Shown here in pieces: positions 1 through 64,000 of a DNA stretch of 64,000 nucleotides. The stretch is from positions 1-64,000 of the IMG/VR virus record IMGVR_UViG_3300029561_000002, one strand, 5' to 3'. Below the pieces are notes generated by a model that had not been told where the DNA came from, ran no database searches, and saw only the letters and a program-made list of their open reading frames with translations. The position numbers and the translations under genes were made by a program. This DNA is from a virus. Within the stretch, counting starts at the first letter, position 1. Each line of letters starts with the position of its first letter.

Positions 1-126
1 CGCCTATGGAGAGTACAAGAACTTGTGAGTAGATAGATATTTATATCATCAAAAGCATACTCGTTGAAGTAGGAATGAAACATAGAAGTTTATAACTTTT
101 TATAAGTTTTCAGTAACGGTGTTTTT

Positions 127-1665
127 ATGGCTGATAATACCATTGATACCCTTGATATACAAATAAACAGTAGTACCAGGAACGCTACAAAAGCATTGGG
201 AAATCTGGCTAAAAAGTTAAAGGATGTTGACACAGCACTGGGGAACGTCAATACTGGTGGGCTTAGAAACTACGCTCGTGAAATTGGAAGAGTATCAGCA
301 GCCTTACAGACATTAAACAAAACAAAAGTTAGTGTGCCGGACTTATCTGGATTAACCGGTCAGCTTCGGAGCTTGTCAAAAGTTGACTTTACGACGCTTG
401 GAGCGAGTACGAAATCTTTGCAGAATCTGGCTGCTGGATTAAGTTCTTTAAAAGGTGCTTCTAATGTTTCAATTCCAAAGATTGATACAAAAAACGTCAA
501 GTCAGCAGTAAACGCTATTCAAAAATTTCAAGAAATTGATGCTGTGAAGATGCAGCCCGCAATAACCGGTGTTGGAAAAATTTCTAGCACCATGAACGCT
601 CTTAACGGAATGAACTTCAAGGATTCTAAAATCACGAATGTTATCAATTCCTTAAGCAGACTTGCGATGGCAGATATGAGCGGATTTGACACTTCAAAGA
701 TGGGAGAAATCATCAAAAGCATCGACAGCTTAAATGATATTGAGGATGTATCTTCCAGTGTCAACCGGTTTGTAGGTTCACTGGCGAGACTTGCTAATGC
801 TGGAGGAAAAGTAGACCAGTCAGCAGAAGGCTTAAAAAAACTCGGAAAGAGTTTGAGAAAAGTTGTTAATGGTATGCTGTTTACAATAAAGCCCTCAGAA
901 TCCATAAACATGTTTGTGCAATCCATTTCACGGTTAGCGAATGCAGGTGACAAAACCGGTAAAACTGCATCGCAATTAGGAAATCTAGCCACAGAAGTAA
1001 AGAAGTTCTTTGCCGCCATGCAGAACGCTCCACAGATCAGTGAGAATACGCTGAGAATGACTGAAGCCCTCGGGCAGTTGGCGACGGCCGGTGGAAAAGT
1101 AGGAACTGCTACGAACACTGTGGTCAATTCCTTTAACAAGCTTTCCTCTATCGGTTCAGGGCTTTCTTCGTTACTTGGTGGAGTAGCAACAAAAGCAAAG
1201 AGCGGACTGGGATTTCTGGCAGCCGGAATCTCTAGTCTGGTCAATAGGAGTAGTGGACTGAAAACAGCATCTTTCAATGTGGGTTCTTTCATTAAGACCG
1301 TCCTTGGATTCAAAGCGGCTTCAGCTGTAATGAACAAATTCAGCGAAGCCATGGGTGGAAAAGGAATCCTTGAGATTGGTTCTGATATCGCTGAGGTCGA
1401 GAACGTTGTAGATGTTGCTTTTGGAAGCATGGCAGATCAGGCATACAAGTTTGCATCTACGGCGACAAAACAGTTTGGATTATCGGAACTGGCAGCAAAG
1501 AACTACTCCGGAACCATGATGGCGATGCTGAATGCTTCTGGCGTGGCGCAGGAATCCGCTGCGAAGATGTCAACAACTCTTGCGGGATTAGCCGGAGATT
1601 TGGCATCTTTTTACAACATTGATACTGATACCGCCTTCTACAAAATCAGGGCGGGTATTTCGGGT
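127..1665 (+). CDS. Tail tape measure protein, exon 1 of 3
   Basis: ORF 127..1701 has helical repeats (SRLANAGGK, SRLANAGDK, GQLATAGGK). The conserved core ..DTAFYKIRAGISG ends at 1665; the frame then reads RYFAPCSRKAA and stops. Confidence 0.75.
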
Positions 1666-1988
1666 AGATATTTTGCCCCTTGCAGTCGAAAGGCTGCATA
1701 GAAAATCGAGCAAAATCGGGGAAAGCTAAATTGATTATCAACATGCTAATCCCGAGGTAAGCGGTCAGATTACTAACGGCTGACTGCCACCGTAACGCGT
1801 AGGAGCTGAATAAATATAATGCTCCCAAGAGTGTTCGACACGATTGATAAAGTCAATCCACTATTAAATATAGCGCCTAACGTTATACGAGGGTGAAAAG
1901 GTACGCTGAACCGGGGATGAATCAACATCCCATAATGCGAGGAAACTCCCGGAAGTATCGGATAAAAAGCCGGTACGGTAACAAATTG
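1666..1988 (+). ncRNA. Group I-like intron 1 in tape measure gene (no ORF)
   Basis: 323 nt insert with stops in all frames. It follows exon T1665 and ends in G1988. GCCC at 1675-1678 can pair with exon GGGT, giving a U.G at the splice site. It shares sequence blocks with the second insert. Confidence 0.6.
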
Positions 1989-2174
1989 GAAATTGAGCCT
2001 TTAAAACAGCTCGGAATAAATCTTTCGATCGCCAACTTACAAGAATATGCACTGTCACAAGGCATTACAACAGCCTATAATTCCATGACACAGGCACAAA
2101 AAACAATGCTGCGCTATAACTACATCATGTCAGTTACAAGTGCGCAGCAGGGAGACTTCGCCAGAACAGCCGGT
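1989..2174 (+). CDS. Tail tape measure protein, exon 2 of 3
   Basis: EIEPLKQLGINLS...QQGDFARTAG continues the tape measure core. It lies in a different frame from exon 1. After 2174 the frame reads RLCAA and stops. Confidence 0.7.
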
Positions 2175-2487
2175 AGACTATGTGCCGCCTGATGTAGTAA
2201 TACATCAGTGAAAATCGGGTAAAGTCGGTAAAGGTTAAGTTGACTTAATACGAACATATTATATTTACAGGATAAGTCAATAAGTTAATACCGAGATAAG
2301 GCTATAGAGCAAAAGCTATAGCACATTGTAGAGCGTAGGGATTGAACCTAGGCTCTTTTTTATTAAAGAGTTTAGAATATAATATCCCCAAGAGTATCCG
2401 ACATCCTTATGGGATGAAAATGTACGCCGAACTTATAGGAAACTATAAGAACTATAGGATAAAAAGCCTATAGGATAACATTAATTG
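2175..2487 (+). ncRNA. Group I-like intron 2 in tape measure gene (no ORF)
   Basis: 313 nt insert. It follows exon T2174 and ends in G2487. GCCG at 2184-2187 pairs with exon CGGT, at the same +9 offset as in intron 1. It shares GAAAATCG, CCCAAGAGT, GGATAAAAAGCC and the AATTG 3' end with intron 1. Confidence 0.6.
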
Positions 2488-5400
2488 ACATATGCAAACC
2501 AAGTACGTCTCCTTACTATGAACATCCAGTCCCTTGCATCTGTTATCGGACAGGGCTTAATCGCAGCAGTTCTTCCGGGAATCCAAGCTCTTAATGCCTT
2601 GATGTCAAAACTTATGCAGGCTGCGGAAACATTCCGCAACTTTATGTACGTTCTGATGGGCAAAAAAATCAAGGGATCCACAAGCGGGGTCGTAAACGAT
2701 CTTGCCGGACTGGAAGATTCCTCAGCAGACCTTAGCGGATTACAGGATGCCGGAGATGCAGCAGCTTCTGGGCTGGACGATGCTACTTCGTCAGCAAAAG
2801 CTCTGAAAAAAGCTCTTTCTGTTCTTCCGTTTGACGAACTGAATCAGCTCACAGATAATTCTAGTTCATCTGGTTCAACATCTGGTACCGGAAAGGGTAA
2901 AACTGGAACCGGTACAACGCCTTCATTGGGTCTTGGCGGAATCACAAACCAGATAGACGATGCTCTGAACAAAGAAGAAACCCCTATCAATAAATGGGCC
3001 GAAAAAATTCGCAAAGCTTTTCTCAACCATGACTGGGAAGGACTTGGAAAGACTATTGCAGATATGCTTAATATCGGAATCCGGAAGATTTACGATGTTA
3101 TTAGTTGGAGCAATGTAGGTCCGAAAATCTCTGCATTTTGTAATGCTTTTACTCGATCTTTTAACAGTCTTGTTGAAAATATTCACTGGGATAGATTAGG
3201 GCGTACTGTCGGTGCCGGTATCAACACTTTGGTCAACACCTTTGAGCTTCTGATTGGCCCGGGTGGCATTGACTTCGTAAACATTGGTAACAAACTGGCA
3301 ACTGGGCTTCGTGGAATGATTGACGAAGTTAACTGGCCAAACCTTGGTCAAGTCCTTGGCAGTGGTTTTATGATAAGCTGGAATATTCTGGACGGTTTTG
3401 TTCAGAAAATGTCTAAAGAGAATAATGCCGGTCTGACTGGTTGGGAACAGTTAGGAACTGCAGTTGCCGATGCCATGAATGGAGCTTTTGGCAGAATTTC
3501 ATTCTCCAAAATAGCAACTACGATTGCGACCGGATTAAACGGTGCATTTAGGACATTGGCTGCATGGACGCAAAAATTCAACTGGGACGAACTGGTAAAC
3601 AATATTTCCAACGGAATCAATACTTTTATTGGAAAGTTTAAGTGGCAAGAGAACGGAACATCCTTAAACACTTTCATCACAAACTTACTGGACGCTCTGG
3701 TTGATATTGCAGCAACAACAGACTGGGAGTCATTCGGAAGAGGTATCGGACTATTCCTTAGCCAGATAGACTGGGGAAGTCATCTAAAGGATTTAGCCAC
3801 AGTATTAGGGGACGTTTTGGGCGGAATCTTTTCCGGCTTAGGAGAAACTACAGCTGGTAAGTTTGTAGTTGCATTTGCCGGTGTAGGATTGGTGTCAAAA
3901 GCCGATACCTTGGTGTCATCTATTTTAGTTGCTATGGGAAAACTGCCGACTGGAGCCAGTGCTACGGCAACATTACTGGGAACAGCACTCAGCAAAATAG
4001 CGACTGCATTTTCAACAAGTACATTAGGCACAGCTGTTGGGGTTTACGCTCTGGAAGCTGTTGACAAGTTGAAAGCGATCCCGACTACCATAGCAACACA
4101 GATTGCGCCAAAAATCCTTGAAGTTATAACTACCAAACTTTGGCCGGCTGCAACTGCCTTCGCTGGTTCAATTGGAACTTGGATTACAGGAACTTTTGCA
4201 CCAGCTATGGCAACAGCGTTTTCTACATTGGGCAGCGTACTATTCAGCCCGATAGGTTTAGCTGTTATCGGAGCTGTTGTCGGTGGATTTCTGCTGTGGC
4301 AAAATTGGGATACCGTTACGGAATTTGCCGGTAAAGCTAAGGAAGCAATAGAAAATGCGTTCAGCACTGCCGGAACCTGGCTTTACGCACATGGATCAAA
4401 CCTTATCAATGGACTTTACAACGGTGCCAAAAACGTGATTTCCACTGTTGGAACATGGCTTAAAACAAACATCTCGGACCCTATTATCAACGGTATTAAA
4501 AACCTTTTTGGTATTCATTCTCCGTCTACGGTTTTTGCTGAGATTGGCGGGTATTTGATATCTGGACTGAAACAGGGAATCTCTGACAGGATTGGAAGCG
4601 TGATTGATACGTTCACAAACATTAAGAACACTGTAACCGGCGTGTGGGACGCTATTAGTTCAAATACCAAAACAGCATGGGATTCAATTGGTTCGAAAAT
4701 TAAAGGAGCTTGGGATACCATTACTGGACAAACTGAAATCGATTCTGCATCCGCAGCTACAAGTGCTGAAAAATCCTTCAGCCGTGTAAGCACATCTGCG
4801 ACAAAGAACTGGGGCAACTCTTCCCGTGAAGTAACCAAAAATGTCCGCCAGATGAAGGTTGATGCAAGTACGGAACTCGGCAGAATGGACGAAACCGTCC
4901 GCAGCCACTTTGGAAGCCAGTACAGAATCGCTCTTGGCAAATGGCAGAATCTTGGAAGGGATATTTCTTCTTACATCCGGGGAACCATGAACTCAAGCAT
5001 TGGCGGTGCGATCAACGGTATAGTTAATACAATCAGTCGAAATTTCGGAGATATGTACAGTATCGGGCAAACGGCTATGCAGAATCTCCGAAACGGCATG
5101 GAGTCAATCAACATCAGGACTCCACATATTTCTATGGATTATACTGATTGGCAAGAGGGACAGACCCACAAGTGGCGGTACAATTCGAGAGTTGACTGGT
5201 ACGCCAAAGGCGGTCTTTTCAATGCTGCATCCGTGATTGGTGTCGGTGAAGCTGGAAAGGAAGCGGTCCTTCCATTGACCAACAAGCAGGCCATGAAGAG
5301 CATTGCTGACAGCATTACCGGAAACATGCCGGACGGAAGTATCGGGCTAGGTAAGGAAGAAATGACACAGGCGGTAACACAGGGTGTCGCTATGGCAATG

Positions 5401-5541
5401 ATGAACATGAACACCGGTGGGAACTCATCTCCACAGTACATTTCCAACACGATCAATCTGGACGGACGTGCTATTGCGAAAGCGGTCACAAAAGCCCAGA
5501 ACGACAATAACCGGCGGAAAAACCCTAGCCCAGCGTGGTAA
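2488..5541 (+). CDS. Tail tape measure protein, exon 3 of 3
   Basis: TYANQVRLLTMNIQSL.. continues the conserved core. About 1017 codons with Gly/Ala-rich hydrophobic stretches. The spliced product would be about 1592 aa. Confidence 0.8.
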   Translation, partial: TYANQVRLLTMNIQSLASVIGQGLIAAVLPGIQALNALMSKLMQAAETFRNFMYVLMGKKIKGSTSGVVNDLAGLEDSSADLSGLQDAGDAAASGLDDATSSAKALKKALSVLPFDELNQLTDNSSSSGSTSGTGKGKTGTGTTPSLGLGGITNQIDDALNKEETPINKWAEKIRKAFLNHDWEGLGKTIADMLNIGIRKIYDVISWSNVGPKISAFCNAFTRSFNSLVENIHWDRLGRTVGAGINTLVNTFELLIGPGGIDFVNIGNKLATGLRGMIDEVNWPNLGQVLGSGFMISWNILDGFVQKMSKENNAGLTGWEQLGTAVADAMNGAFGRISFSKIATTIATGLNGAFRTLAAWTQKFNWDELVNNISNGINTFIGKFKWQENGTSLNTFITNLLDALVDIAATTDWESFGRGIGLFLSQIDWGSHLKDLATVLGDVLGGIFSGLGETTAGKFVVAFAGVGLVSKADTLVSSILVAMGKLPTGASATATLLGTALSKIATAFSTSTLGTAVGVYALEAVDKLKAIPTTIATQIAPKILEVITTKLWPAATAFAGSIGTWITGTFAPAMATAFSTLGSVLFSPIGLAVIGAVVGGFLLWQNWDTVTEFAGKAKEAIENAFSTAGTWLYAHGSNLINGLYNGAKNVISTVGTWLKTNISDPIINGIKNLFGIHSPSTVFAEIGGYLISGLKQGISDRIGSVIDTFTNIKNTVTGVWDAISSNTKTAWDSIGSKIKGAWDTITGQTEIDSASAATSAEKSFSRVSTSATKNWGNSSREVTKNVRQMKVDASTELGRMDETVRSHFGSQYRIALGKWQNLGRDISSYIRGTMNSSIGGAINGIVNTISRNFGDMYSIGQTAMQNLRNGMESINIRTPHISMDYTDWQEGQTHKWRYNSRVDWYAKGGLFNAASVIGVGEAGKEAVLPLTNKQAMKSIADSITGNMPDGSIGLGKEEMTQAVTQGVAMAMMNMNTGGNSSPQYISNTINLDGRAIAKAVTKAQNDNNRRKNPSPAW

Positions 5542-5729
5542 AAACCATTGCCATTTCTGCCGAATTGCGGTATAATAAATGAGTAACAAGTAACACCTAT
5601 ATCTTGTTATATTGTGCGAAAAAACAAAATATTGAGCAGACTTAAGATGATATTTATTTGGGTTGAAACAGTGACCCGTTTTCCGTGATACCGTCTTGGA
5701 GTCTGCTCTTTTTTGTTTTACAGAAGGGG

Positions 5730-5948
5730 ATGAAGCAAATGAAGCCATATGGATTAGTTGACAGAAATATTATACTCAACAAAAATCTATCGTTGGAAGC
5801 AAAAGGAATATACGGCATATTGATGAGTCTTGATGGAACAGACTTTGAACTGGATGAAATCTGCGAATGTGTTTCAGAGGGCAAAGAAGTTGTCGGAAAA
5901 GCTTTAAACGAATTGGTAAATCATGGATTTATTTCATTCGAAAAATAA
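5730..5948 (+). CDS. Small winged-helix-like protein (start 5730 or 5739)
   Basis: ORF track entry. GAAGGGG RBS lies upstream. The C-terminus GKALNELVNHGFISFEK resembles a wHTH recognition helix. Confidence 0.4.
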   Translation: MKQMKPYGLVDRNIILNKNLSLEAKGIYGILMSLDGTDFELDEICECVSEGKEVVGKALNELVNHGFISFEK

Positions 5949-6063
5949 TACGGTAAAACCAACAGGCTAGACCGATCATCGAAAAGCGGAAATGCCTTGC
6001 CGCCTGCCTGTTGATTTACATACATTTCAAGGCATCTTATATACGAAAGGCAGGTATTTTTCT

Positions 6064-6534
6064 ATGAAGTTTAAGGAACAATCCAAAAGTCTTAATATTC
6101 CAGTGGCAAGAGAACCTATTATATATTTTTTGCTGAATGGCGATGAAGTAGTTTATGTTGGACAGTCAATAACGGGACTTTGCCGACCTTATAGTCATTC
6201 CGATAAACAGTTTGACAATGTTTCAATTATTAGGTGTAAAAAAGAAGAATTGGATGATTTAGAAATATTTTACATTAGGAGATATATGCCAAAATACAAC
6301 AAAAGATGTATTGACGGTTCAAAAGATTTTTCTTTTTTAAAGGTTAAGGAAATCATCAGGAAAAATACTAATTTTGAACAATGCACGATTTTTGACATCA
6401 AAAGAATGATGAAAGTTATTGGGATTAAGGCATATGCGGTAAGAGATATGTTTTATATTTCAGCCGATGATACTGAAAAGCTTGTAGAATATACTAATAA
6501 TCATTTTGATGGATACAAGCTGGTGATAAATTAA
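6064..6534 (+). CDS. GIY-YIG-like nuclease domain protein (putative)
   Basis: IYFLLNGDEVVYVGQS ... FYIRRYMPKYN resembles the GIY/YIG/R/E/N pattern. Internal ATG of ORF 5992..6534. Confidence 0.45.
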   Translation: MKFKEQSKSLNIPVAREPIIYFLLNGDEVVYVGQSITGLCRPYSHSDKQFDNVSIIRCKKEELDDLEIFYIRRYMPKYNKRCIDGSKDFSFLKVKEIIRKNTNFEQCTIFDIKRMMKVIGIKAYAVRDMFYISADDTEKLVEYTNNHFDGYKLVIN

Positions 6535-6664
6535 TTGGTAAATTCAGTAGGCTAGGGTAGCTCCCGAAAAGTGTAAACCTTGATGCACCTGCCTACTGTT
6601 TTTATAAATCAAGGATTCTGGCATATTATGGAGATGCCAATGACCAACAAGGAGGTTATTTATT

Positions 6665-7642
6665 ATGGACAAAGAGTTTAATTATCCAAGAGATTTTAAA
6701 GGAGTATGGATCCCGAAACAGGTTTTTCTTGATGAAAGATTAAATGCGATTGAAAAATTGATTCTGGCAGAAGTCGACAGTCTTGATGTAGAAGGAAGCG
6801 AAGGATGCTTTGCGAGCAATGAATATTTAGCAAAATTCTGCCAATGTAGTGTGACAAAAGTTTCTACTTCTGTCTCCAAGTTAATAAAACTTGGATATCT
6901 TTATGTGCTTAAAAATGACGGAAGAAAAAGGTACTTAAAGAGTAGACTTTCAAATTTTGAAAGTCAGGAATTTAAAAACAGTAATTCAGACACGTCAAAT
7001 ATGAAACAAAGTAATAATAATTATAAATACAGTGTAGATGATATAGATAAAGACTTTATTTTATCAAATAAAGAGAAAAAGACTTTATCAAAGAATGATA
7101 AAGGTTCAAAGACTTCTGCTCCTAATAATATTAATATATTAAATATAAATAATATACCTTCACGGACAACTGAGCAGAAGGAAGTGCGCCGTAAGCAAAA
7201 ACAGAAAAATCGTTCTGAGAAATACCGGGACGAAGATGTACCGCAGATTCTGTACAATAAGTTTAATTCCCTGTATGGTGAACAGGAGAATATTCTGGAA
7301 GATCATGACATCTGTCTGACCATGGCAGTTATCGCTTATTACTTCAAACAGTACCGGGCGCACATGGGCGAACAGCATATAATGATTTCTGCCGAATACG
7401 TAGATCAGTTCATGGGAGTTATCATTGGCGATGATTCACCACTTCTGAAAGCGGACGTGGAAGAAAAAGATGAACTTCGGTTCTATCAGGACATGATAGA
7501 TGAGTTTTTTAAATCAGACCTTGGTCAGCGAAATGGAAAAGAGTTTGACCGTCATATCTGGTTGTTCTTCTCAGAGAGAAATCAAGACATTTTGTGTGAA
7601 CGGGTAAAGCAGAAATGGGATAACCAAGAATACATTGACTAA
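6665..7642 (+). CDS. wHTH (DnaD/replication-initiator-like N-terminus) protein with Asn/Lys-rich linker
   Basis: N-terminus VWIPKQVFLDERLNAIEKLILAEV...YLAKFCQCSVTKVSTSVSKLIKLGYL. Low-complexity middle region. Confidence 0.45.
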   Translation: MDKEFNYPRDFKGVWIPKQVFLDERLNAIEKLILAEVDSLDVEGSEGCFASNEYLAKFCQCSVTKVSTSVSKLIKLGYLYVLKNDGRKRYLKSRLSNFESQEFKNSNSDTSNMKQSNNNYKYSVDDIDKDFILSNKEKKTLSKNDKGSKTSAPNNINILNINNIPSRTTEQKEVRRKQKQKNRSEKYRDEDVPQILYNKFNSLYGEQENILEDHDICLTMAVIAYYFKQYRAHMGEQHIMISAEYVDQFMGVIIGDDSPLLKADVEEKDELRFYQDMIDEFFKSDLGQRNGKEFDRHIWLFFSERNQDILCERVKQKWDNQEYID

Positions 7643-7763
7643 AGCAAGCCAAAATCCGTTTGAAATACCGTAGGCGATAATTTCCTCACGCAAACGATTC
7701 AAATTGATTCGAGCCAAAAACATTACAGTAATTGATTGTAAACTCAACATACAGGAGAAACAC

Positions 7764-8003
7764 ATGGACTTCAAAACAAAATACTTTGCTATCTGGCAGG
7801 AAGCGTGGGGATTGCACAAGAAATACTGGCGGATTCCACTGGACGAGTCTGAGATGTGGGAACAATTTGCAGTTGAAGCGAAAGCCCTCAGGAGCAGATA
7901 CGTGGGAATGCCGGAAGAGCATTTCGTGGGGAAACTGATTCTTGCCGTGACAAATGAAGTGGAAAACGTTTCAAAATCATTTAGTGATAATTTCCACAAA
8001 TAA
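7764..8003 (+). CDS. Hypothetical protein
   Basis: AGGAG RBS at 7753-7757, 6 nt before the ATG. ORF track. Confidence 0.4.
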   Translation: MDFKTKYFAIWQEAWGLHKKYWRIPLDESEMWEQFAVEAKALRSRYVGMPEEHFVGKLILAVTNEVENVSKSFSDNFHK

Positions 8004-8063
8004 TACGCTAGAATTGATTATAGCTTAAAATAATACAGTAATTAATTAGAAAGCGAGAAAGAA

Positions 8064-8393
8064 ATGAGTAGACTTGGAAAAGAAATGCCGGCAGAATATT
8101 CTGATCAGTTTGATGAACTGAGGCAAAACCGGTGTGAAACAAGCTTTTACAAATACGGCACTGCAAAAGATAATTTCGGCGAGAAATTGGTAAATGCCAT
8201 AGAATCTCATGATATGTGCATCAAAAAATATCTTAAAACCGGCAACACGGAGTATCTTTGCGATGCTGCGAATTATCTGATGTTCGAATTTATGTACCCA
8301 CAAAAAGACGGTGCTTATTTCAAGGCTACTGATAGTGGTGAAAGTGCCGGAGTAGCAGGAACACCGATAAATCATTTAAAGGAGAAGTGGTAA
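8064..8393 (+). CDS. Hypothetical protein
   Basis: ORF track. Tightly coupled to the next gene. Confidence 0.45.
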   Translation: MSRLGKEMPAEYSDQFDELRQNRCETSFYKYGTAKDNFGEKLVNAIESHDMCIKKYLKTGNTEYLCDAANYLMFEFMYPQKDGAYFKATDSGESAGVAGTPINHLKEKW

Positions 8394-8394
8394 A

Positions 8395-9027
8395 ATGAAG
8401 AAAATCAAAATTATGTTACTTGCAATCTTATGTCTATGTCTTATCGGCGGGACTACAGGATGTGCTCGGATGGACGATGCTATTAATGACATCAAAGGCG
8501 ATCTGGTTGGAAATGGATATACAATCCATACTTACGATAACTATGGCTCAAAAGTGATGACCACTAATGGCGATAAAATCAATGTTCAAGGGAATCCGAT
8601 TGAGACAACTTCTTACAACAGTGATGGAACTGTGGTCAGCGGATACGAGCTGTCATCCGTGATCACAATCAATATTGACGGCAAGGAAATCCAGAGCTGC
8701 GGCGACACCTGCATATTTGAGCAAGATGGTCTGGAGCCGGATGTGGATTTTGAGCAGACTGATATTTACAGTCAATCTACAGGAAAACTTTCTGACAATA
8801 CTTACGTTGCCGGGATCGTAAATCAGTACAAGAATTATTTCGGAAAATCCAGAGTTGTTGTGATTAAATCTCAGCTTGGGCAACCTATTACAGCATATTC
8901 TGGTGACGAAGTATACTGGAAAATTCCGAAGAAGTTGCCGAAAATGACAAAACTCATGATTGACGGGAAAGCCCTTTACATCCACCGGGCAAACTTTCAG
9001 ATTATTGACACAGCATTGTTGAAATAA
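8395..9027 (+). CDS. Putative lipoprotein
   Basis: N-terminus MKKIKIMLLAILCLCLIGGTTGC is a signal peptide with a lipobox-like Cys. Confidence 0.6.
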   Translation: MKKIKIMLLAILCLCLIGGTTGCARMDDAINDIKGDLVGNGYTIHTYDNYGSKVMTTNGDKINVQGNPIETTSYNSDGTVVSGYELSSVITINIDGKEIQSCGDTCIFEQDGLEPDVDFEQTDIYSQSTGKLSDNTYVAGIVNQYKNYFGKSRVVVIKSQLGQPITAYSGDEVYWKIPKKLPKMTKLMIDGKALYIHRANFQIIDTALLK

Positions 9028-9191
9028 AACGGCTTAAATACGGGCACAATTTTTTTGAACGATAAAAACTCCACGGAAACACAAAAAATGGATTCTAGGC
9101 GAAAATGCTCGATCAATTATTGTGATTCTCATTGTAGTTTTTTGCACTTGGATGTATAATTGAGTTATCAATCCAAGGGAGGAAGAAGAAA

Positions 9192-10079
9192 ATGAAAAGG
9201 TGGAAAAAGCTTACAGTGATTTTGCTGGCAATGATTATGGCGCTTGCCATGGCGGTTCCGGCATCGGCGGCAACAGTTAAAATTAACAAAACGAAGGCAA
9301 CCATTTGCACAGGGCAGACATTGCAACTGAAGATGGTCGGAACGAAAGCAAAACCAAAATGGTCTAGCAACTCGAGAAATGTAATTGTGAATAGCGCTGG
9401 AAAAGTAACAGCAAAGGCCCGAGGAACAGCTACGATTATTGCTAAAATCGGGAAGAAGAGATATCGGTGTTTGGTGACAGTAGAAGCGCCGAGGATAAGC
9501 AACTCAAATATTTCACTGTACAAAGGAAAAACGGCACAGCTTAAAATGCTGAATACGAAGCAGAAATACAGATGGACTTCTTCAAATACCAAAGTTGCAA
9601 CAGTTTCGTCAACCGGTAAGATTAGCGGAAAAAGTGCCGGGACTGCTTATGTTTCCGCCAGAAGTGCGTCTGGTAAAACATTTAAGTGCAAAGTCACAGT
9701 CAAGAACACACCTAGCAAACTTAAGATGCTTTTACCAAATCAAAAAGAGTGTGGAGATGCAGATTTCTTTATTGAATATAATTCTCAAAGAAGTACGAAT
9801 GGTAAAACCGTACTTATGCAGTTATATAAACAATTTCCAATGGGATATATCAATTTTTCAGCAAATAATGTTGACCGGGGATTAATGACATATATCTATA
9901 TTGACGGAACACTCTGGGATCAAAATCATGGTACTTCTGTTAGTGGTGGTGGGTCATTGGACGACATTTATATAAAGCCTGGAACACATGTTGTTGAAAT
10001 GGTGCAATTTGCGAATAATAATCGTTATGGGAAAGTGAAATCGTATCGCAGAGCAATGTACAAAGTGACTTATAAATAA
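9192..10079 (+). CDS. Secreted protein with two Big_2-like Ig repeats
   Basis: Sec signal ..AMAVPASAAT. Two repeats match the bacterial Ig-like group 2 pattern (GQTLQLK...WSSSN..VATV...G.V.A...GTA.I). Strong RBS. Confidence 0.65.
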   Translation: MKRWKKLTVILLAMIMALAMAVPASAATVKINKTKATICTGQTLQLKMVGTKAKPKWSSNSRNVIVNSAGKVTAKARGTATIIAKIGKKRYRCLVTVEAPRISNSNISLYKGKTAQLKMLNTKQKYRWTSSNTKVATVSSTGKISGKSAGTAYVSARSASGKTFKCKVTVKNTPSKLKMLLPNQKECGDADFFIEYNSQRSTNGKTVLMQLYKQFPMGYINFSANNVDRGLMTYIYIDGTLWDQNHGTSVSGGGSLDDIYIKPGTHVVEMVQFANNNRYGKVKSYRRAMYKVTYK

Positions 10080-10184
10080 GACCATGGACCGGGGAGAAAT
10101 CTCCGGTTCTTTCTTTTTACTCGAACATCATATGTAAAAATATGGAATCATATTACGTCAAAAAAGTATAATGAATAATCATAA

Positions 10185-10212
10185 AGCGTCTATCTTTGAT
10201 AGGCGCTTTTTT
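10185..10212 (+). terminator. Rho-independent terminator after the Big_2 gene
   Basis: 10-bp stem AGCGTCTATC/GATAGGCGCT (one G.U) followed by TTTTTT. A second hairpin plus T-run lies at about 10088-10120. Confidence 0.6.
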
Positions 10213-10239
10213 CATGCGCAAAAATGAGGTGATTATTCA

Positions 10240-10605
10240 ATGGCAGACGTTTTTATAAAAATTAATGGTGCAGCGATGCCTTGTCCGTCCTCTTTTACCT
10301 GGGGACTTCAGGATATATCAGCGTCAGAATCCGGAAGAACAGACGATACGATCATGCATAAGAATCGTGTTGGACAAAAGAGGAAACTGGAAATCGGCTG
10401 GAATGCGCCAGAATGGGAAAAAGCTTGCAAAATCGTACAAGCGGTCAATCCGGAGTACATTTCTGTTGAATATCCTGATCTCTTGTCTGGAAACAAACAC
10501 GAAGTCCGAACCTTTTATGTTGGCGACCGGTCCGCTCCTTTTAAGTGTTGGTGGATTGGGAATCAACGAATGGAAGGATTGCAATTTGACCTGATCGAAC
10601 AGTAG
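10240..10605 (+). CDS. Putative tail component (distal-tail position)
   Basis: First gene after the island and immediately upstream of the tail fibre gene. The call rests on position only. Confidence 0.4.
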   Translation: MADVFIKINGAAMPCPSSFTWGLQDISASESGRTDDTIMHKNRVGQKRKLEIGWNAPEWEKACKIVQAVNPEYISVEYPDLLSGNKHEVRTFYVGDRSAPFKCWWIGNQRMEGLQFDLIEQ

Positions 10606-10616
10606 GAGGTGAGAGA

Positions 10617-13600
10617 TTGAGAGATATTTCAAACAGATTCAAGAATGAACAGGATAACGATAACAGGAATTATTTAAAATACGCAGACATAACGCTGACG
10701 GATGGAACAATTATCAATCTTACCAACGCTGATTTTTGGTCAAACGGTATGAAGTTTGAGGATTCCGTGTCTGACGACAACGTTTTCAAGATCGGGTCCG
10801 CAAATATCAACACATTGAATCTGTCAATCAATAACTTTGACGGAAAGTATACAGATTATGATTTTACAGATGCTACGGTGATCTGCTATGTAGGAATTGA
10901 ACTTGAGCCAGAAGATACCAGTGCATTGCTCGATACCACCGGCGATAAGATTCTGGATACGACCGGTAATGAAATCATAGTACATAAGAATGCTTTGATA
11001 GAAAAAATCCGAATATGCACAATGACGGTCATAGATACTCCGTACCAGAATACTACGATCATCGAACTACAATGTGAAGATAACATGCGGAAGTTCGACC
11101 GTGATTATTCAGCAAGTAAGCTGAAGTATCCAGCAACAAGGAAACAAATAATACAGGATGCTTGCAAAGTGTGCGGAGTAACACTGGACACGCTTAATTT
11201 CTATCAAGATTCTTATCAGATACCAGCAAGGCCCGATGATGAGGCGCTGACCTTCAGACAAGTTATAGCATGGGTATGTCAGATCGGATGCCAGTACGCC
11301 AGATGCGATAAATACGGCAGATTGACTATAAAATGGTATGATACGGAAATTGCTGATGCGGACAGAGTAGTTATAAAATCCACTAATGGTTTTACCCCGA
11401 ACCTGGACGATGTAGTGATAACTGGTGTGCAGGTAACAGAGTATCTGGAATCTACGTCTAAAGATGAAGAAGCAAGTTCGTATCTGTACGGAGAAGAAGG
11501 ATATGTTCTGAAAATCAGTGAAAACAAACTGATTCCGCAAGGAACCGGAGAGGTTGTTGCAAGTATAATCGGTGAAAAATGCGTCGGGATGTCTTTCCGG
11601 CCGTTTGAAACGGAATGTTTGACCGATATAGTTCTCGAAGCCGGTGATGCTGTTTTGATCACCGACCGAAAAGGGAAAAAGTATAAAAGCTTTTTGACAA
11701 ATGTCGTGCTGCAACCAGGGTCGTTTGAGCAGATTTCCTGTAATGCTGAAAGTGCAGCCCGGAATAGCTCAAAGACCTATTCACTTGTAACACAAGCAGC
11801 TGTCGACGCAAGGAAATCCGTTTGGAGAGAGCGAACCACCCGAGAGCAAGCATTGCAAGAGTTTAAAGACCGGCTGGACAATTCCACCGGTGTTTATACC
11901 ACGGTCCAGACTCAGCAGGACGGTAGCCAAATTTTTTATTTGCATGATAAACCCACACTTGCAGAATCGCAGGCTGTATGGAAGATGACCGCAGAAGCAT
12001 GGGGCGTTTCGACAGATGGTGGTCAAACATGGAACGGCGGAATGACCGTTGATGGAGATACGATAGTAAGGATTTTGAACGCTGTTGGTGTTAATGCTGA
12101 CTGGATTAACGCCGGAGCAATCACGGTAACAGATGCCGACGGAAACATCATCTTCTCTGTGGATATGGACACGAAATCCGTATATCTCGACGGAAGTGTT
12201 CAAATTGGTGGAGGAAAATCTCTTAACCAAACATTTGCAAACTATCTCCAAGAAAGCAAGGATTATTCAGACGGAAAACTATCTGACTACGCTGAAACGG
12301 TAACTGGCTCACTGGGAGAATTGCAAGACCAGATAGACGGTCAGATTGAAACATTCTATTACGATTATGAACCTACACTTCAGAACAAACCTGCATCAGA
12401 CTGGACTACTAAAGAAGAAAGACAAAAGCATGAAGGAGACTTGTTCTTTTGGAAACCGAATAAAGAAACTGGCGAAGGCGGATATGCTTATCGGTTCTTT
12501 TATGATTCGACCGTAGGTAAATGGGAATGGGTTCTTGTACAGGACACAGATATCACAAAAGCTCTTGCGGCGGCTCAAAATGCACAGGATACCGCAGATC
12601 ATAAGCGCAGAGTGTTCGTGACAAAACCGCAGCCACCTTACGATATCGGTGATTTATGGTCGCAGAGTGAAGATGAAGGTGGAGATATCCTTACCTGTAC
12701 AGTTTCAAGAGCAAAGGGAGCATCTTATGTTCAGTCGGATTGGCAGAAGCTGAATAAATATACCGATGATACAAAAGCAGAAGAGGCCCTTGAGGCTGCA
12801 TCCCTAGCCAGAAACATGACCATGCAGCTTGATAACGACTATCAAGGCATCCCGGTTGACAGCGACGGTAACTATACAGAGTTCCCGGAGTGCACCACAA
12901 CAGCGACCGTTATGTACGGTACACAGGACATCACGAATAACTGTACGTATACGATTACGACATCCCAGAATATACAGGGAAGTTGGGACAAGGAAAACAA
13001 AACCTATACTGTCACCGGGCTGACCGCAGACAGCGGATGGGTGAACATCAAAGCCGCATATCTGAATAACCTTGTCGTATCGAAACAGTTCTCACTTGCG
13101 AAACAGTACGCCGGACCACAGGGAATCCCGGGTGTCGGACAGGATGGCAAGACGACCTACCTGCATATTAGATATGCTCCTGTTCAGAACCCAACGGCGG
13201 CACAGATGAGTAAGACACCAAACAAGTACATCGGAACTTATACGGACTTTTCCGGCGTTGACAGTACCGACCCGACAAAGTACACATGGGCCAAGTTTGA
13301 AGGCGACCAAGGAGTGCAAGGCCCGAAAGGGGCGGACGGAAAGACACCGTACTTCCATATCGCTTACGCCAACAGTGCGGATGGAAAAACCGGCTTCTCT
13401 GTGGATGATAGCGTCAATAAGCTGTATATCGGGCAGTACACCGATTACACGCCGAATAACAGCACTGACCCGACAAAATACAGTTGGACGAAAATCAAAG
13501 GCGAGCAGGGAAATGCCGGAAGGACTTACTTCTTCCAGAGTAATGCAGATGTGTTACTGATGGGGGCAGATAAGAAGATAACACCGGCGCCGCTCATTGT

Positions 13601-14873
13601 GGATTCGTTCTACAGGGATGGAAACGGCGAAGTTGCACAGTCACAAAAAGGTTGGTGGAAACTTGAAAAATCCACCGACAACGGCGCTACATGGTCAGCG
13701 CTCACGGTATCACAGACTGCGGCACTTGACCGTTTGAGTGTTAATGTCAACGGACTGTCACTCAAGGCACATGACATGCTCAAGGTTTCACTGTATTTTG
13801 ACCAGTCGAAAACGAAACTTGCGGACTACCAGACATATTCCGTTGCGGTCGATGTGGCGTCACTGACACAGGAACAGATAGTTGATATCCTATCAGACGG
13901 CGGAAAGTTCAAGGGTCTGTATTATGGCAAGGATGAGAGTGGAAACGCGACGCTGTATATTTCGTTCAATGCCGCAAAAGGTGGAACACTTGCACTCGGC
14001 GGACAGAATGACGGAAACGGCTTGGTGAAAATATACGATAGCAGTGGAAGTTTGATTTTAACCATTGGGCAAAATGGAATAGAAACCAGAGCAACGACGC
14101 TGACCAATAAAAATGCAAATGGTAAAATTGCATTTAACAAGAAAGGCTTGACATTTGTTCAGGATATAGCGGGCGGTGGTACAAGTTCAGGCAACGACTT
14201 GCATCTTGAAAAAAGCATAATTTCATTTGATTCACTTGCTAACGTCATAGGTGAGCTCGACAAGCTAACAGTTAGGGGAGATGCAAAAGCAGAAGGCAGA
14301 CTCCTTTTTTACGACTATGAAAATCAAAGCAAAAAAGCGAGTGGAGCGAAAGCGGTAACAAGACAGCCTGTAGCGTCTGTTACTGCCGATACTAACCGAG
14401 TAGCTTTTTTGAGTTCTGACTATCACGCAAATGGATATGGAGCCGGTACCGAACATGGTAGTTACCGCCTTGGCGTAAAAGCGCAGTGGGGCGGCAGCTC
14501 TTATGAAACGCATTATATTTATTCGAACCTGGCTGTTTCCGACATCCGCCTAAAAGAAAACGTTAAAAACAGCGAAACAGACGCCCTCGAAACGGTCAAT
14601 CGCATGAAAGTCCGTCAATTCGATTGGAAAGAGCGGATGGGCGGATGGCATCAGGATATCGGTTTCGTGGCGGATGAACTGGAAGAAATCGACCCGAACT
14701 TGGCACTGGGCGGCGGATATGACGAAAACGGTGAGATGGACATTAAGCAGATTAATAGCCAGTACTTGCTGAACTACGCCATTAAAGCCATACAGGAACT
14801 TAGTGCAAAGGTTGACGAGCAAGAAAAACGTATCAAGGAATTAGAAAGGAGATTACAAAATGGCAAAGTTTAA
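10617..14873 (+). CDS. Tail fibre / minor structural protein with C-terminal intramolecular chaperone (peptidase S74-like)
   Basis: 1418 aa, TTG start after AGGAGG. Two ~65-aa repeats (G.QG..G.DGKT.Y.HI.Y........YIG.YTD....DSTDPTKY.W.K..G.QG). C-terminus SDIRLKENV...MKVRQFDWKE...GFVADELEEIDP plus a coiled coil. Confidence 0.75.
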   Translation: MRDISNRFKNEQDNDNRNYLKYADITLTDGTIINLTNADFWSNGMKFEDSVSDDNVFKIGSANINTLNLSINNFDGKYTDYDFTDATVICYVGIELEPEDTSALLDTTGDKILDTTGNEIIVHKNALIEKIRICTMTVIDTPYQNTTIIELQCEDNMRKFDRDYSASKLKYPATRKQIIQDACKVCGVTLDTLNFYQDSYQIPARPDDEALTFRQVIAWVCQIGCQYARCDKYGRLTIKWYDTEIADADRVVIKSTNGFTPNLDDVVITGVQVTEYLESTSKDEEASSYLYGEEGYVLKISENKLIPQGTGEVVASIIGEKCVGMSFRPFETECLTDIVLEAGDAVLITDRKGKKYKSFLTNVVLQPGSFEQISCNAESAARNSSKTYSLVTQAAVDARKSVWRERTTREQALQEFKDRLDNSTGVYTTVQTQQDGSQIFYLHDKPTLAESQAVWKMTAEAWGVSTDGGQTWNGGMTVDGDTIVRILNAVGVNADWINAGAITVTDADGNIIFSVDMDTKSVYLDGSVQIGGGKSLNQTFANYLQESKDYSDGKLSDYAETVTGSLGELQDQIDGQIETFYYDYEPTLQNKPASDWTTKEERQKHEGDLFFWKPNKETGEGGYAYRFFYDSTVGKWEWVLVQDTDITKALAAAQNAQDTADHKRRVFVTKPQPPYDIGDLWSQSEDEGGDILTCTVSRAKGASYVQSDWQKLNKYTDDTKAEEALEAASLARNMTMQLDNDYQGIPVDSDGNYTEFPECTTTATVMYGTQDITNNCTYTITTSQNIQGSWDKENKTYTVTGLTADSGWVNIKAAYLNNLVVSKQFSLAKQYAGPQGIPGVGQDGKTTYLHIRYAPVQNPTAAQMSKTPNKYIGTYTDFSGVDSTDPTKYTWAKFEGDQGVQGPKGADGKTPYFHIAYANSADGKTGFSVDDSVNKLYIGQYTDYTPNNSTDPTKYSWTKIKGEQGNAGRTYFFQSNADVLLMGADKKITPAPLIVDSFYRDGNGEVAQSQKGWWKLEKSTDNGATWSALTVSQTAALDRLSVNVNGLSLKAHDMLKVSLYFDQSKTKLADYQTYSVAVDVASLTQEQIVDILSDGGKFKGLYYGKDESGNATLYISFNAAKGGTLALGGQNDGNGLVKIYDSSGSLILTIGQNGIETRATTLTNKNANGKIAFNKKGLTFVQDIAGGGTSSGNDLHLEKSIISFDSLANVIGELDKLTVRGDAKAEGRLLFYDYENQSKKASGAKAVTRQPVASVTADTNRVAFLSSDYHANGYGAGTEHGSYRLGVKAQWGGSSYETHYIYSNLAVSDIRLKENVKNSETDALETVNRMKVRQFDWKERMGGWHQDIGFVADELEEIDPNLALGGGYDENGEMDIKQINSQYLLNYAIKAIQELSAKVDEQEKRIKELERRLQNGKV

Positions 14874-15318
14874 TGAGTACCCACAGAAAGCAACACCGGA
14901 AGATGCGGATACATTGATGATTTATGATACGGTGACGAAGACAAACAAGCTTTCACCGTTCAGCGGAATCTGGAACTGGATTGTCAGGAAACTGACCAAT
15001 GCAGTCATCAGCAACTTGCAGACGAGCAATCAGACGGTACTGGGGGCGATTAATGAATTAAATAGTAAGCCCTTTCTGAGGTACGAAAAAGCATTTGGCG
15101 AATCGCTTACTATCAAAAATGTACGTGCTGCCACTCATGGATTAATCATAATCGAGAAAGCGATGGTTGTTTTCTACCTCGGAGGTTCTATCAATATTGG
15201 TTATACCGTGACCACATCAGCACTTCCGGACGGTATCACTGTCAGCAATTCGGATAGGACCGTAACAATAAAATCGACAAAAACTCAGGTGATCACATGC
15301 TTTTATGCTTTTTTATAA
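14860..15318 (+). CDS. Hypothetical tail-associated protein
   Basis: Overlaps the tail fibre stop. No TM segment, so not a holin. Confidence 0.4.
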   Translation: MAKFNEYPQKATPEDADTLMIYDTVTKTNKLSPFSGIWNWIVRKLTNAVISNLQTSNQTVLGAINELNSKPFLRYEKAFGESLTIKNVRAATHGLIIIEKAMVVFYLGGSINIGYTVTTSALPDGITVSNSDRTVTIKSTKTQVITCFYAFL

Positions 15319-15381
15319 TTTTCCTCTTCCCATTTAGTTGATTAAGAAACTTTGAAAATTTCATAAAAAGGAGTTGATGAA

Positions 15382-16797
15382 TTGGAAATTAAAGGAATTG
15401 ACGTATCATCCAATCAAGGAAAACCAGACTGGGCGAAAGTAGCTAAATCTGGTATTAAATTTGCGATTTTGAGAGTGCATCAGAAAGCCGGTATTGACGG
15501 CTCATTCGAGTACAACTACAAAGGTTCTAAGAGCAACGGAATCCTTATCGGCGGGTACAAGTATTCATACGCTCTGACACCGGCACAGGCTATTGACGAA
15601 GCGGAGGATGTGATCGCCGCACTGAACGGACGTGGACTGGACTTTCCAGTATTCTACGACCTTGAGTGGTCTAATCAGCGGAAACTCGGCAAGCAGGCTA
15701 TTGAGAACATTGCAGTTGCATTTCTGGTAAGGATGAAAAAAGCCGGTTATAAGGTCGGTATATACTGCAATCTGGACTGGTACAACAACGTTCTGACTGA
15801 TGCACTCAGAAAGTATGAGTGCTGGATTGCACGTTATCCGGCCAGCGACAATGGTTCCGTACAAGAAAGGTTACGTCCGTCTGTCGGTGTAGGCTGGCAG
15901 TATTCAAGCAAAGGAAAAGTATCCGGCATCAGCGGAAATGTTGATATGGATGTATTCTACAAGGACTATAGAGGAACGACACAGAAAGGAGAAACAACAA
16001 TGGTAAAAATCAGTAACTGTGGACATGACGAAAACGGAAGATATGCAGGTGGAAAAGCAGGAGATCAGACCGGTACAGAGTATCAGATCATGAACTGGTA
16101 CAGCAGACCGTGGCTCTGTGTTCTAAGATTCAATGACGCTAAAATCGCAGCCATGATCGCAGACATGGCGACAAAAGCGGCACGGAACAATCTCATAGGT
16201 TACGATCAGGGTACTGCCGGGAACAGCAATGACCGGTATACGTTCTGGCAGCACCTGAAGGCAAGTAACTACGATCCGGCGCAGATCACGGTAGCTTGCG
16301 AATCTGATTGCAGCGCAAGTACAGCTGCTATCGTCAAGGGCGCTGGATATCGCCTGAATAACGCAAAGCTCAAAGCAGTCAGCATTTATCTGACGACACG
16401 AAACATGAGGGCCGCAATGAAGGCTGCTGGTGCGAAAGTCCTGACGGACAGCAAGTACCTGACATCCGGTGACTATCTGAAGGCGGGAGATATCCTCTTG
16501 AACGATAACCACCACGTAGCTATCGCTGTTACCACCGGTGCAAAAGCAAGTACACCTTCAGCAACACTCACCGGCACCTTCCAGACAAGGCTTCCGATTC
16601 TGAGAAAAGGCAGTTCCGGAACAGCTGTGGCAATGCTTCAGGCGATGCTGGGAGTGGAAGTTGACGGACAGTTCGGGAATGACACATATAATTCCCTCAA
16701 AGTTTTCCAGAAAAATGTTGGTGTAAAGGCAAATGGAACTTGCGGCATTGATACATGGAAGAGAGTGATTGAGCATATGAAAGCCAACACGAAATGA
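15382..16797 (+). CDS. Endolysin: GH25 muramidase + central domain + PG_binding_1
   Basis: N-terminus GIDVSSNQGKPDWAKVAKSGIKFAILRV is GH25-like. C-terminus GSSGTAVAMLQAMLGVEVDGQFGNDTYNSLKVFQ is a peptidoglycan-binding repeat. Confidence 0.85.
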   Translation: MEIKGIDVSSNQGKPDWAKVAKSGIKFAILRVHQKAGIDGSFEYNYKGSKSNGILIGGYKYSYALTPAQAIDEAEDVIAALNGRGLDFPVFYDLEWSNQRKLGKQAIENIAVAFLVRMKKAGYKVGIYCNLDWYNNVLTDALRKYECWIARYPASDNGSVQERLRPSVGVGWQYSSKGKVSGISGNVDMDVFYKDYRGTTQKGETTMVKISNCGHDENGRYAGGKAGDQTGTEYQIMNWYSRPWLCVLRFNDAKIAAMIADMATKAARNNLIGYDQGTAGNSNDRYTFWQHLKASNYDPAQITVACESDCSASTAAIVKGAGYRLNNAKLKAVSIYLTTRNMRAAMKAAGAKVLTDSKYLTSGDYLKAGDILLNDNHHVAIAVTTGAKASTPSATLTGTFQTRLPILRKGSSGTAVAMLQAMLGVEVDGQFGNDTYNSLKVFQKNVGVKANGTCGIDTWKRVIEHMKANTK

Positions 16798-17019
16798 TGT
16801 TCTGATTGATTTATCATTCAAAACAGGTTATACTACCAATAGTCGCACAGGGATTGAACTTATGATGTATAATATCCTGTGTGGCTACGCACAAGTGAAG
16901 AGTGCAGACTGATTCTGCCGTGCATGAACGGAAGAGCTGTATGTCCCCGATGGGGCTGTTAGCAGCGGCACGAGTGGACAGTCAAAGAAAGAGTTGGGCA
17001 TAAAAACCCGACTCTTTTC

Positions 17020-17721
17020 TTACTCTTCGAGATATTTTTGATATATCTGTTCTATTTCTCTTTTTCGGTTCTGTGATATTGAAACGATATCACCGGAAAT
17101 CATCTTGATGTCAGATGCAATGTTTGCGATGTAATCCATGTTTACGATATAACTGCGGTGACACCGGACAAAACGCCGATCCAGAACTTTTTCTATCTCA
17201 TGCAGACGCCGGTAAAAGCCGTACTGATGCCTGTCCGTGCAATGAATGATGCACATTTGACCACGGCTTTCTATATATTCGATGTTTCTGAAGAAAACCC
17301 TGTGGAAATCACCTTTGAATTTTACAGTAAGCATCCGTTCTTTCAATCTTCCGAGCGTAGTATCAATTACGGAAAACACCCTTCCATTTTCATGCCCTTT
17401 GATAACATACTGCGCTGCCCGAACGTCAAAAGCATCACGCATATAACTGCCACTAACTGTCCAGAACATCAAACTGCCGGAGTAACCAGAGCCACGTAAC
17501 TTATATGCTACATCAACACCATTTTCACCGTCTTTTAAAATGATATCCAACACGATTAAGTCAAACCATTCACCGTCTTTCACGTCATCCACAAGAGGGA
17601 TGCCAGAGGTGTATTCTGAAATCTGATACGTCCGGTCACCCTTTTTCTTCAAAAATGACTCGGCCCTTGCTTTGAAATAATCAATGTCAAGCTGATTGTC
17701 GTCAAGTATTGCTATTCGCAT
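17020..17721 (-). CDS. LytR/AgrA-family response regulator (receiver + LytTR DNA-binding domain)
   Basis: Receiver motifs: RIAILDDN and DLIVLDI (phosphoacceptor Asp). LytTR domain: FFRNIEYIESRGQ...RCHRSYIVNMDYI. Confidence 0.85.
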   Translation of the reverse strand: MRIAILDDNQLDIDYFKARAESFLKKKGDRTYQISEYTSGIPLVDDVKDGEWFDLIVLDIILKDGENGVDVAYKLRGSGYSGSLMFWTVSGSYMRDAFDVRAAQYVIKGHENGRVFSVIDTTLGRLKERMLTVKFKGDFHRVFFRNIEYIESRGQMCIIHCTDRHQYGFYRRLHEIEKVLDRRFVRCHRSYIVNMDYIANIASDIKMISGDIVSISQNRKREIEQIYQKYLEE

Positions 17722-17954
17722 TTATATCACACCCTTTTTTTTTATTATGCGAAAACACACTATTTATTCAATTTACCAATTTTTATAGTGAAATGTTGTA
17801 GAATATATAATGTAGATGATGTTTATACAGACATTATACTACAGCAGTTTAATACTGTAAATGGGCTGAATTGCCGGAAATTTATCAAAGCTGCTCTCCT
17901 GTGATAAAAAAAGTGCTTAAATATCCGGCGGTCAGTCCATAAAAGATAGGTGAT

Positions 17955-18380
17955 TTGATGAAACAAAAAACGAAAATACTCTTAATATTGATACTCACAG
18001 CCGCATTGATAAACACTAGCGTTCGTTACATGCTTGTTGAGTTTCCAAACGTACAGGAAAGCGTGCATCTAGCGAACACCCAGAAACATGCTTCAGACGT
18101 GCGCAGAGCAGCCCATATTAGTGTGCCAGTATATCACACGCAAGGCATTGTTTGCAAAAGCATAATTTATTCTGCGATCACGAAGTTTATATTTGAGAAT
18201 ACAAAGATTCTGATCTATATCTGGCAATTCCCGAGAGCAAATATTTTTGTCACAGTCCGTACTATTGCATTGATGTGGGAGTATAGTGAAAACAGAACAA
18301 ATGTTGGAACAATATTTCCCACTAACCGAACATATATTATTGTACAAAGCTGGTCGGGAGGTATGGTTTATGGACTATAA
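17955..18380 (+). CDS. Hypothetical protein with N-terminal TM/signal segment (weak)
   Basis: AGGTGA RBS. Only the N-terminus looks protein-like; the rest may be non-coding or decayed. Confidence 0.2.
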   Translation: MMKQKTKILLILILTAALINTSVRYMLVEFPNVQESVHLANTQKHASDVRRAAHISVPVYHTQGIVCKSIIYSAITKFIFENTKILIYIWQFPRANIFVTVRTIALMWEYSENRTNVGTIFPTNRTYIIVQSWSGGMVYGL

Positions 18381-18489
18381 GAAAGAAATTATTAGTATGA
18401 TACAAAAGATAGAAAGTGTAAGATTCTTGGCGATGATTTATAGCTTTACACATACTCTTTTTGAGAAAGAAAAGAAGCAGGGAGATTAA
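18370..18489 (+). CDS. Small hypothetical protein (39 aa)
   Basis: GGGAGG RBS 8 nt upstream. Ends within the bidirectional terminator. Confidence 0.3.
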   Translation: MDYKKEIISMIQKIESVRFLAMIYSFTHTLFEKEKKQGD

Positions 18490-18504
18490 TCCCTGCTTCT
18501 TTCT
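18474..18504. terminator. Bidirectional terminator between convergent genes
   Basis: Stem GAAGCAGGGA/TCCCTGCTTC with a 6-nt loop and T-rich flanks. Confidence 0.6.
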
Positions 18505-18862
18505 ATTTGGCGAATCTTTCAATGAACTTCCAAAACAATTCTTTGTCTTCTGATGATAATTGATAGTATTTCATAATAGCTTCTTTTGCCTTGGAATCCT
18601 CAGTGCCTATTTCAGCACATATAGAAGAGAAATCTTTGTCCAATTTTAGATCCTTGGGTAATTCTCCTTTATTGATCCAGTCTTCGTTAATCCCGAATGC
18701 TTGGCAAATATCTTTGATAACGCTTTTACTTGGATTAGCATTGTCGTCATTCAAAAGTTTCCAAACATACTGAGGAGTTTTTCTAATTGCTTTCCCTATC
18801 TCAGTTTGGGATTTTTGACTTTCCAAAAGTACCTCTCGGACTCTAATGAGAACGTCCGTCAT
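18503..18862 (-). CDS. XRE-family HTH repressor (CI-like)
   Basis: HTH: SQTEIGKAIRKTPQYVWKLLND. GGAGGTGAGG RBS before the ATG at 18862. Divergent from the early operon. Confidence 0.7.
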   Translation of the reverse strand: MTDVLIRVREVLLESQKSQTEIGKAIRKTPQYVWKLLNDDNANPSKSVIKDICQAFGINEDWINKGELPKDLKLDKDFSSICAEIGTEDSKAKEAIMKYYQLSSEDKELFWKFIERFAK

Positions 18863-18916
18863 TTCCTCACCTCCCAATATCATAATACATCTTAGAGAAA
18901 GAAAAGTCAATAAAAA

Positions 18917-18969
18917 TTTAAACTGAGTTTAAAGTTATGCTTGACAGATAAACTGAGTTGTAGTAATAT
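18917..18969 (+). promoter_or_regulatory. Early promoter with repeated operator-like boxes
   Basis: TTGACA (18941-46), 17 nt spacer, TAATAT (18964-69). TAAACTGAGTT occurs twice (18919-29 region and 18949-59); the first copy sits inside the near-palindrome TTTAAACTGAGTTTAAA. Confidence 0.5.
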
Positions 18970-19029
18970 TAAACCAAGTTGAAAAACTGACGCAAAAAAA
19001 ACAACTCACTAAACAGAAAGGAGAAAAAT

Positions 19030-19185
19030 ATGGAAGTATTAAAAAACAAAGATATTGAAGACGGAAAACGAATTGCCGATATTTTCGCAACATTATCAGA
19101 AGAAAACAAAAATATGGCAATCGTTTATTTGTCAGCCCTTAGAGATAAGGAAATTGCCGATTCCAGTAAAAAGGAGGTAAATTAG
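19030..19185 (+). CDS. Small early protein (51 aa)
   Basis: AAAGGAG RBS. First ORF downstream of the early promoter. Below the ORF-track cutoff. Confidence 0.4.
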   Translation: MEVLKNKDIEDGKRIADIFATLSEENKNMAIVYLSALRDKEIADSSKKEVN

Positions 19186-19254
19186 ATGAATTTATACGAT
19201 GTAGCGCTTTTCTTTTCTATTGCAGCAATCATTTTAAATATAATCACTTTTTTC

Positions 19255-19794
19255 TTAAATCGAAAGTAAATCTTTGCTTTCTTTTGGTATTTGAAGAGTA
19301 TATATTTTATTCTTCTTGTTTGTGATTATTTTTAATGTGATAAAATCTTTGCTCAATTTAATATTAGCAGGAATGTCAAACAGGACAATTTCAAATATTC
19401 CTTGTGATGGTTGCAAAGAGATTGGAAAATCCGCACTGAATATTCTTTCAGTGATGGGAATATCTGTTTCATTATACTTTGGATAATAACGTTCAGCAAC
19501 CCACCTATGGGTTAGAACACATGAATACGAAGCGCGATGATTTAAAAGTAAAGAAACTCTGGTAATAATTATAGGAGAAGATGAATTGTTCTGAAAGATT
19601 AAACCTAGTTTGATAGACTTTTTGTTTTCTACATTTAAAGTGCACAGTGTTTCCAATGAAACAGAAATATTTGTTCGTTTACTCCAAAGTGAATGAATGA
19701 ATTGAAATAGAGAAAGAACAAATCCTGCGATCGCAATAACGGTTGTAAGCAAAGACTTATTTTCTACAACAAATTTAACAATGGTACTCAGCAT
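19255..19794 (-). CDS. Membrane-anchored protein (candidate lysogen-expressed exclusion factor)
   Basis: N-terminal TM segment LLTTVIAIAGFVLSLFQFI. GGAGG RBS. Lies opposite to the early operon, next to the repressor. Confidence 0.5.
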   Translation of the reverse strand: MLSTIVKFVVENKSLLTTVIAIAGFVLSLFQFIHSLWSKRTNISVSLETLCTLNVENKKSIKLGLIFQNNSSSPIIITRVSLLLNHRASYSCVLTHRWVAERYYPKYNETDIPITERIFSADFPISLQPSQGIFEIVLFDIPANIKLSKDFITLKIITNKKNKIYTLQIPKESKDLLSI

Positions 19795-19844
19795 AATTAA
19801 AACCTCCATTTTTTTAATTAGAGTATACCACAGAAAGGAGAAAC

Positions 19845-20567
19845 ATGAATAACTTAACAGTAACAGAGTACAAGAATATTCGAGTGCTCACTACACAGCA
19901 GATTGCTGAAGCGTATGGAACTGATACAAAAGTTGTTTCATATAACTTCAACCACAACAAAGATAGATATGTTGATGGAAAACATTATATTTGCTTGACG
20001 GGAGATGAGCTTCGGGCGTTTCGTGAAAATCACGATTTGCCAAGTAATCTCAATAAAATCTACCTCTGGACAGAAAAAGGAGCATTCCTCCATGCAAAGT
20101 CGCTGAACACCGACAAGGCGTGGGAAGTGTATGACAGACTGGTGGATGAGTATTTCGATAAGCCCAAATTACCATCATGGACTATGGATGACAAAATTCA
20201 GATTCTTGCACAGGGAAACATCGAGCTTAAAGAAAAGATTGATGCTGTCAATGATGACTTGCAGGAGTTCAAAAGAGATATGCCATTGCTTGCATTGGAA
20301 TGTCAGAAAATCACAAAGGCAAAGAACCAGAAAGTAGTTCCAATTTTAGGTGGAAAGAATGCACCAGCATATAAAGATAATTCATTGCGTCAGCTCGTGT
20401 ACAGTGATATTGATGCACAGCTCCGCAGGGAATTTGGTGTGAACACCTACAAGGCAATCAAGAGAAACCAGTGCGATATGGCAATAAAAATCATAAACGA
20501 ATATGAGCTGCCGATGTATTTGAAAGATCGCATTGATGATGCGAATGCTCAGAGTAGTTTCTTATGA
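19845..20567 (+). CDS. Antirepressor-like protein (ORF6N/ORF6C type)
   Basis: NIRVLTTQQIAEAYGTDTKVVSYNFNHNKDRYVDGKHY matches the ORF6N pattern. Confidence 0.65.
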   Translation: MNNLTVTEYKNIRVLTTQQIAEAYGTDTKVVSYNFNHNKDRYVDGKHYICLTGDELRAFRENHDLPSNLNKIYLWTEKGAFLHAKSLNTDKAWEVYDRLVDEYFDKPKLPSWTMDDKIQILAQGNIELKEKIDAVNDDLQEFKRDMPLLALECQKITKAKNQKVVPILGGKNAPAYKDNSLRQLVYSDIDAQLRREFGVNTYKAIKRNQCDMAIKIINEYELPMYLKDRIDDANAQSSFL

Positions 20568-20582
20568 GAAAGAGAGAAGATT

Positions 20583-20897
20583 ATGAAAAGTATTGAAAGT
20601 TATATGTTTTATGGCGATAACGCAGAAGTATTTCGGCCACTTATAGGATTTAAAATCGTAGACATTCAATTCACACACACAAATGAAGAAAACGATGATG
20701 TAGTTATTCTTAAATGTGTTAATGAACATAACGTGGCAATAGATATTCTTTTTCAGGAATATGTAGTATCCGTTACCGAACCGTATGCAGTCAATGAAGA
20801 TTTGAGCCCTATTGAATCTAAACAGGAGAAAGAGAAAGACATTGTCCCAGTGATTGAGCAGGAAAATGCCCAGACAAGAATACGGGAGGGTAAATAA
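20583..20897 (+). CDS. Hypothetical protein
   Basis: ORF track; operon context. Confidence 0.45.
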   Translation: MKSIESYMFYGDNAEVFRPLIGFKIVDIQFTHTNEENDDVVILKCVNEHNVAIDILFQEYVVSVTEPYAVNEDLSPIESKQEKEKDIVPVIEQENAQTRIREGK

Positions 20898-21125
20898 GTG
20901 ATTAATGAATTAAAAAATATGACATTAGAGGAAAAGAAAAACAAGCTTATTGAAATGATTTGTGAGATTCCAGATGAATCCCCGATTCACAAAGAACTGT
21001 ATGAAATTTTTAAAGAAGCAACGCACACGGGAAAACTTGGAGAGAAAACAATTTCCGAATGCGTTGCAAGTGGAATTAATTCTGCTGTTCAGAATTCCAT
21101 TCGTGATATTGACGAAGAAGATTAA
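20898..21125 (+). CDS. Hypothetical protein (GTG start)
   Basis: ORF track. Abuts the previous stop codon. Confidence 0.4.
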   Translation: MINELKNMTLEEKKNKLIEMICEIPDESPIHKELYEIFKEATHTGKLGEKTISECVASGINSAVQNSIRDIDEED

Positions 21126-21252
21126 TTGTAATTGAAGTAGATAATGCCGAAATAGCAGATATAGGATTATCTGAATTTTCAATTACATCAACAGTCGGAG
21201 ACACTAATTTATTCATGTCGACTGTCTTTAAGAAATCGTCAAAATTTTTCAT
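21076..21252 (-). CDS. Small antisense-oriented protein (58 aa) with its own promoter
   Basis: Strong RBS AAGGAGGTG 7 nt before the ATG at 21252. Extended -10 TGATATACT lies on the minus strand at 21278-21286. Confidence 0.45.
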   Translation of the reverse strand: MKNFDDFLKTVDMNKLVSPTVDVIENSDNPISAISALSTSITINLLRQYHEWNSEQQN

Positions 21253-21310
21253 GATACCCACCTCCTTCCTATAGGAGAGTATATCACAAAAAAGAGAGGG
21301 GAAAAAGAAA

Positions 21311-21487
21311 ATGATTAAATGCGAAAAAGGAAACGTATCAATCAACGGTGCGGGAAACGAAGTTATCCATGATCTTTCGGAAATCATATCTCGTACCTAC
21401 AGTTCCTTCTCCAAAGCGTTCGGAGAGGAAAAAACAAAACAGATGATTTTTAAGGCGGTAAACGCCGGGATGGGAGCGGACAAATGA
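21311..21487 (+). CDS. Small hypothetical protein (58 aa)
   Basis: ATGA overlap with the next gene. Below the ORF-track cutoff. Confidence 0.4.
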   Translation: MIKCEKGNVSINGAGNEVIHDLSEIISRTYSSFSKAFGEEKTKQMIFKAVNAGMGADK

Positions 21488-21786
21488 CAAAAGCAGAGAA
21501 ATTTAACCTTTATGCTGATACCTTATATGGAATGTGCCGGAAAGCACAGGACACAGTTCCAGAAGCGTGTGTGTCCTTTGAATGTAGGGGTTTCAATAGC
21601 GAAAAATTAGGAAAGTATCGTTCGATATACATCGGTATCACAGAAACTGGTGGCAGCAGAGAATATTACTATGTGTGTGAAGCATTAAGTAATATGGAGA
21701 AAAAATTCACGCTTGTAAAAACCATGTTGAACAATCTGTTACTTGAAGCCCCGTGTCCATACTGTGAAAAGGAGAAAGAAAATTGA
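21484..21786 (+). CDS. Hypothetical Cys-containing protein
   Basis: ORF track. Confidence 0.5.
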   Translation: MTKAEKFNLYADTLYGMCRKAQDTVPEACVSFECRGFNSEKLGKYRSIYIGITETGGSREYYYVCEALSNMEKKFTLVKTMLNNLLLEAPCPYCEKEKEN

Positions 21787-21947
21787 TGGATGTAGAAAAA
21801 GAAAGCTCCGTGGATTTTATCCCGGAGACCGTTGAAGAAGAATATGCCCTGTTGGCAGGCAGATTGAAAGCTGTTGAAGCTTATCTTGATGCTTCAGATA
21901 GCGATTACGTAGACAAAAATGTTCTGGCTGCCATGTTAGGCATTTAG
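21786..21947 (+). CDS. Small acidic hypothetical protein (53 aa)
   Basis: Start overlaps the previous stop codon. Confidence 0.35.
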   Translation: MDVEKESSVDFIPETVEEEYALLAGRLKAVEAYLDASDSDYVDKNVLAAMLGI

Positions 21948-22081
21948 GTTGTAAGCAGCCCCGGTGGTGCAGGAACACCAACCGGAGCACGTATCTAACT
22001 TAGCTTGAGTAAGTTAAATACAAGATGATTATATCATACCTTCTTGTATTTGACAAATAAAAACACAGGAGGGCATTTTTA

Positions 22082-22228
22082 ATGTCTAAAATCACTAAGG
22101 AAAATGGCAAAACACTTGCTTCTGAGATTATCGAAGATCTTGAAAAAGAAGTAAGAAACAAAGATCTGGCAATCATTGCTCTGCTGACTACAGTGCTGGC
22201 AATGGGGTTGTTGGGGAAAGGAAAATAA
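22082..22228 (+). CDS. Small C-terminally anchored membrane protein (48 aa)
   Basis: GGAGGG RBS. C-terminus LAIIALLTTVLAMGLLG. Confidence 0.35.
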   Translation: MSKITKENGKTLASEIIEDLEKEVRNKDLAIIALLTTVLAMGLLGKGK

Positions 22229-22479
22229 TGAGAACTTACTTAGAGGGGCTTGCAGTGTTCGGAGTTTCCGGCCTGGCAATCGTGTTCTTTGCAGTATGCT
22301 GGGCTGTGACTGATTTGGACGCACTCACGATTCTGGCATTGGATTATATCTTAATGAGTACAGCCGGGCTGGCAGTAATGCTTAAAATCAATGACTTCGT
22401 ACACGACATTAAAAGGAAGGAACAAGAAAACAAAAATGGGAGATTTAAACAGAGCGACATTAACCGGATTCGTAACTGA
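22228..22479 (+). CDS. Small membrane protein (2 TM)
   Basis: ORF track. Hydrophobic segments GLAVFGVSGLAIVFFAVCWAV and ILMSTAGLAVML. Confidence 0.45.
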   Translation: MRTYLEGLAVFGVSGLAIVFFAVCWAVTDLDALTILALDYILMSTAGLAVMLKINDFVHDIKRKEQENKNGRFKQSDINRIRN

Positions 22480-23059
22480 TTCGGCGGAAGTCAAATTTAA
22501 GCCAAGAAAGGGAAAGAGCTTTTTAGTCGTCAGAAGTGACCGTTTCAGCGGAACACCGGACGATATCATTGTTGAGATCCCGAACAGACTCAAAGGTACG
22601 TTCCGGGAATGGAATTGGATAAAGGTTTCGGGAAGAATCCGTTCCAAATGGGTCAGAGCAGACCACCAAGAGAAAAAGTATATGTATCTGGAAGCATATG
22701 ATGTCAGCACGGAAGGAACGCTTCTTGTAAATACAGTAGAAATGACTGCAAATATTTGCAAGAAGCCGGTGCTGAGAAAAACACCGTTAGGAAGGACACT
22801 TTGTGAAATTTGCGTGGCAATCAATGGATACAGACGGTCAGAATATATTTCTTGTATTTCATGGAGAGATCTGGCGGTGAAAGCTTCTGAATGGAAAGTA
22901 GGTACAAAAGTTAGATTAAAGGGACGTATGCAGAGCCGTGATTATTGGAAAAAACAGTCAGATGGTTCTTATGTTAGAAAAACGGCATACGAAGTTTCGG
23001 TAATAGAGATGGAGGAAATCAAAGATGAAAAAGGTGACTTTGAAAAAACTGAGCGTTGA
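22436..23059 (+). CDS. Tandem OB-fold, SSB-like protein (putative)
   Basis: Two SSB-like halves (NRATLTGFVTDSAEVKF.. and NTVEMTANICKKPVLRKT..). Start is uncertain (22391 or 22436). Confidence 0.45.
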   Translation: MGDLNRATLTGFVTDSAEVKFKPRKGKSFLVVRSDRFSGTPDDIIVEIPNRLKGTFREWNWIKVSGRIRSKWVRADHQEKKYMYLEAYDVSTEGTLLVNTVEMTANICKKPVLRKTPLGRTLCEICVAINGYRRSEYISCISWRDLAVKASEWKVGTKVRLKGRMQSRDYWKKQSDGSYVRKTAYEVSVIEMEEIKDEKGDFEKTER

Positions 23060-25010
23060 AAATTATAAGAAATTTGAAGCAAGAGAATTTGATTTCGCCG
23101 GAAGAACAGAAGTTTCCGGAAGAAATAGACAGGGTAAAACTTCTCTGATGGATGCATATTTTGATGTTCTGACCGGAAAACTGGCAGACGGAACGCTTCC
23201 GAACAATATCCGCCGGAAGGTTGACGGTGAAGAAGTTGACGATCCGGTGGTGAGAGAACTGGTTATTGACGTTGACGGAATGGAATATGTTGTCCAGAAA
23301 AAGACCAAAAAGGGAAAATCATCAAATACGGTTGAATATTACGTCAACGGAATTAAGCGGAACAAAACCGAGTATATGGAGATTCTTAAAAGGATTGCCG
23401 ATCCTGATACGATTGCCATGTGCAGCAACGCCAGAGTGTTTTTGAACGAGATCCAGAAAGCAACAGCAAAAGCAAGGGAAACACTGGGAGGAATAGCTGG
23501 ATTCAGTGAATCACAGTTCAGAGCAGAGCATCCGGAATATGAATGGATAAAGAATGAAGGTGTGGAAGGAGATTCTATCGAAGAAATCTTAAAAGCCCGC
23601 AGAAGAGACCTGAGAAAAGCCAAGTCAGATGTTGATGATATTGCAAAGCAGATCAGAAAAGAGCAGAGCCGACAGGTTGAATGCGATGAAACACTTCCAG
23701 CGCAGAGGGACGATCTTCTTGACTTACTGAAAGAAAACGAGAAGCAGGAGAAAGTGCTCTGCGATGCTTCAAGAGAGTACGACCGGATATCTATCGAACT
23801 GGCAGGACTGAAGCGTTCAAGGGACGCACTGGTTGAGAAAGCCGAAAAATCAGCCAGGGAGAATCACGACAGAATAACTTCCTTATTATATACACTGAAA
23901 TCCGATAAGAAAAATGCTGAGAACAAGTTACGACTTGCCAGAATAGATCTGGAACACGCCAGCAAAGGGATTGAGCGACATAAGGCAGCACTGGCACAGG
24001 CCAAAAGCAAATATACAGAAGCATTAAAAGAGAAGTGGGGCGGAGATACCGAACTTACTGCAATCCGTGGAGAAGAATTTGATCAGGCATCAGCTGTTTG
24101 CCCGACTTGCGGACAGATGCTTCCAGAAGAGGCTGCAAAGCGAAAGTTTGAGTTTAATAAACAGACCAGAATCTCCAAAATGTTAGAAGAGAAAGAACAG
24201 TTTGAGAGAAACAAACGAGCCAAGTTGGAACAGATCACTGAGGACGGAAACGAAGCTTCAGAGGGATTAAAAACAGCGAATAAAGCAAAGAAAGAAGCTG
24301 AAGCAGCTATCGAAGCTGCCAAGAAAGAGATAACATCTCTGGCGCTTGAAATTGCAGAAACAGAAAAGGAAACAGAGAAACCGATTCCAAAACCGGATAT
24401 GTCTGGTGATGAAGAATACAAGGCTGTTTGCGACAAAATTTCAGCACTGGAAGAAAGTATCAACGGAATCGGAAACGGCGAAAATGACAGGATTTTGTTA
24501 AGCAACAACCGTCACTCTCTGGAAGCGAAGCTCAGAGATGTTGAAGCCAAGATTAAAACTCAGACTGCAAGGCTTGAAGAAAAAGCCGACAGCCTTGAAG
24601 CACTACAGGAAGAGCAGAAGAAACTTTCACAGAAACAGGCGGATATTCAGCAGAAAGTAGATCAGCTGACTGACTATTCCATTGAGAAAAATAAGGCACT
24701 GGCAGCAGTGATTAATCCGCACTTCAAACACTTCCACTTCCAGTTCCTTGACTACACACAGGACGGAGAACCGATGGAAACTTGCCGGATGATCTGCAAT
24801 GGCATTGATTACGCAAACGGTCTGAACCACAGTGATCGGATTCTTTGTGATATCGACCTTGCGATGGGGCTTCAGGAGATGAACGACTTACGGCTTCCGG
24901 TTTGGGTTGACGATACCGAAAGCATAAATTCGGACAGGATTCCAGAATTAGATACACAGATGATTTTGCTCAAGGTTTCTGAGGGTGAGTTGGAAGTAAA
25001 AGGAATTTAA
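23025..25010 (+). CDS. Rad50/SbcC-like coiled-coil ATPase
   Basis: Walker A GRNRQGKTS, a long coiled coil with a CPTCGQ hook-like motif, and Walker B-like LPVWVDDTES. Confidence 0.7.
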   Translation: MKKVTLKKLSVENYKKFEAREFDFAGRTEVSGRNRQGKTSLMDAYFDVLTGKLADGTLPNNIRRKVDGEEVDDPVVRELVIDVDGMEYVVQKKTKKGKSSNTVEYYVNGIKRNKTEYMEILKRIADPDTIAMCSNARVFLNEIQKATAKARETLGGIAGFSESQFRAEHPEYEWIKNEGVEGDSIEEILKARRRDLRKAKSDVDDIAKQIRKEQSRQVECDETLPAQRDDLLDLLKENEKQEKVLCDASREYDRISIELAGLKRSRDALVEKAEKSARENHDRITSLLYTLKSDKKNAENKLRLARIDLEHASKGIERHKAALAQAKSKYTEALKEKWGGDTELTAIRGEEFDQASAVCPTCGQMLPEEAAKRKFEFNKQTRISKMLEEKEQFERNKRAKLEQITEDGNEASEGLKTANKAKKEAEAAIEAAKKEITSLALEIAETEKETEKPIPKPDMSGDEEYKAVCDKISALEESINGIGNGENDRILLSNNRHSLEAKLRDVEAKIKTQTARLEEKADSLEALQEEQKKLSQKQADIQQKVDQLTDYSIEKNKALAAVINPHFKHFHFQFLDYTQDGEPMETCRMICNGIDYANGLNHSDRILCDIDLAMGLQEMNDLRLPVWVDDTESINSDRIPELDTQMILLKVSEGELEVKGI

Positions 25011-25247
25011 ATAAAAGGGAACAGCTAGAAACTTGTTTGGCGACAGCCTAGCTGTTCCGATACCGATATAAAAAGATATATCTGTTTAAGAATAGCAGAA
25101 AAAATTGACTTATTCAAGTCACAGGCGATTTCGCAACCGAAAAGTGAGGGGGATATCCCATCACTAAATACCGTGTTTGAGGTTTAAGAACCATGTGAAA
25201 GTACACGGTAACGAAAGAAACTAAAAATAATGAAAAGGAGAATTGTT

Positions 25248-26192
25248 ATGGCAAACAAAACACAATTAACAACAGCAGGAGAACAGCAGGCAGCAGTTGT
25301 AATTAACAACCAGTTTATTGACGGATTGACAAAACAGCTTGAAGAAAAATGTAAATATGGTCTTTCTTTTCCAAAGGACTACAATCTCAGCAATGCACTT
25401 ATGGGAGCGTATCTGGTGCTCAAGGAAACGAAAGACAGGAATAACACACCAATTCTGGAATCTTGTAGCCAGATCAGCATCGCAAACAGTCTTATGAACA
25501 TGGCGACCCTGGGGCTTTCGGTGCAGAAGAAGCAGGGATATTTCATCGCTTACAGCGGCCAGTGTCAGTTCCAGAGATCATATTTCGGAAACATGACGAT
25601 TGCCAGAAGATACGGAATGAAAGACATTCACGCAGAGATTATCTACCAGGGAGATAAATTCAAATATCATATTGAAGATGGAAATAAGGTTCTGGATTCT
25701 CACGAACAGGATTTTATGAACATTGATAACGAAAAAATCCTTGGAGCATACGCAGTTGTGCTGATGGAAGATGGAACGAAACAACTGGAAGTAATGAATA
25801 TCAAACAGATTAAACAATCTTGGTCACAGGGCTTCGGATACAAGGAAAATGGGAATGGCACACACCAAAAATTCACTGACCAGATGGCAAAGAAAACTGT
25901 TGTCAATCGTGCCTTAAAACAGATCATCAACACTCATGGTGATGTTTTCGTGCAAGAAGCAGACGATGATACAGAAACAATTTCAAAAAATGACGCTTTT
26001 GCAGCTGATGTCGCATATGAAATCGAGCAGAACGCCAACACTGAAGAATTTATCCCAGAACCAATGGCGATCGAGGAACAGTCGAAACAGCCAACGGTCG
26101 CAGAAACTGTCCAGACGGTAGAGAAAGAACCGGTCCCGGCAGCAGGCAAAGAACCAGAGATTCCAGATTTTATGAAGCAGGAGGAAATGTGA
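25248..26192 (+). CDS. recT: RecT-family single-strand annealing protein
   Basis: Core LGLSVQKKQGYFIAYSGQCQFQRSYFG..ARRYG. AAAAGGAG RBS before the ATG at 25248. Confidence 0.7.
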   Translation: MANKTQLTTAGEQQAAVVINNQFIDGLTKQLEEKCKYGLSFPKDYNLSNALMGAYLVLKETKDRNNTPILESCSQISIANSLMNMATLGLSVQKKQGYFIAYSGQCQFQRSYFGNMTIARRYGMKDIHAEIIYQGDKFKYHIEDGNKVLDSHEQDFMNIDNEKILGAYAVVLMEDGTKQLEVMNIKQIKQSWSQGFGYKENGNGTHQKFTDQMAKKTVVNRALKQIINTHGDVFVQEADDDTETISKNDAFAADVAYEIEQNANTEEFIPEPMAIEEQSKQPTVAETVQTVEKEPVPAAGKEPEIPDFMKQEEM

Positions 26193-26193
26193 T

Positions 26194-26802
26194 ATGAATA
26201 ATAGTGAAATTTTAAAGAAAACAAAGGAACTGGTTGAGCTTCTGGAAAAGCAGGAAAAATCATGCAAGGTGAGATTATCGGAACTTAATTCGGGAGATAT
26301 CTTCCAGACTACCGGAAAGCGAAAATACAAGGTCTTGGAACAGTACACAGAGCATACCAAGATCATTTCACTCGGATTCGTGAAAGAGAATGTGAAATTT
26401 GATGATGATACAACTGACTATAACAAATCATCCTTAAAGAAACTCTGTGATACTGAAATTCTGAAAGATTTTGAAAAAGAGTTTGGAGAAGAGAATATCG
26501 AAACTGACATAGTAGATTTGATCACCGTGGATGGACAGAAAATCGGAGAAACGGAATGCAAAGTTAGACCACTGACGTTTGATGAAGCGCGTAAATACAC
26601 AGAACTGACGCCAAATGATGAATTGGATGATTTCTATTGGACTTGCTCCACATGGAGCACAGTGGAAAGAGGATGGAAATATGCGCTAGCCGTTGTTTCG
26701 CTTTCCGGCAGCATCGGCTGCAATAGCTACTACTGCAGCGGCGGTGTTCGCCCAGTTTGTATCTTAAAATCTAATATCTTTGTATCTAAAGCGGAGGAAT
26801 GA
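26194..26802 (+). CDS. DGR target protein 1 (VR at C-terminus)
   Basis: Paralog of the next gene. C-terminus ..AVVSLSGSIGCNSYYCSGGVRPVC is encoded by VR1. Confidence 0.75.
   Translation: MNNSEILKKTKELVELLEKQEKSCKVRLSELNSGDIFQTTGKRKYKVLEQYTEHTKIISLGFVKENVKFDDDTTDYNKSSLKKLCDTEILKDFEKEFGEENIETDIVDLITVDGQKIGETECKVRPLTFDEARKYTELTPNDELDDFYWTCSTWSTVERGWKYALAVVSLSGSIGCNSYYCSGGVRPVCILKSNIFVSKAEE
26690..26754 (+). repeat. DGR variable repeat VR1
   Basis: 65 bp aligned ungapped to the TR. 12 differences, 11 of them at TR adenines. Confidence 0.85.
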
Positions 26803-27404
26803 AAATGAAGAAAAATCTGAAATATTTTGAAAATGAATTAAACCGGATCTACAAAGAATTTGCTGAATATAAAAAGCAGCATATGGAAAAACCGGAAATT
26901 GGCAAAACGATGGAAATTGCCGGCATGGAATGGATGATTCTGGATAAGACAGAAAAAGGATATTTTGCCATTTTAAACAGCTTCGACGGGGAAAACAGAA
27001 AATTTGATTCAGATTCAAATAATTGGATTAAAAGTGATCTTAGAAAAGAATTAAACGATTCTTTTCTTAAGAAAATCACAGAAGAGTTGGGGGAAGATGC
27101 AGTTGTTGAATTTGATCGCGATTTACTTTCATTGGACGGCCAGACAGAATACGGGCATTGTGAAGATAAGATTGCACTTTTGACCGTGGATGAATACCGG
27201 AAATATCGTAAATTACTTCCGAATACGAAGAACTGGTGGTGGTTGATTACGCCATTGAGCACACCAGCAAATGGTTACAGCTCAACACTTTCCGTTGTTT
27301 CGCCTTCCGGCAGCATCGTCAACTATGACTGCTTCAACAGCAACGGTGTTCGCCCAGTTTGTATCTTTTCTTCTTCTATCTTTGAATCAAAGAACGATAA
27401 ATGA
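26799..27404 (+). CDS. DGR target protein 2 (VR at C-terminus)
   Basis: C-terminus ..SVVSPSGSIVNYDCFNSNGVRPVC is encoded by VR2. Paralogous to target 1. Confidence 0.75.
   Translation: MKMKKNLKYFENELNRIYKEFAEYKKQHMEKPEIGKTMEIAGMEWMILDKTEKGYFAILNSFDGENRKFDSDSNNWIKSDLRKELNDSFLKKITEELGEDAVVEFDRDLLSLDGQTEYGHCEDKIALLTVDEYRKYRKLLPNTKNWWWLITPLSTPANGYSSTLSVVSPSGSIVNYDCFNSNGVRPVCIFSSSIFESKNDK
27292..27356 (+). repeat. DGR variable repeat VR2
   Basis: 65 bp aligned ungapped to the TR. 8 differences, all at TR adenines. Confidence 0.85.
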
Positions 27405-27775
27405 TGGAAAATGAAGATTTAAGAGTTATCACAAAAGCGAAGCAATTAGCCAAACATACGTTAATTATGACCAGCAATGCGCGGAGATATCCAAAGAAGT
27501 TTAGATTTTCTCTTGTAGATAAAATGCAGAATAAAGCTCTGGAAATATATGAAATGCTTTTTGAAGCCAACCGAACAGACATAAAAGACTATAAAAGAGA
27601 AAGATTGGAGTTGCAAACAAAAGCTATTACTCATTGCGACGAGCTTATGTATTTTATAGAGCTTTCTTATGAATTGAATATCATAAATTCAGGAAGTATG
27701 GAAGCGTGGTCCAAAATAGTTATGGACGTAAAACATATGGCGATTGCTTGGAGAACAAAAGACAAAAATAGGTAA
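27401..27775 (+). CDS. avd: DGR accessory variability determinant (Avd-like four-helix bundle)
   Basis: 124 aa, basic and helical. Sits between the targets and TR/RT, as in canonical DGR cassettes. Confidence 0.7.
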   Translation: MMENEDLRVITKAKQLAKHTLIMTSNARRYPKKFRFSLVDKMQNKALEIYEMLFEANRTDIKDYKRERLELQTKAITHCDELMYFIELSYELNIINSGSMEAWSKIVMDVKHMAIAWRTKDKNR

Positions 27776-27799
27776 GAATATAGGTTATGCGTTGCAATA

Positions 27800-27864
27800 C
27801 CGTTGTTTCGCCTTCCGGCAACATCAACAACAATAACTACAACAACAGCAACGGTGTTCGCCCA
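27800..27864 (+). repeat. DGR template repeat (TR)
   Basis: Intergenic and AAC/AAT-rich (aac atc aac aac aat aac tac aac aac agc aac). Matches both VRs except at adenines. Confidence 0.85.
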
Positions 27865-27968
27865 ACCTGGATCACAGGCAGACAGAGTAAGCACAAAGCT
27901 GAAATCAGTAAAGATACAAGTAAATGCATAGCCTTTCCAAAATGGATAAATAAAAAGGAACAAAAACA

Positions 27969-28988
27969 ATGGATAAAGAAATTGTTGCAAATTTTGAGAA
28001 TTTATATCGTTCTTACAAGAAGGTTAAGAACGGTAAGAAATTTAATTCAGGTACTGCAAGGTTTTCTAATATGGCTCTCGAAGGAATTCAGATACTGAAA
28101 GAACAGCTAGAAAATCAAACATATAGCATAAGCCCATATAATAAATTTCAGATTCATGAACCGAAAGAGAGGACAATAGAATCATGTGCATTTAAGGATA
28201 AAGTAGTCCAAAGATGTTTTTCTGATTACATCCTGACACCGAAACTAGAAAATATTCTGATTAAATGGAACACCGCCGGGCAGCATGGAAAAGGACAACA
28301 TATGGCGATGAATGGATTAAGAGATCAGATGTTGGATTTCTATAAAAGAAATGGAATGAATACCTGGATTGTAAAATGCGATATTCATAAATACTTTTAC
28401 AGCATAGACCATGAAATTATGAAAGACATACTGGACTACTATTTTGATGATGATTTTACGACTTGGATGAATCATTTATTTATCGACAGTACAGATAACC
28501 CGGGACTGCCATTAGGAAATCAGGTAAATCAGAAATACGCTCTTTTGCTGTTACATTCATTGGACCAAATGATAACGATTGAATTTGGAAATCCATATTA
28601 CGGACGATATAACGATGATTTTTATGTGTTGTGCAAAACAAAAGACATCGCTAGAGAAATTCTTAAAGCGATTCGAATGATGGTTAAAAGTCTCGGGTTG
28701 GAATTAAACCCAAAGTCACAAATTGTACCGTTCCGAATGGGACTGTGTTATCTTGGATTCCACCATTACGTGACTGATGAGGGGAAATATATCAGAAAAT
28801 TACGTGGTGACAGAAAAAGAAATACTCAGAAAAAGGTTCGTAGATGGGTTCGTGCAGTAAACGAAGAAAAGATGCCGGTTGAGAAATTCAACGAAAAGTA
28901 CGGAGCATGTAAGAACCATATGCTACACGGAAACTGCATCAAATTATGCCACAGTATGGATTTGGAAATTGAAAGGAGAATGAAATGA
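27969..28988 (+). CDS. DGR reverse transcriptase
   Basis: RT motifs: IHEPKERTI, KCDIHKYFYSIDH, LPLGNQVNQ (DGR-type), YGRYNDDFYVL (YxDD). Confidence 0.9.
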   Translation: MDKEIVANFENLYRSYKKVKNGKKFNSGTARFSNMALEGIQILKEQLENQTYSISPYNKFQIHEPKERTIESCAFKDKVVQRCFSDYILTPKLENILIKWNTAGQHGKGQHMAMNGLRDQMLDFYKRNGMNTWIVKCDIHKYFYSIDHEIMKDILDYYFDDDFTTWMNHLFIDSTDNPGLPLGNQVNQKYALLLLHSLDQMITIEFGNPYYGRYNDDFYVLCKTKDIAREILKAIRMMVKSLGLELNPKSQIVPFRMGLCYLGFHHYVTDEGKYIRKLRGDRKRNTQKKVRRWVRAVNEEKMPVEKFNEKYGACKNHMLHGNCIKLCHSMDLEIERRMK

Positions 28989-29374
28989 GATTAATTAGTC
29001 AGACGGGAGATATTGACATTCCTTACGAAAATGCTTCATTAAGCAGAGCTGAAAATATCATAAGAGCATACATTCCAGAGACCGGTGAAAAAGGAACAAT
29101 TATGGCTGCTTACTCAACAGAAGAACAGGCGAAAGAAGCAATGAGCATGGTTATATATGCATATATTTCAAACAAACCAATAGTCATTCTTCCAAAAGAA
29201 GGAAAAACAAAATTGGAATCGACTTTCTTGGGAAGATACGAATTAAGGCTTCTTAGAGAAAATCTTCCCAATGTAATGGATTTAAAAAACGAAAATGGAG
29301 ACTACGTTCTTCCACTAAAAATAAGAGATAGTATCAAAGAAATTGCCGCAGCTTTAAATGTAGCGGGATTATAA
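28985..29374 (+). CDS. Hypothetical protein translationally coupled to the RT
   Basis: ATGA overlap with the RT stop codon. Confidence 0.5.
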   Translation: MRLISQTGDIDIPYENASLSRAENIIRAYIPETGEKGTIMAAYSTEEQAKEAMSMVIYAYISNKPIVILPKEGKTKLESTFLGRYELRLLRENLPNVMDLKNENGDYVLPLKIRDSIKEIAAALNVAGL

Positions 29375-29418
29375 AATAATCGGTATTAATTTTGCAGAAA
29401 GAAAAGGAGGTGATTCCA

Positions 29419-30174
29419 GTGTTCATGCGAGTAATTTCAACAGGAAGTACGAAAGGAAACTGTTACGCTTTGCAGTCAAGGACAGGCGAGATTGTTCTTC
29501 TTGACTGCGGATGCAAGTACAAGAAAATCCTCAGAGGGATTGACTACCAGATAAACAATGTTTCCGGTGTGCTTCTTTCACATGAACATGGTTAAGGCGA
29601 TCACACCGAAGCTATTCATGAAATCATAAGCGCCGGAATCACAGTTTATACCGGTCAAGAAACAATCAGTAATTTGGGTATAACAGACGGAACTATAAAA
29701 GCTGTCACTGAAAAGAAGTACTTCAAAATCGGTTCTTTCAGCGCAGTTCCGCTCAGACTACCACATACATCTGCAAATAAAGAACCGTGTCCGAACTTCG
29801 GGTATCTAGTGGAACATGAAGAAATGGGAAAACTTCTTTACCTGACAGACTTTGAGCATTGCCGGTACAAATTCAAATCAATGGAACTTAATCACTTGGT
29901 TATTGGTTGTAATTACTGCGAGGAGCTGATAGACAGAAACAACCCGAAGTGGAAACACCAGATCACCGGGCATTGTTCTTTGTCAACTTGTAAGCAATTC
30001 ATTAAGGAAAACCTCACAGAATCGCTCAAAACGATAACACTGGTACATTTGAGCGGTGATGTTTCAGATGCCGGGAAGATGCTTAAAGAAGTCAAAGAAG
30101 TTGTTGGGGATGATATTCTGGTTCAGATTGGACGGTCTGGACTGGAAGTTGATTTGAAATTGTTTCCATTTTGA
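29419..30174 (+). pseudogene. Metallo-beta-lactamase-fold hydrolase/nuclease interrupted by an in-frame TAA
   Basis: ORFs 29392..29595 and 29674..30174 share one frame. The sequence reads LLSHEHG-TAA-GDH, so the HxHxDH motif is split by 6 extra nt that include a stop codon. Confidence 0.6.
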
Positions 30175-30188
30175 AAGGAGAAAATCCA

Positions 30189-30287
30189 ATGGAAATGACA
30201 GATTGCGATAGTTGCAAATATCACGATGATTGTCCGTTTGCATGGGACTACGGACCACTTTACTGCAATGATTATGAGGAGGAATAA
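30189..30287 (+). CDS. Small Cys-rich protein (32 aa)
   Basis: AAAGGAG RBS. Below the ORF-track cutoff. Confidence 0.3.
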   Translation: MEMTDCDSCKYHDDCPFAWDYGPLYCNDYEEE

Positions 30288-30289
30288 AA

Positions 30290-30676
30290 TTGAAAGAATG
30301 GACAGAAGAACTTTTACTGGCGGATGGATATAAACTTCAAAACGCTGAAATTACAAATGTATCATTAAATTTCAGAGATCACGGAGTATTGTCACTTGAC
30401 CTTACGCTGAACGGTGGCGGATGGGGAGTCGTTTACGGCGGCTATGTTCTTGGACATGGATATTTGGGAGCCAAAGAATTTAAAGGTTCTGCTTCTGGAA
30501 TGGAAGCAATCATGCGAATTATGGATGTAGTTGGCGTTGAAGACCTTGTGAATTTAAAAGGAAAGCATGTTCGGGTTGCAACAAAGGGATGGGGAAACTC
30601 AGTGAAAATCATCGGACATTTTATCAAAGACCAGTGGTTTGATTACTTGAGTTTTTACGAAGACAAAAAGGAGTGA
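30290..30676 (+). CDS. Hypothetical protein (TTG start)
   Basis: GAGGAGG RBS 7 nt upstream. Confidence 0.5.
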   Translation: MKEWTEELLLADGYKLQNAEITNVSLNFRDHGVLSLDLTLNGGGWGVVYGGYVLGHGYLGAKEFKGSASGMEAIMRIMDVVGVEDLVNLKGKHVRVATKGWGNSVKIIGHFIKDQWFDYLSFYEDKKE

Positions 30677-30680
30677 CAGG

Positions 30681-31031
30681 ATGAAAATTTTAATTAATGT
30701 TCTGGACAAAATCAAAAAGGAAATCTCTTCAACATCCGGTTTGTACGACAGAGGATGGAATGATGCACTGGAAAAGGCAAAGGAATGTTTCACATCCTAT
30801 AATCCGGTGATTGAATGGATTCCGACAGAATTAATGTTACCGCCGGAGCCAGACGAAGATGTTGATATCGAGGAACTTCCGCAGTACACGGTAACAATCA
30901 AGGGTGCTGAATGGCCAACATCTCTGAGATACATTGGAAACGGAGAATGGGCGGATGTTGGAGTCGGAAGAGAGATAAAATACACGGTTTCGGCGTGGAT
31001 GCCGATGCCTAAAGCTTATAAGGAGAAATAA
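30681..31031 (+). CDS. DUF551-like protein
   Basis: C-terminus ..YTVSAWMPMPKAYKE has the W.P.P tail typical of DUF551. Confidence 0.5.
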   Translation: MKILINVLDKIKKEISSTSGLYDRGWNDALEKAKECFTSYNPVIEWIPTELMLPPEPDEDVDIEELPQYTVTIKGAEWPTSLRYIGNGEWADVGVGREIKYTVSAWMPMPKAYKEK

Positions 31032-31032
31032 C

Positions 31033-31449
31033 ATGAACAAAGTAATTTTGATCGGCCAATTAGTGAAAGACCCGGACATACGGACCGGAACTAACAACAT
31101 AACCATTGCCAGATACGCTCTTGCAGTAGAAAGACAGTATCGTAAAGACAACGAGCGGAAAGCAGATTTCATAAATTGTGTTGCACTTGGTAAAAATGGA
31201 GAGTTTTCCGAAAAATACCTGCATAAGGGAATGAAAATTGCAGTCATCGGCAGCTGGCAGACTGGAAACTATACAGACACTGACGGAAAGAAAATTTACA
31301 CAAATGATTGCCTAGTGGAAACACATGAGTTTGTGGAAAGCAAGGGTAGAAGCAACCAGTCCGAAAACATCGGCACAGTTCCGCCGCCAGCACCGGCAAG
31401 TGACACATTTGTCGAACCGGCTTATGATCCGGATTTGCCATTTAGCTAA
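31033..31449 (+). CDS. ssb: Single-stranded DNA-binding protein
   Basis: NKVILIGQLVKDPDIR...FINCVALGKNGEF...IAVIGSWQTGNY. Acidic tail ends in DLPFS. Confidence 0.85.
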   Translation: MNKVILIGQLVKDPDIRTGTNNITIARYALAVERQYRKDNERKADFINCVALGKNGEFSEKYLHKGMKIAVIGSWQTGNYTDTDGKKIYTNDCLVETHEFVESKGRSNQSENIGTVPPPAPASDTFVEPAYDPDLPFS

Positions 31450-31462
31450 GGAGTAGCTTCGG

Positions 31463-32044
31463 GTGGATTACAAGAAATTCAGACAGGCGAAAGCCATTGA
31501 AGCAAGCAACAAGAAGAAACTTCTGAAAGTAAATCCAAAACTGGATGAAGGAAGCGGCATATATATGCTCTGGCGTACCGAAACCCATGGATATATCGGG
31601 CAGTCAGTAAAACTTCTTACCAGACTGGCCCAACACATGTCAGGATACGAACAACATATTGATCGTTCCATGAAAGCACATGGGCTGTATTCGGAAGAGA
31701 ACAAGAACGGATACAAGATTGATTTCTTTCACTGCCCGGCATCGCAGCTTGACGAAAAAGAACGAGAATACATCCAGAAAGCCATTGATGCCGGATGGAT
31801 TGTGAAAAACAAGACTGGCGGCGGACAGGATGAAGGAAAAGAAAAGATTGCTGATTACCGACCGGCAAAAGGATATCGTGATGGTATCCAACAAGGCAAG
31901 AAAGCTCTGGCCCGTGATTTATCACATATCATTGATACGCATTTGCAAATTACCCTGAAGCCGGAAAAGCAGAACAACAAAACTTCAATCAAAGCTTTCG
32001 AGAAATTTAAAGAAATGCTTGATGAAAGGAACTACGAGAAATGA
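31463..32044 (+). CDS. GIY-YIG nuclease
   Basis: GIYMLW...GYIGQSVKLLTRLAQH...EREYI...KNKT. Confidence 0.7.
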   Translation: MDYKKFRQAKAIEASNKKKLLKVNPKLDEGSGIYMLWRTETHGYIGQSVKLLTRLAQHMSGYEQHIDRSMKAHGLYSEENKNGYKIDFFHCPASQLDEKEREYIQKAIDAGWIVKNKTGGGQDEGKEKIADYRPAKGYRDGIQQGKKALARDLSHIIDTHLQITLKPEKQNNKTSIKAFEKFKEMLDERNYEK

Positions 32045-32295
32045 CTATACGTGAAATAAAGAACAGAAAGCATAAGGAATACGAGCAGAATCGTAAAGAT
32101 ATTTATTATTTTATCGTAAAATACGAAAAACGCAAAGGCGAAATGCCACAGATTAAAACGATAGCTGAGGAATTGGATTTAAGCCCTAGTGCAATCCAGA
32201 GGCATTTGCGCCAGTTTGCGGATGATGGACTGATTGAATTTTCGGGGAGCAATTCTCACAGAAAATACCGGTTGGTAAGAAAGAACAAAAGATGA
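32041..32295 (+). CDS. Small winged-helix DNA-binding protein
   Basis: IKTIAEELDLSPSAIQRHLRQFADDGLIEF. Confidence 0.5.
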   Translation: MTIREIKNRKHKEYEQNRKDIYYFIVKYEKRKGEMPQIKTIAEELDLSPSAIQRHLRQFADDGLIEFSGSNSHRKYRLVRKNKR

Positions 32296-32552
32296 AGCTT
32301 TACGATCTGTACACCTTAGATGGAACATTTGTAGATACTCTTACCCGGAAAGAAGCCGTTGAAAGGTTCAACCTTTCCGGGTGGGACTTTAAATCAAAAA
32401 TAGACTACAGAGATTCTATCAATGGCGAATATTACCTGGATGATTCAGAAGATGATATCACTGTCAGAAAACATAAAGACAAGGAAATGCTTATACAGTT
32501 TGACTTACTCACATCGAAGTTGAGAAAAATATTAAAAGTGGAGGGAAAATAA
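32292..32552 (+). CDS. Hypothetical protein
   Basis: ORF track; overlapping start. Confidence 0.45.
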   Translation: MKLYDLYTLDGTFVDTLTRKEAVERFNLSGWDFKSKIDYRDSINGEYYLDDSEDDITVRKHKDKEMLIQFDLLTSKLRKILKVEGK

Positions 32553-32896
32553 TGGCAGAGAATTGTAATGAATGTAGTATCGCATGGATACGTGGAAGTA
32601 ATTATGCTGAGGTATCAGCGTACAACGGAAGCACTTTAAAGAATCGAACACTTAAGCTGAAAGAAGAAAACCCGGAAGATGTGAAAGTTATCGCAATCAA
32701 CAAAGATGGCTCAATTTTCGCTCATGTACCAAGAAAATACGTGCCGAATTTACGAGCTCCGAGAAAACTGACAGAAGAGCAGAGGGCAGAACTGATTGAG
32801 CGAGGAAAGAACATGTCGAAATGGAAAGTAACTGATGTAGAAGAAACGCCAGATTTCGATTCTGACGATGAAGATGAGGAAATGTTCGATGTTTAA
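32552..32896 (+). CDS. Hypothetical protein with acidic C-terminus
   Basis: ORF track. Confidence 0.45.
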   Translation: MAENCNECSIAWIRGSNYAEVSAYNGSTLKNRTLKLKEENPEDVKVIAINKDGSIFAHVPRKYVPNLRAPRKLTEEQRAELIERGKNMSKWKVTDVEETPDFDSDDEDEEMFDV

Positions 32897-33131
32897 TGAA
32901 AGAATGGGAATTAATGTTGAAAATGGTAAAAGTAGGATTTGCCCTAAATGCGGGAATCGTTTTCATGTTTTCACAGATTATAACCGGCATTGTGGAGGAA
33001 ATTTATATTGGTGCGAATGCACAGAATGTAAAACCATTACAAAAATACATCACAGTAAGGAAGCTGCAATAGTGGCTTTTAAGGAAGGATTGGTACACAA
33101 AAATGAGCAAAGTGAACATATATGGGCTTAA
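32889..33131 (+). CDS. Zinc-ribbon protein
   Basis: CPKCGN...CECTEC. Internal ATG overlaps the previous stop codon. Confidence 0.4.
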   Translation: MFNERMGINVENGKSRICPKCGNRFHVFTDYNRHCGGNLYWCECTECKTITKIHHSKEAAIVAFKEGLVHKNEQSEHIWA

Positions 33132-33330
33132 AGCATATATAAGTAAAACGTTTGATTTGCATGTTGGCAAAAGAATCAAATACGTAGAACGTGGTGGGGA
33201 AGAAAAAGAGCATATCTATGAGGTAAAACAGCTTTTTCCACATTGCGTTTTACTAGAAGATATTTTCGATCACACAAGAATTTGCCCTTGTTATAGCAAA
33301 TTAAGCTTGATGTTAAGGGGAATTGAATAA
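33103..33330 (+). CDS. Hypothetical protein
   Basis: ORF track. Confidence 0.4.
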   Translation: MSKVNIYGLKAYISKTFDLHVGKRIKYVERGGEEKEHIYEVKQLFPHCVLLEDIFDHTRICPCYSKLSLMLRGIE

Positions 33331-33358
33331 GAATCTGGTTAAGAAGATGGGAGTATAG

Positions 33359-34732
33359 ATGAGAGATTTAATCATAGATTGCTTTGCCGGCGGTGGTGGG
33401 GCGTCTGTAGGAATCGAAATGGCGCTCGGAAGGCCAGTAGACATAGCGATCAATCACGACCCCGACGCTATCCTGATGCACAAGACGAATCACCCTGGAA
33501 CACTGCATCTGACAGAAGATATCTTCAAAGTAGACTTGCAGAAATATGTTGGAAATCAGCACGTAGCGTTGATGTGGGCTTCCCCGGACTGCACAAGCCA
33601 TTCAAAAGCAAAAGGCGGTCAGCCCCGTAAAAAGGGGCTTCGCATTCTTCCATGGGCTGTATACAAGCACGCAAAGGCAATTCTTCCAGATGTGATAATC
33701 ATGGAGAATGTAGAAGAAATACAACAATGGGGACCATTGGACGAGAAAGGGCATCCAATCAAAGAAAGAGCCGGTGAAGATTATCGAAAATTCATTTCAG
33801 CAATGGAAAATATCGGTTATGAATTTGACAGCCGGGAACTGGTAGCTGCGAATTATGGAGCGCCGACTACAAGAAAACGTTGGTATGCGGTGTTTCGTAG
33901 GGATGGAAAGCAGATAGTGTGGCCAAAGCCTACGCATAATCGTTTTGGGACAGACGGCCTGAAGCCATATGAGCAGTGTGGAGATTACATTGATTGGTCA
34001 GACTTAGGTAAAAGTATATTTGACCGTCCGAAACCACTGGCAGAAGCAACACAGAAGCGCATTGCAAATGGAATCAAGAAATATATCGTTGATAATCCAG
34101 AGCCGTATATTGTACGGAATAAAGATGCGCTGGCATTTATCATTCAGTATCATGGAGAAACCAGACAAGGTGATTCCAGAGGGCAATTGCTGACTGAACC
34201 GATAAAAACCATTGACACCTCAAACAGATACGGACTTGTGACAGCTTTCATCACGAAATATTACAAAACCGGTATCGGTCAAGGATGCGACGAACCACTG
34301 CATACAATAACCACATCACCCGGACACTTCGGCGTGATATCTGCTTTTCTGGTTAAATATTATGGAACGGGATGCGGACAGGTACTCAACGAACCGCTCG
34401 GAACCATTACCACAAAAGACAGGTTCGGACTGGTAAATGTTCTGGTTGATATTCATGGAGAGAAATACATCATATCAGATATTTTTCTCAGAATGCTAAA
34501 GCCGGAAGAATTAAAGGTGATGCAGGGATTTCCAAAAGATTACATTATTGATCGGGATTACAAATGGAGAAATTACCCGATTGCAAAACAAGTAGCGAGA
34601 ATTGGAAATAGTGTTGTGCCGGTTATGGCAGAAGTGCTTGTGAAAGCTAATTGCCCGTATCTGAAAGTCGGAGAGCGAAAAGCTGCACCGGTGATTTATA
34701 TTCAGAATAATGGACAGGTATCATTTGGATAA
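33359..34732 (+). CDS. DNA (cytosine-5)-methyltransferase
   Basis: Motif I DCFAGGGG, motif IV-like ASPDCTSHSKA, ENVEE, and C-terminal GNSVVP. Confidence 0.8.
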   Translation: MRDLIIDCFAGGGGASVGIEMALGRPVDIAINHDPDAILMHKTNHPGTLHLTEDIFKVDLQKYVGNQHVALMWASPDCTSHSKAKGGQPRKKGLRILPWAVYKHAKAILPDVIIMENVEEIQQWGPLDEKGHPIKERAGEDYRKFISAMENIGYEFDSRELVAANYGAPTTRKRWYAVFRRDGKQIVWPKPTHNRFGTDGLKPYEQCGDYIDWSDLGKSIFDRPKPLAEATQKRIANGIKKYIVDNPEPYIVRNKDALAFIIQYHGETRQGDSRGQLLTEPIKTIDTSNRYGLVTAFITKYYKTGIGQGCDEPLHTITTSPGHFGVISAFLVKYYGTGCGQVLNEPLGTITTKDRFGLVNVLVDIHGEKYIISDIFLRMLKPEELKVMQGFPKDYIIDRDYKWRNYPIAKQVARIGNSVVPVMAEVLVKANCPYLKVGERKAAPVIYIQNNGQVSFG

Positions 34733-34788
34733 GAAATCATGGAGGACTGCACAATAGCGTGCCAGTTGTTTACATTGGGAAAACGAGG

Positions 34789-35037
34789 ATGGAAATGAAA
34801 AAAAATAATTACACTTCATTCTTCAAAACGAAGCCAAAGAAAGTAGAGAGATACATTCGTTGCAGAAAATGTGGTGGAAACATGGAATGGGTTGAATACT
34901 ATCCGCCGGAAATCAAATGTCCGAAGTGTGGCTATACTGTATATCCAAAACCTTATGAGCCAGATTGTATTAAGCTGTTAGAAGCATCGGAAGAATATTT
35001 TGAATTATATGAGAAAATAAGGAGGAAAAATGGATAA
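34789..35037 (+). CDS. Zinc-ribbon protein
   Basis: CRKCGG...CPKCG. Start is 34789 or 34795. Confidence 0.4.
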   Translation: MEMKKNNYTSFFKTKPKKVERYIRCRKCGGNMEWVEYYPPEIKCPKCGYTVYPKPYEPDCIKLLEASEEYFELYEKIRRKNG

Positions 35038-35224
35038 ATTAAAACCGTGTCCGTTTTGCGGAGGAAAAGCAGAAATGTTATTTAATGAATATGAAGATTC
35101 GAGAAAAGAATATCTTGCAGCTTGCACAGAATGCGATGGAATGGTTGAACGCTGGAGAGAAACAGAGGAAGAAGCTGTAGAACAGTGGAATCGAAGAGTA
35201 AGCGACAAGGAGGGTGCGGAATGA
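35030..35224 (+). CDS. Lar-family restriction alleviation protein
   Basis: KPCPFCGG.AE....CTECD...EEAVEQWNRR is the typical Lar pattern. Confidence 0.6.
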   Translation: MDKLKPCPFCGGKAEMLFNEYEDSRKEYLAACTECDGMVERWRETEEEAVEQWNRRVSDKEGAE

Positions 35225-35649
35225 GAAAACACACAATAAATCTTCCAGGAGGACTGGAAGCGGATATTTTTAATTTACCAGAGGATTTCAAAGAACAGGT
35301 TGAAGAAACATTCAAAGAGTATACATCTGGAACAGCAAAAGCGTATATGTACGCTGACAAGTTAGGATTCATTGACCGTTGCGTAGAATGCCTGAACGGT
35401 AATGAGGATTCAGATAAGGTTGTAAATTCACTGGTTGAAGAAGCGATGATTGCCGAATGGAGAAATAATGGTGAAATTATTAAGGAAGATGATATATACA
35501 GTTTTGAATTTATGGAAGATTGCTACAGGAAAGGCAAAGAAGATGCAAGGCTGAACTCTCATTTCGGAACTGACGATCATCACATTTACGACCAGATCCA
35601 GAAAGTTCTGGTGCAGGTAATTACAATTGTAATGAATTATCAGGATTAA
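35221..35649 (+). CDS. Hypothetical protein
   Basis: ATGA overlap with the Lar gene. Confidence 0.45.
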   Translation: MRKHTINLPGGLEADIFNLPEDFKEQVEETFKEYTSGTAKAYMYADKLGFIDRCVECLNGNEDSDKVVNSLVEEAMIAEWRNNGEIIKEDDIYSFEFMEDCYRKGKEDARLNSHFGTDDHHIYDQIQKVLVQVITIVMNYQD

Positions 35650-35661
35650 GGAGGACACAAA

Positions 35662-35901
35662 ATGTTAATCAGAAGTCAGAATAAAACATTTTTATTAAAC
35701 TTTAGCAATTTGACTATATCTTATATTGCGGAAGATGACGAGGATTTTGTTATTTCAAGCCTAGAGGACGAAAACAGATAGAGACTTGGTAAATACTCCT
35801 CAAAAGAAAAAGCCATGAAAGTACTGGATATGATTCAGGAAGCCTATGTAAATGGACATATTGATTACCAGATGCCAGAGGACAGTGAGGTGGTTGTATG
35901 A
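35662..35901 (+). pseudogene. Small phage protein (80 codons) interrupted by an in-frame TAG at 35779-35781
   Basis: GGAGGA RBS. Translation is MLIRSQNKTFLLNF..EDENR-TAG-RLGKYSSKEKAMKVLDMIQEAY... The end overlaps the next gene as ATGA, which suggests a single unit. Confidence 0.4.
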
Positions 35902-36236
35902 GCCATATCAAAGACAGATTGTCCAGTTATCATGATTGGATGCAAGATATTGTAAATAGATACAAATTGGTTACTGCTAGAGATTTTTTAGAAATGATAG
36001 AACAGCTTCAAGAGGATCTGGAACAGGACGAGAAAGAAAATGGCTGGATTCCAGTCAGCGAGAGATTGCCGGAAGCAAGCGGTACGTATCAAGTGACTTG
36101 CATGGACGGAAGAATATATCGTTCAACCTACGCAAAATTCCAAAACAAATTGAAGCGCTGGGAATTAACTGGTGCTAGGTCGTATTGGAAAGTCACAGCG
36201 TGGATGCCGCTTCCAGAACCATATAAGGAGGATTAA
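35898..36236 (+). CDS. DUF551-like protein
   Basis: C-terminus WKVTAWMPLPEPYKED. Confidence 0.55.
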   Translation: MSHIKDRLSSYHDWMQDIVNRYKLVTARDFLEMIEQLQEDLEQDEKENGWIPVSERLPEASGTYQVTCMDGRIYRSTYAKFQNKLKRWELTGARSYWKVTAWMPLPEPYKED

Positions 36237-36389
36237 ATGGGATATTGTAAAATAGAATGTCCGGACGGTGAAACAGAGTGCTGCATCTGCTGCAAGAAGC
36301 AAGGCGGTTACGATAACCGGTGCGACATGATGGATAGCTACGAATACGCAGAAGATTGCGAAGATTATGTCAAGGAGGATGAAGTATGA
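36237..36389 (+). CDS. Small Cys-rich protein (50 aa)
   Basis: AAGGAGG RBS upstream. ATGA coupling to the next ORF. Confidence 0.35.
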   Translation: MGYCKIECPDGETECCICCKKQGGYDNRCDMMDSYEYAEDCEDYVKEDEV

Positions 36390-36487
36390 TCACATTCTTA
36401 TTAGGATTCACCCTTGGAACCATATTCGGAGCGACTGGTCTTGTATGCGTGGCGATCATGTACAACAAGCATCATCCAGACGAATAG
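36386..36487 (+). CDS. Small single-TM protein (33 aa)
   Basis: AAGGAGG RBS. Sequence MITFLLGFTLGTIFGATGLVCVAIM. Confidence 0.35.
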   Translation: MITFLLGFTLGTIFGATGLVCVAIMYNKHHPDE

Positions 36488-36501
36488 AAAGGAGCAACGG
36501 T

Positions 36502-36816
36502 ATGCTGACAAGGAACAAAAAGCTGAAAGACTACGGTATTCCGGCAGAGGACATTGAAAAGCTGAACATGATGCTGAAAGACTTCCCGGCAGAGTACGGC
36601 TACCTGCTTACCAGTGCTGCCTTGTCAGCTTGCCCGAAGAACACGGTGATAGCGGATATGGTTATTGAGAATATCCTACACCGGAAAAGCTACAGGAAAA
36701 TCAGCAAAGAAAGATATATCCCGATGAATCCGAAAGACTTCTACGGATACAGACGCAAGACCGTCGCTGTACTATATGAGAGAATGCGGTTGTTGGGAGT
36801 GTGGGAGGAAAAATAA
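36502..36816 (+). CDS. Hypothetical protein (possible transcription regulator)
   Basis: AAAGGAG RBS 7 nt before the internal ATG of ORF 36367..36816. Confidence 0.35.
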   Translation: MLTRNKKLKDYGIPAEDIEKLNMMLKDFPAEYGYLLTSAALSACPKNTVIADMVIENILHRKSYRKISKERYIPMNPKDFYGYRRKTVAVLYERMRLLGVWEEK

Positions 36817-37197
36817 ATGAAAGAATATAAATGTCCAAAGTGCAATAGTAAAAACCTTTTTGTCAAGAAATTTGGGAATAATACGGGATTGTATTGCGGG
36901 GATTGCGGTGCATGGATTAAATGGGTCGGAAAAAATGAGCTGAGAATATTTGAATATTTAAACAGACAGAAATACGTAGACGATGCTAATAGTAAACAAG
37001 ACGATATTGCAAACATCATTTATAGCACTCTCAATCATATGTATTGCGATAATTGCAGATTCAATAGCGAAATTAAAGAAAGTGATAGTGATGAATGGAA
37101 CTGTGATGAATGCCACAGAAAATATAATGGATGGGGAGTTTCCATGCAGGAAAGTAATAAAATTGCAAAAGAAATTTTAAAACAGTTAGGAGAATAG
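36817..37197 (+). CDS. Zinc-finger protein
   Basis: CPKCN..CGDCG and CDNC..CDEC pairs. Confidence 0.45.
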   Translation: MKEYKCPKCNSKNLFVKKFGNNTGLYCGDCGAWIKWVGKNELRIFEYLNRQKYVDDANSKQDDIANIIYSTLNHMYCDNCRFNSEIKESDSDEWNCDECHRKYNGWGVSMQESNKIAKEILKQLGE

Positions 37198-37200
37198 GAT

Positions 37201-37431
37201 ATGAGCCGATTGATTGATGCAGACGAATTAATTAAATATATCAAAATTTGGGAAATTGGCACAAGTATTAGCTCTGACCAGAAAGAGTTTATTGATTGTG
37301 TTAATGAACAGTGGACAGCTTTTGATGCGGATAAGGTTGTTGAACAGTTGGAAGATTATTTATTTGAAAAATATTGCATAGAAGGGGATACAACAATTGA
37401 TGAAATCGTGAAAGGCGGTGGAGTTGAATGA
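37201..37431 (+). CDS. Hypothetical protein
   Basis: ORF track. Confidence 0.45.
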   Translation: MSRLIDADELIKYIKIWEIGTSISSDQKEFIDCVNEQWTAFDADKVVEQLEDYLFEKYCIEGDTTIDEIVKGGGVE

Positions 37432-37901
37432 GAGAGTTTCTTTTCAAGGCAAAGCGGATTGATAACGGTGAATGGGTTGAGGGATATTACATAAGAGATC
37501 AATATCACATAGGTGGGAAGGACATTATTTTTTATCGGAAGGATTCAGATCGGTTTACAGTATATACCAATATAATTGATATAGAAACCCTCTGCCAGTT
37601 CACGGGACTTTGTGACAAGAACGGGAAGAAAATTTGGGAGAATGACATTTTGATGTGCCATGGAAACCCAAAAGACCTTGCAAAAGTGCTATTTGGAGAA
37701 TTTGGTGTAAGAAATATTGAAACCGGCTCCATAGTAGACAAAGTTGTCGGATGGCATTATGAGGTTGTTCCGACAGATGCAATCAGCAGATGCGAACCAT
37801 TCTGCTGGCCAATGCCATTGACAGAATATTATATCGACAGATGCGAAATGGAAGTAGTTGGAAACATTTTCGACAACCCAGAATTATTACAGGAGAAATG
37901 A
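37428..37901 (+). CDS. YopX-family protein
   Basis: EFLFKAKRIDNGEWVEGYY...FTGLCDKNGKKIWENDI...GNIFDNPELL. Confidence 0.6.
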   Translation: MREFLFKAKRIDNGEWVEGYYIRDQYHIGGKDIIFYRKDSDRFTVYTNIIDIETLCQFTGLCDKNGKKIWENDILMCHGNPKDLAKVLFGEFGVRNIETGSIVDKVVGWHYEVVPTDAISRCEPFCWPMPLTEYYIDRCEMEVVGNIFDNPELLQEK

Positions 37902-37902
37902 G

Positions 37903-38058
37903 ATGAGTAAAGGAAAAGACATTTCCACTATGTTCACAAGAGAAGAAAACAAAAAGAATGGAAGACTTGGATATTATAATGCTACCAGAGAGAAGAAAGA
38001 TGTTATCAGTCCGGCACAGTATGGAGCATTCTTGCAGAAAAGAGGTAAGAAAAGATGA
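37903..38058 (+). CDS. Small basic protein (51 aa)
   Basis: AGGAG RBS before the internal ATG of ORF 37858..38058. Confidence 0.4.
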   Translation: MSKGKDISTMFTREENKKNGRLGYYNATREKKDVISPAQYGAFLQKRGKKR

Positions 38059-38303
38059 GTAAATCAGTATTAGTGATTGATACACCAGATAAATGCATAC
38101 ATTGTCCATTATTAACTGGTGCAGATGAATGTATGGTACAAGATGATGATGCAAATTTTAACGCTTCTGATTCTTGGGATGAGTTAATGAAGGGGTGTCC
38201 GCTGAAGCCATTGCCGGAGAAGAGCACTACCGAGAATGATATGACGGATTATCAGTGCGGGATGGTCGATGGTCGAAACCAGTGTATTAATGAGATTGTA
38301 TGA
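38055..38303 (+). CDS. Hypothetical protein
   Basis: ORF track. Confidence 0.45.
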   Translation: MSKSVLVIDTPDKCIHCPLLTGADECMVQDDDANFNASDSWDELMKGCPLKPLPEKSTTENDMTDYQCGMVDGRNQCINEIV

Positions 38304-38315
38304 GAGGTAGAGTAG

Positions 38316-38654
38316 ATGAGCAAGAAAGTAAAGTGTTGTGAATGCGATTCTTTTATGGGATGGGCTTTGCCAAGAGGGGTAGATAAAGACAATTACGAAT
38401 ATGCGAAAGAAGTTTTGAAGTTAGCATCTACTACAGGAATATGTGAATATACCATGAAAACCAAGGCAAGGTCGCATGAGCAGTATTGCAGAAAATTTAA
38501 AAAAGACAAGTTTTTAGAACGACATAACGATTTTTTTAAAGATGAAATTTTAAAACTTGAAAACATGATCAAGGAATATGAAAAAGAAAATTTTGTGGAA
38601 GTAGACGAATCATGGAAAGCTCATTTTATGAGAAGATTTCAAGAGGTGAAGTAG
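38316..38654 (+). CDS. Hypothetical protein
   Basis: ORF track. Confidence 0.45.
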   Translation: MSKKVKCCECDSFMGWALPRGVDKDNYEYAKEVLKLASTTGICEYTMKTKARSHEQYCRKFKKDKFLERHNDFFKDEILKLENMIKEYEKENFVEVDESWKAHFMRRFQEVK

Positions 38655-39080
38655 ATGGAGAGATTAACAGAATGGGAAAATGGTAGTGTCACATATAACG
38701 AAAAACGAGAGATTGAATGTGGTGAATATTGTGATAGCTGCTCACAGGGCGCAGGAAATTGCGAAACAATAAAGAATATGATTAAAAAACTTGCCGACTA
38801 CGAGGACTTAGAAGAACAGGGCTTGCTTGTGAGATTGCCGTGTAAGATTGGAGACACGGTTTATAGAGTGAATGCCGGAGCCAAGCAACCGATTATTCCA
38901 ATGACTGTTTCAGAAATTCATTTTCTCTGTTACAAAAATGAACGTGCTGTAAGGTTTGACGCAATAGGTAAAGAAGATATGGGAGAAAGTTGCTACCGTT
39001 TAGAAGATATTGGAAGAATAGTATTCCTCACCCGTGAAGAAGCTGAGAAGAAGTTGGAGGAACTCAAAAATGAAATTTAA
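38655..39080 (+). CDS. Hypothetical protein
   Basis: ORF track. Confidence 0.45.
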   Translation: MERLTEWENGSVTYNEKREIECGEYCDSCSQGAGNCETIKNMIKKLADYEDLEEQGLLVRLPCKIGDTVYRVNAGAKQPIIPMTVSEIHFLCYKNERAVRFDAIGKEDMGESCYRLEDIGRIVFLTREEAEKKLEELKNEI

Positions 39081-39097
39081 TTTTAAGGAGGCGCAAA

Positions 39098-39307
39098 ATG
39101 GGAAGAAACATTTATTTTACGGATAGAGAATTAAGCATGGTAAGAGACTATGTGTTTGAAGCAACTGATATTTTAGGAAATGCTTCTGATACAGCAGAAC
39201 AAGTGGACGAAGACATGGAGAATGGTCTTGGCTCTGCTTTGCGAAAATTATACAAAGGCTGTATTGGAGAATCAAAATACGCAAAGTATAAAACAAAACG
39301 AGGATAA
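39098..39307 (+). CDS. Hypothetical protein
   Basis: AAGGAGG RBS upstream. Confidence 0.4.
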   Translation: MGRNIYFTDRELSMVRDYVFEATDILGNASDTAEQVDEDMENGLGSALRKLYKGCIGESKYAKYKTKRG

Positions 39308-39351
39308 AAATATTTTTAATCCGATAGAGAATAAGTTGGAGGAGATGCAGA

Positions 39352-39549
39352 ATGCCGAAAATGCCTAAGCCAATGAAATATGATAAGATTCCCGAAACGT
39401 GTGGAACGTGTATTTATCGCAAATGGGTTCATGAGCTTCTGGATTATGCGTGCATGAATCCAGACCCAGAATTACATGGAATAGTAGTTGATTTCAATGA
39501 TTATTGCGGAGAATGGGAGGATCAACATGAAACCAGAAGAAGCAATTAA
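39352..39549 (+). CDS. Hypothetical Cys-rich protein
   Basis: GGAGGAG RBS upstream. Confidence 0.4.
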   Translation: MPKMPKPMKYDKIPETCGTCIYRKWVHELLDYACMNPDPELHGIVVDFNDYCGEWEDQHETRRSN

Positions 39550-39829
39550 AATCTTGCAGAATCGCATTGACTTAATTAATCAGGATTATTTGCATATGCC
39601 GGACCTTGTGGAATATCAGAAAGCATTGGAACGTGCAACTAAGGCATTGAAAAAGCAGATCCCGAGGAAAGTGAACAACTTGAGCAAAATATATTTTGAC
39701 TTCGGAGTAGGCAAAAAAATAAAAGTTGGTGCTTACGGTAACTGTCCAAATTGTAATTACAACATAGATATTGTTAGTAAATACTGTACTAGATGCGGAC
39801 AGAAATTAGATTGGAAAGAAGAGGAATAG
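39527..39829 (+). CDS. Hypothetical protein with C-terminal zinc ribbon
   Basis: GGGAGG RBS before the internal ATG. CPNCN..CTRCG. Confidence 0.4.
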   Translation: MKPEEAIKILQNRIDLINQDYLHMPDLVEYQKALERATKALKKQIPRKVNNLSKIYFDFGVGKKIKVGAYGNCPNCNYNIDIVSKYCTRCGQKLDWKEEE

Positions 39830-39833
39830 ATAA

Positions 39834-40727
39834 ATGGCTCAGAAGCGAATGTTTACAATGAAAATCGTTGACAGTGATGCATTCCTGGAGATGCCGTTGT
39901 CAACTCAGTGCTTATATTTTCATCTTAACATGAGAGCTGACGATGATGGATTCATTGGAAATACAAAAAGAATAATGAAAATCATAGGAGCAAGTGAAGA
40001 TGATCTGCGATTATTGATTGCAAAAAGGTTTGTTCTTACATTTGAGGACGGCGTGATTGTAATTAAGCATTGGAGAATGCACAACACTTTATCAAGAGAT
40101 CGGTATGCTGAAACATCATATACTGACGAAAAGAAAATGCTGCTTTTAAAGGACAATGGTAGTTACTCTTTGACGGGCGGAAATCCGATTGATGATACTC
40201 GGCTAATAGAACGATCAGGACGGCAGACGCAACAAAGACGCAACAAAGACGCAACAAAGACGCTCTCAGATAAAGGTTTAGATATAGATATAGAATTAGA
40301 TAAAGATAAAGATAATAATTTAATAGTATCTAAAGATACTATTCGTCAGACAGATGTCCGACGTGTTATCGAGGAATGGAACAAATTACAGGATGTTGGC
40401 ATTGCTCCTATCAGGGATATCAAACCAGCATCAAAAAGATGCCAGATGCTCAAAGGACGAATAAGAGAGTATGGCATGAACGATCTCTTAAAAGCTATGG
40501 ACAACATCCGCAACAGTGACTTCCTGAGAGGCGAAAACAAAAATGGCTGGATGATTACTTTTGACTGGTTTGTAAAACCAAATAACTTCTTAAAGGTTTT
40601 GGAGGGCAACTACAATGGGGACAGGAAACATGGATCTGGTTCAAAAACTCAAAGAAAAGTCGAACCACTTATCCCGTTCGGAACACTCGGTGATGATGGA
40701 GGATCAGACACATTGCCGTTTATGTGA
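39834..40727 (+). CDS. Phage replisome organizer / DnaD-like replication initiator
   Basis: N-terminus MFTMKIVDSDAFLEMPLSTQCLYFHLNMRADDDGF. Contains the iteron-like repeats described below. Confidence 0.6.
   Translation: MAQKRMFTMKIVDSDAFLEMPLSTQCLYFHLNMRADDDGFIGNTKRIMKIIGASEDDLRLLIAKRFVLTFEDGVIVIKHWRMHNTLSRDRYAETSYTDEKKMLLLKDNGSYSLTGGNPIDDTRLIERSGRQTQQRRNKDATKTLSDKGLDIDIELDKDKDNNLIVSKDTIRQTDVRRVIEEWNKLQDVGIAPIRDIKPASKRCQMLKGRIREYGMNDLLKAMDNIRNSDFLRGENKNGWMITFDWFVKPNNFLKVLEGNYNGDRKHGSGSKTQRKVEPLIPFGTLGDDGGSDTLPFM
40226..40263 (+). repeat. Tandem 11-bp repeat (GACGCAACAAA x3.4), iteron-like
   Basis: Three exact copies plus a partial copy, followed by an AT-rich GATA-repeat tract (40264-40345). 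Lies inside the initiator gene. Confidence 0.6.
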
Positions 40728-41466
40728 TGATTCCGGATGGGTATGGAGCCGTGATCAATACGGAGTTCCGTACTGTCAGGAGTGCTCCTGCGGTATCCGC
40801 CGAAAAATGATTCATAGAAATCAGCTTAAGTTTGCAGAGATTCCAGACATCTACAAAGATGCAATGTTTAATAATTTTCGGTCGGCGGTATATCAGCTGC
40901 CGGAGAGCCAGGAAACAATAAGGCAGGCTGCGAAAGCTGTTCGCTACTGGATAGAAAATATCGGCGATATGCAAAAGCAGGGAATTGGGCTGTATTTTTA
41001 CTCTAGCACGAAAGGTTCTGGAAAAACCCGAATGGTATGCAGCCTGGCGAATGAACTGATTGAAAAACATCAGAAACAGGTAAAGTTTTCAACGTCTATG
41101 AGGATTCTTGACGAGATCAAGTCCACATGGGGAAAAAGATACAGCCCGGGCAAAACGGAAGAACAGTTGATTGATGAACTGTCCAGAGCAGATATTCTCA
41201 TCATTGATGATTTCGGCACAGAAATTGAAAAAGACTGGGTAAATGAAAAATACTATGAAATTATCGACGGACGCTATACAAGCCGAAAAATCACGATTTT
41301 CACAAGTAATTACTGTATTTCTCGACTAAATTATGATGAGCGTATCACCAACCGGATTCTGGAGCGGTCACTTGAGATCCCATTTCCGGAAGAATCTGTC
41401 CGGGAACACATAGCGGAAACAATGAAACAACAAATGATAGCAGGTATCATGGGAGGCGGAAAATGA
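40615..41466 (+). CDS. DnaC/IstB-like AAA+ helicase loader
   Basis: Walker A STKGSGKTRM, Walker B ILIIDDFG, N-terminal Cys cluster. Overlaps the previous gene by 113 nt. Confidence 0.7.
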   Translation: MGTGNMDLVQKLKEKSNHLSRSEHSVMMEDQTHCRLCDDSGWVWSRDQYGVPYCQECSCGIRRKMIHRNQLKFAEIPDIYKDAMFNNFRSAVYQLPESQETIRQAAKAVRYWIENIGDMQKQGIGLYFYSSTKGSGKTRMVCSLANELIEKHQKQVKFSTSMRILDEIKSTWGKRYSPGKTEEQLIDELSRADILIIDDFGTEIEKDWVNEKYYEIIDGRYTSRKITIFTSNYCISRLNYDERITNRILERSLEIPFPEESVREHIAETMKQQMIAGIMGGGK

Positions 41467-41993
41467 GCAGTGCGGTGTTAAAAAGAAAATTCACAGGGAA
41501 ACCGGTAACTATGCCTTATTCAGCTGCAAAGATTGAAAGAATGCAGCGGATGTTTGATGAATCCAGAGAAAAAGTTCTGGCAGTCAGAAATGAAGAGATT
41601 GAAAAAGCGTACCAGAAAGGCAAGGAAGACGGGATCAGTAGAACCGTGAGCGCATTGAACGGAGTTGTGGAAAATGCAAGGGCGGAAGAACGCGAGAAAA
41701 GTTATAAAGACGGATGTGAAAAAGGTTTTGAAGATGGTCAAAACTGGGCTAACATCGAGAACAGCATAACTTTTCTTTTAGCATTACACGATACATATGA
41801 ATTTGGTCCAGAAGAAATAATGACAGTTGTCAGAAAAGGAAATGAATATATTCACCAGGCTAACAAAGGAAATCCGACTATTGGTCAATTGGCACGCAGG
41901 CTTAATGAACAATGCAAAATACAATTAGATAAAGACGACGTGGAACTTTTGAGAAAATTCAGCGTATTTGAAGAAGGTGATCCGTATGATTAA
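41463..41993 (+). CDS. Hypothetical protein
   Basis: ORF track; ATGA coupling. Confidence 0.45.
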   Translation: MSSAVLKRKFTGKPVTMPYSAAKIERMQRMFDESREKVLAVRNEEIEKAYQKGKEDGISRTVSALNGVVENARAEEREKSYKDGCEKGFEDGQNWANIENSITFLLALHDTYEFGPEEIMTVVRKGNEYIHQANKGNPTIGQLARRLNEQCKIQLDKDDVELLRKFSVFEEGDPYD

Positions 41994-42201
41994 GATAAGC
42001 GCAATGTACAAAGATTCCGGCGGAACAAATCCGTATCACAGATGCAATGAATGTCTGCGGTACCGGTCCGGAAAACACCCTAGATGCCTAAATTACAATG
42101 GAGATGTGGACTGGAAACCAAACTACATTGCTTGCAAATTTTTCACAGATGAAAAGGAAGATGAAATCAAAGGACAGATAGATATATTTGATTTGTTGTA
42201 A
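41986..42201 (+). CDS. Hypothetical Cys-containing protein
   Basis: Internal ATG with a GAAGGTGA RBS. Confidence 0.4.
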   Translation: MIKISAMYKDSGGTNPYHRCNECLRYRSGKHPRCLNYNGDVDWKPNYIACKFFTDEKEDEIKGQIDIFDLL

Positions 42202-42322
42202 AACGAAGTAATTGATTGACCCAAAAACGCTAGAATCCATTTTATATAAGTTTGCATAGAAATATATGCCTAAAATGTTTTAAAAGGATTTCAGGCTTTT
42301 TCATCAAAGAAAGGAGTGCGAC

Positions 42323-42430
42323 ATGAACAAAGCGTTATTACTGGCATTGAACGAACACGTATACCTTCAGGGACTAATCAGTAAAGAAATGAAAGAAAAA
42401 ATTGATATTGAAATTCTCTCTGAAAATTAA
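42323..42430 (+). CDS. Small protein (35 aa) upstream of the recombinase
   Basis: AAAGGAG RBS. Below the ORF-track cutoff. Confidence 0.3.
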   Translation: MNKALLLALNEHVYLQGLISKEMKEKIDIEILSEN

Positions 42431-42474
42431 ACCAAACTATTGAGCGGAGATGAGATTGAAGGTATAATAATCTT

Positions 42475-42489
42475 ATCTCTGCTCTTCCG
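42475..42489. repeat. Left copy of the 15-bp inverted repeat flanking the recombinase gene
   Basis: ATCTCTGCTCTTCCG is the exact reverse complement of 44254-44268. It overlaps the 3' arm of a 14-bp-stem hairpin (42444-42482). Confidence 0.8.
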
Positions 42490-42509
42490 ACCAGAAGGGA
42501 GAACGGGAC

Positions 42510-44234
42510 ATGAACGTTTATCGAACAAGAGAAGTGCTGAAAACTTGCAGCATTTTTGACTTGAAATTAAAAGTGGCTTTCTATGCAAGGGTAAGCACGG
42601 AATCAGAAGACCAACAAGTTTCTATACATCACCAGGACGAATATTACAGAAACTTCATTGCTAAAAATAAAAACTGGGTATTTGTTGGCGCGTACATTGA
42701 CAACGGAATATCGGGAATACGAACTGAGAAAAGGGACGAATTTCAACGCATGATGGCAGATGCAAAAACTGGGAAGATCGATATGATTGTAACGAAAGAA
42801 ATTACCAGATTTGCGAGAAATACGTTAGATAGTATAAGATATACAAGGGAATTGCTAATGTATGGTGTATGCGTATGGTTTCAAAATGACAACATCAACA
42901 CGATTGACGAAGATAGCGAATTAAGACTTACCATAATGTCCGGAATTGCCCAAGATGAATCAAGAAAGCTCTCCAATCGAATAAAATTCGGACATGCACA
43001 GTCGATAAAAAATGGTGTAGTCCTCGGCGCTCGAATATACGGATACATCAAAAAAGACGGAAAACTTACAATTGATCCCAAAACAGCTCCAATGGTAAAA
43101 GAGATATTTGAAAAATATTCTACAGGAGAATGGTCTACATCCACTATTGAGAAATACCTGTACAAAAAAGGATATCGAAATTACAAAGGTGGAAAACTCA
43201 GCCGAGATAATATCAAAAAGATAATCAAGAACCCGAAATACAAAGGTTATTATTGCGGCGGTAAAGTAAAAGTTGTCGATATGTTCACAAAAAAGCAAGA
43301 GTTTTTGCCAGAGGACGAATGGACAATGTACAAAGATGACGGTAACCATGTTCCACAGATTGTAGATGAATCTGTATGGGATAAAGCAAACGTTATTATG
43401 CAAACACGGAGCGATGCAATCAAATCCCACAGAACGTCTTTCAAACAAAACAATTTGTTTACCGGGTATATCTTTTGCGGTAACGATGGAGCGCCGTACT
43501 GGATGAAGCAGCACACTATAAGAGGGCGTGAAGATGCAAGATGGGTATGCAGCTATCGCATAAAAAACGGAGCGCAAAGCTGCAACTCTTTTGGTATACG
43601 TGAGAAAGAATTAAGGGCAATGCTTGCAGACCTTATCAATAAATCCGGGGATATCCAAATAGCTATTGAAAAATATATAAGTTTGGCTGAAAGGAACATA
43701 GACTTCAGCAACGATGGAGCTGAGATAAGCCGACTTAAAAACATGGTTCTTCAGTTGGAGAAAAAGAAAGACAAACTTCTCGATCTTAATCTGGATGGAA
43801 TCATAACAAACTCTGAATATCTTGAAAAAAATGAAAAATTCAAGAATGAAATCCAAGACATAAGCAATAAACTTTCCGAACTGGAATCGAAAGAAGAAGC
43901 CAATAAAGATTCCCATTTGAAATTAAAAAAAATCGGAAAGATATTAAATGATTTGCAAGGAGTTGGCCCAGAAGATATTACCAAAACGGTTCTGGGAGAA
44001 TTTTTGGACAAAATAGTAATAAATCCAAAACGCCCGCAGGAGTGCGAAATTTTGTTCTTTTTAAAGACCGGAGATGTAAAAAAAAAGTCAATAATCGAGC
44101 AGGATAAACAAGGCTGTTCTGAATACTTTTTTTTAAATAAGTTCTCAGAACGACACGCCGTATTTTACAGGAAAATCAACTATGTGGATGGATGCGAAAA
44201 GGAATTTAACTACACTTACGCATTTGCAATCTAA
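42510..44234 (+). CDS. Large serine recombinase (integrase)
   Basis: N-terminal resolvase domain (FYARVSTESEDQ..., KEITRFARN), recombinase domain, Cys cluster and C-terminal coiled coil. 574 aa. Confidence 0.85.
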   Translation: MNVYRTREVLKTCSIFDLKLKVAFYARVSTESEDQQVSIHHQDEYYRNFIAKNKNWVFVGAYIDNGISGIRTEKRDEFQRMMADAKTGKIDMIVTKEITRFARNTLDSIRYTRELLMYGVCVWFQNDNINTIDEDSELRLTIMSGIAQDESRKLSNRIKFGHAQSIKNGVVLGARIYGYIKKDGKLTIDPKTAPMVKEIFEKYSTGEWSTSTIEKYLYKKGYRNYKGGKLSRDNIKKIIKNPKYKGYYCGGKVKVVDMFTKKQEFLPEDEWTMYKDDGNHVPQIVDESVWDKANVIMQTRSDAIKSHRTSFKQNNLFTGYIFCGNDGAPYWMKQHTIRGREDARWVCSYRIKNGAQSCNSFGIREKELRAMLADLINKSGDIQIAIEKYISLAERNIDFSNDGAEISRLKNMVLQLEKKKDKLLDLNLDGIITNSEYLEKNEKFKNEIQDISNKLSELESKEEANKDSHLKLKKIGKILNDLQGVGPEDITKTVLGEFLDKIVINPKRPQECEILFFLKTGDVKKKSIIEQDKQGCSEYFFLNKFSERHAVFYRKINYVDGCEKEFNYTYAFAI

Positions 44235-44253
44235 ATAATATACAAAAGATGAA

Positions 44254-44268
44254 CGGAAGAGCAGAGAT
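44254..44268. repeat. Right copy of the 15-bp inverted repeat
   Basis: CGGAAGAGCAGAGAT begins 20 nt after the recombinase stop codon. Confidence 0.8.
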
Positions 44269-44372
44269 GTAATTTTTTGACATTTAAGTGAATATCTGAT
44301 AGTATGAAAACATACTAATGACGACATCGGTTCCAATTCCCGGAACAGGATGTCTTTTTGTGTTTTTAAGGG

Positions 44373-45050
44373 GTGATAACCATGAATCATACCGCATATG
44401 ACGTAATGAGAGAATATATGATCGAGGGAGCAGAGCTGGACGGACCATACCAGTTCCCCATGATGCCACGGTATACTGGCAGACCTGGAACGGATACTGT
44501 CGACTTCAAAGACAGCTTTGACCGGCGGATAAAGAACCATAGGGACTTGACCGTCAATTTCTATATCCATGACAACGAATTTGAGAAAATCTGGAATTGT
44601 CCGGATAAATATATTGAGCATCTAAAATGCTTCAACAGTGTGATCGCACCGGATTTCAGCATGGCAGTCGGAGAAGGCGGTATGCCATTTGCAATGAACA
44701 TCTGGCAGAAGTACCGCAACCATGCGATAGCACATTATCTGCATATGAACGGAATCCGTATAATTCCAAACGTGAACATACCGCCGGAATACTGCTATGA
44801 TTGGATTTTTGACGGAATACCGAAGAAAAGCACAGTAGCTTGCTGTACCAATGGGCGAGTGAAGTCAAAAGCATCACGACTGGAATTTTGTAATGGGTTT
44901 CAAGAGATGGTCCGGAGATTGGAGCCACTAAGAGTAATCATCGTTGGGCGGATACCACAGGAACTGCAAACAGATATAGAAATTATCAATTTCAAAAGCA
45001 GAAACCAGAAGATTAAGGACAGGGAGGGAAAATATGGGATTCTCAACTGA
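44373..45050 (+). CDS. DUF4417-like protein
   Basis: NFYIHDNEFEKIWNCPDKYIEHLKCFNSVIAPDFSM resembles DUF4417 (from memory). Confidence 0.45.
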   Translation: MITMNHTAYDVMREYMIEGAELDGPYQFPMMPRYTGRPGTDTVDFKDSFDRRIKNHRDLTVNFYIHDNEFEKIWNCPDKYIEHLKCFNSVIAPDFSMAVGEGGMPFAMNIWQKYRNHAIAHYLHMNGIRIIPNVNIPPEYCYDWIFDGIPKKSTVACCTNGRVKSKASRLEFCNGFQEMVRRLEPLRVIIVGRIPQELQTDIEIINFKSRNQKIKDREGKYGILN

Positions 45051-45186
45051 ACGATCAGCACACAACAAAGTGCGTAGAAAAAAAGACAAGACAGAGCGAA
45101 AGGTGAAAGTCCGGAAACAACGGACCACATACAAAACGAAGAATACGGCTAGGAGAAAATCCGAGGGATTAAATAAATTAAATTGA
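45034..45186 (+). CDS. Small highly basic protein (50 aa)
   Basis: AGGGAGGG RBS 5 nt upstream. Lys/Arg-rich. Confidence 0.3.
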   Translation: MGFSTERSAHNKVRRKKDKTERKVKVRKQRTTYKTKNTARRKSEGLNKLN

Positions 45187-45940
45187 TTCGTGATTTTACA
45201 CAGCCCCTCAGAAGATGCTATAGATTAATATATGCAAGATAGACAAAATGGAAATCTAGGAAAAACGGTTATTTTTGAGTTACCCCTTTTTTTAGTCATT
45301 TTTCGGACTTTTTCTATGTCTGAATATTGCAAATATTCAAGAGCCTCCAGAAATATCGTTCGTTTCACAACCGGTACGACCAATTTTATAAAAGCCTGTG
45401 GATCACCTGCGGACCGGTGCCGGGATTTTCTGGCGGTCAATAACTGATACTCTAATTTCGCCCACAACGCCCGCAAAACTGACAAGGCTAGACTTCTTCA
45501 ACCGTAATCTAATCGGCCGTTAAAAAGCCGAATAGGGCGGTTGTACAGTGGATCCAAAATAGAACATACTTTTGCCACTGTTCGGACGCTGCGCCCCGGA
45601 TCGGTGCCAGCTGCACGCGAGAGCACGACAAAAAGAGCCAGAAACGGCTATATATAATCATAATATCACCATACCGGGATTCCGTCAACCGTGAGTATTG
45701 ATTGATAAAAACGTGCAAAAACGGCTTGAAAATCAGGCAATGATAAAAATATCAATGAACGTCAAAGAGACGAAAAACGGCGAAAAAAGCAAATCAACAA
45801 CCGTATTTCCGGGCAAACAAAAGTTAAGTTGTCAAGGCACACGGCTTGTAGATAGATTTCACAAGCCTGATCCGCTCCCCAGGCCGTGAACCTGGCGCCG
45901 GACTGGATACCGGAAGAGCAGCAGAAAAAGAGCAGCGTTT

Positions 45941-46318
45941 TTACTGCTCTAAATAATTTATACATGCGACTTGTGGCAAGCCCCGGAAAAACTCAGAAAA
46001 ACCGCCGTCAGTAATATTATATTGCCGATCAAAAACCGGGATAATCTGCCCGTTTTTAAGCTCCATGCAAGACAGCTGTAAAAATCCGTCTTTTTTCGTC
46101 GACCGGTGCAAGGCGTACCGCATGACGGACGCGTCACCAGATCGCGTTGTTACCGGTGGCAGATCATACCAGATCAGCGGGACAGTACCGGAAGAAACCG
46201 CATTAAACACTTGCGCAGCGTCCTTTTTTGCGGTTGAATTGATCTTGTCAACAACGGAAAAATCACCGCTTTTTATAGCGGTGATGGTTTGCTTTTGCGT
46301 GGCTTTTCTAATTTTCAT
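45941..46318 (-). CDS. Hypothetical protein (last gene of the minus-strand island)
   Basis: AAAGGAG RBS before the internal ATG at 46318. Terminator hairpin at about 45927-45950. Confidence 0.5.
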   Translation of the reverse strand: MKIRKATQKQTITAIKSGDFSVVDKINSTAKKDAAQVFNAVSSGTVPLIWYDLPPVTTRSGDASVMRYALHRSTKKDGFLQLSCMELKNGQIIPVFDRQYNITDGGFSEFFRGLPQVACINYLEQ

Positions 46319-46472
46319 TATAATGTTCTCCTTTTGTTCTCTCCTGGTAAAATGCAATTAATGTTATTTCTATCGGTTCTTTACTGGAAAAGTAACGAAA
46401 ATTTCTAAATTTATTGAAATCATGTTCTAAGTGGTTTTCTTCGATATAGTTTATTATTTGCATTAAGTTCAT
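46308..46472 (-). CDS. Small hypothetical protein (54 aa)
   Basis: Unlisted ORF MNLMQIINYIEENHLEHDF.. that overlaps the next start. Weak RBS. Confidence 0.3.
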   Translation of the reverse strand: MNLMQIINYIEENHLEHDFNKFRNFRYFSSKEPIEITLIAFYQERTKGEHYNEN

Positions 46473-46567
46473 TTTTTTTCTTTCTTCCCTGTACCCATGG
46501 GAGCCGGGTTTTTATTAGATGCCGAAAAAGTATTGACTATTTAAGGAAAAAATGATATATTGTGATA

Positions 46568-46640
46568 GCTGGATGCTATTCGAATTTTTCGAATGCATTT
46601 TCTGGAGCGGTCTAACGTGCGTTGTTAGATCGCTTTTTTA
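46568..46640 (+). ncRNA. Candidate small RNA 0 (promoter plus intrinsic terminator)
   Basis: TTGACT (46533-38), 17 nt spacer, TGaTATATT (-10 hexamer at 46556-61). 10-bp terminator stem 46607-16/46624-33 followed by TTTTTT. Confidence 0.45.
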
Positions 46641-46693
46641 TCGGTCCATCAATTTAACTTGACTTTTCCAGCTGCATGATGTATTATGATTGT

Positions 46694-46830
46694 ATCAGCT
46701 AGCAACAGTTGCTGGTTCTTAACGTACCATGATTCCGTTGAGAGTCGCCACAGTCTACGGTGTGGTGTTGAGTTGAAAAGCATGTTTATAAGGATATGAA
46801 AAAAGGCTATTATATTTTTTGTAATGGTCT
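46694..46830 (+). ncRNA. Candidate small RNA 1 (conserved 64-nt block at 46718-46781)
   Basis: TTGACT (46659-64), 17 nt spacer, TATTAT (46682-87). The block is paralogous to 46894-46957. The 3' end is uncertain (T-run at 46829-37). Confidence 0.4.
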
Positions 46831-46873
46831 TTTTTTTATTGACTTTTTCCTGTAATCGTGCTATATTATTAAT

Positions 46874-47018
46874 CAGTAACACATGTGTTACTTTTCAACG
46901 GGCCACGATTCCGTTGGAAGTCGTTCCGATCAATGGCGAAACGTTGAGTTGAAAAATATTGTTATATATTTGCTAAAATGCAAAAAGCGGGAAGGCGTGA
47001 CAGATGTCACGCCTTTTC
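46874..47018 (+). ncRNA. Candidate small RNA 2 (conserved 64-nt block at 46894-46957)
   Basis: TTGACT (46839-44), 17 nt spacer, TGcTATATT (46862-67). Terminator GGCGTGAC/GTCACGCC (46994-47013) followed by TTTT. Confidence 0.45.
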
Positions 47019-47234
47019 ACTGTTTTCTATAATCTCTCGGTACATTCTTGCGCCGCCGTCCCATTCACTCCTGCCGTTCAAATACTCTTCGGCGGTTTCT
47101 TCGCGAACTTCTCCGGAATTTGCGAAAAGTGCAATTTTCCCGGTGCTTTTCTGCACAACCTCGGTTGCTGATAGTGTGCAAAAAGGCTCACAGCTTTCGC
47201 GGAAATTCTCCGCGCGGTCCATCAGCTCTATCAT
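47007..47234 (-). CDS. Hypothetical protein (75 aa)
   Basis: ATGA-coupled to the upstream small ORF. Same frame as track ORF 47007..47300. Confidence 0.45.
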   Translation of the reverse strand: MIELMDRAENFRESCEPFCTLSATEVVQKSTGKIALFANSGEVREETAEEYLNGRSEWDGGARMYREIIENSEKA

Positions 47235-47353
47235 TTTTTTAGCTGCGGGATTGAAAACGCTTTCAAATCCTCGTCGGTAAGTACGTTTTTCACGTACCAC
47301 TGAATATTTTTTACCGCTTCTGATTTTTTTAATAACAATTCCTCTTTTCTCAT
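47231..47353 (-). CDS. Small hypothetical protein (40 aa)
   Basis: GGAGGA RBS 7 nt before the ATG at 47353. Confidence 0.4.
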   Translation of the reverse strand: MRKEELLLKKSEAVKNIQWYVKNVLTDEDLKAFSIPQLKK

Positions 47354-47449
47354 GTTTTTTTCCTCCATTTTTGATTTATTTTATTATACCATTTTTTTGG
47401 CTGGTATTAAAGGGCCGCCGGGGAAATGCTCCCCGGTACGCTTACTGGT

Positions 47450-47818
47450 CTAATTCCTTTTTGTGAACTCTATTTCCGTGTAATTTTCTCCGGTTACCTC
47501 ATTTGCAAATGCCAGGATTCCGGCTATTGTAAAATCGAAGCGGGTAAAATCAAAACCTCTTTGCGAAAGTCTGTATTCGTAGGAACGCCCGCAACCTTCA
47601 ACGTCGTAATATGTGCCGTCGACGTGTAAGGCGTTAGGCTGTACCACTGGACAACCTTTTTTGCTTGCGTCGCGTCTTTGGTAGCTTCCAAAATCCGCGA
47701 TAACATGCAGACCGTCCAGCGTGTCAAATTCTGCGCGAACTCTGCAATTTGGAACGTCTGAGCCGTTTCTGTAGCCTGTTCCTGTGCATCCGTATTCTAC
47801 TAATACTAATTTTCCCAT
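47450..47818 (-). CDS. Hypothetical protein (122 aa)
   Basis: ORF track. GC-richer than the surrounding genes. Confidence 0.55.
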   Translation of the reverse strand: MGKLVLVEYGCTGTGYRNGSDVPNCRVRAEFDTLDGLHVIADFGSYQRRDASKKGCPVVQPNALHVDGTYYDVEGCGRSYEYRLSQRGFDFTRFDFTIAGILAFANEVTGENYTEIEFTKRN

Positions 47819-47899
47819 AATTTCCCTTTCTGGTCTGCCATCATCAGCACCGGGAGACCGTCCCGCGGTGGACGCCCCTAAAATCTGAGGCGTTTCGGC

Positions 47900-48109
47900 T
47901 TATGCTTCTATTGTTCGCCCGCGGCCGTCCATAAATACCTCCCCGGCGGGCCACTGGCAAAGCTTTGCCCGTCCCTCTTTTACAACACGCTCATTATAGC
48001 GCCCGGCGTGCTGAAGTGCTTTGTATGTGATTGTTTTAGCGGTTTTGTTCGTGATTTCGAATGTTAAACCGCTTTCATAGTATCTTTTTCCGATTTCAAA
48101 TTTTTTCAT
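47900..48109 (-). CDS. Hypothetical protein (69 aa)
   Basis: ORF track. AGGTAAAAGGA RBS region. Confidence 0.5.
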   Translation of the reverse strand: MKKFEIGKRYYESGLTFEITNKTAKTITYKALQHAGRYNERVVKEGRAKLCQWPAGEVFMDGRGRTIEA

Positions 48110-48185
48110 ATCCTTTTACCTCTTTTCATATTTTTTGAAATCCGGCGGTTGCGTTGGGGCTACGGCTTGACCGCCGCCGGAAAGG

Positions 48186-48425
48186 TTAGAACTTGCTCGG
48201 TTTTTCGTACCGGATAACCGGAACTACTTCACCGGATTCCAAAATCTGCAAGCCATTGTACATTGGGCCGTTAAGCCCCCGGAGCTTCGGCTGCCATTGC
48301 AGTTCTTCCCGGGTCTCTGGGCTGTAATACGTCCCGTAAATCAAGGCCCGCATTTCTTCCAGCGTCTTGATCTCTTCGGGGAGATCGTAAACACATTTTC
48401 CGACTGTTGATGTTCCAATTATCAT
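48186..48425 (-). CDS. Hypothetical protein (79 aa)
   Basis: AAGGAGG RBS. ATGA overlap with the upstream ORF. Confidence 0.5.
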   Translation of the reverse strand: MIIGTSTVGKCVYDLPEEIKTLEEMRALIYGTYYSPETREELQWQPKLRGLNGPMYNGLQILESGEVVPVIRYEKPSKF

Positions 48426-48586
48426 ACTGTTTTCCTCCTTATGACTACTGACATAGCAGCTAATAACATTTCGTGGACTTTGCTTTCCTCTCTGAATGTG
48501 TATTTATCTTTGCCTGTCGCTTTCATCCAGATGATTGAATAAAAGCAATTGATACTTGATAAAGCTTTAAGGATAGTGTCTTTCAT
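48422..48586 (-). CDS. Small hypothetical protein (54 aa), first gene of the minus-strand operon
   Basis: GAGAGGGAAT RBS before the ATG at 48586. Confidence 0.4.
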   Translation of the reverse strand: MKDTILKALSSINCFYSIIWMKATGKDKYTFREESKVHEMLLAAMSVVIRRKTV

Positions 48587-48665
48587 TTTATTCCCTCTCT
48601 TTCTCCCGGATCAGCGTCCGGGGTGAATGTTTTTTGTTTTCCTTTGATGGTTATATAATACTATA

Positions 48666-48783
48666 ATTAAGCACTAATATCAATTGACAAAATGCACAAA
48701 TTAAGCACTAATTATTTATGGCAAATTGTACATTATGATTAAGCACTAAAATTATTGACAATTAAGCACACGCATATTATAAT
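48666..48783. promoter_or_regulatory. Divergent control region with four ATTAAGCAC boxes and a consensus promoter
   Basis: Boxes at 48666, 48700, 48738 and 48761. TTGACA (48755-60), 17 nt spacer, TATAAT (48778-83); the box fills the spacer directly after the -35. Confidence 0.6.
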
Positions 48784-48808
48784 GAAGAAAAATAAAGGAG
48801 GAATAAAC

Positions 48809-49012
48809 ATGGCAGAATTAACAGCAGAAGAAAAAGCAATAAAGAATCGAGAAGCAGTAAAGAAATGTATGAAAAATAAGGACAGAATAAATGTGATCTT
48901 ACCACAGGGAACGCTTGACAGAATAAACGCATATGGATTAAAAACAAACGCGTTCGCGAGGGAATTAATTCTTGCAGAACTTGATAAAATGGATAGAATG
49001 AAAAAAATGTAA
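48809..49012 (+). CDS. Ribbon-helix-helix (CopG/Arc-like) regulator
   Basis: AAAGGAGG RBS. RINVILPQGTLDRINAYGLKTNAFARELILAEL fits a beta-strand plus two helices. Confidence 0.6.
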   Translation: MAELTAEEKAIKNREAVKKCMKNKDRINVILPQGTLDRINAYGLKTNAFARELILAELDKMDRMKKM

Positions 49013-49059
49013 ATTAAGCACAAATTACTATTGACAATTAAGCACTAATGGTATATACT
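49013..49059 (+). promoter_or_regulatory. Second consensus-like promoter with two ATTAAGCAC boxes
   Basis: Boxes at 49013 and 49037. TTGACA (49031-36), 17 nt spacer, TATACT (49054-59). Confidence 0.55.
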
Positions 49060-49085
49060 GTAACCATAGAAAGGAAGTGGTTACA

Positions 49086-49583
49086 GTGGAAACAGAGCAA
49101 TTTAGGATTAATGAAAATTCTGATTTCCCGGGTGTCTATATAATTGTAAATATGGACAATCAAAAAGTATATATTGGCTCAACCAGAAATATACGCAAAA
49201 GATTGAAAACACATTTATATAGTCTAAAAAAAGGGAAACATTCGTCAAGTACTTTTCAAAAAGATTTTGATAGTGGTAATTCATTTATTGCGTATCCTTT
49301 AACCCGGGTTGAGCTATTGCCAAAGTATTTAAAGGACCATAATTTAAGGTATTTTGAATATATGGCGATTAAAATGTTTGATTCTACGAATCCAGAAAAA
49401 GGATACAATAAAGTAAATCGCAAAGCAGAATCATACGAATTAGGAAATATAAAGCAAGCGAATTCTTTATTTAACGAGTTCTTTGAAGTGAAAGAAAAAT
49501 ACAAAACGAGAACAGACTTGGAATATTATAAAGAATATTACAAAGAAGAATTAGAATTCTTTTTAAAACAAAGCATGAGTTAA
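49086..49583 (+). CDS. GIY-YIG homing-endonuclease-like protein (I-TevI type N-terminus)
   Basis: PGVYIIVNMDNQKVYIGSTRNIRKRLKTHLYSLKKGKHSS..FQKDF...YFEYMAIKMF..GYNK. Start is 49077 or 49086. Confidence 0.8.
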   Translation: METEQFRINENSDFPGVYIIVNMDNQKVYIGSTRNIRKRLKTHLYSLKKGKHSSSTFQKDFDSGNSFIAYPLTRVELLPKYLKDHNLRYFEYMAIKMFDSTNPEKGYNKVNRKAESYELGNIKQANSLFNEFFEVKEKYKTRTDLEYYKEYYKEELEFFLKQSMS

Positions 49584-49628
49584 AGCACATCAAATAGCCC
49601 CCCAGGCGGGGCGGATCAGGAGGGAAAA

Positions 49629-50048
49629 ATGCGAAAATATGATTTAGTAAAAAGAACAGCGAAATTTAACTACAAAAACAGAAGGAATATTGAAGAAGGA
49701 TGCACAGCGTTAGATCCTTCCCCTGAATACATAAAAACTTTTGCCAGTTTGGCAGAAGCGAAAAAAGAACTTGCAAAGCATAAGACAGCTATTAGCAAGT
49801 TTAAATCTGGGATGACGTTTTATGAGGTTACGGAATATGTAATCGAGGAAAACGAGTTTGAGTATGACGAGGATGAAAAAAAGCTCGTGCAGACGGACTT
49901 TATAGACACGTTAGAAATAACTCCAATGAAAATTGAAGTTGTCGAGATTCCGAGTTATGAAACAATCGCGATTTGTTCCAGTCTGGAAGAAGCAGAAGAA
50001 GCCGCGGACAATTACGATGGCGAAGGCGAAACTTATATTATGATTTAA
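49629..50048 (+). CDS. Hypothetical acidic protein
   Basis: CAGGAGGG RBS. Confidence 0.5.
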   Translation: MRKYDLVKRTAKFNYKNRRNIEEGCTALDPSPEYIKTFASLAEAKKELAKHKTAISKFKSGMTFYEVTEYVIEENEFEYDEDEKKLVQTDFIDTLEITPMKIEVVEIPSYETIAICSSLEEAEEAADNYDGEGETYIMI

Positions 50049-50102
50049 TAATAAATAAAGCCCCTGAAAAATCTCCATGCAGGGGGCGGACAGGAGGGGA
50101 AA

Positions 50103-50348
50103 ATGAAGATTTATAAAATTGAAAGTGCAGCCACCCACATAAACCGGGTGACCGGCAAAGTGGTACCGGATGAAATGGTAACATTCACACCAGCGCATAA
50201 ACTCGTTGCACAAGATGGCAAATACATATATCTTGCGGACGGATTTACGTATTGCGATGGCGTCCCGGTTGCGGAACGTTACGCAAAAGAAGCTTATAGA
50301 TTTTTTGATCCCAACAACAACGAGATCGAATTTGAAACTTGGAAATAA
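50103..50348 (+). CDS. Hypothetical protein
   Basis: CAGGAGGGG RBS, preceded by a hairpin. Confidence 0.5.
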   Translation: MKIYKIESAATHINRVTGKVVPDEMVTFTPAHKLVAQDGKYIYLADGFTYCDGVPVAERYAKEAYRFFDPNNNEIEFETWK

Positions 50349-50363
50349 AAGGAGGAAAGAAGA

Positions 50364-50780
50364 ATGAGAAAATTGGCAGAAGCAGATTTGAATATCGTCG
50401 CAGCATACATGGACGATGACATCAGAGAACAAGTAGCCAGCGAACTTGCACCATGTGAGCCGGGAGAATTTCTGGCAAGGTACTGCGAACTGGTACCGGA
50501 ATTTGAGGATTTGTTAGAAGATGAGTTCTCGATTGAACTAGAAAATGGTGAATTTTTCAAAGTCAATGAAGACGAGGAAAATTTCACTGAAGAAGAGAGA
50601 GCTGATATAGAAAAACATCAGCTCGTAAAAAAATCCGCTAAATGCGGAACTTTAACAGAAACATTTGCCCGGAATTATGCAAGGGTTCCGGAGAAATTAA
50701 TAAAAAAGCTCACGCCGGAAGAACTCGGGGAGCTTGTGGACGCTTTCTACAAATGTTACGAGGACGGAAAGAGGGCATGA
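50364..50780 (+). CDS. Hypothetical acidic protein
   Basis: AAAGGAGG RBS. Confidence 0.5.
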   Translation: MRKLAEADLNIVAAYMDDDIREQVASELAPCEPGEFLARYCELVPEFEDLLEDEFSIELENGEFFKVNEDEENFTEEERADIEKHQLVKKSAKCGTLTETFARNYARVPEKLIKKLTPEELGELVDAFYKCYEDGKRA

Positions 50781-51716
50781 AAAAAGGCCAGACCCGAAAG
50801 CCTAGCCTAATTTCTTTTAGTTATAACCAAAACTATTATTTCAATCCGTGAGCCGGCGGTATCGCTACCGACTCCGCTGTAAAAGCATCCATTTACAGCG
50901 ACTAATAAGAGTATAATATACTATTAACTAAAAAGCAAGAGAAAAATGGAAATTATGTAAAATATGCGATGACTGAATTTTAACAAAAAAGCCCTTGGAT
51001 AATCTCCAGGGGCTTAAACTCTTTTTTTTGTGGCGGCTAACGAGGGGAGAACAGACCCGCCGCCAAAGCCTGTTAAATTATTCATAGCACACAAATGTTT
51101 GCTTTGTCAAGAAAAATATTTTTTTACTTTTGGCTTGACAGGTTTTTATAAAATGTGCTATCGTGTCACTAACGAGGAACTCAGGAGGGGCGAGCTAATC
51201 GAAAAATAATAAAAATCATTCAGCCAGGTAACCGGATCAGACGCCGGAAGCCTGGTTTTTTTCTGTGCCAAAACGCCCCTATAATTATATTATATATATA
51301 ATCCCCTATTAATTAACTCTATACAGTGCTGTATTATAAAATCTTTTAAGCCCCTCCTAGATTCTGAGTTTATTAATATATGCCTAAATACACTATATTA
51401 TAATATATATAGCTCTATAACGCTGTATATTGAGTTATAACGGATTATTTTATTAATAGGTCTTTTATTTATACCTTGAGCAATAAAAATAAATTTATGC
51501 TTGCATTAATGGCTTATATGTGCTATTGTAATTGACAGATAAGCAAATACATTTATGATTTTTAAAACAAAGGACGATAAAAACTGAAAAGCATTTACGG
51601 GAACTTCCGGCGCTGGTTATAGCTGCTGGGCGTGTTTTTCGATTGCTGACCGGTTTGTTATCGTCCTTTTTATTTTACTAAATTAACAGATTAACGTTGT
51701 AAAGTGAGGTGATACA

Positions 51717-52310
51717 GTGAAAGATAATACTATCAAAACGGAAAAGGAAACAGAAGTATATTTAAGCAATATTAATATATATGCTGATGAATATATTAAT
51801 ACAGTGTTATGTGTATCACCTGATAGTGAGAATTACAGAAAAGAAGTAGCTGATAGTTTTGTTGATATGATATTTTATATTGCTGATCACATACAGAAAC
51901 CTAGTAACGACGATATAGAATTATTAGATCATATGTTTAGTGTGTTTGTAAGATTATGCAGTAAGTATCATGTACTACCAACTCTGGAAGTATTTAGTTT
52001 TCTAGTAGGGATTAACCGCTCAACGTTTAGTGACTGGATGCGTGGGGACTATAGAACCGCCACAGCGCATAGCAACACGGTGAAAAAATGGTTCGATATT
52101 TGCAAAAACTGCACGCTTAATAGATTGCATAACCAGCCCGGAACAAATGCAAACCTGATCTTCGTTGCGAAAGCTGCATACGGCATGGCAGAGACAACAC
52201 CAGTCCAGGCGGATCATGTGCAAGGTATCCCGCAGCAGTCGGCACAGCAGATTGCGGACAAGTACAAGGATGCGCTGGAGCTACCGGAGATGGAGCGGCC
52301 GAAACTGTGA
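51717..52310 (+). CDS. Putative terminase small subunit (HTH)
   Basis: LPTLEVFSFLVGINRSTFSDWMRG resembles the TerS HTH. GTG start after GAGGTGA. Preceded by a repeat-rich non-coding region. Confidence 0.4.
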   Translation: MKDNTIKTEKETEVYLSNINIYADEYINTVLCVSPDSENYRKEVADSFVDMIFYIADHIQKPSNDDIELLDHMFSVFVRLCSKYHVLPTLEVFSFLVGINRSTFSDWMRGDYRTATAHSNTVKKWFDICKNCTLNRLHNQPGTNANLIFVAKAAYGMAETTPVQADHVQGIPQQSAQQIADKYKDALELPEMERPKL

Positions 52311-52739
52311 ACACGAAAGCAACCAAAACACAATATATTGTATAAAACAAGATGTAAACACAATATATAGCTTGTCGCCATGTATAAATAGGGTGTACTT
52401 AAAATGTACAATGAACAATGCGAGAAAATTTGTGCAATATGACGAACGAAAAGCGGTGTTAACATCCTCTGACTACTGCCGAAGGCCGAACAATAACAGC
52501 GTGATCCGGTGCAGCGGGTCCCATGGGGCGGCGGGCTGACCGGATAGCGTACGGGGAAGACGGGGACCCCCTTGGAGGAAAAACTACCAGGAGCCGGGTG
52601 AGCCCCCAAAGCAAACAAAATAACAAAAAGGCCCTTTTCACATGGCAGAGATAGTGATTGCAACACGACAAGCCGTAAGCCTTAACGGTTTCTCTGCCAA
52701 CACAAAATAAGGCAATACCAAGAAAGGCAGGTATGAAGA

Positions 52740-53483
52740 ATGAATGAAATGATGATTTTTAGCAATCCAGAATTTGGAAACGTAAGAACAGTGACGATAG
52801 ACGGAAATCCTTGGTTCGTTGGAAACGATGTAGCAAAAGCATTAGGATACGTAAAAGAACGAAACGCCATTGCTAATCATGTCGATAAAGAGGACGCCCT
52901 GAAATGCAGCCTCCCTTCAAACAGCGGAGTACAGGAAACAATCGTGATAAATGAGAGCGGTTTGTTTTCACTTATACTATCAAGCAAACTCGATTCTGCA
53001 AAAAGATTTAAACATTGGGTAACTGCAGAAGTCCTTCCTTCTATCCGTAAAACCGGAAAGTATGAAGTTGGTCAGAAACAAGATTCTTACCAGATAGCTG
53101 ATCCGATAGAGCGAGCTAAAAGATGGATTGAAGAACAGCAGGAAAAGCAGTTACTTGAACAGAAAGTGCAGGAGCAGAAGCCCAAAGCGGAGTACTTCGA
53201 TTCTCTTGTAGACAATAGACTGCTCACAACATTTCGGGACGCTGCGAAAGAATTTCACATGCCACCCAAGACGCTTACGAAATGGCTGGCAGATAACGGG
53301 TATATTTATCGAGACCGGCACAATATCATAAAACCATACGAACAGCATCGAAAGTCAGGACTTTTCCAGATGAAAGATTTTTCAACGCCTTATGGGTATT
53401 CGAATGTTCAAACATATATCACTGTAAAAGGCAAGGAAACATTTCGACTGTTACTTCGGGGACAGGGACTGATTAGGGCATAA
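52740..53483 (+). CDS. Antirepressor (Bro-N domain + KilAC-like C-terminus)
   Basis: FSNPEFGNVRTVTIDGNPWFVGNDVAKALGY...AIANHV is Bro-N-like. The C-terminus contains an HTH, TFRDAAKEFHMPPKTLTKWL. Confidence 0.7.
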   Translation: MNEMMIFSNPEFGNVRTVTIDGNPWFVGNDVAKALGYVKERNAIANHVDKEDALKCSLPSNSGVQETIVINESGLFSLILSSKLDSAKRFKHWVTAEVLPSIRKTGKYEVGQKQDSYQIADPIERAKRWIEEQQEKQLLEQKVQEQKPKAEYFDSLVDNRLLTTFRDAAKEFHMPPKTLTKWLADNGYIYRDRHNIIKPYEQHRKSGLFQMKDFSTPYGYSNVQTYITVKGKETFRLLLRGQGLIRA

Positions 53484-53496
53484 AAAAAGAGAACCA

Positions 53497-53730
53497 TTAC
53501 GGTTCCCTTTTGAGATCATCAGTGGTCAGTTTGATTGACACATCTGGTTTTGGCTCAATTATCAATTGACATTCCAGAAAATCAAGAATCTGAATTAGTT
53601 CATCTGCGGATATGCTTCCCCTTGAAAATTTATTTGCAAGTGATTGCGGGAGCATCCCAAGGTGCTGAGCTAATTGAACACTGGTTACTTTTTTCATCTT
53701 CATTATTTGCTTTATCTTATCAGAAACCAT
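53497..53730 (-). CDS. XRE-family HTH regulator
   Basis: KKVTSVQLAQHLGMLPQSLANKFSRG. AGGAGG RBS. Minus-strand promoter TTGACT, 17 nt spacer, TATGAT. Confidence 0.65.
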   Translation of the reverse strand: MVSDKIKQIMKMKKVTSVQLAQHLGMLPQSLANKFSRGSISADELIQILDFLECQLIIEPKPDVSIKLTTDDLKREP

Positions 53731-53812
53731 ATAAATACCTCCTATTGACATTATCATAATCAAAAACGTTTCAATAGTCAATAAAAAATACTCATAAATG
53801 TGTACGAACTAC

Positions 53813-53841
53813 TTGCAAACATAATCAATTAGATGTATAAT
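53813..53841 (+). promoter_or_regulatory. Promoter of the resolvase gene
   Basis: TTGCAA (53813-18), 17 nt spacer, TATAAT (53836-41). Flanked by two ACTCATAAAT direct repeats. Confidence 0.5.
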
Positions 53842-53871
53842 TAACTCATAAATAAACGGGAGGGATTATAT

Positions 53872-54456
53872 ATGAAGATAGGATATGCGAGAGTATCAAC
53901 AGTAGAACAGAACGAAGCGAGACAGATGGAAGCATTGAGAGAAGAAGGCGTTGATAAAATTTATATGGACAAGAAGTCCGGAAAGGATTTCAACCGTCCT
54001 GAATATCAGAAGATGATCGCTTCCCTTCAAAAAGGTGACGTACTGGTGATCCATTCCATTGATCGACTTGGAAGGAATTACGAAGAAATTATAGCTGAGT
54101 GGAGAAAAATTACAAAAGAGATTGAAGCAGATATCGTTGTCCAGGACATGCCATTACTTAACACCACGCAAAACAAAGATTTAACCGGAACTCTGATTGC
54201 TGATATCGTATTGCAGCTTCTTTCATACGTAGCTCAGAGAGAGCGTGAAAATATTCGCCAGAGACAGAAAGAAGGAATTGCGATTGCGAAAGCTCAAGGG
54301 AAATATAAAGGACGAGCAAAAAAAGAGGTAGACAAAGAACTCTTCGAGAAAACAAAGCAAAGATGGCAGGCTGGGGAAATTACCAAAGTTCAGTTTGCCG
54401 AAATTGTGGGAGTGTCAAGAGGAACACTATATAAAATGTTGGGAGGGGAACAGTAA
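53872..54456 (+). CDS. Small serine recombinase (resolvase/invertase family)
   Basis: MKIGYARVSTVEQNEARQ..., SIDRLGRN, and C-terminal HTH FAEIVGVSRGTLYKML. Confidence 0.85.
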   Translation: MKIGYARVSTVEQNEARQMEALREEGVDKIYMDKKSGKDFNRPEYQKMIASLQKGDVLVIHSIDRLGRNYEEIIAEWRKITKEIEADIVVQDMPLLNTTQNKDLTGTLIADIVLQLLSYVAQRERENIRQRQKEGIAIAKAQGKYKGRAKKEVDKELFEKTKQRWQAGEITKVQFAEIVGVSRGTLYKMLGGEQ

Positions 54457-54923
54457 TGATAGACTTTACAAATAAGTGTGTTATCACAGAAAGCGATGTT
54501 GAATCAGCGAAGCTTCTTAAGATGGCAATTTCTCAAGGTTTTGCGCTTCCGAAAGGCGAAAAAGTAATGGAATCATGCAGATTTTTCCGCTTTATCGGAA
54601 GTCCGTATAAAAGCGTGATTGCGCTGTCAGCAGTAACACAGGAAATGTATGATCGAGCTATATTGTACTCACATTTATTCGGGAATGAGCTGGAAGAACT
54701 AATGAAAATTTCTGATCTGGCTGCCAGGTGGTGCCGTACATATGGATACAATCATCTCAGTGTATACGCTAATGAAGAAGCTGACATATACACTGGGCGC
54801 GGGATTGCCAAAAACAAAGATGGTGCGGTGCAAGATTTGAAAATCAAATTAAATAAGCCACGTAAAATAACGGTAGCTGAGCTTGAAGAAAAATTAGGCT
54901 ATCCGGTAGAAATAGTAAGTTAA
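54456..54923 (+). CDS. Hypothetical protein
   Basis: ORF track; start overlaps the previous stop codon. Confidence 0.45.
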   Translation: MIDFTNKCVITESDVESAKLLKMAISQGFALPKGEKVMESCRFFRFIGSPYKSVIALSAVTQEMYDRAILYSHLFGNELEELMKISDLAARWCRTYGYNHLSVYANEEADIYTGRGIAKNKDGAVQDLKIKLNKPRKITVAELEEKLGYPVEIVS

Positions 54924-54934
54924 GGATACTGCTT

Positions 54935-55084
54935 ATGAAAAAGAGTAATATTCAAGGCGAATCCATTCGTATCCGGTTGCCGTACCAATTGGAGCAAAGG
55001 CTTATAGCCGAAAAGAACCGAACCAGCAAAAGCGTGTCACAGATCACCCGTGAAGCCTTGACACAGTATTTTCGGAAAAGGTAG
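54935..55084 (+). CDS. Small RHH-like protein (49 aa)
   Basis: ESIRIRLPYQLEQRLIAEKNRTSKSVSQITREALTQYF fits a ribbon-helix-helix. Confidence 0.4.
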   Translation: MKKSNIQGESIRIRLPYQLEQRLIAEKNRTSKSVSQITREALTQYFRKR

Positions 55085-55091
55085 GTAAAAG

Positions 55092-55532
55092 ATGATGCTT
55101 GAAAAAAATTTTAAAAATAAAAAAGGGCTTTCTGGAAAACTGGAGACACATCCACTTGAAAAACCTTTACTGCACGACAAAGCGTATGAATATCATCACA
55201 AGAAAGCCGTTCTGGAAGATGGAAAACTGTATGATACGGAATCGGCGAAAAAGGTTTTTACGGACGAAGCAAGTTTAGAATATATCGCACTCGGAAGAGT
55301 AACGCAAATAGTTTACTTCTTAACCCCGAACGGAAACTGGTTTTCGGCCAAAGAAAAAATCGAGACTGAAAGCGGAATCACTGATGTCGGCGAATATCGC
55401 ATACAGGTCACAAAAATCATTTACACATACAGTGATCTTCGGATAGAGCAAAAATACAAGGTTAAATACCTGATTGGAAGAAATGACTATGAGTTATACA
55501 AAGAATATTTTGGAGAGGTAAAAGAGGCATGA
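55092..55532 (+). CDS. Hypothetical protein
   Basis: ORF track. Confidence 0.45.
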   Translation: MMLEKNFKNKKGLSGKLETHPLEKPLLHDKAYEYHHKKAVLEDGKLYDTESAKKVFTDEASLEYIALGRVTQIVYFLTPNGNWFSAKEKIETESGITDVGEYRIQVTKIIYTYSDLRIEQKYKVKYLIGRNDYELYKEYFGEVKEA

Positions 55533-55792
55533 ATAAAGAAAAAGGAATATATGAACTGTTACCGTCAGAGCCAGTTGATGTAGCAGCTATGTTGATAAAA
55601 GCAACGATTGTTACGGACGCACCGGTATTCGCACCACTATCTCCGATGCTTAAAGGTAAATTGGTTGCGATTCCAAAATACGACCCGGTTCAGCTTCAGG
55701 AAATCGCAGAGCATCTTCTGGTGTACTGCAATGCACAGGAAAGGGGATACGAAAATGTCTGTTGTGAAGATTGTAAATCCGAATCCGTATGA
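55529..55792 (+). CDS. Hypothetical protein
   Basis: ORF track; ATGA coupling. Confidence 0.4.
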   Translation: MNKEKGIYELLPSEPVDVAAMLIKATIVTDAPVFAPLSPMLKGKLVAIPKYDPVQLQEIAEHLLVYCNAQERGYENVCCEDCKSESV

Positions 55793-56138
55793 CTGGATGG
55801 GGACGCAGTGCTTTATTGACGGACATAAAGTACCGAGAGTAAAATCAGTTGATTTTCATGTTTCGGTCGATGAAGTACCGACGTTTAACTTTGAAATGAT
55901 GGGAGCACCGGATATTGAACTGGAGTGTCTAGCACAGATTAGTGTTAGTTCTCAATCAATTACTGATGCAATTTCGGTTTTAAGGCACGAACTACTTCAA
56001 CATGGAGAAATATACCAAGGCTTCAAATCAAGCCTGAAATCGGCTCTGGAAATCTATTCTACATGTGGGCTTCCATTTGAGCCTGAAGAAGAGACAGCAG
56101 AAAAGATTCTTGATTTCATGATTGGAGAAGAACGATGA
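55755..56138 (+). CDS. Hypothetical protein
   Basis: Internal ATG of ORF 55608..56138, preceded by AGGGGA. Confidence 0.4.
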   Translation: MSVVKIVNPNPYDWMGTQCFIDGHKVPRVKSVDFHVSVDEVPTFNFEMMGAPDIELECLAQISVSSQSITDAISVLRHELLQHGEIYQGFKSSLKSALEIYSTCGLPFEPEEETAEKILDFMIGEER

Positions 56139-56305
56139 GAACGATATTTACGATAATAGCACTTGCCATCAATGTTCTGATGTTTGTTTCGGCAAGTTCT
56201 GAGATCGTGACAAATAACAACAAAGACAAATGGGAATCTACCGCTTGTTCGATGATTCTTGTTGGAACCGGAATAAGCGTGATTTTATTTTTGACATCCC
56301 TGTGA
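56135..56305 (+). CDS. Small membrane protein (56 aa, 2 TM)
   Basis: ATGA coupling. Sequence MRTIFTIIALAINVLMFV...ILVGTGISVILFL. Confidence 0.35.
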   Translation: MRTIFTIIALAINVLMFVSASSEIVTNNNKDKWESTACSMILVGTGISVILFLTSL

Positions 56306-56620
56306 GGTGAAATAAATGTTACTGGCATTTCCGATGGTTTTACTTCCGCTGATATTGGTAGAGCGGATTAAAATAATAAAAACAAAGGTACAGCCCTCGC
56401 CGTGTGGACTTGGAGGAACGTTCATCACGGACAGGACGAGGCATGAAATCCCTAGATAGCCTGTATCGGTACGGATTTATAATAATGAAATAGATATCCA
56501 AAACCAAATTTCCTCCAAATGAGTTACGACTGATACAGGCGTTCCAGGAAAAACATAAATATAGCAATGGTGTTTTTGAAATATATCACGTGCGGCAGGG
56601 TTGAGCGACTGCCGCAACAT

Positions 56621-56692
56621 AGCGCATTGGCGAAGTGGCAACGCATCGGACTTTGACTCCGCTATTCGTGGGTTCGAATCCCACATGCGCCG
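56621..56692 (+). tRNA. tRNA-Gln (anticodon TTG)
   Basis: Hand-folded cloverleaf. Acceptor AGCGCAT/ATGCGCC (A1.C72 mismatch), anticodon loop CT-TTG-AC, T arm GTGGG-TTCGAAT-CCCAC. Confidence 0.7.
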
Positions 56693-56923
56693 CTCTGCAT
56701 CGGATTTCGCCTTTCCTCTGATGCAGGTTGGATTTTCTTTTTCCCTTTGCCACCTATCACAACGGTGATGATTAAAGGAACTGTCAAATGTTCCGGGTGG
56801 CTTTGCCTTAGTTGGCAAGATTAATTTCTTCTATGGTTTACCTTTGTTGCAGCTGGCGGTCAAGAACTGCAACAGTAGTAAAAAGACAGATATCGCAGCG
56901 ACCCTGTATCTTTTTGCTACTCA

Positions 56924-56997
56924 GGAAACTTAGCTCAGTTGGTTAGAGCAGCCGGCTCATAACCGGTCGGCCCTGGGTTCGAACCCCAGAGTTTCCA
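56924..56997 (+). tRNA. tRNA-Met (anticodon CAT), elongator-like
   Basis: Perfect acceptor GGAAACT/AGTTTCC, D arm TAGCTCAGTTGGTTAGAGCA, anticodon loop CT-CAT-AA, T arm CTGGG-TTCGAAC-CCCAG. Confidence 0.85.
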
Positions 56998-57296
56998 TTT
57001 CTCCCAAAGCTGTCCATCCGTTTTATGGATAGAAAAAACTGCCGAATGTGTGTATGTGGGTTGTTTTTCAGAAGGTACGTAACGGCGTAGCCGGAGTGAA
57101 AAGACAACTTCCCGTTCGGTTCTGTCTCTGAGTTGAATATGTCGCCAATGAGTGCACGCTGACGACAGGGAGTTTTCAAGAGGCATTTCAGAAATAATCC
57201 TCCGAAACAACTCCGTGGGACTGGCACGGATGAAAACAGTCTAGTGGAAAGCATAACACGATAAACCTATTGCTAACCCGGTACAATCCGGGTTAA

Positions 57297-57368
57297 GGCA
57301 GGATGGAGAAGTGGAATCTCACAAGGCTCATATCCTTGAGAACGGCGGTTCAAATCCGTCTCCTGCAA
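57297..57368 (+). tRNA. tRNA with CAT anticodon (Met or Ile2) and a G1.A72 mismatch
   Basis: Acceptor GGCAGGA/TCCTGCA (mismatch at 1-72), D stem GAGA/TCTC, anticodon stem CAAGG/CCTTG with loop CT-CAT-AT, T arm GGCGG-TTCAAAT-CCGTC. Confidence 0.7.
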
Positions 57369-57551
57369 TTAATTCGTTCGTTCTATACTGTCAGTGCACA
57401 GGCGGTCTATGGTTCAAGCGGATTAAACCCATGGGAAAAGGTTGATGTTTATCCTGGTAACTGCTGGACAGTACGAAAAACATTATCATATGTTGTGCAA
57501 ATGGAAATCATCTCATTCATTTACCGAGGTGATCAGCCGTGGTAAGCGGCA

Positions 57552-57622
57552 TGGAATGTAGCTCAGTGGTAGAGTACACTACAAAAGCGGTGAGGTCGCA
57601 GGTTCGATTCCTGCCATTCCGT
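57552..57622 (+). tRNA. tRNA-like gene with a non-canonical anticodon arm (anticodon undetermined)
   Basis: Normal acceptor, D arm (TAGCTCAGTGGTAGAGT) and T arm (GCAGG-TTCGATT-CCTGC). The anticodon arm is 16 nt (CACTACAAAAGCGGTG): a 4-bp stem, an 8-nt loop and no U33. Confidence 0.5.
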
Positions 57623-57685
57623 TTCCGGTAAATTGCCATTACCGGAAAGCATTTCCAAAATGCTCAAATTTACCTTCTGATTGGT

Positions 57686-57743
57686 TCCGGTGGTTCACGT
57701 TGGGTGACAATGCGTGGTTCAAGTCCACCCACCGGATTTTTTT
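57686..57743 (+). other. tRNA-like minihelix lacking an anticodon arm, followed by a T7 tract
   Basis: 7-bp acceptor TCCGGTG/CACCGGA, small hairpin TCAC-GTTGG-GTGA, T-arm-like GTGG-TTCAAGT-CCAC, then TTTTTTT. Confidence 0.4.
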
Positions 57744-57799
57744 ATTTTATAGAAAAAGGTTACTTGGTGATAGCTTTGAATGTTGGGAGGGAGTAAAGA

Positions 57800-58075
57800 A
57801 TGAAAATTCATGAAATGATATGTTTGAGAAATACATACGGCGGAGAAACAACTCTTGATGAACTTGTAAACCGAATACAAGGAAATAAAATTCACAGATG
57901 CCCGAAGTGTGGTGGAAGTGGAACTATTGTCAAAAGAGTAAATCGTGCACAATACTGGGAGTGTTGCGATGATTACAAAGAAGTAGAAGTCACTTGCGAC
58001 TTATGCAACGGTGAAGGATACACTGAGAAAAGATATGAGCCTAGAATGGTGCAGGATGGATGGAAATGCGAATAG
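57800..58075 (+). CDS. Zinc-finger protein (DnaJ-type CxxCxGxG repeats)
   Basis: CPKCGGSGT and CDLCNGEGY. Confidence 0.5.
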   Translation: MKIHEMICLRNTYGGETTLDELVNRIQGNKIHRCPKCGGSGTIVKRVNRAQYWECCDDYKEVEVTCDLCNGEGYTEKRYEPRMVQDGWKCE

Positions 58076-58230
58076 CAGGTAAAGAAATCAAAGACGAATG
58101 TTCCCATTGCGGAAATATCCTTGAATGCGAATTGTTCCGTCAGGGGCATGGAATAAAACAGGAACGTGAGAACATAGCAAAGATGATCAAGTGCCAGATG
58201 AAGCACAGGGAGGAAAGGCAGTATAATTGA
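58066..58230 (+). CDS. Small hypothetical protein (54 aa)
   Basis: Unlisted ORF that overlaps the previous stop codon. Confidence 0.3.
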   Translation: MRIAGKEIKDECSHCGNILECELFRQGHGIKQERENIAKMIKCQMKHREERQYN

Positions 58231-58244
58231 AGGGGGAGATTTCC

Positions 58245-58484
58245 ATGTTTAATAAATTTTTTAATCTATACATAAGATACAAGACCAAAAATCTCAAAGC
58301 AATTCCGTTGTTCGTAATGACATTTGACTGGAAGAAATTCCAGAAATACGGTGAAAAAGATAGTTGCACACTATACTCAATACATCCGGACATTGCAAAA
58401 GACCCAATCTTAAAAGAAAAACTCAGTGAATGTGTGGATCATATCCGCAACAATTACGATATGGAAATGTTTACCAAGATTTGA
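58245..58484 (+). CDS. Hypothetical protein
   Basis: AGGGGGAG RBS before the internal ATG of ORF 58227..58484. Confidence 0.4.
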   Translation: MFNKFFNLYIRYKTKNLKAIPLFVMTFDWKKFQKYGEKDSCTLYSIHPDIAKDPILKEKLSECVDHIRNNYDMEMFTKI

Positions 58485-58496
58485 GGGAGGATTGCC

Positions 58497-58835
58497 ATGA
58501 GGATTGAAGATATGAAGAACTGGACGGTAGATCAGCTGAAGAAGGAAGTTGTCCGACTGTCTGAAGAATGTGAGAAAAGACAGCATGAAATTTTGGATTT
58601 ACAAGAACACCAGATTGAGCTGGAAAGAGATTGTGATGTGATGATGATGTATGGAGAACCTGAATTAATTAACGATGCGCAGCCAGATAAAAAGGAGACA
58701 GATTTTGCTGCAAGCTTAAAAATGTATGAAGATCAGCACCAGTTCGATTGTATTACAATTAACCAGCTTCAGACCGCATTGGATGTAATGGTTGACCGAT
58801 ATGCAAATCTAAGAAAAATTCACGGGGTGAGTTGA
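58497..58835 (+). CDS. Hypothetical coiled-coil protein
   Basis: GAGGGAGG RBS. Confidence 0.45.
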   Translation: MRIEDMKNWTVDQLKKEVVRLSEECEKRQHEILDLQEHQIELERDCDVMMMYGEPELINDAQPDKKETDFAASLKMYEDQHQFDCITINQLQTALDVMVDRYANLRKIHGVS

Positions 58836-58836
58836 T

Positions 58837-59136
58837 ATGGAAGAGAAAGATGAAAAACAGTATTTTCTTAAAAAAACAGATGGCGAGTACTGTCCGTTTA
58901 CCAGAATAGCAGACATTTCAAAAAGCATTGAGTCTGATCAGAATGATAATTTGCAGAATTTCAGCGAAGACAAATCATTCTCTATGAACTTTAAAATGAA
59001 TTCAAATACTAAGAAGAGATTATTTTGGACAATAGTTGCACCGAATAAAATAAATCGAAATAATTTCAGAAAAAATCATGGAATTCCGATGATACGCAGA
59101 GTTGCAGGACGAAGAGGAGTGAGGAAATATAGATGA
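58837..59136 (+). CDS. Hypothetical protein
   Basis: ORF track. Confidence 0.4.
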   Translation: MEEKDEKQYFLKKTDGEYCPFTRIADISKSIESDQNDNLQNFSEDKSFSMNFKMNSNTKKRLFWTIVAPNKINRNNFRKNHGIPMIRRVAGRRGVRKYR

Positions 59137-59366
59137 GCATTAAATCAGCATTTGAATCTGAGGGGATAGATTTCTCTCAGGTAATGAACCCACCAGAGCC
59201 GTGGGACGGACGGACATTAATAAAGAACATCAATGGCAAACTGTGGTATTGTTGCCCTTTTTGCGAGAAGAAAGCACTTCTCATTAGCCCAGAAACAAAA
59301 ATTCAGCATCTTAAATTGAAATGCAAGGGTAGCAACTGCAAGAAAGAGTTTGAGGTCAATGTATGA
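59133..59366 (+). CDS. Zinc-ribbon protein
   Basis: CCPFCEKK...CKGSNCKK. Confidence 0.45.
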   Translation: MSIKSAFESEGIDFSQVMNPPEPWDGRTLIKNINGKLWYCCPFCEKKALLISPETKIQHLKLKCKGSNCKKEFEVNV

Positions 59367-59536
59367 ACATAAAACGAATTAAATGTATTCTGACAGGCGG
59401 ATGTAGATTCCGGGATTCAGCTATTTCAGAGTGCGACGATAAAGAAAAGACCTGTACCATTACGGAAACTTGCTGCAAGTGTGGGAAGAAGTATACAGCG
59501 GTATTTACTTACAAACAATTAGGGATTCCAGACTGA
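59363..59536 (+). CDS. Small Cys-rich protein (57 aa)
   Basis: ATGA coupling. Unlisted ORF. Confidence 0.35.
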   Translation: MNIKRIKCILTGGCRFRDSAISECDDKEKTCTITETCCKCGKKYTAVFTYKQLGIPD

Positions 59537-59545
59537 GGTGAATAT

Positions 59546-59857
59546 ATGAAATATGGTGCAGTGAATTATCCCGTTAAGATTATTGATGAAGAAATCATTA
59601 ATGCACTGGCAGACATTGAAATACATCATGAAGAAGATAAACGAATTGTTTTGGTAGAATGCGTCATGAATTACACTGAACTTCCAGAAGAATGCATTCT
59701 TGAAATTGGATATCTTAAAAGAAAATTCAAACTCGTGCATATCGACTTAGCTACAACAGGATCTGGAATCTATAAACTTAAATTCATGTTTGAGCGAGTA
59801 GAAGATATAAATAAAAAAGACGAGTGGTGGGATTCGTTTAGAAGCATTGTGAGGTGA
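59546..59857 (+). CDS. Hypothetical protein
   Basis: ORF track. Confidence 0.45.
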   Translation: MKYGAVNYPVKIIDEEIINALADIEIHHEEDKRIVLVECVMNYTELPEECILEIGYLKRKFKLVHIDLATTGSGIYKLKFMFERVEDINKKDEWWDSFRSIVR

Positions 59858-59861
59858 GCAA

Positions 59862-60140
59862 ATGATATGGAATGAAGAAATATCCTTTGATGGATTTCAA
59901 AAGAAGATTGATGAGTGGTACAAGGATAAAGACTTTGAACTGTGCGACCCACCTATCAGCGCTCAGTTTGCCTTAGACTTAATTTTCAAGACATTAGTAG
60001 ATGATAGAGAAGATTATCCGTATCTCACAACTATGTCAGAAAACACAGAACAAACAAATAGTATCATGCTTGATTTGATTCTTCGGAAATACAGTCGCAA
60101 ATATAGAAAATACTTGAAATTAAAAAAGAAAAATAAATAA
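59862..60140 (+). CDS. Hypothetical protein
   Basis: ORF track. Confidence 0.45.
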   Translation: MIWNEEISFDGFQKKIDEWYKDKDFELCDPPISAQFALDLIFKTLVDDREDYPYLTTMSENTEQTNSIMLDLILRKYSRKYRKYLKLKKKNK

Positions 60141-60206
60141 ATTAGTCAGAGAGCCACGTGAGAGCCAGACTAAATCCTAAAAGAAAGGAGGCCTGGCTCT
60201 ATTTTT

Positions 60207-61952
60207 ATGTCCGGAAATATTACAGAAGGCTCGATTGAGTGGTACAGGGCAGTCTTAAATCGAATCATCAGCGGAGATATGTCTGTTTACCAGAATCAGA
60301 AAGACTGCCTTGATCTGTTGTTAAACATGAACATTGATTTGCCGTTTACGGAGAATTTAGAAGCACAGCAAATGGCAATAAAAGTAAGTAAGTATGCCCA
60401 TAACGTAGCCGCAAGACAAGCTGCACTGACGGGAAGCGGTAATTTTGATGATATCTACTGGCAGTATTTGCTGTTGGAAGGACAGAACTATCAGGTTGAC
60501 AGCGGACTCCTTTACCTTGAAAAGAACCGAATCCCGAAAGAGCGATTCTACGAACCACGAAGAAATGTGTTCTTACAGCATAACATCATAGGGTCACTGC
60601 AAGACCTGATGGATGACAAATTAGATATATTTGCATTAAGCGTACCTCCGGGTTGTGGCAAGAGTACTCTGGAAGATTTCTTTTTATCATTGGTAGGCGG
60701 ATGGTTCCCGAATGACTTTAACCTGTCTTCAGCACACAGTAGCATTTTGACACGTTCCCTTTATGATGGCGTTCTGGAAATTATCAATGATCCCGTGGAA
60801 TACACGTGGCATGAAATGTTCCCGAACGTAGAAATTCAAGGAACAAACGCAAAGGAAACTACAGTCAATCTCGAAAGAAACGGACGATTTAAGACATGGA
60901 CATTTCGTTCTATTGATGGTTCTTTGACTGGTGCCACTAGATGTAATAGATTTCTTACTGCCGATGACCTTGTGTCTGGTATTGAAGAAGCTTTGAATAA
61001 GAACCGACTTGATACCTTATGGACAAAAGTGGTAAATGACTTGCGCTCCCGTAGACTTGAGGGATGCAAAGAGTTTTATATTGCCACCAGATGGTCAGTA
61101 CATGACCCTATTGGAAAACTGCAACAACTGTATGCCGGAAACCCACGGGCAAGGTTTATTGCAGTGCCAGCACTTGATGAAAATGGAAAGAGCAATTTTC
61201 TGTTTACGGTAAATGGATTCTCCGAAAAATATTTCAATGATGCTAAGGAAGCCATGGATGAAATTTCTTACAACTGTCTTTATCAGCAACAACCGGTAGA
61301 ACGTGAGGGATTATTATTACCACCGGATAAATTAAAACGATTCTTTTTCAGTGAAGAAGACGTGCCGGATGGATGCGCGGATGAATACATCATCATTCCA
61401 GATAAAGATGCAGATGCAATATGGGCGGTATGCGATACAAAAGATAAAGGAACTGACTTCGAATCATTACCGATTGCATACCAATACGGAGATAAATTTT
61501 TCTTTCCTGATGTGGTGTTTGATGACACTACAGACTATGACATTTTGGATAGAAAGACAGCAGATATTTTGATAAGACATAACCCACATAAGATTCGTTT
61601 CGAATCAAATAATGTCGGAAACCGCGTGGCACACAATATTCAGAAAATGATTACTGGAAAGTGCAGAGCTGAAATTGAGACAAAACCAACGTCGGCAAAT
61701 AAAGAAACAAAGATTCTCGTAAATTCGGACTATATAGCAAAACATTTTTATTTTCTGCATCCAAGTCAGTACAAAGCAAAGTCTGATTACGGATTGTTTA
61801 TGGCTAATGTAACTACGTACACCACTAGGGCAAAAGTACCACATGATGACGGAATCGATTCTTTGGCTATGATGGCTGAGTACACACAAAATCCATTAGG
61901 CGGTAAAGCGACAGCAATGCAGAATCCATTATGGGGAGGGAGAATGAGATGA
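60207..61952 (+). CDS. terL: Terminase large subunit
   Basis: Walker A SVPPGCGKST. Walker B-like RFLTADDLVSG. C-terminal nuclease-like region ..VPHDDGIDSLAMMAE. Lies upstream of the portal gene. Confidence 0.8.
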   Translation: MSGNITEGSIEWYRAVLNRIISGDMSVYQNQKDCLDLLLNMNIDLPFTENLEAQQMAIKVSKYAHNVAARQAALTGSGNFDDIYWQYLLLEGQNYQVDSGLLYLEKNRIPKERFYEPRRNVFLQHNIIGSLQDLMDDKLDIFALSVPPGCGKSTLEDFFLSLVGGWFPNDFNLSSAHSSILTRSLYDGVLEIINDPVEYTWHEMFPNVEIQGTNAKETTVNLERNGRFKTWTFRSIDGSLTGATRCNRFLTADDLVSGIEEALNKNRLDTLWTKVVNDLRSRRLEGCKEFYIATRWSVHDPIGKLQQLYAGNPRARFIAVPALDENGKSNFLFTVNGFSEKYFNDAKEAMDEISYNCLYQQQPVEREGLLLPPDKLKRFFFSEEDVPDGCADEYIIIPDKDADAIWAVCDTKDKGTDFESLPIAYQYGDKFFFPDVVFDDTTDYDILDRKTADILIRHNPHKIRFESNNVGNRVAHNIQKMITGKCRAEIETKPTSANKETKILVNSDYIAKHFYFLHPSQYKAKSDYGLFMANVTTYTTRAKVPHDDGIDSLAMMAEYTQNPLGGKATAMQNPLWGGRMR

Positions 61953-62368
61953 ATACACGACAATATCTCGAACAAGTACAAGATTCTGAAAGAAGAATCC
62001 AGAATAAGATACAGGAAGAATACCGCTTAAGGCTTTTGGCAACCAGTATATCTTCTTTTTCAAATGGAGATAAAGTGCAGACTTCCGGTGGAAAAGACCG
62101 TGTTGGTGATGCTGTAACCAGGATTGTTGAGTTGCAGCAGGAAATAGCATCTGATGTCAAGGAACTGGCAGAATTGCAAATGAAAGTTTCCGGAGATATC
62201 AATGACATGGAAAACTCCATGTATTCATCCTTACTCCATAAGAGATACATAGAATTTAAAAATCTGGTCACGGTCGCAGACGAGATGGGATATTCCGTAC
62301 AGCATATCCGTTCCTGCCATGGAAAAGCCATTGAAGCTTTGCGGAAACAAAAGCATTTTGAAAGTTAA
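61949..62368 (+). CDS. Sigma-70 region-4-like phage regulator (DUF1492-like)
   Basis: C-terminal HTH VTVADEMGYSVQHIRSCHGKAIEALRK. ATGA overlap with the terL stop codon. Confidence 0.5.
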   Translation: MNTRQYLEQVQDSERRIQNKIQEEYRLRLLATSISSFSNGDKVQTSGGKDRVGDAVTRIVELQQEIASDVKELAELQMKVSGDINDMENSMYSSLLHKRYIEFKNLVTVADEMGYSVQHIRSCHGKAIEALRKQKHFES

Positions 62369-62481
62369 TATGTTTTAATATGGAATCATATGTTCTATGT
62401 ATAATATAATGTAACCTGTAAAACGAGCATCGGAGAATAATCCGGTGCTTTTTTAATGCCCAAAAATGGGAGGTGTAGGCA

Positions 62482-63975
62482 GTGGGCAGAAACAAAATGA
62501 ATTTCATTGACTTATGCCGGGGCGAGTTTGGCCGCAAAATTGCCTATACCGGTGTAAGTCAGATTACAACAGCAAATGTTAGAAAAGTTGTTTCTGACAC
62601 AATCGGTACTCATAACCGGAATAGGGTACTGATTGACTACTTGTACCGGTACTACAAAGGAGATCAGCCGATTCTCTACAGAGAAAAAGTGGTGCGACCG
62701 GAAATCAACAATCGTGTATGCGAGAACCATGCACTGGAAGTTGTCCGCTTCAAAGCATCACAGACATATGGCGAACCTATCCAGTATGTGTGCAAGAAGA
62801 AAAAAGCAACAAAAAAAGCAAACGAGCAGGTAGATCTGTTCAATGACTATCTGGACGAAGCAAACGCGGAAGCCAGAAATATCGAACTAGGGACTTATCA
62901 AAGCGCTGTAGGAACTGCATACAAAGCGATTCTGAAAGAAGATGACTGGATAAAGGACAGTGAGTTACCGCCGTTTCGGATTTTTATACCGTATCCGGGG
63001 GATTGTTACATTGTTTATTCCCGGAAGACCGGAAAAGCGATGCTCTCGGTTCAGATTCTTAAAGATGAGAATGAACAGCAGTATTATTTATGTTTTTCGG
63101 CAAAACAATATTTTGAGATTCAGAATGGACAGATTACAAAAACCGGCATCAATGGTTTTGGTGGCATCCCGGTAGTTGAGTACCCGAATAACCACGATCG
63201 CCTTTCTGATATCGAAATTGCAATAACCATGTTCGATACTATGAACAACATGCAGTCAAACAGAATGGATGGCGTAGAGCAGTTCGTGCAAGCTCTTATG
63301 AAGTTTAAGAACTGCGAGATTGATGAAAGCGAATTTCTGAAAATGATTAAGCTCGGCGCTATCTCTGTAAAGGATACTGGAAATGGTTGCCAGTCAGATG
63401 TTGACCTGATGACCGCCGAACTGAATCAGACAGAAAGCCAAGTCGCAAAGGACGATATCTACAGTAACATGCTGATTGTTGAAGGCATGCCAGATAGGCA
63501 GCAACAATCGTCTGGAGATACCGGTCAAGCCGTATACCTCAGAAACGGATGGGACTTTGCAGAGCGCAGAGCGAAACTGGATGAGCCATTTATCCGTGAG
63601 GCTGAGAAAGCAACTGCCAGAATCATTCTGAACATCATTCGACAGACCACAAAGGATATTTCGATTTCAACAAGAGATTTTGATGTAAAGATAACCAGGA
63701 ACCCAACAGATAACATGCTTGTCAAAGCACAGGCTCTTGACTATCTGTTTAAGAATAAAATTCATCCGCTGATTGCATTGATTACCTGCGGACTTTTCAG
63801 TGATCCGCAAAAGGTATACGAGATGAGTTTGCCTTACCTGGGAACTGTATATCCCGAACTGGCAGATCCGGACGCAGAAATGCAAAAAGCACAACTATTG
63901 ATTGGTAAAAACGGTCAGAATCCGACCGGAATCGATTCGACGGTAAATTCTTCGGATATCAATCAAAACTCGTAA
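62482..63975 (+). CDS. Portal protein (SPP1 Gp6-like)
   Basis: 497 aa, immediately after the terminase genes. N-terminus ..LIDYLYRYYKGDQPI.. is typical of SPP1-type portals. Confidence 0.7.
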   Translation: MGRNKMNFIDLCRGEFGRKIAYTGVSQITTANVRKVVSDTIGTHNRNRVLIDYLYRYYKGDQPILYREKVVRPEINNRVCENHALEVVRFKASQTYGEPIQYVCKKKKATKKANEQVDLFNDYLDEANAEARNIELGTYQSAVGTAYKAILKEDDWIKDSELPPFRIFIPYPGDCYIVYSRKTGKAMLSVQILKDENEQQYYLCFSAKQYFEIQNGQITKTGINGFGGIPVVEYPNNHDRLSDIEIAITMFDTMNNMQSNRMDGVEQFVQALMKFKNCEIDESEFLKMIKLGAISVKDTGNGCQSDVDLMTAELNQTESQVAKDDIYSNMLIVEGMPDRQQQSSGDTGQAVYLRNGWDFAERRAKLDEPFIREAEKATARIILNIIRQTTKDISISTRDFDVKITRNPTDNMLVKAQALDYLFKNKIHPLIALITCGLFSDPQKVYEMSLPYLGTVYPELADPDAEMQKAQLLIGKNGQNPTGIDSTVNSSDINQNS

Positions 63976-64000
63976 ATTCAATTATCAAAGGAACCAAGGA

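Follow-up and report, generated by a model that had tools for sequence, protein, structure and literature searches.

What are three short transcription units doing in a gene-free gap beside the integrase of a gut phage? The window analysed here, a stretch of 64,000 nucleotides of viral DNA, is identified as phage by an integrase, a terminase, tRNAs and a terL relative, and all evidence considered below is metagenomic sequence. Within a minus-strand accessory island that adjoins the integrase, a gap of 530 bp between minus-strand ORFs holds an RNA cassette on the + strand, which consists of three promoter-to-terminator units (units 0, 1 and 2); there are no cas genes near it. An earlier note on this DNA had described three promoters, each with a TTGACT -35 box and a 17-nt spacer and two with a TGn extension, and a consensus scan confirmed all three as sigma-70-like promoters. 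Between positions 44000 and 50000, 23 promoter-like sites are seen, compared to 14.7 expected. The units are delimited by the following features:

46533..46561, + strand: promoter of unit 0, TTGACT, 17 nt, TGn TATATT (consensus scan, 10/12 matches, TG present)
46568..46641, + strand: unit 0 RNA of about 74 nt with a terminator hairpin and T6 (fold -29.1 kcal/mol, z -6.1)
46659..46687, + strand: promoter of unit 1, TTGACT, 17 nt, TATTAT (consensus scan; homologous promoters precede nearly all members of the RNA family described below)
~46805-46837, + strand: intrinsic terminator of unit 1, GGCTATTA / TAATGGTC and T8 (fold, z -4.35 for the entire unit)
46839..46867, + strand: promoter of unit 2, TTGACT, 17 nt, TGn TATATT (consensus scan)
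46989..47018, + strand: GC terminator of unit 2, bidirectional (fold)

The terminators previously assigned to units 0 and 2 were confirmed, with longer stems than stated: the hairpin in front of the T6 run of unit 0 has 14 bp instead of 10 bp, and the terminator of unit 2, which also serves the convergent minus-strand gene, has a 13-bp stem with 7 GC pairs instead of an 8-bp stem. In addition, the terminator of unit 1 had been overlooked. Units 1 and 2 contain ungapped paralogous blocks (46718-46781 and 46894-46957), for which recomputation returned the reported 43 of 64 identical positions; in a window-wide control with offsets of 100-400 nt, the maximum was 45/64, reached in two places only, against a background mean of 17 (sd 3.7). 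A distance of 176 nt separates the two copies, and neither shares its promoter or terminator with the other.

That the cassette occupies an accessory island of minus-strand genes next to the integrase, and that its small structured RNAs have conserved loops, could point to regulators of the phage itself, which would act as antisense RNAs on the island, as immunity RNAs like P1 C4 or P4 CI, or as type III antitoxin-like RNAs. However, no credible coding gene lies opposite the cassette, which had been thought antisense to the island operon, and antisense regulation of this operon is not supported. Furthermore, sites in the window that could pair with the invariant tail of the RNAs are no more than chance would give, a search for PAM-flanked targets of their pseudo-spacers (see below) in the phage itself found none, and across contigs the flanks vary, whereas the cassette stays the same. 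A type III toxin-antitoxin RNA of the ToxI type, another suggestion of the earlier note, is not supported either: there is no tandem head-to-tail array, the neighbouring ORFs have no family matches and no endoribonuclease toxin gene is present. A role within the phage, against which the lack of an Rfam match also speaks, is therefore highly improbable.

The assumption that the RNAs belong to no known family held: Rfam 15, run in gathering and E-value modes, yielded nothing credible up to E 10 in 46300-47200, BLASTN of the cassette and two other subtypes against the GenBank phages of INPHARED gave no match, and a literature search on the tail sequence returned nothing relevant. The search for homologs and covariation recommended in the earlier note was productive, as units 1 and 2 belong to a family of 44 copies at 40 loci of IMG/VR gut viral contigs (23 distinct sequences), nearly all of which have a consensus promoter and terminator. 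Its members share a 5' hairpin (P0), a helix P1, a helix P2, the tail UUGAGUUGAAA(A/U), a variable segment and the terminator. The two copies of the window are composed as follows:

46694..46716, + strand: unit 1 P0, 5'-terminal hairpin AUCAGC...GCUGGU, which begins at the inferred transcription start
46718..46742, + strand: unit 1 P1, 7 bp, CUUAACG/CGUUGAG, with an 11-nt loop containing the invariant CCAUGAUU (covariation)
46744..46779, + strand: unit 1 pseudo-repeat, consisting of GUC, P2 (46746-46767, loop GUCUACGG) and the tail UUGAGUUGAAAA (CM score 97 bits); its last 11 nt (46769-46779) are the counterpart of the type I-C 5' handle
46780..46803, + strand: unit 1 pseudo-spacer GCATGTTTATAAGGATATG..., matching an L341-type host pseudo-spacer
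46874..46918, + strand: unit 2 5' domain (fold, covariation), with the P0 hairpin at 46875-46892 and P1 formed by UUCAACG (46894-46900) and CGUUGGA (46912-46918), loop with CCACGAUU
46920..46955, + strand: unit 2 pseudo-repeat, consisting of GUC, P2 (46922-46943, loop AUCAAUGG) and the tail UUGAGUUGAAAA (CM score 94 bits), ending in the handle (46945-46955)
46956..46981, + strand: unit 2 pseudo-spacer ATATTGTTATATATTTGCTAAAATGC, matching a host crRNA-like RNA

All seven pairs of P1 are changed on both sides among 22 distinct RNAs. The helix formed by CTTAAC or TTCAAC thus covaries, as had been noticed; however, it closes the local hairpin P1 and not the whole block. The 19-nt variable segment, for which a hairpin had also been foreseen, corresponds to P2, a 7-bp hairpin with an 8-nt loop in which 5/7 pairs covary. 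In the alignment of P1 and P2, 95% of the cells are paired, compared to 27-52% in slid controls. P0 forms in every subtype despite differing sequences and presumably serves as a 5' stabiliser, and the tail is near-invariant even where it was not selected for. The handle and the terminator are 25-40 nt apart in the family, and the pseudo-spacers of units 1 and 2 comprise about 20-25 nt. As a side observation, the invariant loop of P1 is complementary to the conserved loop of P2, so that the two loops could kiss through CC/GG and GAU/AUC contacts.

The identity of the 3' half was indicated by CRISPR arrays. The repeats of type I-C arrays from the human gut have the form GTC-stem-GTGAGTTGAAAT, and published type I-C repeats (PMC10651486 supplement), as well as the type I-C repeat of B. 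thermacidophilum (PMC4521832), end in GTGAGTTGAAAT. The phage handle, UGAGUUGAAA(A/U), recurs unchanged in the gut type I-C repeats (..GTGAGTTGAAAT) and in host crRNA-like RNAs (..GTGAGTTGAAAA), and in units 1 and 2 it follows GUC and a 7-bp stem. P2 and the tail are thus a degenerate type I-C CRISPR repeat, and the likeness to class 1 repeat handles, which had been noted only loosely, extends to all 11 nt of the handle. The degeneration is considerable: stem and loop of the phage RNAs are unlike those of every real repeat recovered, and what they have in common is limited to GUC, the architecture of the stem and the handle. A covariance model built from the phage RNAs alone gave weak matches to array repeats (17-25 bits). 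Cleavage by Cas5c is not assured, because one U more than in real repeats separates P2 from the handle. A genome scan for TTGAGTTGAAA at CRISPR spacing detected only cyanobacterial arrays and unrelated tandem repeats; the pattern used was one base off the real repeats (GTGAG vs TTGAG).

Arrays with these repeats are present on at least 120 human-gut contigs, and on one of them, L264, such an array adjoins the genes cas3-cas5c-cas8c-cas7-cas4-cas1c-cas2. The spacers of the gut type I-C arrays have 29 near-full matches, seven of which lie in the window, and 28 of the 29 protospacers are found in phage loci that carry the RNA or its unit 0 cassette or in L189 and L191, close relatives of the window phage which lack the RNA. 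The 5' flank of the match is TTT in 20/29 cases. Furthermore, the same accessory region contains a candidate anti-CRISPR gene, which begins 3.4 kb downstream of the RNA cassette and does not belong to it:

50364..50780, + strand: AcrIC5-like anti-CRISPR gene, 138 aa (Pfam PF22147 AcrIC5, E 5.7e-9, 36.4 bits, cut-off 27)

An AcrIC5 annotation is also present in L188, a further contig with the cassette, and no AcrIC5-like gene was found near other family members within the short flanks examined. AcrIC5 blocks the binding of Cascade to DNA; a Cascade complex loaded with a decoy RNA could be affected as well. The type I-C handle, the spacers against the phage and the nearby AcrIC5-like gene back the proposal of an RNA anti-CRISPR or repeat mimic. 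In this the earlier note is supported, but it missed the pseudo-spacers that match host sequences and the complementarity of unit 0 to a host transcript.

The simplest form of such mimicry is a pure repeat decoy. Racrs are solitary repeat units, among them RacrIC1 beside AcrIC5 (Camara-Wilpert et al. 2023, PMC10651486), and units 1 and 2 might likewise imitate the type I-C repeat and soak up Cas5c and Cas7, in which case the sequence behind the tail would be a linker. Conservation in the family is highest in pseudo-repeat and handle, and strong promoters, a solitary repeat-like element and a nearby acr gene are hallmarks of Racrs (PMC10651486), with which the units also share the lack of cas genes in the vicinity; both units have a promoter within 250 bp and are co-located with an acr gene, the features by which Racrs are recognised, competition for Cas proteins would be expected, and for several subtypes no promoter target was found in the host loci sampled. 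Racrs are, however, close copies of repeats (29/34 positions for RacrIC1), whereas similarity over the whole repeat is not found here: units 1 and 2 have kept no more of the repeat than GUC, the architecture of the stem and the 11-nt handle, and have an 8-nt loop, one extra U and a functional-looking pseudo-spacer. The accessible part of the PMC10651486 material contains neither the family in its list of solitary repeat units nor the exact phage tail in its supplement. A pure decoy is also unlikely in view of the segment behind the handle, which in three subtypes is near-identical to host pseudo-spacers and fits promoter boxes that are flanked by a PAM, the mismatches falling on positions 6, 12 and 18.

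In the host loci, a solitary degenerate repeat, a pseudo-spacer and a terminator are located upstream of cas3, and these elements have PAM-flanked self-targets beside a -35 box. The host crRNA-like RNAs carry the handle TGAGTTGAAAA. Handle and pseudo-spacer of unit 2 are identical to the crRNA-like RNA upstream of cas3 at 27/28 positions in L264 and L316-L325 and at 26/27 positions in the Blautia schinkii locus L340. Those of unit 1 match the locus L341 at 24/25 positions (BLAST, E 2e-5), and of the first 24 nt of its pseudo-spacer, 18 are shared with the L341-type host pseudo-spacer ACATGTTTATAAGGTTATAG. Over 24 positions of the pseudo-spacer, unit 2-type RNAs share 19-20 with L264 and L340, unit 1-type RNAs 18-19 with L341, and the L002b type 22 with the host pseudo-spacer of L348. 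The counterpart of unit 2 is thus the L264/Blautia schinkii-type locus, and that of unit 1 the L341-type variant. Host partners were found for only three of about seven subtypes; the L015, L023 and L056 subtypes matched none of the host loci sampled. The likeness between phage and host pseudo-spacers could reflect recent common descent alone.

This link was first seen via BLAST of the tails; an initial promoter-target test, in which the prefix behind the PAM had to be exact, did not rise above AT-rich shuffles, and the targets were detected by a scoring that ignores every sixth position. With this scoring, the unit 2 pseudo-spacer matches the box TTT|ATATTATTATTAATTTGTTAAAAG at 19/20 non-6n positions (shuffles reach at most 16-17) and the box TTT|ATATTGTTATTCATTTGG at 17/20; weaker matches (15-17/20) overlap with shuffles because the pseudo-spacers are AT-rich. 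Both boxes (L264 1775-1798 and 1747-1770) are preceded by TTT and adjoin the -35 box TTGACA at L264 1803. In the box at 1775-1798, positions 1-10, 13-17 and 19-23 match, with position 6 (G vs A) as the sole miss within 1-10; in the box at 1747-1770, all of positions 1-10 match. For unit 1, a candidate target beside a promoter in L341, TTT|GCATTATTATATGGTTAA, was found by eye and is weaker than that of unit 2, with 13 of the first 15 informative positions matching. In both units, the mismatches to the boxes fall on positions 6, 12 and 18, and the phage RNAs match the target where the host RNA does not, at positions 22-23 in unit 2 and at position 1 in unit 1.

The handle and pseudo-spacer shared with host crRNA-like RNAs and the matches to PAM-flanked boxes argue that units 1 and 2 are viral crRNA-like regulatory RNAs directed against the host type I-C system; together with a unit 0 that is antisense to the transcript of the same promoter (see below), this reading is considered probable. 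It is conceivable that the cassette is merely a non-functional relic of captured host type I-C regulatory DNA, as phage and host elements have stretches of 25-34 nt of handle and pseudo-spacer in common and the island is variable, being missing from relatives with an identical integrase. A relic would, however, hardly have every unit precisely framed by consensus promoters and terminators, P1 and P2 covary over about 23 distinct sequences from 40 contigs, the 5' domain has no host counterpart, unit 0 lies on the antisense strand with a promoter and terminator of its own, and the units persist in spite of recombination, all of which makes this origin very unlikely.

The closest precedent for regulatory RNAs of this kind are the viral crRNA-like regulatory RNAs termed 'Cracr', which are defined by a PAM-proximal partial complementarity of at least 9 bp to a cas or creT promoter and have been predicted for type I-C, among other subtypes (10.1101/2024.10.29.618823). 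Units 1 and 2 resemble them in being phage-encoded outside any cas locus, in combining a degenerate repeat with the host handle and a pseudo-spacer similar to a host CreR/CreA RNA, in partially matching a PAM-flanked promoter site of a host CRISPR-Cas locus (strongly for unit 2, more weakly for unit 1), in directing two RNAs of one phage at two variants of one subtype, and in being encoded together with an Acr protein. In contrast to Cracr, the phage units are separate promoter-to-terminator transcripts and not parts of an array-like transcript, and a terminator takes the place of the second pseudo-repeat of the Cracr mini-array (pseudo-repeat, pseudo-spacer, pseudo-repeat). The missing second pseudo-repeat is a property of the lineage and no ground for exclusion, since the host RNAs here are organised likewise. 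Two further differences, the covarying P0-P1 domain and the antisense RNA, are not mentioned in 10.1101/2024.10.29.618823. The host CreR/CreA RNAs, which have been described as degenerate mini-CRISPRs (bioRxiv 10.1101/2023.03.10.532045), share with the phage units the handle UGAGUUGAAAA, an identical or nearly identical pseudo-spacer, the terminator at the end and the target boxes beside a -35 box. The host elements, however, are located upstream of cas3, the hairpin of their pseudo-repeat is 4 bp long (CAGA/UCUG) and P0-P1 is missing from them, whereas the phage copies possess the 7-bp covarying hairpin and consensus promoters. A Cas9 sgRNA or tracrRNA mimic, a candidate prompted by the rAcrIIA1 preprint, was dropped because no repeat:anti-repeat or nexus architecture fits.

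Unit 0 does not belong to this family and seems to address the same host locus in a different way. Its 5' 40 nt (46568-46607) are antisense to a host type I-C leader transcript (L264, about 1838-1950), which arises from the promoter beside the unit 2-type boxes; BLAST finds 18/19 positions antisense to L264 1904-1922. The predicted duplex with the host leader has -46.5 kcal/mol, compared to a shuffle minimum of -30.4, its site ranks best among 34,786 host windows, and it includes the loop-pairing segment GCUGGAUG/CAUCCAGC. In L001-L005, L080 and L188, unit 0 is retained along with the cassette, and it has no match in the accessible part of the PMC10651486 supplement. The antisense RNA is possibly a new layer of anti-defence. 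It recalls type I antitoxins, in which trans antisense RNAs neutralise toxin RNAs, as it is likewise short and presumably strongly expressed, has about 40 nt of near-continuous complementarity and is directed at a small structured target; here, however, the antisense RNA comes from the phage and its target from a CRISPR-Cas locus of the host, the pairing is predicted and the toxicity of the target is putative. Since units 1 and 2 copy the regulatory guide with which Blautia-like bacteria control their own type I-C genes and unit 0 is antisense to the guide-controlled transcript, the cassette looks like an RNA-only means of CRISPR disarming.

For its mode of action, we infer transcription of the units, processing by Cas5c, loading into Cascade and repression, as well as what the host leader does. 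Cas5c of the host would recognise the P2 hairpin and its 3' flank and cut at the base of the hairpin, and the product of handle and pseudo-spacer would enter Cascade. The pseudo-spacer could then pair partially, beside the TTT PAM, with the boxes at the promoter just upstream of cas3, which are presumably bound by the host's own CreR/CreA-like crRNA-like RNA. Because the match is only partial, Cascade would occupy the boxes without cutting and the promoter would stay shut; additionally, the decoy RNA and the immune crRNAs may be competitors for Cas proteins. The L264/Blautia schinkii-type locus would be the one addressed by unit 2, the L341-type locus the one addressed by unit 1. The leader that is the putative target of unit 0 is small and structured and would be a creT-like toxin RNA or else a cas leader; pairing would silence it post-transcriptionally. 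Together with the AcrIC5-like protein, interference might be blocked and the back-up response of the host to Cascade inhibition suppressed, and two mimics beside such a protein fit the idea that phages which inhibit Cascade must silence a back-up circuit of the host.

The model of regulatory RNAs leaves the P0-P1 domain and the pairing of the P2 and P1 loops unexplained. Neither has a counterpart in the host crRNA-like RNAs, a search for a P1-like element in host loci found none, and the complement of the P1 loop is not enriched in type I-C loci, where the start regions of cas mRNAs were tested. It is tempting to speculate, although we hold this only tentatively, that the three units work together as a module made of RNA alone, which hits a single host regulatory node at two levels, and that P0-P1 is a new structural add-on. 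The two guide-like RNAs would redirect Cascade and shut the promoter of two type I-C variants, and unit 0 would neutralise any transcript that escapes, a candidate CreT-like toxin RNA or cas leader. The add-on, with its loop kissing the loop of the repeat hairpin, may control processing by Cas5c or let the decoy-loaded complex evade the phage's own AcrIC5.

If this interpretation is true, the reach of RNA anti-CRISPRs would include type I-C systems, which are abundant in Lachnospiraceae of the human gut, and a single phage would carry guide mimics for two host variants beside an AcrIC5-like protein. A covarying 5' domain on a pseudo-repeat or a phage antisense RNA would each add a mechanism of anti-defence, and tests can start from a defined phage, a host locus, its target boxes and a PAM. 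On the side of the host, the comparison defines a family of crRNA-like RNAs that regulate type I-C systems and, upstream of cas3, a small leader RNA that is conserved.

Units 1 and 2 of the cassette appear, on comparison with host sequences, to be viral crRNA-like regulatory RNAs for type I-C systems, aimed at two host variants. The window belongs to a phage of human-gut Firmicutes, as indicated by its integrase, terS-like gene, terL and four tRNAs, and the cassette occupies a stretch free of genes within a small accessory island on the minus strand. In relatives whose integrase is identical, this island holds other genes and the RNAs are absent.

~46568 to 46641, + strand: unit 0 RNA
~46694 to 46837, + strand: unit 1 RNA, with its own intrinsic terminator (GGCTATTA/TAATGGTC followed by T8)
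~46874 to 47018, + strand: unit 2 RNA, with a bidirectional terminator at its end
42510-44234: large serine integrase
50364-50780, + strand: AcrIC5-like ORF of 138 aa (Pfam AcrIC5, E 5.7e-9, above the curated cut-off)
51717: terS-like gene
56621-57623, + strand: four clustered tRNA genes, for Gln, Met (two) and one whose anticodon loop is unusual
60207: terL, whose distant relatives occur in phages of Clostridium and Eggerthella

The three promoter-like sites on the + strand (46533-47018) share a TTGACT -35 box and a 17-nt spacer, with a structured RNA and then an intrinsic terminator downstream of each. The blocks at 46718-46781 and 46894-46957 are identical at 43 of 64 positions; the promoters, folds and this identity confirm the predicted set of three promoter-driven small RNAs, with a 64-nt block common to units 1 and 2, which the earlier note had described. 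Its terminators of units 0 and 2 also hold, whereas that of unit 1 had been overlooked, and its view that the RNAs fit no familiar RNA family agrees with an Rfam search of the cassette region, which gave no family matches. Ungapped 64-nt self-similarity as high as that of the unit 1/unit 2 pair is also seen at 7674 (offset 310, 45/64) and 13258 (offset 198, 43/64), where coding genes may contain internal repeats.

Units 1 and 2 are members of a real structured RNA family. The earlier note had looked to homologs and covariation for confirmation, and both were found. In pattern scans of IMG/VR, around 40 viral contigs from the gut contained the block (44 copies, 23 distinct sequences), and nearly all copies have a consensus promoter around 7 nt before a conserved AUCAG start, as well as a terminator. 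The family RNA consists of the following elements:

P0: 5'-terminal hairpin, formed in every subtype from differing sequences
P1: 7-bp helix, whose loop contains the invariant CCAUGAUU
AGU: between P1 and P2
P2: 7-bp hairpin with the loop AUCAAUGG or a variant of it
tail: UUGAGUUGAAA(A/U), after P2
3' part: variable AU-rich segment, then the terminator

Across 22 distinct sequences, pairing is present in 95% of cells compared to 27-52% when the partners are slid, and changes on both sides are seen for all seven pairs of P1 and five of the seven pairs of P2. What had been taken for a closing helix is actually the 5' strand of P1, which pairs with the nearest CGUUGAG. The tail is near-invariant, since a scan without the tail requirement yielded only two further contigs, with one substitution, and a further variant occurs in phage locus L080. 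The loops of P1 and P2, candidates for a kissing contact, are complementary (CC/GG, GAU/AUC), also in the short-loop variant GUCUGG, and do not vary. P0 might act as a 5' stabiliser. Two phage loci, L001 and L003, possess one unit each, a crossover of units 1 and 2.

Taken together, P2 and the tail form a degenerate CRISPR repeat of type I-C. The order in the phage RNAs is GUC, 7-bp stem, loop, stem, then (U)UGAGUUGAAA(A/U); comparison with CRISPR repeats, proposed earlier, revealed that they share the 5' GUC, the stem architecture and the 11-nt handle with gut I-C repeats, but their loop is larger and a single U is added. On array repeats, a covariance model of the phage RNAs alone gives weak matches (17-25 bits). 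Type I-C repeats of gut viruses ending in GTGAGTTGAAAT are listed in the supplement to the paper on Racr, solitary repeat RNAs (PMC10651486), and PMC4521832 tabulates an I-C repeat from Bifidobacterium that ends likewise. A metagenome scan for the ending at CRISPR spacing produced at least 120 human-gut contigs, whose arrays have 32-33-nt repeats, e.g. GTCACGCTCCACGTGAGCGTGTGAGTTGAAAT. In the host locus L264, cas3, cas5c, cas8c, cas7, cas4, cas1c and cas2 adjoin such an array. In the P0019-type I-C loci L326-L330, the CRISPR array lies directly upstream of a solitary crRNA-like element and cas3, so that arrays lie 5' of the operon.

The 2,440 array spacers were compared by BLAST with the window and the viral loci, and 29 matched over nearly their full length, 28 of them in loci of this gut-phage group. 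In most of these loci, either the RNA or the cassette with unit 0 is present; two (L189 and L191) belong to relatives of the window phage that have an identical integrase and no RNA. Seven protospacers, all for spacers of human-gut I-C arrays with GTGAGTTGAAAT repeats, lie in the window:

6394-6422: protospacer
9307-9338: protospacer
16840-16868: protospacer
22862-22894: protospacer
24516-24547: protospacer
33371-33402: protospacer
36485-36515: protospacer

Two of them are 100% identical over 29-32 nt. A 5' TTT flank, as expected for a type I PAM, is present in 20 of the 29 protospacers and in four of the seven in the window. The matches indicate that gut I-C systems with these arrays fight these phages.

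Beyond the tail, the phage RNAs have a pseudo-spacer in common with host regulatory RNAs. In BLAST against the host loci, the phage tails matched L264 at 1685-1701, upstream of cas3, where ATATTATTATATATTTGTTAAGG and a terminator come after a lone degenerate repeat that carries the handle (GTCAGATGGAAGTCTGTGAGTTGAAAA). In its first 17 nt, ATATTATTATATATTTGTTAAGG shows no difference from the L001-type pseudo-spacer of the phage RNAs, and over this stretch unit 2 differs from both at position 6 only. Two boxes stand directly before a TTGACA-17-TATTAT promoter:

L264, 1747: box 1, TTT followed by ATATTGTTATTCATTTGG
L264, 1775: box 2, TTT followed by ATATTATTATTAATTTGTTAAAAG

The host crRNA-like RNAs CreR/CreA (10.1101/2023.03.10.532045) have the same layout. 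Among further cas3-upstream regions, gathered via Cas3 homologs (the closest named one, from Blautia schinkii, is 81% identical), at least nine host variants carry a solitary crRNA-like element, six with PAM-flanked self-targets beside the -35 box. Three of the phage subtypes each correspond to one host variant:

unit 2, L001 and L004b RNAs: hosts L264, L316 and L340 (B. schinkii genome), 27/28 with the handle, 26/27 for L340
unit 1 RNA: host L341, 24/25 with the handle, E 2e-5
L002b, L003 and L005b RNAs: host L348, 22/24

The L015, L023 and L056 subtypes had no partner in the limited sample of host loci. In Cascade, every sixth crRNA base is flipped out. With every sixth position left out, 19 of 20 positions of the unit 2-type pseudo-spacer agree with the L264 box, compared to at most 16-17 for shuffles; L001 mismatches the box at positions 11, 12, 18 and 24, and unit 2 also at 6. 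Units 1 and 2 could be thought of as pure repeat decoys, but this would leave the pseudo-spacer matches unexplained. Some positions of the respective boxes are mismatched by the host RNA but matched by the phage RNA (22-23 for unit 2, 1 for unit 1), which argues for selection on target pairing beyond shared ancestry. If the cassette were a relic of captured host DNA, its consensus promoters and terminators, the covariation and the phage-specific 5' domain would remain unexplained, and against phage-internal regulation stands that targets were looked for in the phage and none were found.

As crRNA-like regulators, units 1 and 2 belong to the same kind as the viral Cracr RNAs (10.1101/2024.10.29.618823). 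In contrast to the Cracr layout, each is a separate promoter-to-terminator unit, has a terminator in place of the second pseudo-repeat and possesses a conserved, covarying 5' domain. They would be processed by Cas5c, loaded into Cascade and act in repression. The anti-CRISPR idea put forward earlier was right in kind, but incomplete, and the type III antitoxin option fails on the defining features of such RNAs.

Unit 0 is confined to this cassette lineage. The 19 nt at its 5' end are antisense to L264 1904-1922 (18/19, the mismatch being a G-U pair), and its first 40 nt form an almost continuous predicted duplex with the L264 sense strand (-46.5 kcal/mol; shuffled controls average -19, best -30.4). 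Of 34,786 windows covering both strands of all host loci (mean -17.5, sd 4.0), the top 12 all fall in this region, in L264-type loci and in the locus of B. schinkii; the best-scoring unrelated site reaches -36.6, and the L341 leader -36.2. In the transcript predicted for the promoter under control of the crRNA-like RNA, the site is located at roughly nt 50-90, within a small leader conserved across host variants (L264 1838-1950; also L340, L341, L348 and L333). This leader comprises AUGAAAAAG (mini-ORF-like), a hairpin covarying between loci, CUCAUCAUAG and a long AU-rich hairpin, variable in its loop, together with a U-run; an 89-aa DUF3892-like ORF and cas3 follow downstream. It is possibly a CreT-like toxin RNA or a cas leader. 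Unit 0, which would act as an antisense RNA, is a candidate for a second layer acting on the transcript itself. Antisense RNAs are not mentioned in the Cracr preprint, and the cassette is best read as a variant of this recently described kind, with unit 0 as a plausible new component.

Together with the AcrIC5-like ORF, 3.4 kb downstream of the cassette, the region reads as an anti-I-C locus. The AcrIC5 match covers N-terminal residues 7-42 of the 138-aa ORF, and the model has 53 positions, around half the ORF, which may be a fusion or extended form. A gene convergent with unit 2 (47007-47368, - strand) has no Pfam or PHROG match; in 27 of 40 family loci, this gene comes after the RNA terminator. 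In the window, a frameshift in an A-run near 47236-47242 splits it into 45-aa and 97-aa ORFs, whereas it is intact (110-120 aa) in relatives such as L004. The minus-strand island around the cassette also contains a type II hammerhead ribozyme at 47829-47900 (- strand; Rfam RF02276, 58.8 bits, gathering score 37), between a 69-aa ORF (47900-48109) and a 122-aa ORF (47450-47818). Elsewhere in the phage, a RAGATH-18 RNA scoring 75 bits and a pair of int-alpA RNAs scoring 45 and 57 bits are found on the + strand at 3-75, 5960-6032 and 6545-6614.
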